Assembly (NCBI GenBank): GCA_009103225.1
Contig: RHPI01002069.1
Span: 1,698,846-1,762,845 of the forward strand
From: Chlorokybus atmophyticus
Lineage: Eukaryota > Plantae > Mesostigma and Chlorokybus algae
DNA: 64,000 bases
Direction: 5' to 3'
The translations under genes were made by a program, and so were the position numbers. A model generated the notes under the pieces. That model worked only from the letters and a program-made list of their open reading frames with translations. It searched no databases and was not told the DNA's origin. This document shows, piece after piece, positions 1 to 64,000 of the stretch (position 1 is its first letter; the number at the start of each line of letters is the position of its first letter).

Positions 1-45
<45 letters not shown>

Positions 46-1729
46 TTTATACTTAAGTTTGTATTGCTGATTTGATGAAGGCCATATTGTGGTTGGCAGG
101 GACCCTTTCATAATTTGTGCAGTGTGCGGACCTTTTGCACAAAGATAGGAAACATCGACGACATAGACTGATGTGCTGTGCCATTCGTGACCTCAACAAC
201 ATGCCTGTGATGTAACGTATTAACACCCGGCTGGCCAACTCCTACAAAACTGTTGCAAGGGTAAAAACGCAGCTCGGGATAATGGTCGGGGAACTTCAAG
301 GTGTGCGAGGCTTTCGGTTGAACATTACCGGCAAAGCCTTTATAAACGCGGCTAGGGCTTGACTCAAGGTCGGACCGCACGAGTATATTTTATAAGAATT
401 GGCCAAACTTGAGTTCAAATATCGTATTGGAACTGTCAGCGCCCACACGGAGCTTGGTTTTGCAAACATGAGCAAAATAAGGCACCTCTACGCTAGTGCG
501 AGCACAATGTGTGCGTGGGTTTGTGTGGTGGTGGTATGTGATGTGTGCTGCGTACTGCTTTCGAAGCTGTGCATTGTGCTTGCATGTGCGTGTTGCAGCC
601 ATCCGAAAATCTTGCACTTGCACATTAAACTTAGGCTCAAACTTATAGCTAATCTATTGCAAGCACGCCAGATGACTTCAAAGTGTCAATAAGTACAACT
701 CTTTGAATTGGGTTGGAATGGTTGAAATTTGTGGATTTAAGTTTTAATCTGTATGTCTAATTAATGCATGTGTAAGATCTTCATATGTGACATACATGCA
801 TATGTTGTTCAATATGTGTTTACAATATTGCAAGATGTGGTCTTGCAATATTCACTTTTTGCATATAATTATGTAACTTACGTAACTTTAATCATTTAAT
901 TAAAACTACCCCTTAAGGATTGTAATGTTTCTATCACAATGTGTACATGTATGTCCGCAGCCATTAAACTTATTGTCGTTCTGCTGATAATCATATGGGC
1001 TAGCATGCAATTACAATATACAGCCTACATGGGTAACACACATTTGTATATCGTAAATTACGAGGTGTATAATGTATGTGCGTAACTTGTAATTTCGCGT
1101 TCGGTACAGTGTATATTGTGATAAAGTGCAAGGCACGTTATGTTTTTCTATGCTCAAAGACATAAAGCAATGGTATGAAACCGTCAACTACGCTCTCTAT
1201 GTCGTTGGGCAATATTAAGTTGAGTGCATTTTTTATTTTATCTGACAATCCATCAAAAACCTCTCCGTTGCTATTATGTTGCTGTATATGGCGTGCAAGC
1301 GCCAGTTGAACACACATACGTCCGCAAGCGCGCGCGCGCGCGCGTGTGTACACATGTGTGTGTGTGTGTGTGTGTGTACACCATGTAGTATGCATTAATT
1401 GTGGCATGCATGAGAGTGTAATGCCTGCAATGCAAAACCACAACAGCACTTAGCACTTACGTTCACCACCGTGCATCCAACGCACGTAGGTATAATCACT
1501 ACCTACGCAACTTCACTACCAGCCCAATCCCATTTAACATGTAAGCATGCGCGCATCATACTTATATTATAGCCATGTGTGTGTTACTATCATAAAAAAT
1601 CACTTGCTTCAAATGCACACAGCTAAAGAATATTGCTTGTCTTGCAGATAGTGGAAGCCATGCTAAGCAGCATGTTATAACGTTATACCATGGCGTTTCA
1701 AATTTTGAAGCATTGATTGGGTTACTTCT
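1..1729. repeat. Copy 1 of an apparently identical 1.7-kb duplication; starts with (TA)n and ends at an N gap
   Basis: Matches 6068-7796 at a constant 6067-bp offset. ORF translations and spot-checked microsatellite lengths are identical. Confidence 0.95.
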
Positions 1730-1979
1730 NNNNNNNNNNNNNNNNNNNNNNNNNNNNNNNNNNNNNNNNNNNNNNNNNNNNNNNNNNNNNNNNNNNNNNN
1801 NNNNNNNNNNNNNNNNNNNNNNNNNNNNNNNNNNNNNNNNNNNNNNNNNNNNNNNNNNNNNNNNNNNNNNNNNNNNNNNNNNNNNNNNNNNNNNNNNNNN
1901 NNNNNNNNNNNNNNNNNNNNNNNNNNNNNNNNNNNNNNNNNNNNNNNNNNNNNNNNNNNNNNNNNNNNNNNNNNNNNNN
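1730..1979. other. Assembly gap (N run); further gaps at 5317-6071, 28274-28512, 30584-30756 and 42986-43098
   Basis: N characters, mostly flanked by homopolymers or microsatellites. Confidence 1.
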
Positions 1980-3816
1980 GGGGGGGGGGCTATAACGAAG
2001 ACAATGATGTCGCGGTTTACCTACAACACCGTCATCTCGGTGTTCATGCCGACATGTGTATAAGAGATAGTATGCTATATTGGTAGCATGCAAGCTATCA
2101 AGAACATGCAATGCCATGCATAGCATCAAGCACCGTGCACGACACATGCAGTCTCATGCCCACACTTGATACCACCAACTCACCGTCGGGATATATTTAG
2201 ATCAACTAGCTTTTAATTGTTAGGTGGAGTGCGACTAGCGAAGCCTACCCCGTAAGTCACATCATGCATGTTGTCAATTAATCACCTGCACGCATGCACT
2301 TACAGCTCCTCCATACATTGATGAGGAAGACCCCAGGTGGGCGATGCAGTCCCCCTACCGCAGCTCCCCAACCCTCCACCGCCAACTATTGCAGTCGTTG
2401 GCTGCCTTATGCAATGTGCGGCATGCTGTGTGCGGGCGGGAATGGCGGGGTTTGGGTGCTGTGCGTGTTTGCATTTCCAAGCTGTGATATGTATGTTAGG
2501 GAAGAGGTGCCTGTTTTGGCCACTCGCCCTTACTTGGCAAATGATAGCCTTTTGAAAAGTCGGTTTTATCATGCTATTTGTTAATGAAGTCATAAAAAAA
2601 TCATCATGCGATGAAATTAAAAACGGGAAGCTTGTACTCATCAAGGGCTACTCCTCAACTCAAACATTTGCGTTTGATTAAACCTGATCATGTGTAGCCA
2701 CTGGGGTAAAATCTCATAACATTTCATGTGGCCAGCAAGTTTCAGAGTAACCCAAACATTCGAAACGGTAAGTGACTTGAATAACTATAACTTGCGCTTG
2801 TTTTCCAATTTGAACATTGGTTTGCTGAGAAGCTTACAATGCATACAACTTATTGCCATAATTGTGTTCAATTTTGCGTTATCAAAGACATAATGTGTGC
2901 AATATGTAGGTGGCTAATTAGGGACATTCTAAGGGGCCGAAAAAGCCAAGCTTGTTGCTGTCGTCATCACCATCAATGATTGTTGTCGTCGATGCCACAG
3001 CTTGCTCACACACATGCACACACACATAAAGTTAAGGCATTATGTATATGCACACCCCTCTCTTATTCAATTCAATGTAACTGTGTGTGCGTGTGCGTGT
3101 GTGTCAAAACAAGCTGTGGCATTTACGACGACAATGGCAATGGCGGTAGAAACGAGCTTGGCTTGTTCGGCTTCGCTCCGCAAGAGGGGTTGCGGCGTCG
3201 CGGCTTCGGCAGCCCTCTGAAGTGGCCACGCAACAGCAACTTCAAGTTGCTGTTGCGCAACTGCGGTCAAGAAAATGAAGGCCACAAGCCACTTGACTGC
3301 GTCGCAATACTTACACGGTGACTGATATGGGACTGAGGGACTGACGGGTGCCGGACCCTACCTGACCCTACCTCACCCTGACAACTTGGGCCATAAAGGG
3401 ACTGACTGGACTGCCAATGTATACTGTGGATCATTAATGGCCGATCGCCTATCGTACAATATAGTGGACTGATACCTGCCCGTCATGACCTGCTTGTAAT
3501 GTATGTTTATGGCCGACCGCCAGGCGTACAGCACCCCCGGCGGCGACCTACCTGTTATGGCAATAAAGTCACCTCTCACACAGTCTCTTAGTCCTCTAAT
3601 GGCGACGAATGCCATCAGTGATGCCAAACATTCACGTGGTCAATACGGCCGCCAATCGTATAGCATATTTCGACGGTCATATATTGAAATAGCAAGCAAG
3701 TAACTTATCAGTCCCAACTTTCGAACGAGCGGTGGCGGCGAGCTGAGACAACCACCAGGTATCATATTATATGACACGATGGAATTTTCGTATATGGTAT
3801 CATGACAATGGTAGAA

Positions 3817-3860
3817 TAGTACCATCGTCATGGTACATTAGCACCATGACGATGGTACTA
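3817..3860. repeat. Perfect 18-bp inverted repeat with 8-nt loop
   Basis: tagtaccatcgtcatggt (3817-3834) / accatgacgatggtacta (3843-3860). Confidence 0.95.
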
Positions 3861-4768
3861 CTACATTGGCATTTGTACCATTATAATAGTACGATTGTGC
3901 CATTGCCAACTCATAAGGGAAGTCGTTGAGTTTCAAACTCAACAGCCCCCTCGTGAATTTAACGCTAAGCCGCAACAACACCACACGCAACTGTGCCAGT
4001 CACCTGGCACAGTTGAGAGTTGTGCTGCTGCGGCGGTGGCGGTGGCGGTGGCGGCAGGTATGTGCTTGTGTGTGCAACGGGAAGGTACATTAAATAACCA
4101 CAATCGACCATAAAAGCACCAAGTCTTTTATGGTCGAGTGGACTGTGACACTGTGCTTGTATATTTCTTGTCATGTAGTGCGCAGCGCAGCCTGACCACC
4201 CTTCCATCCTTCGTATAACATGGGGACCACCATGCCAAGCCAGGCGCGGTGGCGGTGGCGGTGGCGGCGGCAGCGGTGGTGGCCAACATCAGGTGCGATG
4301 TTGTTGTTATGGTGGTGTGTGTATATATTATATGGGCATATATACTATATAGGCCCATATAGTATATGTTGTGTTGTGGGCCCTGGCTGACCGCCCCTCT
4401 TTCTTCAGGACGGCAAGGCTAGGAGGGCGGAGGCGGCAACAGAGTGTAGTGTTGTAGTGTTGTAGGTATGTATATTGTGACGTTCTAGTATACCGTAGTA
4501 TGCTAGTGGTAGCAGCTTTTACTCTGTAGGGTAAATGTATGGGACTGTGATATATTCAAGTTGTGACATTATGGCTTGCTTTATTGATAAATATCAACTT
4601 TTTTGGTTATGTCGATAACGTGTGACGGCGTTGTGCACACTTTAATGACTCTCACATGTGGTGCTTAATCATAATATAACGATCATAATCGGTACTTAGA
4701 GGTACCAATCAGTAACGGCATGTATCTTACAGGAACGCTGAGGTACCTGACAGTTAGTCTTAGGTAAT

Positions 4769-4927
4769 GGACAGGTGCTGATTAGTTAGGTATGGTCACC
4801 CATCAAGGATTGAGCTGTGACGGACAGGTGCCTGGAAGTTAGGCATAGTCACCTAATTGGGACTAAGCTGTAACTTACAGGTGCTTGTTAATCAGGCACA
4901 GTAAACTGTTAAGAACTGAATTCTAAC
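4769..4927. repeat. Degenerate 53-bp tandem repeat, 3 units
   Basis: Units start at 4769, 4822 and 4875, each with acaggtgc at the same offset and similar aggyayrgt and final (g/a)ac positions. Confidence 0.8.
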
Positions 4928-5272
4928 GGGTAGGGCCTAATAGTAACGGAAGTTGTACTCAGGTCTCTGTATCGGAGGATACATGTGGACTGAGGTACGA
5001 CAGTTTAATTGAGTATCCTCAGGTGCATGGCCGTTGCCAATATTTAGTCGGTTGGCAGGGGAAATTATTTCCAACATGGTAGAAGGGTGCTGCACGATGC
5101 TCAACCCAATCGCAATGACAATGACACTGATAAGACATGTGTTTTCCTTGTATGTTATTTCCCTGCTTCAAGCAGAGGCAAGTTGTTCACGGCCAATGCT
5201 GCGCAGCGTTTGTTGCTGCGCTGTAAGTATATGTATGTACATGTATATATATACATTTAAGTCAATATATAT

Positions 5273-5316
<44 letters not shown>

Positions 5317-6067
5317 NNNNNNNNNNNNNNNNNNNNNNNNNNNNNNNNNNNNNNNNNNNNNNNNNNNNNNNNNNNNNNNNNNNNNNNNNNNNNNNNNNNN
5401 NNNNNNNNNNNNNNNNNNNNNNNNNNNNNNNNNNNNNNNNNNNNNNNNNNNNNNNNNNNNNNNNNNNNNNNNNNNNNNNNNNNNNNNNNNNNNNNNNNNN
5501 NNNNNNNNNNNNNNNNNNNNNNNNNNNNNNNNNNNNNNNNNNNNNNNNNNNNNNNNNNNNNNNNNNNNNNNNNNNNNNNNNNNNNNNNNNNNNNNNNNNN
5601 NNNNNNNNNNNNNNNNNNNNNNNNNNNNNNNNNNNNNNNNNNNNNNNNNNNNNNNNNNNNNNNNNNNNNNNNNNNNNNNNNNNNNNNNNNNNNNNNNNNN
5701 NNNNNNNNNNNNNNNNNNNNNNNNNNNNNNNNNNNNNNNNNNNNNNNNNNNNNNNNNNNNNNNNNNNNNNNNNNNNNNNNNNNNNNNNNNNNNNNNNNNN
5801 NNNNNNNNNNNNNNNNNNNNNNNNNNNNNNNNNNNNNNNNNNNNNNNNNNNNNNNNNNNNNNNNNNNNNNNNNNNNNNNNNNNNNNNNNNNNNNNNNNNN
5901 NNNNNNNNNNNNNNNNNNNNNNNNNNNNNNNNNNNNNNNNNNNNNNNNNNNNNNNNNNNNNNNNNNNNNNNNNNNNNNNNNNNNNNNNNNNNNNNNNNNN
6001 NNNNNNNNNNNNNNNNNNNNNNNNNNNNNNNNNNNNNNNNNNNNNNNNNNNNNNNNNNNNNNNNNNN

Positions 6068-6071
6068 NNNN

Positions 6072-6112
<41 letters not shown>

Positions 6113-7796
6113 TTTATACTTAAGTTTGTATTGCTGATTTGATGAAGGCCATATTGTGGTTGGCAGGGACCCTTTCATAATTTGTGCAGTGTGCGGACCT
6201 TTTGCACAAAGATAGGAAACATCGACGACATAGACTGATGTGCTGTGCCATTCGTGACCTCAACAACATGCCTGTGATGTAACGTATTAACACCCGGCTG
6301 GCCAACTCCTACAAAACTGTTGCAAGGGTAAAAACGCAGCTCGGGATAATGGTCGGGGAACTTCAAGGTGTGCGAGGCTTTCGGTTGAACATTACCGGCA
6401 AAGCCTTTATAAACGCGGCTAGGGCTTGACTCAAGGTCGGACCGCACGAGTATATTTTATAAGAATTGGCCAAACTTGAGTTCAAATATCGTATTGGAAC
6501 TGTCAGCGCCCACACGGAGCTTGGTTTTGCAAACATGAGCAAAATAAGGCACCTCTACGCTAGTGCGAGCACAATGTGTGCGTGGGTTTGTGTGGTGGTG
6601 GTATGTGATGTGTGCTGCGTACTGCTTTCGAAGCTGTGCATTGTGCTTGCATGTGCGTGTTGCAGCCATCCGAAAATCTTGCACTTGCACATTAAACTTA
6701 GGCTCAAACTTATAGCTAATCTATTGCAAGCACGCCAGATGACTTCAAAGTGTCAATAAGTACAACTCTTTGAATTGGGTTGGAATGGTTGAAATTTGTG
6801 GATTTAAGTTTTAATCTGTATGTCTAATTAATGCATGTGTAAGATCTTCATATGTGACATACATGCATATGTTGTTCAATATGTGTTTACAATATTGCAA
6901 GATGTGGTCTTGCAATATTCACTTTTTGCATATAATTATGTAACTTACGTAACTTTAATCATTTAATTAAAACTACCCCTTAAGGATTGTAATGTTTCTA
7001 TCACAATGTGTACATGTATGTCCGCAGCCATTAAACTTATTGTCGTTCTGCTGATAATCATATGGGCTAGCATGCAATTACAATATACAGCCTACATGGG
7101 TAACACACATTTGTATATCGTAAATTACGAGGTGTATAATGTATGTGCGTAACTTGTAATTTCGCGTTCGGTACAGTGTATATTGTGATAAAGTGCAAGG
7201 CACGTTATGTTTTTCTATGCTCAAAGACATAAAGCAATGGTATGAAACCGTCAACTACGCTCTCTATGTCGTTGGGCAATATTAAGTTGAGTGCATTTTT
7301 TATTTTATCTGACAATCCATCAAAAACCTCTCCGTTGCTATTATGTTGCTGTATATGGCGTGCAAGCGCCAGTTGAACACACATACGTCCGCAAGCGCGC
7401 GCGCGCGCGCGTGTGTACACATGTGTGTGTGTGTGTGTGTGTGTACACCATGTAGTATGCATTAATTGTGGCATGCATGAGAGTGTAATGCCTGCAATGC
7501 AAAACCACAACAGCACTTAGCACTTACGTTCACCACCGTGCATCCAACGCACGTAGGTATAATCACTACCTACGCAACTTCACTACCAGCCCAATCCCAT
7601 TTAACATGTAAGCATGCGCGCATCATACTTATATTATAGCCATGTGTGTGTTACTATCATAAAAAATCACTTGCTTCAAATGCACACAGCTAAAGAATAT
7701 TGCTTGTCTTGCAGATAGTGGAAGCCATGCTAAGCAGCATGTTATAACGTTATACCATGGCGTTTCAAATTTTGAAGCATTGATTGGGTTACTTCT
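6068..7796. repeat. Copy 2 of the 1.7-kb duplication, preceded by (TA)n-gap-(TA)n
   Basis: Same sequence as 1-1729. It continues into unique sequence at 7797, where copy 1 hits a gap. Confidence 0.95.
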
Positions 7797-10700
7797 ATTG
7801 ATGGGTTATGATACGGACGTATGACGGTTATATCACATGATGTCATCGTCTCATACCAATGTGTACACGAACGACGCTGCTACGGATGTTAACAAATTCC
7901 TGGAGCTGCAAGAAACCCTCACAGTCACTTTGCTTTAGATTATATCAAACCTGCACATATGTTGCTGAGTGATGCAAGTAATGAAATATGATATATATAA
8001 TATAAACCCGTGACTGCTTCCATATGTGTTGCGTTAACATGCGTTTATACCTCATGCAAGCGCTGATCATAATGTGCCGCACAATTTGATAAGCACATTA
8101 TGTGTTAAGTTTAAACCCAAATTCGCATTTTAACAATACAAGTTTTAAAGCACGTAAACCTAGAATAGAAGACACGTTTTGTATGTCAAACGCAACACAT
8201 GGTTTATAATCCATAAAACGATATGAAGTCTATAATAGCCTGGATCAAATTTGCTGCAATTAAATAGCCGATAATCCTCTCATTGAATGCGCGATACGTT
8301 GTAAGTGGCGGCGACGTGTATTTGCGGTGTAAAGATATGGTGATTATTGGTCACGCAATACACCATGCATGCAAACAGGCGGCACCTTCCGTGTGTTATA
8401 TGGCGGCAATGTGGTGTGTTTTATCACATTCAATCACAACAATCTCACCAATAGCTATCGAATCATGAGTCATCGCAGCACAAGGAATTACTGGTGACCA
8501 ATCTGGCACGGAATAGACAAAAAACGCCACTGTTACTTGCGGCGTTAAGAGGTGGCATGTGTCATGCATGGCCGTGAGGGGTCGATTAGAGCCCTTTGCC
8601 AATATTAAGATGCCGCGCATCGTAATGGCCTCGCTGTACGTACAAGCGCGGGTTTTCGCTAGCGACCTAACCAATTACGCCATTTTGTATACGGCTTCTC
8701 AACTTATAACTGTAGTGTATTTTTGTCACGAAGTGAGGGTGTTACACTAGGTCACACAGCAAAAGGCACTGATGATTGAGGATTGAAAGTTGGATTTATG
8801 CTACAATCGTAACATTTAAAAAGACCCTCGCAAACAAAAATTTACATAAACATAAAAACATTGTTGCATAAATGTCAATCATTTGATATGATCAAGCTGA
8901 CCACATCAGATGCTATTGTGCAGAATATTTTAAACATAACAACATGTTCTAAACCAGCTTGTAATAGCTTTTTAAGGTATGTTGCATGAGCTTGCTTGAT
9001 ACATAAGCACATGTTTAAGTGCGGTGTTTGCAGTTTAGTCTACTTGTCAGCATGGATGCGTATGCGCTTGTTGTCATTCATGTCATACCTGCATTGATGC
9101 ATATTCGTTGCCACTTTTGCGCACACAACCCATCATGGTACACACTGCACAATTACTAATGATGATCCGTTTAACATGCATGCAATGGCACAAACTTCTC
9201 ACTGTGAGAAAAGGTTCCACAGCTCTTACATGAATGCCTTCAATGCACTTAAGCCTAGAGTAGCGTGTACCATGCACAAGCAAGCGTTTGGTGGACTCGA
9301 CAACCTCGGCCATGTGGCCTAAAATGAGGGAGCCCAAGCCTGCCTTGCCATTATAGTTGGAGACGAAAGACATCCAAATAAAAGCGGTCATGGCTTTCAT
9401 GGCGCTTTCTTGCAAGCTGCTCATCAATGCACACTGCTAGCAGCTCATATCTTTGGAGCTTCAGTATTGATCAGTACTCATGACATCTTTAACACCATAG
9501 TTGAGTGGATAATTGCGTAAAAGAGCAGACATGTATTTACGTTTATCTAGCTACAATTCGCGTTAAGGTAAATTTGCTAGCCGCTAACATTTCCGACGGT
9601 TGCTATGATTTGCCGCATTAACCTCCGGCTTGCAAGGTTTATAACTTATCATAATGATACATACGCAAGGCCGTGTTTTGTGCCACAGAATATGCCGCAT
9701 GTCTTGTGGCACAAACAACGTCTAGTAGATTGAACACGAGTAACATCAAGGCATGGTCGTATTCATGGATGTGCATACATGGTAGTGCACATGCCAAGGC
9801 AACTCAACTCACAAGTTTTGTACCACCGCAACTTTGTGCCCAGTATGTCAGCGCCATTAACAGAGGCTACCGCCGCCATTGCTGCTTAAATATTGCCTCT
9901 TTGCATAATGGCACCCACGGCAAGTGCGCCCTTGCAGCGCCCCTACGGGGTTAGGCTCATTGTAATCACACAACCGCTGCAGTCTGTAGCTCTTGTAAGT
10001 ACGTTAACATTGTCGGTATTAAACACTCGCAACATTGGTGTGATAGATGTTTTGCTGACGCACGGTCCGGGGTGACAACCAAAATGTCACAGCCTTCAGC
10101 ACTTAGCAGGTTGTCATTTAATCATATGAGCCCTGACATAGTCAACACATATGACACATATGTACATGCACACAGTGTAATACTCACTATTGTACATATG
10201 ATAACAACTTTTGCGCAAAGTTTAGATATGATATGTGTCATGATTAGCACACTTTCACGCCGTAAGCGACCTTTAGCAGTTTTTCAAGTGTTCGACATCA
10301 AGGATATGCAGTCCGTTGCGTAAATAGAAGAGGTTTGCAAACCAGTTGCTTCATAACCATGCATGTTATAAATAAGCTTATAAATTATGTAACAAGCAAT
10401 TATAGCAGCAAGGTGATATCGCAACCACTTGAGGTGGTGACTCGCATTGATTTCTTAATCGACCCCTCATGCATAATATGATTCAACCATTATGGTGTGA
10501 ACCGTTACAGCGGCATGCATATGGTCATATTACGAATGCAAACGGTGATAACGAATAAAGGCTTGATAACATTAAGGCTCTGTAATCACTTCATCGATCA
10601 GCCATGTATGGTTGTGATTGGGGGTCACATGCAGAGGGCGTATTCACTGTCATATTACAGTATATGATGATAACGGCAATAACAAACGTGGGTTTAGACC

Positions 10701-11247
10701 ACGTGTCACCGGCGCTCTGCAGCATGATAAGCTAATTCTCCTCACTCTATGTCTAATGTCATTCATATGAGTATGGTTTGCATTTGACGATTTATATGTT
10801 GCAATGCACAATGGACATCATGTTGTTGAATTATTAACAATTTGAGTTAATCACGCCATAAACTATGGATTCGAGCGAGTCAAGACGGAACTATAAGGGC
10901 GGAACAAGTAACCGAAGTCGGAAATTGTATGCACTGTATTGCAGTAATCAATGGTGTTGACTTTACAAGGTACAAAGGGTACAATCATAGCAACTTTGAG
11001 ACACAATATCAGCTTGGTTCTCAAACAACACACCGCTTCATGACGAGACTTTCGCTTTGTGCAATGCAGCGTTCTCATTGGCCGACGGCCGCCACTGCCA
11101 CAAAACGCACGTTAGGCCTATCCACTCTCGCCTGGCAACCAGGAGCAAGACAAGGACAAGAACAGGGACGTGGGCGGCGAGGGCGGCGAGGAGCAGGTGG
11201 TGGAGGGGAAGGAGTCTAAGGTTGAACGTGCAAAACGACAACCTGCA

Positions 11248-14200
11248 ATGGTGAGCACCCTGACCGCGAAGGCGGTGGCGGCGACGGAGCTCCTGTCGTC
11301 GTCCGCGCCGTTGGCTCCCCGGCGGCGGCGCAGCAGCAGGCATCTAGCAGCAGCAGCGCCTCACAGAAAGCATGCCGCCACCGCCACCGCCACTGCCACC
11401 GCCTCCGCCAGCACCGACCCCCTGCTGCTGCGAGTAGCACGCGGCGAAGGTGAACGGCGGCATGCTGCATTACCAATCTTGTGTAGAGTGAACAGCGACA
11501 GGCTTTGTGACGTGTCGCAGAAGTTGATTGACTTCAGTTCAACACATATGCACGCACTTTGTGCAAGTGCAATTGCGTGAAAGGTGGTTGTTGTTTGCAA
11601 GGCCACGAAAGCTTTGTTGTTGTGTGAGTTTTTACGGCAGTTTGTGGTGGGTTGTCATCAGTGAGGTGGTAATGTCAAGGTCAAGTCATGCTACTGACAT
11701 AACAGAACTGTAGGCCTGGCTGTCAGCTGTCTTGGCAATGTGGTTCAGGTTCAGTAAAGCTGCGCCTGTGTTTCTGTTGGCTTACGGGTTTGGTATTGTT
11801 GTATTCAATCGCAGAGGCGGAGCGGACGCCTGTTTGGTTGATGCGACAAGCAGGACGCTACATGGCAGCCTTCCGCGAGTACGTACCAAACACAAATGCC
11901 ATCTTTATGCTAGTCGGCTCGAAAAAATCAATGCACAAATGAAAGGAAGAAAGAGCGATCCAATCAACGTATGAACGAGACTGAGTCCAGGACAATGATT
12001 GAATAAAACAACAGCTGATCAAGCAGAACGAGCGATGCCTCTTCGAGCATATGCATGCATGATGAAGCGAAGGATGAGTGTACATGTAAAGGAAAGAAAT
12101 GTTGCGTTGTAAAAGAAAGTGTTGCGTTGACTGTTGACAAAAGGGAGGAAAAAAGCACTTACTGACTTACCAACTCACTGGAGAAGCAAACGATGGCCTG
12201 CCTGCCTGTTTTCACTGATAGAAGAAGCAAGCAAGGAAGAAAGAAAGAAAGCATGCATTATTTTCCAATGAAAGAAAGGAACCAATGAAGTATGTTATCA
12301 TGCAGGTTTTCCGACAAGATCCCTTTCCGCCAGCGTTCCGAGACGCCCTCCATCGCGATTGAGCTGTCTCTCCAGCCGTACCATTCCTTCGACACGGACG
12401 GCGTCATCATGTTCTCCGACATTCTCACGCCGCTGCCCGCCCTCGGGATCGAGTTCGATATGGTCAAGTACAAGGGACCTGTCATCGCGGAACCGGTGAA
12501 CACGATGGAGGGAGTGAGGAGACTAAGGTCAGATATGCATTGGGTTGTACATGGTGTGTGTGTGGATGTATAGTCACAGTTTGTGTGCTACGCTAATAAT
12601 TCGATCAACCAAGCACATACGCAGGCAACAACATACGCGCTCCCCAGTGGCACGTGTGCACACGCATGCACACGCATGCACACGCACAGATGTGCTTCTG
12701 CCTGTGATTGCACACATGACACATACGTTCAGTCATTCATGACCAGGTGTGAATTATGTGGCCACACTAACAAGCAAGCAAATTACTACACATGCATGCA
12801 CGCACGTATGTAAGCACTTGTACATGTGCACAGGCACACGTGTGCGCGCAAGCATGCTCCCACGCCTGCTCGCTTACTTACGCACGCTCGACTGTCCCTC
12901 GCTTTCACACAATCGCATATATGCATGCTTGCGAGCGCACCAATCCGGTCTACAGACTGAGACTACCTGCATTAGACTAAAAGCCTGTGCTGGCAGGAAG
13001 ATGGACGATCCCGCTCGTCAACTTCCCTTCATTAGCGAGATTCTGCAGGTGGGTTCATTGGGATGTTGGTACATCTTCTGTCATGTTGCCACTCACTGGC
13101 CATCACACGCACAGCGTGCACACACTCTGATACAAACACATCGTACGTACACAATATATGTGGCGCACTGCAACACATTGCACGCGTGGTCACCCACTGC
13201 AAGCCCGCAAGTTTACCGCGAGTTTTTACCCAACAGGCGTTGCGTGCAGAAGTGGACGGGAAGGCGACGCTGCTCGGCTTCATCGGGACGCCGTGGACGC
13301 TCGCAGCGTACGCCATGGAGGGACGTGCTGAGAAGAACTGCAGCAGCACTAAGAAGATCATGATGCACAGTGAGTACGAGAAGAAGAGAGTTGTTTCATG
13401 TGGATGAGATTGTGATAAACACTAGAGTTGATGTGTTGAACGTTGAATTGTCATGTTGTCTGCAGGTCCGGAGATTCTGCACCAGTTGTTGTTGCATCTG
13501 ACTGAAGCACTCATCACGTACGCTTGCTACCAGATTGAGAGTGGCGCTCAGGTACATGTGGCTTCACGCTGAGTCATGTGGCGACGTTACCAAATAGTGG
13601 TCAAGTAGACCCCATACACCAACCCGCGGATGAAACTATGTGGTGTGTGTTGGCGTGCACAGTGACTTACCTTACAACACCATCTCCCTTTCTTCACCTT
13701 CAGGTTGTTCAGTTGTTTGACTCGTGGGCGCACCACCTCTCTCCAGCTCAGTTTGCTGAGTTCAGTCTGCCATACGCGGAGCGAGTGATCCAAGGTGTGC
13801 GCGCGCGACACCCGGACACGCCGCTCATCTTCCACGCCAACGGGGGATGTGGCAAAATGGAGCAAATCAAGCTGTGCTCCGCTGACGTGGTGGGTATTGA
13901 CTGGAACACGGATATAGCGGAGGCAAGGGACGTCCTGGGCCGCCATCGTGCTGTCCAGGTGAGGATGCATTACTGTGATTCTGTGCAGGTGTAGCACACA
14001 CGTATGCGCGCACGCATGCACGCGTGCGCACGGGCACACACACGTACGCGCAGTAGGCGCATGTGCACGCAAGCATGGGCACACCTGAACGCAGGAGTGC
14101 TCATGCGCGCGCATGCACGTTGAACACATGCGCATGCACGCGCATGTGTTCAACGTTGGTGTGAGCTTGTGTGCCTTTGTAAGTGTACGCACTCACACCT

Positions 14201-14620
14201 GCATACATTTTTGCCCGTGCTTGTGTGCGTGTGAGTGTGGGTGTGGGTGCATGCCCGTGTCGTTGCATGTCAACGCACCCACCACACCGTGCGTGCAGCT
14301 GTGCATGCATGCGCGTGGATTGGTCTGCCTGTGTGTCTGTTGCCTGTGTCTGTCCTTGCTGCGCTGCAGTTGTTTAATATTGGGCATCGTGTGTGCAGGG
14401 CAATGTGGACCCAATGGTGCTGTTCGCCCCCGAGCACAAGATACGCGAGGAGGTGGCCAAATGCTTAGCAGCGGCGGGACCCACCGGCCACATCCTCAAC
14501 GTGGGACACGGCGTGATGCAGGGCACGCCCGAGGAGTCGGTAGCGCTCTTCTGCCAAATTGCGAGGGAGAGCGGCAAGCAGCGCGCGGAACAGACTCCAG
14601 CACCCGCTTTAGCATCATAG
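11248..14620 (+). CDS. UROD: Uroporphyrinogen decarboxylase, plastid-targeted, 8 exons (about 11248-11449, 11815-11878, 12306-12527, 12997-13048, 13237-13369, 13466-13550, 13704-13958, 14399-14620)
   Basis: Spliced translation gives an Ala/Ser/Arg-rich transit peptide, then [73 protein letters not shown] and [16 protein letters not shown]. All introns are GT-AG and in phase. Confidence 0.97.
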
Positions 14621-15317
14621 CAACATGTGGGAATGCATAAAGAAGCAAGCGTGCTGCGCAACCCCACGCACATCCGTGCACTCTTTTGATGCTAATGCAA
14701 CCAGGCGTTGCAATTGATTGCGAGTATATATCTATAGTGCGTACAATTCATCGGCAGGTTAAGTTCTCATGTTGGCTTGAGAATGTGTGTGCGTGCGCAG
14801 ATTGCAACTTCATACAACTACTTGGTGCACTATGGTTCCTTTGCATACATCCTTTGCATACAAGTACATCACATCGTGCATATATGCATGCAGCTATCGC
14901 ACACTGATTGACTGGCAGTGTAAATAGCACTCAACAATCGCAACAATGTTCAAAGAGTACTTGGTTGCTTCATATTCACAGGGAGTTTCATGACCTACCA
15001 ATCTGGTCAACATGTCGTAGTCTGCCATAAACGACAAAGAAACTGTGCTGCAGCAGCACATGGCGCAGGAAGCCAGACAAGTGTCGCACCTCGCATGCGC
15101 CTCAGGCTGTGCCCTCGCCAAGAGTGCATACACTTGCATGCACAAGTGTGTGCATCATCAAGTGCGCATGGCTGCAACAATGGTGACCGCTTTACCGTGC
15201 ATCCATATATGCGAAATGCTACTTGTGGCAGGTTGTCAGTGCATGGTGAATGGGTTGCAGCACGAGCCGGCTCCTTCCAACAATGTATGAGATGATCTCT
15301 GCCATGGTTGCACAGCT

Positions 15318-16538
15318 TCATTGAACTGCATTCGCATGCTCTTCAAGCAGCTTCTGCGCCGACTTGACTTCTTCACTCTCAGCACCACTCTCGTGCTTGA
15401 GCGCCCCAGCCTGCCAAACCGACAAAACAAGCAGCTCAGTGCTGTGATTACTTCGTCACCAAACCTGCACAGATCAATCTTGAGCTGTACCGTTTCCCAG
15501 TACCATTCAGAAAGTCATATTTTGTTATTGCGGCTGCTGCCAACTCCTATTCATCGGTATTGTCTTTGTATATTGTGGATGATGTATGCAAACTGCGCGT
15601 TGCGCGCTCTTTGCATACATGCATCAGGATGCAAGCTAGTTGTAGCACATCAGGCCTTAGATGGGTGCACTCACCACAGCTGTTTGCAGGTCTCTGTAAG
15701 CAGCTTCAAGCCGGCGCTTGGAGTCCGGCACCATCATCGCCGATTCTGCGAGCACATTCTCCTGCCATGCACACCAACAGTCAGCACACACGTGTAGAGG
15801 GTGACTCAAATCACGGGTGTAAGTAGCAACAAGACTGGTACATTGCGCACACAGGTGCCATTGTTACATATGTTACTCCACGGCATACTGAAAAGCAACA
15901 ACACAAACACTAAGTTTCGCACAAATGTCTCAATGAGTTCGATGAGTTGACAACATGTATTAAAGGTGCGTTAGAGTATCCAATGCGCGAGGTCTTGCAC
16001 ATCGGTTGGATGTGCGAGGTTTTGCACGCGTGTGCAGCACGCGCGCAGCGAACTCTGTTGCACATAACAAGGTGCCTGGCGTCTAACAGTAACTCCACTC
16101 CCATAGTCACAAGCGTTGCCCAATTGACTTTGCCTTGCCGAGGATGAGTAACGCATGATTGTACAAGTAGCCGATGCTGCGTGCGGCAGAGAGCGATATG
16201 AAGAAGTCTACGACAGTACTGTGCTTTGTTGGAAACTAAAAATACGCGCAAGTTCAATGCAGCATGCGTGTCGCAAACATAGCCTGACAGGCATTCTTAC
16301 AGCTGCTTTGGGCCGGCTGCTAGCCCCTAACCAACGGCAGACTCTTGTCGCCTCAACCGAACCACTGCCCCACCTGCTGCTTGATGTCGTGGGGTTCAGC
16401 GCCCTGTGCCTTGAGCTTCTCTGTCTTCGCCTGCTCAGCAACGTGCTCCTTTTCGTACGACGCCAACTCCTTGGCCACCCTCGCCAGCGACCCCGCCTTG
16501 ATCTTCACCGCCCGCACCGCCGCCGCCGCATCCGCCAT
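15318..16538 (-). CDS. TBCA: Tubulin-folding cofactor A, 3 exons (16538-16374, 15761-15675, 15410-15318)
   Basis: MADAAAAVRAVKIKAGSLARVAKELASYEKE...HDIKQQ|ENVLAESAMMVPDSKRRLEAAYRDLQTAV|AGALKH...EEVKSAQKLLEE* matches the TBCA pattern. Confidence 0.93.
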
Positions 16539-16766
16539 CGCCAAGCTAACCACCGAAATGGCGGGAAACAAGCTTGATAGATCCTTCGGTATACCGTTAG
16601 TGGACTTATTAAGGTTAGCCATTCGCTTAACGTCCAGTCACTAGCATAAGGGTAATAATGACTGCGTTGTTGTGACAACGCTGTCTATCAGCTCATCACT
16701 GCAGCGCTGTTGCAGCAACGCTGCTGGCCCAGGGTTTTTCCCGCCTTTCTTTTCTTACTGCAATCC

Positions 16767-16775
16767 AAACCCTAA
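16767..16775 (+). promoter_or_regulatory. Telo-box AAACCCTAA in the approximately 500-bp divergent TBCA/SPT16 promoter
   Basis: aaaccctaa lies between the two divergent start codons (16538 and 17041). The telo-box is a known plant promoter element. Confidence 0.5.
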
Positions 16776-17040
16776 ATCTGCGGTCTGTACGTTGGCGGCA
16801 AACAGTAGGGCGGCGGCGGCCGGGGCGTCTTCGTCGGGGTTGGGGTAGGGGTAGGTAGCTTGGGCGTTGGGGTTGGTTGCGGAATTGCGAGGGGTTGCGG
16901 TGTTTTGCTGCCGTATGCTCGGCATGGCGGTAGCTTGGTGACTGCCAGGCCCGCCCAGCTCCTGAAACACATGAAGTGCTGAGGGTTGAAGTACGGTGAG
17001 CACCGACGCAGGCTTGGCCTGGGGTCGTAAGCAGGCAAGC

Positions 17041-20000
17041 ATGGCGTCTGCGAACAACGGTGTGTCTGTGGACAGCGACTTGTTCGCCTCACGGCTGAAA
17101 AGGCTGTACGCTACATGGAAGGTGGGTTTGACGAGATGGACGTTTTACCATTGATATTCCGGTGTTACAGTTACAACTGCATACATCGCAGTGAACGCTG
17201 TCATTACAACTTGCAGTTGTGCTCAGGCATTGCTATGGAGCACTGTTCATATGGCATGGCGTTTTCTGTTGCATGTCGCTATGATCTGCTAGTATCTTCC
17301 AAAAGCAGACAAGTCCAGTCATCTTCTTGCTCTGCTTGAGCAAGCATCACAAACAGCTGTTGGTTCACAGAAAAAGTTGCGAAAGTCACAACACTTATTG
17401 TGACATGATGGATTTGTGCTGTGTAGACGTTGCTTGATGTATTTCGGTACACTTCAACGCAATGCACCGTTATTAGCAAGCAGTCCGTGGTACGTATATC
17501 ATTTAGCATGACGTATGTTGCTTGCAGTGCACAGACTTGGTTTGTACCTAGCAGCATCACCAGCACACAGTGTACTCAACACTCACAACACTGTCACTGA
17601 GCAGTCACAATTTTTTAGTGTTGAGTACATCGTAGTTGGTATTATGACGTTGATTGTCAACCAAGCGTCGAGTTGTGTTTACTGGGATATGCAGCACAAA
17701 GCATGCACGTACAATTTGTAGTATTTACGTGTATTGTGTCCATCGCGTACTGCTATACTTTGGTAAGCTATCTTGTCTCCGCTGCTTTGTTGCGCAGCAT
17801 CTCTCATGCGGTCCATATTGCAGGCGGATGTTGAGAATGGGTGGTCAGGCGCCTCAGCATTGGCGATCGCCACTCCACCCACCAGCGAAGACTTGAGATA
17901 TCTGAAGTCAGAGTCGCTGCACATGTGGCTTTTTGGGTGAGCTTCATTGCGTTTGCGCTGGTGACTTCTTGTGAGGTTTTACACTCATCTTAAGTGGTAT
18001 TGTGGCAGCGTATTCAAAACTTGATGTCACACTTGTCGAGACACGCTTGTCTTGAGGAATTCGCCCAGTGAATGCAAGAGTTTATTATGTTTGCATGTCT
18101 TGCTTGGTTCCCAAGGCATGTATACATGATAGCGTTGCTTTTGCAAGATTGCATCAGGGAGTTCATCTAACTTGTTGCAGCTGTGGCAATAAGGAGTAGT
18201 TTGGCAGTACTGTTGTTGACCTGGCGTCTCTTGTAGGTACCAACTTCCAGAGACGATTCTGGTTTTTATGCGAAGCAGTCTGCATGCAGTTACCAGTCAA
18301 AAGAAAGGTGAAGCGCCAATGTGCTTTCTCATTGCATCGCATTGCATTGCAGTAGTCTTGCAGCTTCTGCTTTGACTTGCCTCAGGAATGGTCCCAGTGC
18401 TTGGGCCCAACATATAGAATGCACATGTTTGCTCACTTCACTTAAACAGCATGGGGGGGATACGTATAGTTCATGTTGCTTCGTGGCACTGATGTGATGG
18501 TTTGAATGGAAGCCAACATTTTGGAGTCTTTGAAGGGCGCTTGCAAGCAAGCTGCAAACCTGGAACTCAAGGTAACAAAGTTTACGAAGGTGTTGATTGA
18601 ATCTTGCTGTACACGGTAGATTTTCAAGATTGCGTGCTGTCGCAGTTGCATGTCAAGGGCAAGAATGATGATGGCAGCACACAAATTAAGGAAGTGCTGG
18701 ATGCCATCTCCAAGGAGGGGAAGCCAACTGTGGGCATCCTGCAGAAGGAGACACCCGAGGGCGCGCTTCTCACAAGGTCAGTTGGTTGCCTGCGTGTTGA
18801 GTGTGGTGTATGCCGCAGTAGATTTCATTGTACGCACATTGCCAGATGGAGCAAGAGCCTGGAAGGCACAGGTCTTCGCGTTGTGGACATCGCCGCAGGC
18901 TTGGCGGATGTGTTTGCCACCAAAGATGCTGTTGAGGTACTGCGCTTGCTGTGACATGCCACCAAGTTGCAGGATGCAAGGCCGCAGCGGTATGATTGTT
19001 GTCTCTGTTGTAGGTTACCAACATTAAGAAGGCGGCCTTCATGAGTGCTGGCGTGATGAAGGTCAGTTTCTTAAATGTGCTCTACGAATGGGTCCCACCT
19101 TACGAGTGACATTGGTGCTAACACTTGTGTTGTTGTTGCACTTAGAACTTTGTAGAGCCCAAAGTTGTTGGCATCATAGAAGAAGAGCAGAAAATCACGC
19201 ATGCGAAGCTGTCAGATATGACGGAGCAGATCATATCAACGCCTACCAAGATTGACATAAAGTTGAAGGCGGAGAACCTCGATGTGTGCTATCCGCCAGT
19301 ATTCCAAAGTGGTGGCAATTACGACCTCAAGCCAAGCGCTGGGAGCGATGATAAGACGCTGCACTACGGTGTCATTGTTTGCTCACTTGGCGCGCGGTAC
19401 TCTTCATACTGTGCGAATATCGCACGCACTTACTTGGTGGATCCAACCGATCAGCAACAAGAGGTAGTTTTATGAGCGTCAACACTGATATATGCAGTTT
19501 AATTGTTGGCAGCCTCCTGTTTGCATATGTGCCAGGATAATGCATAATTGCTGTGCTGCATGTTTGATGCAGGTGTACAAGGTGTTGTTGGCTGCACAAG
19601 AAGCTGCTGTTGATGCTTTGAGGCCCGGAGCTAAGTTGTCAGCCTCGTATGAAGTAAGCCATGTTGTTGCGGCTCTTAGTTTGAAGTGCAGTGTCAAGTG
19701 CGTAGCCACCTGACATCATTGTGCTTGCAGGCTGCTGTGGCGGTTATAAAGCGGCAAAATGAAGAGCTGCTGCCTGCTTTTACCAAGAATGTTGGCTGCG
19801 GTATCGGCCTGGAGTTCAGGGAGAACACTTACGTGCTCAATGCCAAGAATCAGCTCGTTGCGAGGCCTGGCATGGCTTTCAACATTACGGTGTGGTGCAC
19901 AGGATACAGCTCTCATTGTCGTGCAGTCCTGTATGTCAAAAGCCAGTCTCACCCTGTTCTCCATAGGTTGGGTTTCATAATCTCACAAACCCCAAGGCTT

Positions 20001-23000
20001 CAGACAGTCGAGCAAAGACATACTCTCTTCTTCTGGCGGACACCATCATTATTCGTGAAGGCGAGAAGCCCGAGGTTGGTTGGCTTTCAGTTGACTTAAT
20101 GTACTGTGCGTATGATAGTCAAGTGCTGCGATCACGCTGGATGCTGATTGTGCTGTGATTTCAGGTTGCAACGGCCATGGCTCCAAAAGGCATCACAGAT
20201 GTTGCCTACTCTTTCCAGGTGCGTGTGCTTTCAGCCACGTTGCTTTGTTGGTCCAGCACTGTCCTGTCATAATGACTCAAAGCATCTTGTGTGGTGCTCT
20301 CCAGGATGGTGGTGATGACGGATCGAAGGAGAGCAATGACGAGGGCGCTGAAGAAGATCAGGAGATCGTGGCGCAGGCCAAGACCCGCGGGCAGCAGAAT
20401 GGCGAGTCTGTGGTTCTCAACACGTCATTGCGCTCAGAAAACCAGCAGAAGAGCGCTGAAGGTGACTAGGCTCAGTTGTCTGCTCCAGCGTGGTGCCAAC
20501 TCGTGTGTGTCACGTGCCATTTGTGTGTCTTGATAAACTCTTGCAGCCCTTCGAAGAGAGAGACAGGCCGAATTGGCGCGGCAAAAGAACGAGGAGAGCA
20601 TGCGCAGGTGTGTAAGCTCTCATGATTGTGCGTGATTCATGTACTTCAAGCATGCACAATTATTGTTGCATCGAGGGGACATGCAAAGCAGGTAATTGGC
20701 GTGCAGGTTTGCCGCTGGTGAGGTTGGCGCAGATCAACCTGGTGGATCCAACAAAAAGGACTCCGCAGACGTGGTAGCGTACAGGCACGTGGACGAGATA
20801 CCTACCGTTGGTCGGGAGCTGACAATACAGGTACAGCGCTTCAACTGGCAGTCACGATTGTTGTTCAATACTGCGGAGTCCAGTCTTTACCCACGTTTTT
20901 TGCTGCTGCAGGTGGACCAGAGGCATGAGGCGGTGCTTCTGCCGATCTACGGTGTTCTCTTGCCGTTCCATGTCTCAACAATAAAAAGCGTCACGAGTCA
21001 GCAGGTACCTCACAGTCACACTCTCCTTGAAGCTTTCGCGCTTTGTTGCAATGTATGTTTGTTGCTGTAACACCGGTGTATTTGCAGGATGGCGGACACT
21101 CCTTTCTGCGAATCAACTTCAATATCCCCGGCACAGGGTTTGCTGCTGGATACCCACCTGCCATCAAATACCCAAACTCCATCTTCTTGAAGGAGCTTTC
21201 GTATCGGTCTAGTGACGTTCGACATGTGAATCAGGTGCTCTTAATAGCGTGCGTGGCAACGTGCTGTGTTCCCTTTAGTTCATATCACTGAGCTCCAAGG
21301 AACTTATCATCGTTGATTTGTGTCCAGATTGTATCAGTTTTGAAGACATTGCAGCGTCAAGTGCGGCAGCGTGATACCGAGCAAGCAGAGCGCGCGACTC
21401 TTGTGACTCAGCAACGCCTGATCACAAGCAAGGGTAGGCATTTGCAAGTCAGCGTATATGTTGTGTGCACAGCCCACATTACTCCTTACGCTGTCCATAT
21501 CATTGATGGCAGGGAGGGTATATCGACTGGAGGATCTTTGGATTCGTCCGGCATTTGGCGGCAGGGGTCGCAAGCTGCCCGGCGTGCTGGAATGTCACAC
21601 CAACGGGTTCAGGTACAGCACGCGCAAGGACGAGGAGCAAGTGGACATCATGTTTGAAAACATCAAGCACGCCTTCTTCCAGGTACGCATGGCTTGGTGC
21701 GGAGTAATGTTGCTTTGTCGTACACATGGTTGTTTGCACGATCGGTGCTCGTTTTTCCAACTGTGCTCGTCCTTGCAGCCTGCAGAGAATGAGATGATTA
21801 CGCTGCTGCACTTTCATCTGAAGCATCCTATCATGGTTGGCAAGAAGAAGACCAAGGATGTGCAGTTTTACGCGGAGGTTATGGACGTTGTACAGAACGT
21901 GGACGGCATGCGTCGTTCGGCCTATGACCCGGATGAGATTGAGGAGGAGCAGAAGGAAAGGGAGCGCCGCAACCGCGTCAACATGCAGTTCCAGAAATTT
22001 GTTAAGCTGGTACATATCGCCATCTATCAACAGCAGCAGATACTGCCCACACCATATACAAACTTCTTTCTTGTCGGGCAGTCCGTGCTCATGTATGACT
22101 TGCACGTAGGTGAATGAGGTCTGGGAGCGAGAATACAAGCAGTTGGATCTTGAGTTTGATGTCCCATTCCGAGATCTTGGCTTCAACGGCGTACCATATA
22201 AGTCAAGTGCATTTTGTATCCCTACTGTCAACTGCCTGGTAAGCAGTTGCTGGGCCAAACTCTGTATGCGGGCTTTGGTGTTGTAATGTGTTGTTGCATG
22301 TCGATGCACTGACAGCTATTCGTCTACACCTGCAGGTGGAACTCATCGAGCAGCCCTTCTTGGTTATAACTCTCAATGAGATAGAGGTGGTAAACCTCGA
22401 GCGTGTGGGCTTCGGCCTCAAGAACTTTGACATGGCCATCGTGTTCAAAGATTGGGCCAAGGAGCCTCATCGGATAGACGCCATCGAGAGCAAGTCCCTG
22501 GACACCATCAAAGAGTGGCTGACCTCCATGAACATCAAGTACTACGAGGGACGCATCAACCTGAACTGGAAGCTCATTATGAAAACTATCCTGGACGACC
22601 CGCAGAAGTTCTTCGCGGATGGGGGATGGGAGTTCTTGAACAACGAGGCCAGCGATGATGAGGTGTGTGATACGTGTCTGAGTATGTGTATGCGCATGTG
22701 CATGTGTATTTGCCAATCCTAGCATATACGATCTGTTGACATGGGTTTATTTGACTTGATGATAGGAGGCGCATTCAACAGAGGAGTCTGATGGTTACGC
22801 CCCGTCTGGTTCTGAAGTGGAGAGCGATGATGCGGTTTGTGCAAGCCTGAGCATTTGTATTTGTATTTGTTGTTTGTAGTATGCCATCTGTCAGTTTATG
22901 GTGATGCAAGTCAGCAAGGGAAGTGTTTCTTGGCCATATGCTTATGACTTCTCTCTTGTTGTGCAGTCTTCATCGGACAGCGAATCCCTGGTAGAGTCAG

Positions 23001-23334
23001 ATGATGACGAGTACGAAGGCTCTGAAGAAGAAGAGTCAGAAGAAGAAGATCAGGGCAAGAGTTGGGACGAGCTGGAGGCCGAAGCAAGAAGGTATTGTTT
23101 GTTTAAGCAATGAGCATTGCCTTTGACACCAGCGGTTGGCAGCAGAGTTGCATCACCTCAACATGCACCATGCCTATATAGCTGTTGTTGGTTTGCTCAA
23201 CATGTGGATGTGTGTGCAGAGCGGATAAGGAGAAGGGGTCTGATATTGATAGCGAAGAGGAGCGACGAGCGAAGCGGAAGCCGAAAGCCACGGACAGGAG
23301 ACCGCCTCCCCCGACAAAGAAGATGAGGCGTTGA
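17041..23334 (+). CDS. SPT16: FACT complex subunit SPT16, multi-exon
   Basis: Exons encode DSDLFASRLKRLYATWK, CSLGARYSSYCANIARTYLVDPT, GCGIGLEFRE, VDQRHEAVLLPIYG, FLRINFNIPG, LECHTNGFRYS, PAENEMITLLHFHLKHPIMVGKKKTKDVQFY, VVNLERVGFGLKNFDM, GGWEFLN and an acidic then basic C-terminus ending PPPTKKMRR*. Confidence 0.98.
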
Positions 23335-23942
23335 TAATGATAACGGCCACACAAGTTGTTCCCAGCGTTTATATCCATTCGTCCAAGATGCGGTGATGTT
23401 TCTCTCATGGTTAAGTATGTCCCCCTTCCCCCTGTAGGTTCAGCTTTGTACAGTTGATTGTTTGTAACATGTTTTTAAATGCAAGCGGAGCTTTGCAGTG
23501 CGCAAGTGATTGTTGTGTTCAGTGAAGGCATCTGTGTGTGGCAGTTGCATTTCACCTTGATTTAGTGCGTGTCAACAGTACATTGCAAGTGTGCTGGTTG
23601 TGGATAAGACACTTCATGCATTATGCACCTTGTAAGCGACGACGCATCTGCGGCATTTCGCACATATACCGCACCCTGCAACTGTTCTCTGTGTGCCCTT
23701 TTTGTTGTTGTACATTGTATGTTGCCAAGGTTCATGACTCGTAATACTCACAAGAGTTGCTAAAAGCAAACATCTAAATCGGAAGGGGCTGCATGCAAGA
23801 CGCACTCATGTGACATAAGTCATGTCCTGTGTGTGTCACACGAACACATAATATATATGCCACCAACTGAGAGTCCAATCCGTTGCGTACTCACGCAATC
23901 CCACACCCAATAACGGCACACCCGCGCACACACACACATTGC

Positions 23943-25301
23943 TCAAGGCTTGAGCGCTTCCCTGACCGTGCCATTGCCAGCCTTGTTGCCATTGGCATTG
24001 CCCGCCATGGTGGCGGAGGACGAGTTGATGAGGAAGGCACGGAGACGCGTGAGGAAGGCCGCCGCTGCGCCCTCGTGATACTGCGCGATGGCGTCGATCT
24101 CGCGGTCATTCAGCACAAAGCCGCGCTTCTGCACAGGACAGATACGGTGTGAATGGGTTTACTACTCTATGTGTAGGATGTTCAGATATGCACTCAGAGA
24201 TGTTTGTTCTCTGTATCTTGGCAAGTTGCTTCGACTCAATGTACATTGTTGCTTGCCATGCTTGTCCGTGCATGGGTGATGTAGCAGGAGCGTGTGCGCG
24301 CCTATGCTTCCGTACACCCCCCAACACGTCTCATTCAAACACACGCGTGCGCATGCACATGTGCGCACACGCACACACACACGAATGTGTGTATGCGCAA
24401 AACACACTCGCGTGCATGGGACTGCGTGCACAGGGGCGTGTGCATGCGTGCGTGCGCAGGCACGTGTGCATGCGCGTGCGCATGTGTGCGCGCGCGGTTG
24501 CGCGTGTGTTGCAAGATGTTGTTCGCACAACACCCTTAACATTCACTGCACACACATCCTCCACGGCATGTCCAGTCAGGTGACGATCGAGTCAACAATG
24601 CTTCAACCGTCGCACCCACCTGTGCGATCTTCTGCAGCTGCATCCAGTTGTCTTTGCGCGCGGCGAGCGCGCAGGCGTTGTCGAAGGCGTGCATGCCGAT
24701 GTCGGACGGGAAGTAGCGCGACCACGCCTCAGCCGCAAGAAAACCGTTGCCGAAGTCCCTGCGAATGACAGACAGACCTGGTTTTTCGGTTTTCACACAA
24801 CCAATAACAGCACCGGACTGCATACCAACACGTTGCAGTTGGCTGAGCTTTGCTTCTGCCAAAGTTGATAGCTGTTCTGTGCTCCTGGGAACTTTACTGA
24901 TGTGGCAGTGGAATGACTATATAGGACTGCAAAGCGTGATGGCGCGTACTGGAGACAGGTGTTTTATGCTGTGTGTTTGTGGGTGAAAAGATCAGCAGTA
25001 CATTTTGCAGTTTGCTCATCGCACATGAACAACTGTGTGTGCTGTTGCACTCTCATTTTATCACTCAAAGGTTGTCTGTGACCAAGGTCTGCGCAGCCAA
25101 TGAGGACTTGTTGCAGATGTTGTTTAGCAGCATAGAATGGATCCAGCTTAGCTTGCGACAAGTACCTTGTGATGACTCACATGACCTGTAATTGTCGTGT
25201 TGTGTCAAGTGTTGTTGTGCGCACCTCCTTGGGTTCCTGATTGGGTGGGACAGGTCCAGGCTGAGCAGCCACTTGAGAGTCTCCCTCTGAAGACCAGCCA
25301 T
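23943..25301 (-). CDS. SPATA4/SPEF1-type calponin-homology (CH_2) protein, short CH-only paralogue, 3 exons (25301-25225, 24758-24620, 24128-23943), about 134 aa
   Basis: MAGLQRETLKWLLSLDLSHPIRNPRR|DFGNGFLAAEAWSRYFP...KDNWMQLQKIAQ|KRGFVL...FLTRLRAFLIN. The WLxxLDLS, RDFxNGFL and DNW motifs are those of SPATA4/SPEF1. Confidence 0.88.
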
Positions 25302-25720
25302 ACTGCTCCTCTGCTCTGTTGCAATCTGATCTCTCACTGTTGTCTCGCTACATCAGACTGCCCCCCAAAAGCCAGCCACTTTGACTTCATCACTAGCACC
25401 ACCCACCCAACCTCCTCCAGCAAGCAGCTTCTTTACTCCTCCTATGGCCTGACTCATACTCAGACTCAGACTCTTTGCCAGACCAAGGTGTGATACTGAT
25501 ATCGTACAAGCGCGGGGCACGTGGCGTCGATATCACTCACCTGTCACGTGACTCGCTCGCAGCTCTCAACGATAACCCATATCATCCAGCTCGCCGTTAA
25601 CGGTTGATGGGCGACGCCTGTTGGGTGGTGTGGTGGAACTCTACTCCGCTGTTTAACTGTTAACAAGCCAACTTCGCACCGCCGTTGATATCTGATGCTG
25701 CAGAAAAGTGCTGTTTTTCC

Positions 25721-26935
25721 ATGGCTGGCGGCGTCATGATGGGCGGTAGCGGCGGCGGCGGCGGCGGAGGGGGAAGCCACGCCCTGCCCAGGGAGGTCAT
25801 CAGATGGCTCCTCAGCCTGGATCTAAGCTACCCATTCAAAAACGTCAGACGGTAAGACAATAATCAAAGCGTGTGTGTGTAAGCAGAGAAGTTGATAATA
25901 ATTGTGTGCGTAGACAGAAAATCATTATGTGTGTGTTTGAAATGAATTCTGCGTTTGATCTTTGTTCTCTCTTGTAGGGATTTTTCCAATGGGTTTCTAG
26001 TTGCGGAGATCTTCAGCCGTTATTTTCCCTCTGAGGTGTCTATGCACAGCTACGACGCCGCCGCCACCGCCACAGCGAGAAAGAGGGACAACTGGGGACT
26101 GCTGCAGAAACTATTCAAGGCAAGAGCATGGTTGTGTTTGAAACCCCTCTGTTACGCACGCAGACATCAGGATGGTGACGAATGTGGTTATCATACAGCC
26201 GTAATCATACAGCGGATGTGATGATGATGATGATGATGATGATGGTTATAATTGTTACCTTCATTATCATCATCATTGTCAAGATGATGCACGCATCCAT
26301 CCTCACCCCACACCCGCACTCTCGTCCAATCGCACACGCACATACACACATGCGCGCGCTCACGCACGTACATGCTGGCGTGCACGTGATTCTATATTGG
26401 AGGGTGCAAATTGACACAAGGTCACTGCACGATATGCATACAACAGAAGAAGGGGTTTTATGTGAGCGATGAGGAGTCTGCTGGCGTGATAGCGTGCGAA
26501 CCCGGCTTTGCCGTGCCGCTGCTGCACAGAATACACAGGTTTCTCACAAACCGCAAGTAAGCGCCGCTTTGTGTGCGTGCTTTTGAAAGCAACAACCCGA
26601 TACAAAGCCACCCCTTGCTTTGTCCTCTGTTGCAGTGTTGGCGATGTCGACGTGGGGCAGTTGATATCCATCGTGGAGGCCGAAACCCGCATTCATGACA
26701 ACGGATACCAATTCCATGAGCAACAACAGCGACAACAGCAACAACAGCAATTCCACTCTCAATTTGATTCTCAAGACGCGTATCACATGTATCAACCTCT
26801 CCAACAACAACAGCTCCAACAGCTCCAGCATCAAGATCAAGAGTCGCAGCTTCAGCTGCAGATTCAACTGCAGATGCAGATGCAATATCAGCAGCTCCAA
26901 CAACAACTCGCATCACTCCAACAGCAGAAACAACA

Positions 26936-26966
<31 letters not shown>

Positions 26967-29051
26967 CAACAACAACAACAACAAGTTGAAGAAAGTGAAG
27001 GGGAGATGATCTCATCTCGAGAGGTTTACAGCAATGGTGTTGAACAGCTTGATATTGTTGATGAGGACGACAGCGATATCGATGTTGATGAGGAGGACGA
27101 CATGCGCGAGTTTGCACAGCGGGTGAGCGCCATTGAAGACAACTCTCATCGTCAACAACAACAACAGCAGCGGCGGAGCGAAGAGGGGCCAGCGAGCACC
27201 AGCGGCAGAGAAAGAGTTTTGGTTAACAATGGCAGCAGAGATAACAGGAGCACGCGCAGCGGAGGCAACAACAATACCAACAACAGCAAACCGCAGAGCC
27301 GGAGAGGGCCACTCAACGCCGTACAACGCGCGAGGTGAGTGTTGGTGTTGCTGCTGTTGTTGTGTTTTTTGGTTTGTTGTTCATGTTGTTGTTGTTGTTG
27401 TGCACGCTAACTCGCTTCTCTCAGGGAGGCCGAGGCCCAGGCCCAGGCCCAGTCGTCCAAGTCGGGTCTCTCCCCTGGCCGCGGTCAGACCGCCACCGCC
27501 ACCGCCGCCGAGCGCAGCAGCACACGGAACGCAGACCACCATCAGCAGCAGGACACCGAACGGAGCGGGGGGGACCCGTCGCTGGCGTTCAGAAAAGGAC
27601 CGAGAATGGTAGGGGGATAGCAAGCCATGCTGTTGTTGAGGTGATGTGTGGATGGATGTGTGTGTGTGAGCGCACGCGTGGTAGATGTGAGGTCTCAGGC
27701 TTTCTTTGTTCAGACACACGCGTGCGCGCGTGTGTGTACGTGTGGCTGCACGTGTGTGTTGTATCAGCGTTTCTGTACGTGTGCGTGTGCGCGTGCGCGT
27801 GCGCGTGCGCGTGCGCGTGCGTGTGTGTGTGCTTATCACGATCTGTCCTGTCTGCATCCAGCCCGGTTTCGAGCCTTACACTCTGGAGGACTACCAGCGC
27901 ATGCGCGGTCCCGGCTACTACGAGCTGGGCAAGCTGGGTCCCGACCTGGACGTGGACGCGCTCGCGGAGAAGAAGGCAAAGATCGACAAGGCCAAGAGTT
28001 ACGCGCAGGAGGCGAGAGCCAACAACATAAGCACAACCAATGGGGTCAGTAAAGAGGCATTATGCGCATTGTGCACTGCTTGACTGAGGTGGAGATGTTG
28101 TACAAGTTGTTGTGTCCCGACTATGTGTGTCTCCTCTGTCCTGCAGGTTGATGGCAGCAGACAGGGGAAGCGGGTTGAAAAATCTGCAGACAAGCCGTCC
28201 ACACGCAAAAAGGTGCGCTTACCTGAATAACAGTTGCTTTGAGCAGACAGTGAGCTGCGTTGTTGGGGAGAGGNNNNNNNNNNNNNNNNNNNNNNNNNNN
28301 NNNNNNNNNNNNNNNNNNNNNNNNNNNNNNNNNNNNNNNNNNNNNNNNNNNNNNNNNNNNNNNNNNNNNNNNNNNNNNNNNNNNNNNNNNNNNNNNNNNN
28401 NNNNNNNNNNNNNNNNNNNNNNNNNNNNNNNNNNNNNNNNNNNNNNNNNNNNNNNNNNNNNNNNNNNNNNNNNNNNNNNNNNNNNNNNNNNNNNNNNNNN
28501 NNNNNNNNNNNNGGGCACACGAGAGGGTGCGCACGCACGCACGCACACACATACACGCCCATGTACGCGCGTGCATGTGTGGGCGCACGTATACACGTGC
28601 ATACATGTTTGCCTGCAGGCGTGCACATATGGTTGCATGTGGGTTAGCGTGCGTGCGCGTGCATATTGGTATTGGGTGTTACGTGTGCATGTCTGACACA
28701 CAATGTTGGGCAGGCGTTGGAGTTTGCCAATAACATTCCAAAGCCAAAGGTGCCCGTCAAGCAGTCCTTGTTGGAGCCCCAGCAGCAGGAGCAGTACAGG
28801 CAGCTGACTGAGCTGGAGGCCCTGGAGCTGCAGCACCAGCTGGACCAGGAGCGTGTTGAGGTGAGTGTGGGAGTGCGGATCACTGAATGACTGCTTGTTG
28901 ACCCAATCAGTACGTAAGCTTGTGGCTTCAAGTCAGCAAGAGCATACCATGACGAAACGTTGTTGATCATACGTAGACACATGACTGCTGATGAAGCTTG
29001 GTGTTTTTCTTGCAGGCAATCAGGAGAGGCTTGAAAGGGGTGCGCTGTTGA
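25721..29051 (+). CDS. SPATA4/SPEF1-type CH domain + polyQ/acidic linker + JHY-like C-terminal domain, about 9 exons
   Basis: The N-terminus reads LPREVIRWLLSLDLSYPFKNVRR|DFSNGFLVAEIFSRYFP...RDNWGLLQK. A Q-rich exon spans 26636-27334. The C-terminal exons read FEPYTLEDYQRM...ELGKLGPDL...KKAKIDKAKSYAQEARANN, STRKK|ALEFANNIPKPK and LEALELQHQLDQERVE|AIRRGL. Phases are consistent across junctions, and one intron contains an N gap. Confidence 0.8.
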
Positions 29052-32000
29052 GATTTTAGAGCAAAAAGTGTGTTGGTGTTGATGGTGTCTCACGCATTGT
29101 ACTCTGTGTACATGGCGTGTGTACCCGGCATGCATGAGAGAGTTGCATTGGGTAGTGGACTCAGATAGGCAAGCCATATTAAGTAGTGACAATGTTGAGG
29201 TCTTTATTCATGTGCCTAAGGCTTATGCAGGACACGTTGTCATGACGAAAGGTGATGACCAAGTTCGAATTACTTGCTAGGTAAGTTGGACAAATAGCCA
29301 TCGCATGGCTTTTACACAATTGCTCATGTAATGGTTCATATGGTGGAATTGAATTTCACAACCATACAGCACATGTGCTGCAAGAATTGCATGTATAAAG
29401 CAAAACAATGCAACAAGGAATGCAATGCAAGCACACGGCAGTAGAATCATCAAGCAATAGCAATAAGCAACCATAAATTCAAGAAGGCCCCAAGCAGCGC
29501 TAGCAACTTATATCCCAAGACGTCGTATGCATGCGATATGCATGGGGTTGTTTGATGGCATGTACCTTGCGACTCTTTGGTTTGTGCAAAGCCACTATTC
29601 GCTTCAATCTTGACTTTTTGTGCAATAGAATGCAAACGATTAAGACTATGACTCACAATAAGCCATCATTGTCAGCAGTGTCGAAAACGCGCGCATTGCT
29701 ATAATAAAATTTTCAATCTATCAACTCATTTCTCACAACATGACACAAATCTTGTGGACATTAGAATCATTGCATGCTCTTTATGTGCAACACTTGCATT
29801 TGTGCATTGAGGTACTTGTAATTATTGCAATCATGATGATACGCGGTAAGCAACTTGTAATGTTTGTATAATGCCGAAGATCCATATTAAAGACGTATTA
29901 CGTCTTTATGTTAAATGCTATATACATGTTCATAATATGAACATGTATACAGCACTGATTTTAAGTGCATAAGTACATATTAATCAACATATACGAGAAC
30001 ATGATGTCATGTAAACTTGAAGCTCATTTAGTAGTTATTGCGATATGATGATAAACCTACAACAAACCTACAATATTTGCATCTAGTTATAAGTCAACAT
30101 CTACACCATCAGCAAATGTTATTAAACAATACTTTAATAATAACATGTGCAGCACACTTTTTTAAGCTTTTAAGCTTATAACGAAAGTGAGTATAAAACG
30201 ATACAATTAACGAGTACATTTAACAATCGTAATATTACGTTTGCAAGGGCAAAGTTCAAGGGTGATATATCAATAAACAAAAGTGCATGTTGTTCAACAA
30301 CTGCAGAAGGTTTACGTAAGCAACGCGTTATGTTAAAATGTTTCATTTATAACGATCGTGCAATATTGTCAAAATTGTGTATGAGTTGAATTATAATGTA
30401 GCAGAGCTTATCAGTATGTAGTTATATGTAATATGCGGGTCATCACATACCCTATTTTCGATTGGGCAAAGAGGAATCATCACGTACAAGTGCAATCATT
30501 GATGATATGTTTACAAGTGTTGAATTTGTTAATTTTTAATAGAAAGCGAATGAATTACAAACCATTCGTCCCCCCCCCCCCCCNNNNNNNNNNNNNNNNN
30601 NNNNNNNNNNNNNNNNNNNNNNNNNNNNNNNNNNNNNNNNNNNNNNNNNNNNNNNNNNNNNNNNNNNNNNNNNNNNNNNNNNNNNNNNNNNNNNNNNNNN
30701 NNNNNNNNNNNNNNNNNNNNNNNNNNNNNNNNNNNNNNNNNNNNNNNNNNNNNNNCCCACACACACACGCATCGTGCATTATCGCACACATGGCATGTAT
30801 GATAACTTTGTGCACTTTTATTATATAAAATAGACACACATGTTGCCACAGCCACGCAGCTGCTCCAACAATATAAGTGCAATTCTTACACCGTGTGCGT
30901 GACGCATGCCGAAGCATACTTGTGTTGATCTCTATTAAAGAGAGTCGATTCTTATGAACATGCATCACCTAACGCTAGGTACTACCTAGCGTTTGTGTGC
31001 ATCATACTGCACGCACCTTGGTCATAGGGGCCATCCTTAATGAGGGTTTTAGCACAAGCAATAGCTATCATTGCAAGCGGTTGTCGGCACTACTAGCTGA
31101 CATGACTTGGTTGTTGGTGGCCTCGGACGCACTTTGAAAACGATTAACATTGTCGGGTGCGCATGCTGGCTGATCCTCATGATATGATTGGCCAGAAGAG
31201 GTAGTCGAACTTGTTGATTACGTGTGCATTTAGCGCAATGCATTGACCAGTCTTGGCGGTATGTTAAACTTCCCGTGTTGACACTTCCATCATGTCAATA
31301 AGAAAAACGCTTGCCCTGCACATGGCATAGTTATTGCACGAACAATACGGACTAATAGGAATAGGATACATCACAAGCTCAAGACCAGCGCACCTTCCTC
31401 TAGGTGGTTTTCAGCTTGGCGCTCAATGCTGCTTGCTCAAAAGTCAGTATACTTTGACGTGCACTCCGCGTAAGCCTTACCTGAGGTACATGTTCATAGC
31501 ATGGTGAATCTTCGGATATGTTGAGTTAGTTAATGCACGAGCAATTGCAACTCCGTTATCAAGACATGGCTGACGCTTTCAACGCGAGCGCTGCCAACAT
31601 TGAGCCTGCCCATGGTGCAAGTTTTTGCAGAATATCTGGTGGAAGCTCGCTTTCCAAGTTGCAATTCCTTTAATCAAAACGTTTACCTCAACATGTGCAC
31701 AGTATTGAGTGCGGCGGCATAAATGATCGCGCGTGCCAGTGCGCACGGGCACGCGCAATCATTAAGACTTAATCAATCTTGAATTTAGCAGTTGCATTTC
31801 TTACGCAGTGTATCAAATTGAATGTCTTTGCACATCTTGTTGATGCTGTTTACATGCATAGTTCATTTGGACATTAAACACATGCATTTGTAGACATGTC
31901 CTTTACAAGTGATTGGCTACTAGCTAATAGTAATGTGTATTCATATATAATGTAATGCAGCACTTGCATTCATATGCATACATAATCTGTAAACATAAAC

Positions 32001-34938
32001 GCATATGTCACCTCAATTTACAACAAGATCTACATAGTTTTATTCGACTCACACAAATTGTGACAGCTTTGAAATCATGACCGTCACATCAATTAAAACT
32101 TTTGGTTATTGTGCGTCTGCGCAGCATAACAGATTGCATACAATGTGCCACATACATTGCGGCAACACATGCGTCAAACAGGAAGAGTTTATTTCCCCCC
32201 CGTTAAGAGACTCTTGAGGTAACATGAGTGTGATGATATATTCAATTTGTGTACATCTGTTATATACGTACACGCGTTTTCCCCGCACGCCTAAAACAGC
32301 CCTTGTAACGAGAAGGTAATAAGGCAGTAATAATTTTATTATATGTTAATATTATTTTATGACGCAACGTTAAATCAATAAAAAGCTTACCATATATGCA
32401 ACGCAATCGCACATTTACAAAGCTTGATGCATGCACGAAAACTGTTGACGTAAAAGTAAAGATTACACACATCAATGATTTTGCGTGTTGCCATTAAACT
32501 GAGATCAGTCACACATGCGCCCCAACATGCTTGGCACTCTGTGCAGGTGTGTGCAAATAATTTGCTTAAATTGCATATTGTGTGACATGGTAAAAATGAC
32601 GGCTATGTGAGAGCCGGCACGCGCATGAAAACATGCATTGCGGTATGCTTATTGCTCACAATGTTGGGTGTGTTTACAAGCTGCTGTTGATGGTGTTTGT
32701 TTGTAAAGTAATCTGCTGATCAAACGAGTTGAACTGTTTCATGCTTTGATGACTTTGTATTGACACACATGATGTGTCAATACGAACATCATGTGAAAAT
32801 AACAATTATGTATGTACATATAATGATGCTGTTTCAATGCGTTACCCACTACCTTGCTTGAACGTATACACACAGTATAATGCCCAAGTATAAATCACAA
32901 TAAGCCGGTGCGGGCTTAGTAAATCAGGCTAAAACGGAAGCTGAGGTAGTGGTAAAACAATATGTTATGAACTCATGTACATACCTACCTACTGGTTGGC
33001 CTAAGTTACATGAACACCTTCAATGACTGTCCGATGCAGCTGATCTAGTCGCTAGCCGCCTCGTAGGCGACCGTTGGGGACGGCGGGGATCAGTTCGAAT
33101 CTTGTCAATGACACCAGTTGCCATACTTAACTGGAAACAACCGCAAGCGTGTCCACTTCGATGCAACTCCGCAGTCAGTTGAAGTAGATAATCAGGTAAC
33201 TGTTCGAACTGACGGAGCTTTTAGGTCTTCAACAAGATCACGTGTCTTGTTTGTCGCCGAAGTATGGCGCGCTGGCACTGTCTAGGCCTAAGCCTAATGC
33301 AGAAAGACCGTTGCGCATGACTGATCCGTCATCGACTGCAAGACCAGTCAATTGCGGCACTATTCCTTAACTGGTCGAGTCCTTGTCCGATAGCATCGAC
33401 CCATCATGCCGCAAATGGCAACACCAATGTCCGGTGATGGGCACAGGGGTGAAGCGGCACAGGCAGGACCTAGGCCTAATGAGGCTGTCGCCGATAAAGA
33501 CGCGGTGAGCTGGGACACACGTGATGAGATGCGACCGACGCCTACCGCCAATAGACTGCAAGGTGGTTGTCGGGAGCTGGAATGAAAGGCGCTTTTCGGG
33601 ACCGTCAGCACGGAAGATATGAATGTTCCTAGACCAGGTGTATCTGCGACTGGACAACGTGGACAAGCAGGTTGGTTAGCTGCTGCTAGCCCACGGTGAG
33701 TTCACAGTCAGCTAATGGTAGGCCTTCATGTTCAGAGCAAGGTTTCTCAAGATCACGTTTACAAAGGCTGCTTTGAGGTAATACGGTAAAAGCTCCTATC
33801 TGCGGTATCGTTGCTGGTGTCGTGATTCTATGAAAATGTGTAAGTCTGTGACAGTGACAGTGCTCGAACCCCAGAGTTGTCATGCTACGCCAGATATTTG
33901 ACAAACGTGAACACGAAGTTCAGGCTTGAACTCCGCCTTGACTGACAACTTGAGAGTCACAAGTCTGTCTGGCAGTCACAGCGGTAACCATGGTCGAGGT
34001 TACAGCCGACTCCGATCAACCAATGAATCGTTGTCAACGACTCGGTGAGCCGCGAAAGTCACCATAGGCCTACTTTCACATTAGAGCAATGCGGGAGTTC
34101 GCACTGGTCAAGCGGAAACGAGCCTTTGGGGCCAAAGGCTTTGGCTGAGTTAACCAAAGTCGTGAACTGTGTGGGAGCGGGTTTTCGGCGTGTCGCATGC
34201 CGTGTCCTAACCGTGTCTGGCAAGTAACGGCATGCAAGCAAGTCGGCAAGCAGTGCACTACTTGAGCAGCGGCGGTGGTGGTGGCGGCGGCAGCGTAGAG
34301 GTTGGTTGGCGAGTCGTTGTCAACCGCCTCAACAACATGGCGGAAAGCAGTAGATGACAGCAGTAATACCTGAAAGTGTAATGCGAGGGTAGGCTGCACC
34401 TGTCCGTTGGGTCCCCCCCCCTCCCCCTGCACAAGCTGGTCGGGTGAGACAAGCAGCTGAGCATTGAAGGTTGAGGCACGATCTTCTTGCTCTTACATAC
34501 CTGGAGCTTGTTGACAGCTGACTGACTCGTTGTACAGATCGGGTTCTTGAAGCTGTGCACACAACAGCTGTACACATGTACACCATCCTATGTCCATCAC
34601 AGCAGTGTTCGCTGTATGTAGTGTTCTGGTGCTGGTTGGTCATCTGCACGTATGGTGCATTCAAGCAGCAATGAGCTGTTCTGGTTGCAGATGCCATGCA
34701 CTCTGCTGACCTCTGGACATGCTAGTGAGCTGGTCTTGCCTCAAAATAAGCTCTGTGGCATGTCTAGCACAGCTTTTGTCATTTGGTAGTGTGCTGTAGC
34801 TGCTACTTCTGGCTGCTGCTGCTGATGTCGCTGCTGCTGCTGTTGTTGTTGTTGTCGTCAATGCATACTGCTCTCATTGCTGATGCGCAGCTTGTGTTTG
34901 TCAGCACTGATTCCCAAGTTGCTGTTGTGCCCTGCAGG

Positions 34939-37900
34939 ATGGCTGCTTTGAAGAAACTTGCGGCCTTGGTGCTGCTGCTGTGTCTTGCGGCGCATGCAGT
35001 GGGTGCTTTCAGGGTGCTGCAAAACGGCTTCCGACTGGATGAGGTCCTTGTTGGCGCGGGCATTGTTCAACCAGTAGCCATCAAGCTGGCATCTGATGGC
35101 AGGGCCATTGTTGCTGAGAAGGGCGGACGTGCAAAGATTTTCAAAAATGTTAATGCGATCGCGCCAGACGCTGTGCTAGATGTAAGGCTGCACTGAAAGT
35201 TGCCAATGGAAGTTGCTTGTGAAAATTGCACGTTGCTCTTTGCATGGTGTGTGCTTTGACCACAAGTTGTTGGAGGGAGTGTCAGCTGCCATCCCACGAC
35301 CACAGTTACACTTCTTTGACCTGTAACCGTTTACCAGATTGCCAATGTGCTGAACTGTTGCAGGTGAGCGCATACTGCGCTGTACAGAACGATCGCGGGT
35401 TGATGGGTATAGCATTGCATCCTCAGTTCACGACAAACCCAGCCAAAGCGTGGGTATATCTGCTATATACTTACAGCAGGGACAACCAGCGTGACTGCCC
35501 GGACCTGCAGGTGCGTACATGTATATGTAAGCCCATCTCCATGCACAGCAAGCCCCCCCCCTCCTCCTCCCCCCCCCCCTTGTTTGAGGAGCATCACCCA
35601 ACCTATCCGCATGGCAGTGTCCAGCCAATGCACGCCTGTCAAGGTTCTTGACAAAGCTTGACAACGGAATGACTTCGGCTGTTGGTGGGGAGCAAGTTTT
35701 GCTTGAAGGCTACTGGTGCCAGGAGTTCCCTGCGCACATGATTGGAACGGTAAGGTGTCAATGCTCAACACATGTGTAATCACAAGCATGCTATAACAGT
35801 GCAGAGTTACTCATGGGTAGCTGGCAATCACAGATTGTCTTTGGGGAGAAAGATGGTGCTTTGTACATGGGCTCTGGAGACGGCTCGTCATGGTTTTCTT
35901 TGGACTACGGCGCCTCCGCGGCAAATGCAGCTTTGCGCAACCCGTGCAACGATCCCCCTGGCGGCCCGTCCATCACGCTGCCATCCGCTGAGGTAGGGTC
36001 GTACGCCTGAGTTGAAATATGCCAATGCTTGGCTTACCAATCTGCATGCGTTACAGTAACTAAAACGTTGTCACATTGACACAGGGAGGAGCGCTGCGTG
36101 CGCAGGATATCCGCACCCCTGGTATGAAAGCGTCTTGCTGGTTGCTTCTTCTTCTCTCTCTCTCTCTCTCTGCCAACATTGTTCTGTTGCATGCAGACGA
36201 CCCATTGACATACGACGGGTGCATCCTGCGCATTGATCCAGACACCGGCAGGGGTCTCCCCGATAACCCGTTCTACAATGCGAACAACCCAAACGCTGCT
36301 GAGAACCGCGTTGCTGCTTACGGCTCCCGCAACCCTTTCAGAATGACGGTCAAGCCCGGCACCAATGATATCTACATGGCTGACGTCGGCTGGGGTGATT
36401 ATGAGGAGATCAACCGCCTGCAGGATGTTGCTCAGACACGCGTAGGGCCCAACTACGGCTGGCCATGCTATGAAGGCCCATTGGTAAGTGCGTCCATATA
36501 CTGTTTCTGTGTTGTGCATGCATCTCAGGAGCAATTGTAAGGCAACTTACTGCTGCTCATCGTGCAACAGCCTCAAGGCCAGTGGAAGTCAGCTGGCGCG
36601 GCCCTTTGCGAAAGCTTGTATAAGAACCCTACGAATGTACAGGAGCCGTACATCAGTTGGAAGCATGGCGTGGCACCGCAGCCATCTGTACGTGTTGTCG
36701 GCGTTCATGTTGGATGCATGACTCACCTGTCTTACTTGTCGCAATCACCCTTGCTGAAAGCCTATGTTGTGCAGGGCTGCAGCAGTGCGTTCTCGGGCTG
36801 CGTAACAGGTGTGGAGTTCTACCGTGGCGGCAGCTACCCGTCGCAGTATACGAATGCGCTGTTCTTCTCTGACTTCACCATGAAGTGCACGTGGGTGGCG
36901 CTTCCAGATGCACAGGGCAACCCAAGCAAGGTATGAACGATGGCGTGACAATCAACATATCATCTATGAATATGATACAATTGTGACATTGGCTGTGTGC
37001 GCAGGGCAACTTCATCACCCTCATTGATGACATGGATGTGGTGGACATTGCCACTGGTCCGGGCAACGACCTGTACATAGTTGCGTGGGGCACCGGAAAC
37101 ATTTACAGCCTGAGCTATGTGTCCAGCGTCCCAAATGCAGCATTCACCCCCAGCAAGACTTATGGCGTGGCACCTCTCTCTGTCAGCTTTGACGCCTCTG
37201 GCTCCCGTCCTGGCTCTAGTGGTAAGTGTTACATATGATTAACCAGCGAATGCTTATGGCAGTAAGACTATCTTGTCAATCTTATTCTCCCACTGGACTT
37301 TGTGTATGTAGGAGGCAGCATTTCTTACAGCTGGGACCTCAATGGTGACGGCACGTATGGTGACTCAGCAAGTGTCAAGCCGACTTACACGTACACCACA
37401 GCGGGCACGTACAATGTGAACCTGCGAGTGTCGGGCACCGGTGGCAGCGACACTGCCAGCACCAAGGTCACTGTCGTCAGCAACAGCGGTCAGCTACCCA
37501 ACCCCAAGATCACCTCACCGGCTGGAACACTCAAGTGGTCGGTTGGTGACCGAGTCAATTTTGCGGGTAAGGGAGTGCAGGGGTGCCTGTATGCACACAT
37601 GCGTTCATGTGTGCGTGCATTGGCCTGTTGTGGGATGCATTGCTGGCAGGCCCAGACTCAAATGCTTTACTGCAGGATCTGGGTCCAAAGCAGCCAACCA
37701 GATAGTCTGGAACATCGTTATGCAGCACTGTCCAGTGCCAAATGTGAGTCTGCTTTTGACTTCTTTGCTGAGGACAGTCTGCGCTAATATCTTGCACGAG
37801 TCCTCTGCTGACATGCAAGTCGTTTGACATATGCTGCTTGTGCAGTCATGCCACTCCCACTCAGTATTGCGCCTGAACAACGCCCAAAGCGGCAGCTTCC

Positions 37901-40162
37901 AGTGCCCCGAGCATGAGATGAGGACTTGGATTCGCATTCAACTGATAGAGACCGATCCAGCCACTGGTTTGTCTGCCACAGCAACCGTGGACATCTACCC
38001 TTTCACAATCAATGTCAACATGGTCTCCGTCCCACCCGGCATCCCGTTAGTGTTTGCAGGTGAGTGTTGTCAATCTCTTGTTGACCAATATGTTTATAGT
38101 CATTCATGATAGCATGTTTTGTGCAGACAAGAACTTGGTGACGCCTTATACCGTACTCGCCATTGAGAAGGGTTCGTCTACAATAGCTGCCCCTGCCACA
38201 AGAGTGTTGCCAGACGGGTCTGTGTGGAAGTTTGATCGATGGAGCGACGGGCAGGGCGCGACACATGTTGTGGGTATCCCAACGTCTGATGTCACATTCA
38301 CTGCATACTACACCAAGTCTTCAGGTACTGCTGAGTATGATGTAGAGTGTCCCCTTGAACTGCGTGTGAGACATGCGTGACACGTGTGACGTGCAGGCCA
38401 ACGTGTTACCGGCATCGACTGCGGGAACAGCCAGGCTGTCACGGATGGAGCCGGCCTGGTGTGGGCTGCGGATACGGGTTTTGTTGGAGGCGTGCCCACT
38501 GATACAGCCAATGCAATCTCGGGCGCTGCGGCTGGAAGGTCCCGTGTTTACCAGGTGTGTTGGGTCATTTGGTACTGTAATTGAACGTTGGCATGCTCAT
38601 TTGGTCAGTTGCTGGCCGCTTCTATGCAAAGAGTGTGGGGAACTCATGGCGTGTGCCTTCACCTTGCAGACTCAACGCTTTGGGGGTGCATTCTCGTATG
38701 TCATACCGCTCCAGGCTGGGAAATACACAGTCATCTTGCATTTCGCAGAGACTTACTGGACTGGTCCCAACCTGCGCAAGTTCAATGTGAACATACAGGT
38801 ACACGCACTACTTGACACTACCACTGTTGTGCTTATGGCATTCCCTGCTTAACATGGACCAAACTGGTGGCCACGCGTGTGCTCTCATTGACATGCGTTT
38901 GTTAAACTGGCACCTTGTGTGCAGGGTGTACGCGTGCTGTCAAACTTTGACATATACGCAGCGGCCGGCGCGATGAACAAAGTCGTCACAAGGGCCTTTG
39001 TTGCCAACGTGGCCAGCACGGGGAATCGCCAGCTGAAGATTGACTTTGCCGGCGCTGTTGACAATGCACAGGTTTGCAATGCACTCCTTGCATTTGTCGA
39101 GGCAGCCACTCGTCAAAATAGAGCTGTGTGTGGGTGAATTAGAGCTTCATGCACTGCGCTTGCTTATAGCAACATCAGCAACAACAGCAACAACATCAGC
39201 GGGGTTGATTCATTTGTTGTGTCTATTCTCAGGTGGCAGCTATCGAGCTGTATGAAGCAACAACGAGCACACCCAGCCCCACTCCATCTCCGTCTCCACC
39301 AGCATCAAAATACTACCTCAAGCCGATCGCCTTCATTGCGTGTGGCAGCGCAGCTGACCGACCAATCAACAACGTTGTGTACAAGGTCAGCAAAGGACTC
39401 AGTATACACAAGAGAGCTGAGATAGCGCTGCCGTGCTAACGCCACCGTGTTGTTGGTGATTTGCAGAAGGATTTTGGATTTATTGGCGGCCAGGCTGCGG
39501 ATCATCCCGAAGTAGCTATTGTATACAAGAATGCAGCTTGGGTAAGCATGAGCTGAAACAGCTTGCAGCAAGCCTTGAAAACAATAAGTGCTGCTCCTGC
39601 TGGATGAAGAAAACCAACACTGATTGGTTGTTATCACTGCTACAGGCTCGACTGTTGCAAGGCCAGCGCTATGGCACATTTGCGTATGAGCTTCCAGCCG
39701 CAAGTGGCGCTGCTTACAAGATCTTCTTGTGGTGAGTTGTGGTGCACCTCAGGCCACTGAACATACACACATCTCAAGTCGAGCGGTGCATGTGATGTGG
39801 CCCTTGCTCAATATATGCTTGCACACACCAGGTACGCTGAAACATACTGGACAGCTGCCGGACAGCGCTTGTTCAATGTCAATGTGAACGGAGTTCGCTT
39901 CCGCACGAACTACGACGTTGTGAAGGCTGCCGGAGGCGCTCGCAAAGGCGTCGTTGACTCTGCGCGCTTCCGTATAAGCACCGACAAGCTTCGCATCGAC
40001 TTCATTTCTGTGGTTGACAATGCAATGGTAAGTCATGGCTTTGGCGTGTGTCAAGTTAGGTAAGGCCACAACATGTGTGATATGTGCGCACACATTCTCA
40101 CTCTCACTCTCATGACATGACAGGTCAGTGGCATTGCGGTGTATCGCGTCATCTACTACTAG
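34939..40162 (+). CDS. Secreted glucose/sorbosone (PQQ-dependent sugar) dehydrogenase beta-propeller + PKD/Ig-like domains + two malectin domains, about 21 exons
   Basis: Signal peptide MAALKKLAALVLLLCLAAHAVGA. GSDH motifs: RGLMGIALHPQF, WCQEFPAHMIGT, DGALYMGSGDG, GGALRAQD, DGCILRIDPDTG, YGSRNPFR, DVGWGDYEEIN, NYGWPCYEG. PKD motif: APLSVSFDASGS...YSWDLNGDG...YTYTTAGTYNVNLRV. Malectin motifs: YTVILHFAETYW...RKFNVNIQ and YAETYWTAAGQRLFNVNVNG...VDNAM|VSGIAV. Confidence 0.92.
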
Positions 40163-40675
40163 ATGGACGCGCCTCCACATGGAGACTTGAGCTGTCACGA
40201 CTGTGATTTTTTGTGTGAATTCTTAGGATCAAAGCAGCACCTCCAGCGTTGCAAGCAGCAAGAAGCAGGCCTGCTCCTTATTGCTGCATCGGTAGCTGTT
40301 GGTGTGTGTTGTTTTGCGCGCAGCTGCAGTGGTATTGGTCGCTATACTTCGTGTATAGTACTTGCCATGTAGAGCAGACTAGCTTGCGGTCAGCCATTGC
40401 CAGTGTAGTCATTCTTGATTTGTAGTCATTCTTGACATAGGCTTACATATGTACGTGTATAGAGGAGAGACACGCTTCAGTGTCAGTGAGAGCAGTCATT
40501 CATGCAGGCACCCTCGTGCCTGCAACTTGAGACCGTACTCCGCGTGCGTGTGCGTGCTACCTGCATCTGAACATGATGAATGCCTTATGCCTTGTTGACG
40601 CTAAGTAGTCCTCTCTACACAAAACCACACAACTTCCTGCTACCACTGCTGCTGTATCACATCACCACTCCTCGG

Positions 40676-43600
40676 CTAAGCAGTGGCGGGCAAGTCCCCT
40701 TCGCTTCTCGCCCCCTCCGGCGGCCTCCACTTCTTCCCGGCCGCCACATCGTACCTTCCTAGTCCCGCCACTCCGGCCGCCTTCAGTCCCAGCAGGAAGG
40801 CGTCCGTCCCCACGGCGTGGCCGCACTCAGCGAGCGCGGCCACGCAGGCGGCGGGGACACAGGCGCCGGCGGCGATGATGCAATGAGCGTCGGCGAGCGG
40901 GTCGTGGTCACGCACAAGGACGAGGGCCTCCGCCAAGTATAACTGCAATGAAACAAAACAAGCTGGAGTCAGAGGGAGTTGTCGTCGCATGCGCTGTGCG
41001 CGCGAGCATGGGTGCAGGCGCATGAATGTGTGCACTCGCGTGCATGTACGCGTGCGTGCGTGCGTGCGTGCATGCGCTGCACCTCAGTCCGGAAGCTGCT
41101 TCTGATCTTGGCTTCCAGGTCTGCTGTGTACCGACGAAGGCCGTCCAGATGGTGCCAGCATAGCGCGGATGTAAACTTCTGCTCCAGCAACTGCGCACGC
41201 CATCCCAGATTGTTGAAGAGATTGTCTCACGCAATGCATTCATGTGTGGCACACACACTCACCAGCGCCACTTCTACCTCCTCTCCACCCTCTCCTTCGG
41301 CTTCCAACAAGCCCGCCAGTGCGCCAATATCGCGCCCCGGCAAAAAGAGCTCCAACGCCGAGAGCACGTGTACCCGGGGCACCTTCGGGCCAGCGAACGC
41401 CTGGTAGACGTACGGGTAAGTCCACATAAGCGCGCCCACGCATACGCAGACGCGCGTGGGCCTAAGCGTGTACTTGCGTGTCCCAGATGCATTGGGTATG
41501 CACACGCACGCACGCGCACACGCACACGTGCACGCGCACGCACGCACTTACGCATGCATGCATACACACGCACACGCATTGAACATTAATCCATACCTGG
41601 CACAACAGTCGTAGTCCCTGCATCATGCACTCTCTGTCCCTCACCGCCTCCACCCCCATCCTTCCCGTCACCACATCCCCGAACATCACCAGCTCCGCGT
41701 CCTCTTGCTCACCATCCATCATCAGCACCCGCACGAGGGCGTACCCCTGCGCCGCGGCGGCCTCGTGACCGCGCTCCTCGTCCATAAGACAGCTGTACAG
41801 GGCCTCGCTGGCTCTTGCGCCCGTCGCCTGTGCACGGATGTGTGATTACTCGATGAGGTTACGAAATACAGTACACTTGTTGGGGTTACCTTTACTCGGG
41901 AGAGTGTGGCCTGGCACAAGCGGCGTGCGTCGCGCACGTCGCAGCCGTCCGGGGCGTACTTGATCGGCCCGCGCCAGCGAAGCATGCGGGGGAGCTCGGG
42001 TCCCAGCCCGAGGCCCTGGTACAAGCACACATGAGTGCGTGCGTGCGTGTGCGCGCGTGCGGAGTTTGCTTGCGCAGAAGGCAGTTATCAAGCTGACATG
42101 CAAGTCTGCTGTTGTTGCTGTTGCTGCTTACCTCTGATGGTACTCCTGTCTGGAACGTTGATGAGCTCGCTAGCTTCGACCAGTCGGGTGGGTCCGGCGC
42201 AGCCAAATGCCTCTTCAGTTCCTGTTACACGCCAAGACAGTAAGTACAGTGTAGCATATCATCAAACACAATGCCATACGGGTGTCAAAGCCTCTTTGTA
42301 ATACTATCACGTTGGGCGAATGATGCCTTGCAATCACCTGTGCTTGGGCCAGTCTCTGCTGCAACGGTTCGACATCGGACGCTCGGTACCGCGGCGACGC
42401 CATTGATCGTGACATGACCGATATCTGCAAGCACACAAAGTAGTGTGTGCGTGCACGCGGGGGTTGAAGATGTGAGTCAAGTAAGAAAAGAGAGACTGAG
42501 GTTGGGCGGCGAGCCAACCAACCTGCTCTTGGGCCTCGTCAAGCTTGACGGTCAGTTCGGATATGTGAGCCTGCGCGAGTGCAAGTGTTGGATGAAGTGC
42601 AAAGTGAGCAGTTGTGCATGTGTACACAGACATGCGCATATCTGCATGGCCATACATAAACGTGCATGCGCACACGCGCGCGTGTGGGCGCGCGCACGTG
42701 TCTGCAACACTATGCGTTTGCTGCATGTGTGTGTGTGTGTGTGTGCGTGCGCGGGCGCGCGCGTGTTAGTGTGTATCCGTGCGGGCGGTACCTCAGCGAG
42801 TTCCAGACGGGAGCGCGGGACAGATCCCGCCAGCACCGCAGCATCAACAGCGTGCTCGCTGCGCGCCCGCTCCACCTCCAAACTCAACTCCGCCAACCTC
42901 TGCCCCAAACCCAGAAGTCAGCCCTCAACCCCACACTCCCCCCACCCCACCCACCCACACCCACCCACCCACCTGTCCCACCCTCNNNNNNNNNNNNNNN
43001 NNNNNNNNNNNNNNNNNNNNNNNNNNNNNNNNNNNNNNNNNNNNNNNNNNNNNNNNNNNNNNNNNNNNNNNNNNNNNNNNNNNNNNNNNNNNNNNNNNTG
43101 CACACATACACACACCCACCTGTCCCACCCTCTCCATCTCCCCGGCCCCCTCCGCCCTCCCCTCCGCCCGGATATCGTCCTCCCGGTCGATGGCCTGCTG
43201 CAGCTCCTGCTTCACCATGCGCATCTCGTCCTTAACCGCTCTGCGACGGGAGCGCTCCTTCGAGTGAGAGTCGGCGGCTTCAAGGAGTTTCTGGAGGGGT
43301 GAAGTTACACATGTGAGGTCCACATGTTGGGATGTGCGCGAGGTGTGACGGATACTTCTTGCGAGAGTACCCGACACAACTTTCGTACGACACACATATG
43401 TTGGGATGTGCGTGAGTTGTGTCGGGTACTTCGTGCGAGAGTACCCGATACGACTTGTGTATAACACACGACACTGTTGACCTTGTTGAGCTCTTTGTGT
43501 TGTTTCCTTGCTGCTGCGAGTGCCTTCTCGAGGCCTTTGGACCGCTCTTCTATCCTCCCCACAGCTTCACTCTGGTGTGTGTTGTACGTTGTGTCATGGT

Positions 43601-45751
43601 ATGGTCACATAGTGCTGAGAGATTCTCACACAAATGGTGACGCTCACCTGTGCCACCATCTGTTGTGCCCAAGCGGCCCTCTCGGCTTCCGCGCGCGCGA
43701 GGTCGGTCTCGAGCCGGCCAACAACAACAAAGTAGGGCACCTGTGTGTGCGTGCGTGAGTGCGCACATGTTTGGGGGCCGGCGCGTGCACGTGTTTGTAA
43801 ACAACATGTGCGTGTGTGCGCATGTGTATGTGTATGTGTGCATGTGCGTGTGCGTGCGTGCCCCGTGCATGCGTGCACATGCAATCGTATCAATGCGTGT
43901 ATGTGTGAGTGCTTTGACATGATGTTCCACGGTTTACGTATTCAAGCGCGTGTATGTGTGCGTGCATGCGTGCGCGTGTGCTGACATGATGTTCTACGGT
44001 TGATGTAATCAAGTGCTCCTGCCTGGTGCATTGAGAGGGTTCCGTCGTGTTTGGTGGCGTAGTACTGCGAGTACACGGCCGCCGCCAGCTCGTCCCGCAC
44101 CGTCGCCAGCACGCGCCCCCAAGGCCCGCACATCCCGCAGAGGTCTGTGTGGTAGCAAGTATCACATATTTGTTACTGCAGCACCACCTGTTACAGAGCA
44201 TGTGTACTGCCATGGTAAGGTGCGACAGGGCTGTTACAAAAGGTGTACGTGCCCTGCACTCTGTGCAAGCGCGTGCGTACACCTGCACACATTTCGCGTT
44301 TTTTGTGCCCGGTGCACTGTGTTCGTGTGCGCGTACGTGCGCGTGTGTCTGTGAAGTACGTGTGTGCCCGTGCGCACATGAGCATGTACATGTGTGCCGG
44401 GCCACGCAGTGCAATTACCTGTTACTACACAGGTCTGTAATGTTACCACCATAGTGTGGTACGCAGTGATCTGCCCGTTCGAACATGCATCTTGTGCATG
44501 TGCATGTCGTCGGTGTTACCGGACAGCAGCTGGCAGCAGACGGCGGTGCGGAACTCCTTCGCACTCACGTCGTCCGCTTTGCTCTTGGCAGCGACACCAC
44601 CACCCTCCGCGCCGCCGCCGCCGCCGCCGCCGCCGCCCTCGCCTTTTGGCGGCAGGTTCTGGCTCTTGTGAAACGCCTCCGCAAGCTTGACCTGGCAAGG
44701 AGGGTTTGCTCAGCGTCTGCGTGTGCGTGCGCGCATGCATGCATGCATGCATCCAAGCCTGTGATATCGAGAGAGCATGCGACTACCTTTCAGCACGTAC
44801 ACAAACACACAAGCACCCCAACAAAACCACATCCCCCCCCCCCCCGACTCACTTCGCAGTACAGCGCTGCGGATCTGAACCTCGGAGGATTCCCCTGTCC
44901 CCTCGGCGTGGGCGGTTTGGACGAGGAGGACATCGACTCCGCCCAGCCGACGGCACTGAGGCCGGGGGGCCACACACCCGCGACAGCGGACACGCCGTCG
45001 GGGTCGCTCTGGGACCTGAGGAGGTAAATGTGATGGTGATTAGTTGCGCGAGTATTGAGTAGGTGTGAAGAAACGAACAAGCACAGTCAGACGAGTGCGT
45101 CAATGCATGTGTGTGTGCGCGCACGCAGCTATTCAAACGTACTGGCAACAGACCAATCAATGAACACGAATTTAACAGAAAGACAAGCAAGCAAGCAAGC
45201 AAGCAAGCAGGGAACAGACTACAAGGAGCATCGAATGGGAAAGAGATTAGATCAGCAACACAGAGAGAGAACAATAGTATACAAACAAAGAGAGACAAAT
45301 ACATACAACCCAACAACGACATACACACGCAAATAAGCAACCCAAGAAACAAACCAACAAATGTAAACATACTCGCACAGATTGCAGACAGGGCCTCTCA
45401 CCTTTTTGTTCGGATCTCTCCAGTGCGCATCCCATACCCAAACCCACCGCTTGTGCTCGCCTCATTGTTGCTGTGAAGCCTGTTATTCCCTTCACCCCCT
45501 AACCCATCATTACCACCACTGCTAACACCAGCTTCATTTTGACTAGACACAGAATTGCTGCTGGTATTGTTGAGGTTGGTGTTGGTGTTGGTATTGTTAT
45601 TGCTTCTGTTGTTGGTGGTGGTAGTGGTGGTGGTGCTGTTGCTGTTGCTGTTGTTGTTGTTGTTGTTGTCTGTGATGTGCTGCTCCTGGCCGGAAGTGGT
45701 CGGTTTGGAACGGTCCACCGCTAGCGGCGGTATGAGAGGCAAGCGCAGCAT
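40676..45751 (-). CDS. TSNAXIP1-like (translin-associated factor X-interacting protein 1) coiled-coil protein, multi-exon; start uncertain
   Basis: Exons include coiled-coil segments (EERSKGLEKALAAARKQHKELNK; RAVKDEMRMVKQELQQAI) and YQGLGLGPELPRMLRWRGPIK, which resembles the family motif GLGxGxxVPxxLR. These are followed by GYALVRVL...EDAELVMFGDVVTG. The N-terminal exon is Asn-rich. Confidence 0.65.
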
Positions 45752-45895
45752 TGGACTTCTTTCTTTGCTGTTGTGATGACACGTGGCGCTGCTCACGGCC
45801 GCGGCGGCGGCGGCATTGTCGACTTTGTTTTTCTGCTCATTTTCCCAGCTTCTGTAAGAAGGCAACCAAACACAAGTCACGTGACAGATGCACCG

Positions 45896-45940
45896 CGTTT
45901 CCTGCGCTGTATTATATCATATAATACAGCGCAGGAAACG
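45896..45940. repeat. Perfect 21-bp inverted repeat with 3-nt loop
   Basis: cgtttcctgcgctgtattata / tca / tataatacagcgcaggaaacg. Confidence 0.95.
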
Positions 45941-47137
45941 GCTGTACATGATTTATAAGCAGCCTGCATAGCCGAGCTTGCAGCTCCCGGATATGCATAC
46001 CATGGACGATGGTATGACGCTTGACCTAATAAACAAGAACTTCAGCCGAATCACTCATGAGATGCTTAATGTACCAGACCTCATGAGCCTTGGTACAACG
46101 TAATATATACTCGAACTAAATGTACTTTCTACAGCTCATAAGACATTTTTTGTAAAAGGTATAAGTCGTAGTAGAAATGCTTAGCACACGTGCATGCGCT
46201 GGTTAGCAGGGGCGCACAAGCAAATCAGCAACCAGCCTGAGCACACAAGGCTCTGTGTTGCACCTGGCGTTGTATGATATGCAAAAACATAAAATGTATT
46301 ATTATAATCATGATGTGCTCGTTGCTTGTCATGTTTACCTTTGACATACATTTTACTTTGTATCACACTATGTGTTGCAAGATTAAAGTTTAAGAAATAC
46401 CGCATGACTTATCACACAGTATGTCACTGCGCGATAGATGTTTCTTCATGTATTGGAAAATTTTCATAGATTGCCATTGTCAATTGCCATTTGCATTTGA
46501 TATTGCAAGCGACTTAAATCAAACTATCGGTCAATGTTCAATCAAAAATAATCCGTGCGCATGAAACAACATCAGTGTTTACAATTGTGTCATATCGACA
46601 AGTTTTAGCAAGCAGAATCGTATTAAAGTGCCGCTTGCAATTATAAGCTTTGACGCATCGACCATGCTACGCGTTGCCTTCATTACCAACCAGCATGTGC
46701 CATAACGTCGGATATGTTACATTTGGAGGTGCCAGAGCTAAGCGTACGCATTCATGCTGGGGTGCGCCGAGCGGGTTGTTGGACACACACGAATGTGTGA
46801 CCATCTAAAAGTTATTCGTTTGTATGTACAAGTGCAGCAGAGTGCGATGCAAGTGACATAGGCGCCGGCATGCCGGGGCAACGATAAAACATAACGAAGA
46901 TCTTGTGTGAATGAATGTGTTGCACAATGCATAAACACCATGCACTGAGGCACACATGGTTTAGCAGCATGCGAGCTGTATTTATTGAGTTTTGATTATA
47001 AGCATAACTATTACAACTATGCTGTGTCCAGTACAAGAAGGTCTCAATGGGCACAACAATGGGCACAACAATTGCAAGTACGCACGTTCACCACTTGGCT
47101 GTATGACTGACAACATCAACGGGATGTTATAGAGCCT

Positions 47138-47960
47138 TCACAACATGCCACTCCAATCAATTGGGTTGAAGTGCTTACGGTTGCTCTCGCGTGCTTCATT
47201 ACCTCCATCGTGCGTATTAATATAAATGTTCACCTTGTACCGCTTAACATCCCTCGTGTGCTGTCTCAAATACATACCGATAGCATGGATAGTTGCAACC
47301 AATGATGTCTTTGTAATAAAGTACTTGCAGCCTTTAGGCTGGTCGAAAATAACATCGTCATAAAAGACATTCATGAGATGCCTTTCGTTATTTTGGTAAG
47401 AAGGGGGGGTAGGGGCATGATTTAAAGGCAAAGATATTGTATTTGCAATTCAATAAATGAATACTTTCATTGGTAGCGATAGACTCACTGTGTCGCATAT
47501 CCCGTTGTTCTTGTGGAACATTACAAGCGCAGTACCATTGAAGACTGATGGGGGCTTGAACTACTCAAGCGCTCACAATTGTCGCACACGAGCTTTATGG
47601 TTTGTTACTTTTAATAGCGTTGAAGATACAAACTTCTTGCGATCCACATCTCGCGTTATAACGTATTGTACATATGATATATGCGCAAGCATTAACAATA
47701 ATATTACTCAGCGCAATGCTGACACAACATCAACAGTTGCTGTTGTATTAGCATTGCACCGCACCAACCTTGCATATATTGTAAGTGAAAGCAATGGCTG
47801 TCGCAATGTTGATCCGGTCATCATCACAATGACGTCGTTGAATATATGAATAGTGTTTTAAAGATCTTTTACAAATACCACATCTGTCAATTGAAATATC
47901 ACCAATATGTTGCAAAAATGTATATGGCATATTGAATTTAATGTTAGCAACGCTGTATTG
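47138..47960 (-). pseudogene. Decayed intronless reading frame of unknown identity in an AT-rich island
   Basis: One minus-strand frame runs about 270 codons with only about 6 in-frame stops by my count, ending in the listed ORF ...FYDDVIFDQPKGCKYFITK...VNIYINTHDGG...NPIDWSGML. No family was recognised. Confidence 0.4.
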
Positions 47961-49142
47961 TAACATTTATACTAAGTATTAATGTTTATTAACCGGATAT
48001 AAGTTGCCAACCAACGGGGGCTTTTCATGGCTATCCAAACATAATCTTATTCGTTTGATTCGCGTGAGTGTTAATCTAATGTCCGCCAAAATGTTTTCGA
48101 TTGATACATGTGTGTGTGTGTGTGTTGTAATACATGCGGGCCTTGGTAATTGTGGCTTCAGTGATTGCGGCATATCGTACTGCTGCAATAACATTCCTTA
48201 GTTGTGGATTTATGGTCATCGCCACGTTGTTATTATATTGTTTTCTGCCAAGGCTGTATGAAGTTGCGTCGATCGGTAAGTCGTGGTCGTGTCGAAATCC
48301 CCAACCTTAAATGTCATAGATATCACATAGCAGCATCCGATGTGCTTAATGAAAGAGCGGTGTTAATTTGTCATTTGCTTCAGCTACGCCCAGTCTTCTT
48401 CAGACACCCGCTTAGAGCATGGCCGCTACATTTCCGTACACCATATGGCATATGACCTTAGCCTACCAATTATACAAATGTTGCGCTTCTCTTATAGCGT
48501 GAGACAGTTTGATGTCGTTTTTTTTGGAAGTTGTCCTTGAAATGCAAGGCTTTGTAGTACGTGTCGATACAATAGCAGCAAATCACGCGTTGTATGTAAT
48601 ATATTATTGATTTACTATGCAAGTCTTAACCAAAGGATGGTGTTCATGACGTCGTTTGATGGCAGGTGCTAAAGCGCCAATCAATTTATATTGGAATTGG
48701 TGATATTGGCTAACATCACCTGTTGCGTTATTGCAAGTCCGTGAATCCTCATCACTTCAATCTTCAACGACGTTCAATATCGTGCAAAAGGCAGATTGTT
48801 TCTGCATCTACGAATACAATAGCATGATCAACGTGTTGAATAAAAGGTTTGAACCAACTGAGCTCGCCGCAATCCGAAGGAGAGTGGTAATTAAATCATA
48901 GTTCACGATAAAGTCCTCTCCAACGTCACGCAACATTTGGTTTTTTATGCACTTAAAAAGCCTTATAATCGTATGTATTGGCTGAGCAATTGTTATGCAA
49001 TTGTTATGCAACGCCGTCGACGGTGTACCCAGAGCAGTGGAGATTGCATCGGTATTCACGATGTGTATGCTAGCACACGTGGCACGCACGCACGCAATAA
49101 CCATAATAAAGCCAGAGAGTGCGCGACACACGTCACGTCAAC

Positions 49143-49148
<6 letters not shown>

Positions 49149-49188
<40 letters not shown>
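49149..49188. repeat. (GA)n microsatellite
   Basis: Uninterrupted ga run. Confidence 0.95.
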
Positions 49189-49190
<2 letters not shown>

Positions 49191-49825
49191 CAATTACACG
49201 CATAAATACACGCGAACACACTCACTCATGACATTATATACAAGCACGGCGCATGGAATCTACTGTACATACTTGTTCCCACTTAGCCCCCACTCCTACC
49301 ATGCCATACATAATGCCACCAAATGCTAATGTAATTGAGAAATGACACACTTGATAGTAAGGGGTAAGGGTAAAAAGAATAGGAAAGGTTAAGGGTCAGC
49401 GTGTGCAGGCGGTCGTGCGGTGGCAGATGTGTGCTCTAGCGTTGGTGACGAAGGGGGGCCGTCAGATGGGGCGAGAAGGCGGCTGTTCAGCTGAAGGTGA
49501 CGTCCACCATCGGTGCGCCGTTCTGTCCTGCTCAGCAGGCGCGGTGATAGCGTCAGGGTATCGCCGCAGTTGTCACGGCGATTATCATGTGCTGCTGCTG
49601 CTGCGGTGAGGGCGGCAGCGGTGATGTGACGCTAATTGATAGCTGGTGACGTGGCGAGCCAGCAGTCCCGGTACGGATTGCCGTCGTTCGCCTTGCTGCC
49701 GCCGAGACAGCTGCGCTGTCGCCGCTGCTGACGTAAACGTTGACAAGTCACATGACAGTTGCATTTGTGCAGTCGCAGTGTTTCGCTCTTTTTCCGCCGC
49801 ATTCTTGCAGTCATAAATGCAGTTG

Positions 49826-49980
49826 GCGAGGGTCAGAGGGAGGGTGAGAATGGAGGTGAGGGGTAAGGCAAGGGTCCGGGTGAAGGTGCCAAGGTGAGAG
49901 TGAGGGTAAGGGTGAGAATGGAGGTGGAAACGAAGGCCAGGGTGACTGGGAAGGTGCCAAGGGGAGAGTAAGGGTGAGGG
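49826..49980. repeat. G-rich telomere-like minisatellite: two 68-bp units built from GGGTGA/GGGTAA/AAGGTG-type hexamers
   Basis: Units at 49842-49909 and 49910-49977 both start gggtgagaatggaggtg and share gaaggtgccaagg. Similar gtaagggg taaggg tracts occur at about 49356-49398. Confidence 0.75.
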
Positions 49981-50132
49981 TGTGTGTGTGTCCCCAAATC
50001 ATACTGGCATGGGCAGATTACTGCTCCTCGTGCTCTGTGCGTTAAAAGGTTGCACGATCTGCTTATACAGAAAACAAGTGTCCACTTAATACATGCACGG
50101 TGTCTTGCATAGCAACTTTAGCAATGTCTTCA

Positions 50133-51572
50133 TCAAAGCATGTCGACCGTGTTGCGTGCCATCTCCGTCAGCAACGAGACTAAATTCTCCATGAAATCAG
50201 CTCGATAAGTACATAGCCGATAAAACCGCAGCACATGTAAAGTAATAATCAACGGAAATATAGGCTTATCTGATTTGCTATACAACTTCGTTGCGATGCC
50301 GACTTTAACGGTTCGAAACACACGTACATCTAAGAACGGATCGCTTTCGCCTTCATGTGTTTTGGCCACCGTCAACATGGTTGCCGGATATATGCCTGCT
50401 GCGGGTGTAACATGTTGCTGGTACAGCAGGTGGTCGAACTCTAAAACCTCCGCCGTGAACAGATCATTAATGTAACGCAACACCTATGTGCTCATGCTGT
50501 GAAAGAGGTCGGCATTCGCTGTGAGCTTGGGCTGCTTCATGAAGTCCAACTCGTTTGTCAATAAAAAGAAGTTGGCTAGGTACACGCCCGCGCTGTTGCC
50601 CATGGGAATGCCGATGGTTTGCCGGTATATGAGATCCTGTGCCGCCTTGACATACAAGTTTTGCAAGATATTTTGCAACATGGCGCGGAAGGTAGCAGCA
50701 TCGAAAGTCCTCGTTGTGCTGCCCTGGGGGACCGCTGCATATCCAGCACCACGTGTCCACCACGGTCTCCCCTTCTCCTTGTCAACCAGTATTTATAGAT
50801 GTGTGTGACGATGGTGATGATGTTAATATTCAGTACACTTGTTAACTAGCTGTGTAATGCGTTGTATATGTAGCAAGGCTTCATGTTCTATCTTCGTGTA
50901 CAGAGAGGTGAAGTCGTACGTCTCTAAGTGACACATGGTCGGCTTTTGCGCCGCCCTGTGTGTGATGTTGTAGTGTGTCTTCAAGCGTTCAAAGCCCAAA
51001 ACATCCTGCAAGATCCATAATGTGCCGATGACGTGTAGTCTCAACTCCTCCGTCCACACCGCATTCACCATTGGTAACAATGCTTGATACCCACGAGTCA
51101 ACCATACGCTCGCTTCTGACAGCGTCGTGCCAGTTGCCGCAATGAAGCGTAGCGCTAGCTGTGATTTGTGCAACTTCAGCAACAGATACATGTGGGATAA
51201 TGTCAATTCTCGGTGTTGCGCAACGAAGCCCTGTTGAGTTGTCCACTCTTTGTGCATACGCACATTGTTGGTGTACTTCAATCACACGCAACCAAGCCAG
51301 AATTTAAGTTGTTTGTAGTATCGGCGAAATCGCTCAAATTCTGTGCATTTTATATGGGTTAAAGGATATAAGGCGTTGTTTATATGGTTAACCACAAAGT
51401 GAGCAAGACCGGTTGATAGCCTTTGCATAAGGCGAGGATGAAGTCTTCGCTGCAATACGGGGTGGTTGAATGATGGTGTAATGGTCATACCCCTCCGCCC
51501 CATAATCAATGTGAGCATTTTTACGAGAAACGCACGGCGATGTAGGTGCCCTACATCGCCGTTGACAAGCAT
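50133..51572 (-). mobile_element. Decayed Penelope-like retroelement reverse transcriptase (Naiad/Chlamys-like)
   Basis: YLLLKLHKSQLALRFIAA, LWILQD, TYDFTSLYTKIEH, YRQTIGIPMGNSAGVYLANFFL, LRYINDLF, GIYP, PFLDV, TKLYSKSD and RFYRLC appear in PLE RT order. It is disrupted by TGA at 51282-84, a frameshift near 50800-50825, TAG at 50484-86 and a catalytic YIDD>YIND change. Confidence 0.88.
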
Positions 51573-54123
51573 CTACAGGGCTTAAGCCGAAGCCAGATAA
51601 CAAGCCGCCACGTGTGTAGCCTGCGCAACGAAAGTCGAGGCAGCTGAAAACGAGCTGGGCGTCGCCAACACTCACGTGGGCTGTCCTCTCACTCGGTCGC
51701 CAGAGCCATTGACTGTGTAATGCGGTTAGGCAGGGCCGATTTGGCGACCGCGTGAGAGGTTAGCCACAAGGACTGACTGATGGTAACATGAGACTTGCCA
51801 CGACTGACTTTCGTTGTTTAGCAAGGTGACACTATGTAACAAACCCATTTTGTTTTATATGTTGTGATATGAAACTTTGGTGTAATATATGCAAAAACAT
51901 TAATCACATATGGGAAGAGATTGTATGGTTTGCGCCATTTGACGGGTGTAAGGTCATGTATCAGCGCTTATGGCTGACTTTTCAATATCGCACCCAAGAA
52001 TAATACGTAAATGTTTAAAATAATGAGTAAGCTGTCCTCCACGACGTCAATGTCCCATTATTGATACAGCACAATATGTTGTTAATTGCAAATGAATCAC
52101 AAACAATAAGTTACACCACAATAACGCATAGTGTACACAATACTATTGCATGAACCATACTACGATAAACATGATTTCATATATCAATCCGCATACATGA
52201 ACGAACTTGCGTTTTGGTTATTAATCATGACGTTAACACTCCAGAATGCTTCAGCAAACGCATTTCCTGCTGGGCTTGGCCATGCGAGCAAGGCATTCAC
52301 TTTTTAAAAGTTTGCGATTACTTCAGCCCCCATATGAGGGCTGAAGTAAAGCATTGAGGAGCCATTATTACAAGCGCGCATCGTTATGCCAAGTACATGT
52401 CACATCTTAATTAATTAATTAATTGTATACTGGTAAATATGTACATAGTTATAATTAGATATAGATTGTGATTGTGCAATATCATTCTGATATCATTGAA
52501 ACATATGTGTACAACAGATATACTTCCGTTTTTAAAATTATTTTTTTAAAACCTGGGTGTTAATCTGAGCGATTATGTAACGCAATGCATAATCCACAAG
52601 GATAAATATTGTGTTAATCCATCACCATATTATAGATCACAAGATGGGCGTGAATTCATTGACATAAAGCGCTTATGACTACTCATCTCATGCAATAAGA
52701 TAATACTCGTGCGGATGTACGCGAACTCATATCAACATGTTATTCCCTTACCTTAACCCTATAACATAATGAGTACTAAACAAGCTTTAAAATGAAAAGC
52801 TGACTTTTTAAACAAAGATTTGCTATTATAGCAATAATGATTACCATAAGCTCTTTGTATTCATTTAATACAGACCATGCTCTCATCAATGAAGCGTACT
52901 TTTGGGCAACCCTCTGGGAGCGACTTAGATTACACTATCCGCATTGATTACATCGACACATTCCAAGACGCATGACAATTTTGCAAATGATGGTTGTACT
53001 ATAGCACAAACATGATGTACGTATCACAACCTATGTTTATACATACATACATACATACATTGAATAAAAACATGTAATGCGCGATGAGTTTGCAAGCTTG
53101 CTTTAAGGTGCTCGAAGCTTGTGGCAATGACACATTGTCAGCTGTGGGTCATAGCCCGTGATCCATGGCCATGCACTTGAACAAGGTGTTCCTTCTTACT
53201 GCACGAAGTCGCACAGAGCTTAGCCAAGCATACTTTTATATATGATCGCACATCAAGTTCAACGGGTATTTTGATACTTCGACCATTGAATTATTAACGA
53301 CTTACTTGCTGTTGAGTAACTTTACTCACATTACATTTAATCGCTGATTTTTTCACAAAGTGACTGCATTATTAACGCATGTGCAAACGTTCATTAATAT
53401 AATAGCATGCACGGTTTTAATAATTGCAGTGCATACATTACAAAGCACATCATGCATGTGTGCGTTGCCCGTGCTGTTGTCTATTGTTGTCATCTGAGCT
53501 AAGCATGACCAACATTCTACCGTATGTTAGTAGTTCAATGCGATGCGACCATATTTTCATAAAACAAACGTCTCAAGCAGCAACCCTCCGATTAACACAT
53601 GCACTACAACTGCAAGTTGTTCCTATTGCCGTGTTGGTTTATGACGACACAATTGCAATGTGCATTACAACAAACACAGCATTTCCTTCTGACGTTGTGT
53701 GGTTGCACAATTAGTCATAGCACTTAGCGCGCCACACACGTAATCATGCATGATTGTACCTGAATGCTTAGTGTGCGAAAAGACAAACGGGCTATCACCA
53801 TTGCATCCAGATACCGTGCTCATACTTGACGAAACAGCAATGAGTCAAGCATCTAATATAAGGTGACAAAATTCTGACTAAAGTCAACCACATGCACAAT
53901 GTTGCGCAATGGCTCAAACACAAATGCAACGTCATGTCAAGCTAGCCTCTATATAAAACTTCTATGTACAAATGTAGCACATGCTACAACATATTTGGCA
54001 CTGGCAGAGCCAATCCAGTTGGAGCTGTGCCAGACACAGCACCAACCGTTGTGCCACTACTACGCCAGCAGTGTATGATACAACTAGTAGTACAATGATG
54101 CAATGTCATCAGCTATGCCTGAG

Positions 54124-56809
54124 CTAGAGCGGTGGGTCCCTAATTACCTGAGGCACGAAGTCGTGCTGGACATACCTACTGAAGTAGTCGGCGTAAACCT
54201 CATACCTTGCAGTCATGCGGAAACCCCACTTGTCTTTGACTTGCTGACAGAGGTTGAGATCCATCTCCGCAACCATTAGCCCATCTCGACACCTGCCACA
54301 CATTATTGAAACTCCAAACACTTGCAACTCAATGCAGTAGTTTCAGGGTTGACACACAACAACACCTGCTCAAGCTTGGCGTGCGCGATGCATCGGGAGC
54401 GGCAAAGTAGCTCGAGCCATAGAAATGACCAAAATCATTGTGTGCAGGCTTGCCATCACCAGAGGTAAAGGCATTGGGGAAAGTCTCCGTGCCCACCCGG
54501 TTGATGGACCCGACAAAATAGCTGTTCGCAATAGCGGCGTTGCGGCCTTCAATTGCCCACATGGGCTCACTCAACGAGCCCACTGTGGCAGAGGGGTTGA
54601 AGACTATCTCTGCACCGTTCATGCCAAACACCTGCACATGAAGTCAGTATCAACACTCGTGATCACTGCATCATTGTATCACGTGTGCCAGTGACAAAAG
54701 ACACTTGATCATGCTGACACTATTGCTACATGCCTGCCAGTTCATGGGATGGTGTCGTCCATAGCAGATGTTGACAGCAATCTTGCCATAAGCGGTCTCA
54801 AAAACCGGGTGTCCAGTGTTGCCCTCCATATAGTATGTGCTCTCGTTGAAGTCACCAACACGAGGGATGTGGTTCTTGCGATGCTTGCCAATAACATTAC
54901 CTGCAGCAGCCCAAACGAATGTAGTGCTGTTGCTCTACGGCATTATGTCTGATAGCATAAACACAAAGTCATGTACCCAGCAACTGTAACTGTACCATTG
55001 TTGCCAACTATGACAGCAGTGTTCCAGATTGTTCCCCCGTGCGCCTCATCACGCTCAAGTATTGGACTCACAATCACCATATTGTGCTTGCGAGCAAGCT
55101 CCTGGCAGGGCAGCAGCACGCAGATTAAGAATGGCTCACAATTCACATAGACCAGACACACAGGTCCTGTTCGTGTTCAATCAGATTGCTAAGCCTTGGC
55201 CTTTGTGGAATGCAGCATCACACCAAGTAGGTTGAGAGCAAGCCAACAAACGAGGTACCTCACCTGAATGAATATGGTGGACTCGCCCTTTTCTGCGCTT
55301 TCTGCAAACTCGCACCAGCTTCTTTCCCGCGTGCAGAACCCAAAAGGCATAGTCCAGGCCTCCTGCATGAGCCAGCACAGAGTTGTGAGCATCAAAAGTG
55401 GGGTTTAAACACTTCGCGTGCAATGCAGTCTACCTGCAAGCAGAGAACCTTGACGCCAGCAGCACCAGCTGCGTCAATGATGTCACGCACGCGAGCCATG
55501 ATCGCACGCTTCTGCTCGGGAAATGGTGCTGTCGTTGGCAGGACGATCGCATTCTGCACCAGGCCAACCTGAGGTACACAACATTACCAAGTAGTTGGTG
55601 AATATATTCAAGGCCATGCTAGCAACAGCAGTTGCCCTCCCAAACTGTGTCTTGCAGAAGGCTGTATAATTCCGATATAGCTCAACATTTCAACCATTCA
55701 CAAGCAGAAACTGTCAAGTGTTGGATGTGATTATTACCTTGACAATGCGTGGAGCACGCATCTGCTCCGGAACAGCCACGAACCTGAAAGCCTTGCGCAA
55801 AGGAAGGAGCATAAGAAACCCTAAGACTTGTGTACAAAGTCTGGCTGACTTCCCACCAATAGCATCTGTCACACACTCACCTGCAGGTCAAAATTGCCCT
55901 TGCTTGCCGCCACCAGGGCGCGGTCATCCACCTTTAGCTCAGCCACGGGCGACCCGTTGTTGAGGCCGAGCATGACACCACGCGCAGCCGCGAGCGCATC
56001 CGGCGGCAAGTGCGCCGCCAACAGCGCGTCCAGAGACTCGTGGCCGGCAAGCGTGGCGTCGGCATCCTTGTGCTTGTGCGAAGCCTGCACAGATAAATGA
56101 AACTTTGACACACGCTCACCATTCTACCTGCGATATATATAAGCTTACAAGGACAGTGGGTGGGGTACTGATTAGTGTGCGCAGAAGAGGATAGGTACTG
56201 TTTGTGTTGGTATGTTGGTGTGTTAGCTGTCGTGTTTGAGACGACAATCTGCACGCTCGACTACATGTGCGACCGCGATTGCTCGTGCCCCACCAACTTG
56301 ATGAAAGAGAAGAGCACGTGCACAACTACTTACTCCAAGCAGTTCAAGTTGTGGCTTGGCCACTGACTGGTAACAGCAACGACCAAGGATGGAGGCTGTT
56401 TTCTGTGCAATTTATTAACATGTACTTGGTGAAGGGCTTGCTGTTAAAAGGGAGAATATGTCAATTACAATCAATTGGCATTCCTGAAACAGCAGTTGAA
56501 TGACATTCCACAACAACTGAAGCACGATGCGCAGACAATTTGTTTACTCACAACGTAATCAAGCAATGCACGTGCCTCGAGAAGCATGTGAACAAGGGAC
56601 CGAACCAGCTGTGATGCATGCTGAAGTACTGATCTTTACTGTACCACTTCGTCATGCAGTTCAGCAAGGTTGGCAGAAAAGCACGCGGAATCCTACCGAT
56701 CCATCAGCCGGTTTGCAAATTGGTAGCAAAACCGAGAAGGTCATTTACAACCACGACGACACAGTACCTCTGCGCCCCCGCCCTCGCCATTGACAACGTC
56801 GCCCGCCAT
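54124..56809 (-). CDS. PYD3: Beta-ureidopropionase (nitrilase family, pyrimidine catabolism), multi-exon
   Basis: [14 protein letters not shown]|ASHKH...[14 protein letters not shown]...NFDLQ; [14 protein letters not shown]...WCEFAES; [22 protein letters not shown]; [42 protein letters not shown]; [10 protein letters not shown]; [20 protein letters not shown]. Confidence 0.96.
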
Positions 56810-56926
56810 GCCGCCGCCCGCCGTCACGCCAGCACCAATTTTTGGGTTAGGGTGAGAATTTTTAGTTAGTGCTGAGTACGAACCAGCTCCACGGAAACCT
56901 GTAAGAAGAAACGGGTTCGTTCACGA

Positions 56927-57999
56927 CTACCGTGACCAGAACTTTACGTATACTTGTTGACTCTTCTTGTTTGTTTTTCGCTTCGTATGCCGTCCTACAG
57001 CTAGTTCCGGATGTTTCGTTATTTGAAGTGTTTGAAAAGTCGCGCGGAGTTTTGTTTCTGCCGGCGAGTCAATGTAAGTTGAGCTGTTGGCGCGCGAGGC
57101 GCGCGGCCCTGCGGCGGCTGATTTCTGGCAATCCGTTAAACTGCTAGGGTATATTCACCTTATTTCGGAGTTGACCCTAAGTTTGTGAATGGTGAGCATG
57201 CAACGTTCGCCTATAATAAAATAAAGTGGAATTTACAGGGATAGTAGATCCCATTAAAAGCTATTTAACAAGCTACGGACCGGCTTGAACGACCATGTAC
57301 TGCGCTTGTACCATATCATTGTTTGTATGTCAACTGACCATACCATTGGTACCCCTGATTTTCACAATGCTGGGATTGATAATAACTTCTGCAATACTTC
57401 ACCAACTTGGGTGGCGTTGAGCGCTACGGAGTAATTTATTCTGTTGTAGAATTAGGTTTGCAAGTTTTTTATATTATACGGCTATACACCCCAAGTTAAT
57501 CCACTTCAAGTGATCTACCCTATAAACTCCCCTACACAAGGTTATCTCCACGGTGGTATGATTGTTATATCCAGTCTGGGCCGCCCAAAAGTTGGTGGCG
57601 GCCACAAAAGTGATGTACAAGGTCACCACCGGTCTTAACCACAATAAATTAGCCATCTTTTACCCTAGGAGCTGTCAAATAGCTTTGAGAGTAGTGTGTT
57701 ACTTCCGAAGTTAGGGTCAACTCCGATTTTGCGGAAACCCCAAAACCACACCCTACTTTGGCGCACCGTCCCATGATAGCAATACAAACACCGCCGTGTA
57801 CATAAAATCCTCAACTTCAAGAACATAACTACACTGCCGCCGAGTAAGCAACGTAGCAAAGGTTACAGGCTGAAAACCTCAAAAAATCCCGAAGTTAGGT
57901 GAAGTTACCCTAGTGTGTTGTAATACATTTTACGTACGAGAGTGCTTCTGAATTGTTTTTTTGGTTTTTGAATACGTAAAGTTCTGGTCACTACGGTAC
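56927..57999. mobile_element. Putative non-autonomous DNA transposon (MITE-like) with nested inverted repeats
   Basis: Outer IR: gtgaccagaactttacgtat (56932-56951) / atacgtaaagttctggtcac (57972-57991), 20 bp perfect. Inner IR: ctagggtatattcaccttatttcgg (57144-57168) / ccgaagttaggtgaagttaccctag (57889-57913), plus tcggagttgaccctaa (57165-57180) / ttagggtcaactccga (57711-57726). Confidence 0.6.
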
Positions 58000-58707
58000 T
58001 TGATCACGACTTGCTGATCCGGTGTTCAATGTCACTCAGGAAGGACGACGTCACGTCAATCCGCCGAAAGCGTGACGCGGCTAGTGTGACTCAGCTATTC
58101 GCTGCGAACAATGGCTGCGTCGCTTTTTACGTGCCATGCATGTTTTGCTGGCCAATCGATGCATGCCCTTGCCGCCAAGTTGCGTTGCCGAAATTATTGA
58201 GAGAAGGACGCTTGCTTGCCTGCCTTTAGTCGCACGTGGCGCACCGATGTGAGCCAGATGCGTGCTTCTTTTGTGCAAACTTTACAAACCAGACAGGCCC
58301 TAGGCCTAGAGATTGATGGAAGGGAGTTAACTTGCCTGTGTAGTGTAGTAAAGTGACTCTACTGTCTTGCACGCAGTCAACACGTTGACAACATGACTGA
58401 CGCAATGGCTGTCCCGGTTCAGCTGCTCAACAGGGACCCCGTAGAATGCATTGCATCAGTGCAGGTAGCAGGGTACCAGGTACCGCAGATACTGTGCTTG
58501 CACCAATGGGAAACGCCGGTGGCCATGCTGTGCGTGCCATGTGTCACCTACCTTGTCAAGGACTGCCCAATATGAACTGATGATGCAAAGGCAAAGCAGT
58601 CCCATTGCAGTTGGTTTCTCAGTCTACTGTAAGAGAAAGGCCTGTGCGGAATGACGTCGCTCGCTAGTCCTGCTGGAGTCCCCAGGCATAGATCAGTGGG
58701 GAGTGTT

Positions 58708-58773
58708 CACAGTAGGCTGCCAGCTAGCTACGCAGCGTTGCCGCGCTGCGTAGCTAGCTGGCAGCCTACTGTG
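58708..58773. repeat. Perfect 30-bp inverted repeat with 6-nt loop
   Basis: cacagtaggctgccagctagctacgcagcg / ttgccg / cgctgcgtagctagctggcagcctactgtg. Confidence 0.97.
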
Positions 58774-59231
58774 GCTACTGGAGAAAGTGACTGCCTCACA
58801 GTAACAGCAACATTCAAGTCAGATTGATGAAAAAGGTACGCATGGCATATAAGCAAAGTATGCAGTTCTAGCTCGAAAACTACACCGAACTCTCAGTGTA
58901 AGTTAAGCCAAGATACTGCCAGGTACCATGCATTGGGGAGAGAATAAGCCTTAGAATCCATCCTTATTTCACGAGAGTTGCCCGGGCGACGTCGCCTCAC
59001 TCCGAGCGAGGTGTATCAGTGTGAAAGGTCAGATTGAGTGTGAAAGGTCAAAGGTTTTAATCCCAACAGTATCAGAGTAGCGTAATCAGTACAGCAGCGA
59101 ACCGCCCCCTTTACGAGGTAGTACAAAAACCCCCCAGCCTCCCTTCCACTTCACAGAACAAACAGCAGCCGCAGTAGTTGCTACACCCTCGTCTCACCTC
59201 TACCACCTCCTGCTCCTTCTCCTCCTCAGCC

Positions 59232-60919
59232 ATGGCGACCATGCGCGCCTCCCTCCTCGCCCTGGTCCTGGCCGTAGCTGTGGCCGCCGTTGCTGCGGAG
59301 AATGGCCCCGTCCGCCTGCAGAACTCCCGCTACTCGGAGGCGCTCGGGTCAAAGACGCCGCACCCGAGATACTCTGGATCAGGAGGCATTGTCCGGACAC
59401 TGGACCTGCCTGACGTATGTGTTGGTGTGGGGAGGTGTGGGTGAGGGGTCTCTCTCTCTGTGTGTGAGTGTGCGGGCATGCATGTGTGTATGTGTCATTT
59501 TGACTGTGACTGATGTGTATGTTCATGTGTGTCTCAGTTGGACAAGACCATGGTGAATGTGTGGAGGGTGACTCTGTACCCTAGTGGACTGATGCTTCCC
59601 ACCTTCGTTCCCGGCGGCCGTGTTGCCATCCACATCATTTCAGGTGTGTGGTAACTACATCTGCATTCATGCATGCAGTACGCATGTGCCAACAGATACC
59701 AACACACCCACATTGTTGTGCTTGACAGGCAGCGCCAGAGCCATGGTGACCGATGTGGTGGGTGTCCCCATGCCCATGCGCGACCTCGGCCCCTACGACT
59801 CCATCCTCATCGGCGCAGACCAGGTGTACTCACTCCTCAACATCGGCGAGGGCAACCTCGAGGTCATCATCTACGTCATGTGAGTGTGTGTGTGTGTGTT
59901 TGAGAGGAAAAGAGAGTGAGGAAAACCACATACCCACATCATCTTTGTGTATGCCAGTCTGCGTGACCGCCTGTTCTACCCTATTCGCTTTGCTACACTC
60001 ACCGGTGGCAAGAACTCCATCCTCGCTGCTTACTCCGACGTCGTCCAGCGCTCTGATTTCAACGTCTCCAAGGCTCTCTACAACGAGGTGTGTGTGTTTG
60101 TGTATACGTGTCCATGTGTGTGACTTGGTCTCTGACTTGGTTGGCTCTCTCACTCAGGTCATTGGTGGTGCCACTGAGGATGATTATGTTACGCTCGCCA
60201 AGCCTGAGCTCTTGACAAGGAACCTATACCAGGAGCGTCCTGGCTTCCCTCTCACCCCCTTCCCCAACATCTTCAACCACGATGGAGGTACTCATACACC
60301 CTCCATGTGTGTGTGTGTGCGTGGCTGATTGTATGTGATATTGCAGGTTTGCCTGCGGCTCAGATTATCCGTCTTCAGCCTGAGATCAACTCCAGCCAGT
60401 ACATCGCTTTCACCTTGGAGCCAACCGCCATCGAATTGGCTGTCGGCAAGGGAGGACCTGTGAGTGGTTGTTGACTGTGGTCTTGCACTCCCATGTTGTG
60501 TCGACACAACTTACCCTCACATGTGGACACCACCATGTTGTGTCACACAGGGCGCTGTGCTCATCCTGAACTACGTCAACAACGCCATGCGCTACGTGTA
60601 CATCTCAGGTAGAAGAGTGGCACTATGTTGGTAATGTCACCCACATCCACTTGACACAGCAAGAGCGATGTGATGTGAACTTTGTATGTCTCACTGTTCA
60701 GAGGGACGCACTCGCGTTGAGTTCGCCACTCCGGACGGTTTCCCCAAGTTCCGCAAGACCCTGAAGAAGGGCGACATCGTGTTCATCCCTCCTGCGCACC
60801 CCGTCGTGTTTGTCGGCCCGTGCGACGAGAAGTACGAGCTCATCGCCTTCATCACGCGGTTTCCTCCGACCACGTTCTCACTCTCTGGCGTGTGGAACCC
60901 AGCGGCTCAGGTACATATG

Positions 60920-60958
<39 letters not shown>

Positions 60959-61233
60959 GCAGAGAAGTTAAGAATGTAGTGCGTGTGCGTGTGCGTCACA
61001 CAGAGAAGTTGAGATGGCGTGTGTGTATGTGTCATTGACAAGCCACTCAATCTTCACTGTTGTGTGCTCCACAGGTCAAGAACATCTACAACTCTTTCGA
61101 TCCTGCTCTGCTGGGTTCTGCTTTCCCCGGTGCGTCGCAGGAGGGCGTGGACACCTTCTTCAATGCGCAGGGCAGGTCGCTGTATCTGCCCAACCAGAAC
61201 TGCCCCGAGCTGTTCAAGGGCGTATTCTTCTGA
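59232..61233 (+). CDS. Secreted bicupin, seed-storage-globulin (7S/11S)-like, 9 exons
   Basis: Signal peptide MATMRASLLALVLAVAVAAVAA. Cupin 1: GGIVRTL...VTLYPSGLMLPTF...HIISGS...LGPYDSILIG...LNIGEGNL, then LTGGKNSILAAYS...DFNV. Cupin 2: GAVLILNY...YISEGRTRV...LKKGDIVFIPPAHPV, then FSLSG...NSFDPALLGSAF. Confidence 0.85.
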
Positions 61234-62459
61234 ATATATACCCTTTTGTCTGGCCTTAGAGGCACTAGAGAGACCTCAGCAAACCCATTTGTTTGTTACA
61301 TGAGAGTGGCCTTGTAGTTCCCGAATAGGTAGGCTCTGTTGCAGCTGCGCTCAACTAGCAGTCAGGGCAGTTGAGTTGCACATGAAAAGTTCAATTTGCA
61401 GCCAATTCCATTATTATCTTTTGTGTCGCTCCAACGTACACTGCTGTGCGAGGCTCTGTTTGCGCTGATTGTGCATATTCGCGCAATATCATGACGCACA
61501 CATGGTGTTTTGCAAACTACCTATACCACAGTCATCCACTGTCCATGTGGAAGCCAGTACAACACGTCAGAACTACGTCACTCCCTCCTCATTCTCCACA
61601 GGATAACTTCTACAACACCTTCAGCACCACAACTTGCCAGCAACAATGCCATGCAATGGACAAGCTTGCCCATAAACCCAAACTGATGTGGCAGAGTATA
61701 ACCAGACTTCTCTGCCAACCGGGATGGGGCACCGCTGCAGACGGTGCCACCGACGGCGGAAGAGGCCGCCGTGCTCGCTGGGGGGTTGTGAGCAGTATGG
61801 CCCGTTTGCGCAGGGTGTATGCGCTAGCGCTGCTGTAATTGCTGGTGGTTTGTGGTTGTTGTAGGCATGGTCGCTGCCCCAAACCCTTGGCAGTGCTCTC
61901 TGTAATGTAGGAGTTGCTTGTTTGAAGACAACGTCCATGTTGCTGTGCAGCAGAGCCAAGTTTACCAGCTTTGCTCTTGCCGAGCGTGCAACTTATACGC
62001 ACCTACTGTAACATGACAACACGTGAATGAGCAGGGCACACCCTTGTCAATGCCAAGCAGCAACGAAAACCTCTAGGCGTTGGGAGCTCCTTGCAATCGC
62101 ATCAGCTAGCTGGATTGATTGCACGTGTTTGCGACCCAGTACAATCTACCATTGAGTGTCAGCAAGACCGATTGACCGTGCCAAGTCTGAAGCGCTCAGT
62201 GACGCTATGGGCAAATGACATAGATCAAACTAACCTCTCATATGCAGTCTTGCAATGCTGCCCCCCCCCCCCCCCCCCCCCCCCCCCNGGATCGAACACT
62301 CACACGATGCACGCTACTGCCATATCACTGGATGTGCCGAACGCATACGACATTGCACACAACATTTATCACTAACAAAACACGCGCTGCACATAAACAA
62401 GGTGTTTATGCGACGCAAACGCAAAGGAGGTTGCTACTGCTATGTGACCACTGCGAAGA

Positions 62460-64000
62460 TCAGCGCTTTCCTTTCGGTTTAGCTGCGCCCTGTTTTCTTT
62501 GCTCCTTCTTGGCAATACCCGCCTTGCCTTTATTCACACCCAGGGGGTTGGCTTTCCCCCCTTTGCCTTTGGCACCTTTCCCCGCAGGCTTTCCTGCTCC
62601 TCCTCCCGTTTTCTTGTTTGCCTTCGCTCGCCGTTGCTCCGACTCCACGTTGTATGTTGACACGGCCTAAATTGCACAACTGGTGTCATGCGTGGTGCAC
62701 ACGATGACAACTACAGCCAATGCGAGTCACAATGTAGCTCATGGTCAACATTCATACCAGAAGCACAGGCCTGAGTGCGCGAGCACGTAAACTGATGCAT
62801 GCCAACAGCAAAAGACATGTGCAAATTTCTTAAGCACATACATGCGGCTCTGTTGACACACTTATCTGCAACGCATCACTTTACCTTGTTGATGTCAAGG
62901 ATGTCCGAGCTGTTCTTGGCAAGCACCGAGTCCACAAAACTCAGCATGCGCTTGCTCTCTTCTCCTCGCGCCGTCCTCGGCTCCACAGTGGGCGCAAACT
63001 GTGCAGCAGGTATAGAGATGTCACAACTCAACAACTCACTTTGTTTATTCGCACACACTCCTTGATAATCGCGAAATAGTGCTCGTCGCAAGCGCATAAA
63101 GCAATGCTCGAGTGCCACACAAGCGCACATGTGTGTTTAGCTGCAACAGATACCTTCCGCCTTTTGCCTTTTTGCGCCAAGTCTGGCCGCTCACCGGGCA
63201 GCTTCTTATCAAACTTGCCTCCGCTGGCTGTGGCGGAGGCGGCAATGGACGCCGCCTGCGCCAGCTGTCGCTTATCATGCTTTATCCTACCGGGCTCGGC
63301 TTTGGGCATGCCTCGCTCCACTGGGATGTGTGATGTCAAAGCGATAGTGCTGGCAAAGAGAAAGTCAGACAGTGTCAAAAGCACACTCTAATGTTGCACA
63401 CCCACCTTGGAAGTGCTGATCTGCCATTGGCTTTTGCAGCAGCTTTGACATTGCCCAACTGCTGGGCTTGGTTCTTCGCCACTCGAGCTTTCTTGTCAAC
63501 ACGCATTTTTGAGAACGGATCTTCACCAGGAACTGCAATGAAAACATGAGTGAGCACGCAGTCTGTGTTTGTGCAAGATGGTCAACCTTGCGTTCATACA
63601 GCTCTGCTTGACTGCTATTTGGTTATGTGAAGCAGCAGTAAAACTTGCTCAGTACCATCAGAGGCTTTCGCTTCAATGTATGGAATTTCCTGTTCATCGT
63701 TGACCCGCTTGTAGCCGTATCGTCTCCTCCACTCTGCTGCCTTCTCATCGTACTCAAGTTTGCTCCGCTTCCGCTTCACTATACCTTTCTCCTTTGCAAA
63801 GCGCTCCCACCTGCACAAACCCCACAGCTAAGCATATAGTGCACCGTGCGCGTTACTGTTGGCACACCATATGCTCATCTGTTAATGTGTGTACTTACTT
63901 GGTGGGAGGTTTGGGCCTTGGCAGAGGCTTATGTCTGGGAAGTGGAAACGTGGGAGCAGGCAGCTCGACCATGCGGCCTCCAACATCCACAGGCCGCGAA
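62460..64000 (-). CDS. RRS1: Ribosome biogenesis regulatory protein RRS1, 5'-truncated by the window edge
   Basis: [24 protein letters not shown]|[35 protein letters not shown]; EDPFSK...KKARVAKNQ; [17 protein letters not shown]; Lys/Gly-rich tail. Confidence 0.95.

Follow-up and report, generated by a model that had tools for sequence, protein, structure and literature searches.

A predicted gene joining CH_2 and JHY domains in Chlorokybus atmophyticus and its fused counterparts in the green lineage

We analyzed a window of 64,000 nucleotides from contig RHPI01002069.1 of Chlorokybus atmophyticus, in which plus-strand positions 25721-29051 accommodate a nine-exon gene model of 1698 nt and 565 codons. 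Exon phases agree across the model and no internal stops are present. Seven of the introns are GT-AG and one, intron 2, is GC-AG, so that the phase-consistent splice model proposed in the preliminary description stands with a single non-canonical donor. The gene lies head-to-head with a shorter CH_2-only paralogue, and the features of the locus are as follows:

23943..25301, minus strand: CH_2-only paralogue of three exons (25301-25225, 24758-24620, 24128-23943), 133 codons
25721..25851, plus strand: exon 1, start codon, Gly-rich N-terminus and first CH_2 helix (..WLLSLDLSYPFKNVR), phase 2 end
25978..26119, plus strand: exon 2, CH_2 core (DFSNGFLVAEIFSRYFP...), followed by the GC-AG intron
26447..26556, plus strand: exon 3, end of CH_2 (..LLHRIHRFLTNR), phase 2 donor
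26636..27334, plus strand: exon 4, linker of 233 codons, Gln-rich, then acidic, then Asn/Ser-rich, ending in the NAVQRAR box
27425..27608, plus strand: exon 5, linker, ending in the conserved LAFRKGPRM box upstream of the JHY region
27862..28044, plus strand: exon 6, PYTLEDY box and first third of the JHY domain
28147..28212, plus strand: exon 7, middle of the JHY domain, 22 codons, ending ..STRKK
28274..28512, no strand: assembly gap of 239 N within intron 7 (28213-28713), with CA/CG-rich simple sequence on either side
28714..28860, plus strand: exon 8, ALEFANNIPKPK box and C-terminal helix of the JHY domain
29016..29051, plus strand: exon 9, final 11 codons (AIRRGLKGVRC) and TGA stop

Both ends of the model are anchored by alignment: exon 1 aligns with the N-termini of fused orthologues, and exon 9 with the orthologue C-terminus EAIRRDLECFLR. 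Retention of intron 3 would lead immediately into a TAA (26557-26559), while splicing from the exon 3 donor finds a good in-frame acceptor 79 nt downstream. Exon 4 is open in the frame given by exon 3 and contains in-frame Met codons at 27006 and 27102. Its final 110 codons are present in the public model P0001, and its terminal NAVQRAR box aligns with SAVERARQK of the orthologues; the first ~120 codons are Gln-repeat, open in more than one frame and without homology support. The exon boundaries flanking the assembly gap, the end of exon 7 and the start of exon 8, are both phase 0. No coding sequence appears to have been lost there, because the Sphagnum orthologue has a phase 0 intron at the same KK|ALEF site and because the 22 residues of exon 7 fill positions 38-58 of the JHY HMM, although physical continuity across the Ns is not provable from sequence.

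The sole public model of this gene, JGI Chrsp17S02606 (P0001), begins at the internal Met of exon 4 at 27006, omits the CH exons, and at its 3' end runs on into intron 8 instead of using exon 9. The present model corrects the JGI annotation of Chlorokybus, which is cut short at the 5' end and has an incorrect 3' end.

Domain content was scored exon by exon, with P0001 and natural orthologues standing in for the spliced protein. Exon 2 alone reaches 55 bits against Pfam CH_2 (PF06294; E 8.3e-15, HMM positions 20-65), which clears the 27-bit gathering cut-off. Exons 1 and 3 cover the remainder of the domain, to which they align in orthologues; exon 3 on its own is too short for any score in the Pfam and PDB searches. 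Against Pfam JHY (PF15261, gathering cut-off also 27 bits), exon 6 alone scores 27.0 bits over HMM positions 1-37 and exon 8 alone 24.1 bits over positions 59-118. The spliced P0001 covers positions 1-119 in a single stretch at 55.1 bits (E 1.4e-14) and passes the cut-off. The preliminary description had proposed an N-terminal CH_2 domain and a C-terminus resembling JHY; both assignments hold at the Pfam threshold, a point on which the JHY claim depended. The motifs themselves are where they were reported: PYTLEDY, LGKLGPDL and KSYAQEARANN all lie in exon 6, RKK|ALEFANNIPKPK spans exons 7 and 8, and LELQHQLDQERV is in exon 8. A phmmer search with exon 6 retrieved 80 relatives, including JHY of Owenia, and the Chlorokybus JHY region is 37% identical to the Owenia protein (CAH1796106) over 115 aa.

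Searches of the PDB with exon 6, exon 8 and a 77-sequence JHY profile returned no solved JHY chain. AlphaFold predicts four locally confident helices in the JHY region and no compact fold (pLDDT 78, pTM 0.31). Complex prediction for the CH domain and the JHY region of the Pyramimonas orthologue P0022 gave no answer (score 0.00), and a word search limited to the JHY region of P0022 returned the query alone.

The CH domain can be placed more closely. Among PDB chains, exon 2 matches FAP178 at 47.5 bits, SPEF1 at 32.6 and SPATA4 at 31.0, the top match being Chlamydomonas FAP178/FAP225, and the full CH domain of P0022 scores 83.2 bits with FAP178, 79.5 with SPATA4 and at most 51.9 with SPEF1. Judged by these pairwise scores, the predicted CH domain is of the SPATA4/FAP178 type, nearer to FAP178 and SPATA4 than to SPEF1. 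The joint SPATA4/SPEF1 label first given to it is therefore retained for SPATA4, with FAP178 added, and dropped for SPEF1. SPATA4 and FAP178 (FAP225) share the CH_2 subtype of the Chlorokybus protein; unlike it, the FAP178 chain (222 aa) and the SPATA4 chain (295 aa) have no JHY domain. SPEF1 (CLAMP), a central-pair protein and known JHY binder, belongs to the same CH_2 fold family and is the weaker CH match, at about 50 bits for P0022. A C-terminal dimerization domain of the SPEF1 type is absent: the solved SPEF1 chains align over the CH domain only, and the C-terminus is JHY.

To place the architecture, we scanned other green-lineage sequences directly with the Pfam profiles. CH_2 and JHY occur together in six further sources, three of which are uninterrupted ORFs on transcript-type sequences:

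Pyramimonas MMETSP1081 transcript (P0022): CH_2 and JHY
Tetraselmis-cluster Logan ORF (P0127): CH_2 and JHY
Fern-like Logan contig (P0016/L001), uninterrupted ORF: CH_2 and JHY
Adiantum capillus-veneris GOP47_0000812 (P0091): CH_2 and JHY
Sphagnum magellanicum CY35_U002800 (P0092): CH_2 and JHY
Physcomitrium patens 'CH-like domain-containing protein' (P0093): CH_2 and JHY

In addition, the Tetraselmis entry in UniRef is a 5'-truncated copy of a fused gene. Exons 1-3, the end of exon 4 and exons 5-9 of the Chlorokybus model align colinearly with the fused proteins. Seven of its eight introns have positional counterparts in Sphagnum: introns 1, 2, 3, 5, 7 and 8 are identical in position and phase, and intron 6 corresponds approximately. 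For the CH-to-linker intron, the exon 3 donor and its counterpart in the fused Sphagnum gene coincide exactly: both interrupt the third codon following 'LT', in phase 2. The green-lineage proteins thus form an orthogroup, colinear over both domains and the linker boxes and with common intron positions. They share with Chlorokybus an identical domain order and the boxes LAFR.., PYT..DY, LGKLGPD, KALEFA..PKP and a C-terminal ..AIRR.., whereas the linker varies in length and composition and is Gln/acidic-rich in Chlorokybus. Both the architecture and the intron positions have been retained across a range that extends from prasinophytes to ferns. A literature search found no paper on a CH–JHY fusion or on these green-lineage proteins, all of which are unnamed. 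A tree of the JHY domain has poor resolution: it places Chlorokybus together with Pyramimonas (96/84), and it neither yields nor rejects one clade uniting the fused proteins (p-AU 0.44).

Outside green plants, JHY occurs as standalone proteins. Protist holders of such JHY/DUF4591 proteins, which are 200-400 aa long and have no CH domain, include Plasmopara, Saprolegnia, Lagenidium, Naegleria, Goniomonas, Palpitomonas, Baffinella, Chrysophaeum and Mallomonas. The standalone protist proteins share with Chlorokybus the JHY region and the upstream boxes LAFS.K.R and PYT..DY. Many of them have a further box at the N-terminus, SF(L)xRFxxKISxV, which could not be detected in the fused proteins. The exon 4 string 'MREFAQRVSAIED' was considered as a remnant of this box and rejected, as the box profile scores it no higher than the window background. 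From the genes surveyed, the CH_2–JHY fusion is the usual architecture of the green lineage, and JHY is otherwise standalone in protists. The fusion suggested in the preliminary description is supported by the same two-domain protein in the six other sources and by their common intron positions; the architecture search also bears out that it is not a common protist arrangement, being instead common within the green lineage.

The start codons of the fusion gene and of the minus-strand paralogue are 419 bp apart. The first two introns of the paralogue are placed as in the fusion gene, exon 2 is 60% identical between the two, and the top PDB match of the paralogue is likewise FAP178. A word search with the exon 2 ORF, whose scope was models of 48-154 aa, found no Chlorokybus CH-only model.

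We consider it likely that the locus encodes one green-lineage protein of ~565 residues, with CH_2 domain, linker and JHY domain, that acts on the flagellar central pair. The comparative evidence, namely the fused relatives and the Sphagnum intron matches, favors a single gene. The locus might instead hold two neighbouring genes produced by secondary fission, one CH_2-only (exons 1-3, ending at the TAA of 26557-26559) and one JHY-only, starting at an internal Met of exon 4. Such a split would account for the start of P0001 at 27006 and for the stop that immediately follows the exon 3 donor. It is also in keeping with the head-to-head neighbour, a CH-only paralogue of 133 codons that looks functional, and with other protists, where JHY is as a rule a standalone protein of 200-400 aa. 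However, the exon 3 donor coincides in position and phase with the CH-to-linker intron of Sphagnum and has its in-frame acceptor 79 nt on, and all seven other green-lineage sequences examined derive from fused genes. P0001 is wrong at its 3' end and hence weak evidence at its 5' end, and a 3' UTR, a promoter and a 5' UTR would all need to fit into only ~450 bp that consist largely of CAG/CAA repeat. We regard fission as very unlikely.

Production of both forms, a fused mRNA together with a CH-only isoform from intron 3 retention and a JHY-only isoform from an internal start, strikes us as rather unlikely. The stop just inside intron 3 and the in-frame Met codons of exon 4 (27006, 27102) would serve such isoforms, one of which the JGI model may mirror, but the N-terminal box of standalone JHY is undetectable in exon 4 by the profile test. 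An assembly artefact, with the gap at 28274-28512 concealing a misjoin and exons 8-9 coming from elsewhere, is barely credible. The gap does fall within the gene; yet exons 7 and 8 complete the JHY HMM with no positions missing, the position of the gap-bearing intron is conserved in Sphagnum, and the CH-to-JHY junction lies upstream of the gap in any case.

If a single fused protein is made, its working can be sketched from its homologues. In mouse and Chlamydomonas, respectively, SPATA4 and FAP178 sit at the C2 seam beside SPAG16/PF20, as seen by cryo-ET and cryo-EM. In solved structures, CH_2 domains of this type bind the C2 central-pair microtubule at its seam. Here the N-terminal CH_2 domain would anchor the fusion protein to the central pair, with that seam the likeliest site. 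Across a long low-complexity linker, presumably disordered, this anchoring would deliver in cis the C-terminal JHY domain, predicted to consist of extended helices. Zoospore or sperm flagella would presumably be where the fusion protein functions. In mammals the corresponding step is taken in trans, with a separate CH_2-family protein, SPEF1, recruiting JHY to stabilize the central-pair microtubules. Animal JHY (C11orf63; mouse Jhy, juvenile hydrocephalus) has the C-terminal JHY domain in common with the Chlorokybus protein, both passing PF15261, but carries a long N-terminal region with no CH domain where Chlorokybus has one built in. It does not bind microtubules alone and is recruited by SPEF1 (PMC12979858). 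The same study reports interaction with SPEF1 and WDR47, central-pair localization and a role in central-pair stability; it places mammalian JHY at or near C2 and finds the JHY-containing C-terminus required for SPEF1 binding.

The preliminary description had read the fusion as a Rosetta-stone prediction of a functional partnership between the two modules. That partnership is corroborated but not new, because the JHY–SPEF1 interaction was shown experimentally and published in December 2025 (PMC12979858). The conserved covalent CH_2–JHY link provides independent genomic support for the published partnership of JHY with a CH_2 protein. Since the CH domain appears to be of the C2-seam SPATA4/FAP178 type and not of the SPEF1 type, the fusion also yields a testable prediction about the central-pair site and the contact protein of JHY, and suggests that JHY acts at the C2 central-pair microtubule.

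According to the same study, which builds an evolutionary argument on this point, protists lack JHY homologues and JHY originated in cnidarians and bilaterians (PMC12979858). This claim is contradicted by Pfam-significant JHY domains in green algae, bryophytes and ferns, and in oomycetes, cryptists and Naegleria. We tentatively raise the possibility, which we hold to be somewhat doubtful, that JHY is an ancient central-pair module, probably from the last eukaryotic common ancestor, which green plants fused to a CH_2 domain and other lineages kept as interacting separate proteins. If so, the published model of a cnidarian/bilaterian origin as a fix of the ciliary waveform would have to be revised, and animal cilia would be predicted to contain a JHY–SPATA4 contact.

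The proposed CH_2-JHY fusion gene lies at 25721-29051 on the + strand. Reading of 25400-29400, with lengths, phases and splice sites checked by script, resolves it into nine exons.

Exons of the proposed fusion gene
25721-25851, +, exon 1
25978-26119, +, exon 2
26447-26556, +, exon 3
26636-27334, +, exon 4
27425-27608, +, exon 5
27862-28044, +, exon 6
28147-28212, +, exon 7
28714-28860, +, exon 8
29016-29051, +, exon 9

The coding total is 1698 nt (565 codons and a TGA), and the script check found no internal stop in any exon. Seven introns are GT-AG and intron 2 (26120-26446) is GC-AG; the gene model is workable only with this non-GT donor (AAG|gcaaga), and in Sphagnum the position of intron 2 is conserved with a GT donor. 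Exon 1 carries, near its start, a low-complexity N-terminal extension specific to this species, a run of Gly codons (GGC/GGA, 25739-25774) absent from the orthologues. Homology supports none of the first 120 codons of exon 4, which consist of Gln repeats. Every motif quoted in the preliminary description was found in its place in the sequence; the observation is confirmed.

By itself, exon 2 reaches 55 bits with Pfam CH_2 (PF06294), and P0001, a public JGI model (Chrsp17S02606) that comprises exons 5-8 and the final 110 codons of exon 4, reaches 55.1 bits (E 1.4e-14) with JHY (PF15261), each above the cut-off of 27. The JHY region shares 37% identity over 115 residues with Owenia CAH1796106, a protein treated as a bona fide JHY orthologue by Chen et al. 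A sequence search of the PDB returned no JHY chain. In an AlphaFold model of the region, computed from an alignment of 48 sequences, four helices are locally confident and there is no compact fold (pLDDT 78, pTM 0.31); a segment that gains order only when bound to a partner or to the microtubule lattice would be expected to look like this. The best match of exon 2 among solved structures is Chlamydomonas FAP178/FAP225 (47.5 bits), followed by SPEF1 (32.6) and SPATA4 (31.0); for the Pyramimonas orthologue, the whole CH domain reaches 83 bits with FAP178, 79.5 with SPATA4 and about 50 with SPEF1. Of the two affinities proposed, SPATA4 and SPEF1, the CH domain is closer to the first, as a SPATA4/FAP178 subtype.

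With exon 6 as query, phmmer found 80 hits among 1.84 billion representatives. JHY was present in 66 of the 77 scanned with Pfam, two of which also carry CH_2: the Pyramimonas MMETSP transcript P0022 and P0016, which is near-identical to a fern protein and runs as an uninterrupted ORF along a Logan contig of 1644 bp. A word search with P0022 added proteins from Adiantum (P0091), Sphagnum (P0092) and Physcomitrium (P0093), and the cluster of a Tetraselmis chuii entry contains P0127, an uninterrupted 490-aa Logan-contig ORF (CH_2 95 bits, JHY 64 bits). Direct Pfam scans detect both domains in all six orthologues, which are colinear with the Chlorokybus gene over exons 1-3, the NAVQRAR box ending exon 4, and exons 5-9. 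The strongest evidence for a single gene is the exact exon mapping in Sphagnum, where introns 1, 2, 3, 5, 7 and 8 agree with Chlorokybus in position and phase and intron 6 agrees approximately. Intron 3 matters most, since it stands at the join between CH domain and linker; in Chlorokybus and Sphagnum alike it interrupts the third codon past the CH-terminal 'LT', two bases in.

The main rival explanation is a secondary fission in Chlorokybus, or separate isoforms. Retention of intron 3 would bring in a TAA at once, and P0001, the sole public model of the locus (312 aa, 27006-28890), lacks the CH exons and takes an internal Met of exon 4, at 27006, as its start. Exon 6 matches this EukProt/JGI protein at 100%. 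Its ends are nevertheless unreliable, because at the 3' side it ignores the exon 8 donor, takes in intron 8 sequence (..VEVSVGVRITE) and lacks exon 9, whereas exon 9 (AIRRGLKGVRC) aligns to the conserved C-terminus of the orthologues; the JGI annotation needs correction. Fission is also opposed by the identical position and phase of intron 3 in the fused gene of Sphagnum. With six fused orthologues, colinear alignment and shared introns, the comparative evidence makes it quite likely that the CH_2 and JHY exons form a single gene, as the preliminary description had proposed.

An assembly gap (Ns at 28274-28512) falls within intron 7 (28213-28713). Exon 7 ends and exon 8 starts in phase 0, and exons 6 and 8 cover JHY HMM positions 1-37 and 59-118, leaving 21 positions for the 22 residues of exon 7. 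P0001 matches positions 1-119 as a single uninterrupted stretch, and an intron interrupts the Sphagnum magellanicum orthologue at the identical KK|ALEF position and phase. Together these observations argue that the gap conceals no coding sequence.

Among the sequences examined, the fused architecture is restricted to Viridiplantae (two chlorophyte classes, Chlorokybus, mosses and ferns). The fusion is not the common protist architecture: the named standalone JHY proteins come from the groups listed below, and several exceed the Pfam cut-off in direct scans.

Standalone JHY proteins (200-400 aa, no CH)
Oomycetes: Plasmopara (annotated 'DUF4591'), Saprolegnia, Lagenidium
Ochrophytes: Mallomonas, Chrysophaeum
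Cryptists: Goniomonas, Palpitomonas, Baffinella
Naegleria fowleri
Two eukaryotes labelled TZLM

Some of the 'standalone' matches may be artefacts of 5' truncation. UniRef A0A7S1SGZ8 (P0023, Tetraselmis chuii, 403 aa) reproduces P0127 without its 5' part, from a Met within the CH domain onward; truncated models of this sort obscure the fusion in database entries. Resolution in the JHY-domain tree is poor: Chlorokybus is placed with Pyramimonas, and the tree neither establishes a single clade of fused proteins nor rejects one (p-AU 0.44). About 28 standalone JHY-family proteins among hits P0002-P0083 have in common an N-terminal box, SF(L)xRFxxKISxV(T/G)xxG, which to our knowledge has not been described and is undetectable in the fused green-lineage proteins. 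Exon 4 contains a similar stretch (27102-27140, MREFAQRVSAIED), whose score does not exceed the background of the window.

Mammalian JHY is located at or near C2 and has no microtubule binding of its own; SPEF1 recruits it via the JHY-containing C-terminus, and JHY stabilises the distal central pair (PMC12979858). By analogy with these homologues, from which we infer localisation and function, the built-in CH domain of the green-lineage protein would dock it on the central pair, with the C2 seam as the likeliest site, and thereby place the JHY helices in cis. The functional partnership predicted from the fusion agrees with the WDR47-SPEF1-JHY partnership, already published (PMC12979858), so the fusion corroborates this knowledge and does not anticipate it. 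The same paper describes JHY as absent from protozoa and places its origin in cnidarians and bilaterians; the protist and green-lineage matches contradict this. Searchable literature has no mention of DUF4591 and names the 'JHY domain' only in PMC12979858, and searches pairing JHY with plant or green algal terms found no paper describing it there. As far as this literature shows, two points are new: the occurrence of JHY outside animals, and the SPATA4/FAP178 subtype of the conserved fusion partner, which predicts a JHY-SPATA4 relationship at C2. The CH_2+JHY protein adds a variant to the known central-pair proteins, its architecture present in databases yet unnamed.

Two genes neighbour the fusion gene.

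Neighbouring genes
25301-25225, 24758-24620, 24128-23943, -, CH_2-only paralogue (three exons, 133 codons)
21458-23113, +, upstream neighbour, SPT16 gene of the FACT complex (PH_SPT16 178 bits, Rtt106-like middle domain 73 bits)

The paralogue stands head-to-head with the fusion gene, their start codons 419 bp apart, and the two probably share this 419-bp stretch as a bidirectional promoter region. Its first two introns lie where those of the fusion gene do, its exons of 77 and 139 nt have the exact lengths of Sphagnum exons 1-2, and its exon 2 is 60% identical to that of the fusion gene and likewise FAP178-like. Probably it arose by inverted partial duplication of fusion-gene exons 1-3, and it may correspond in function to Chlamydomonas FAP178, which is CH-only. 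The SPT16 gene encodes an acidic C-terminal tail.
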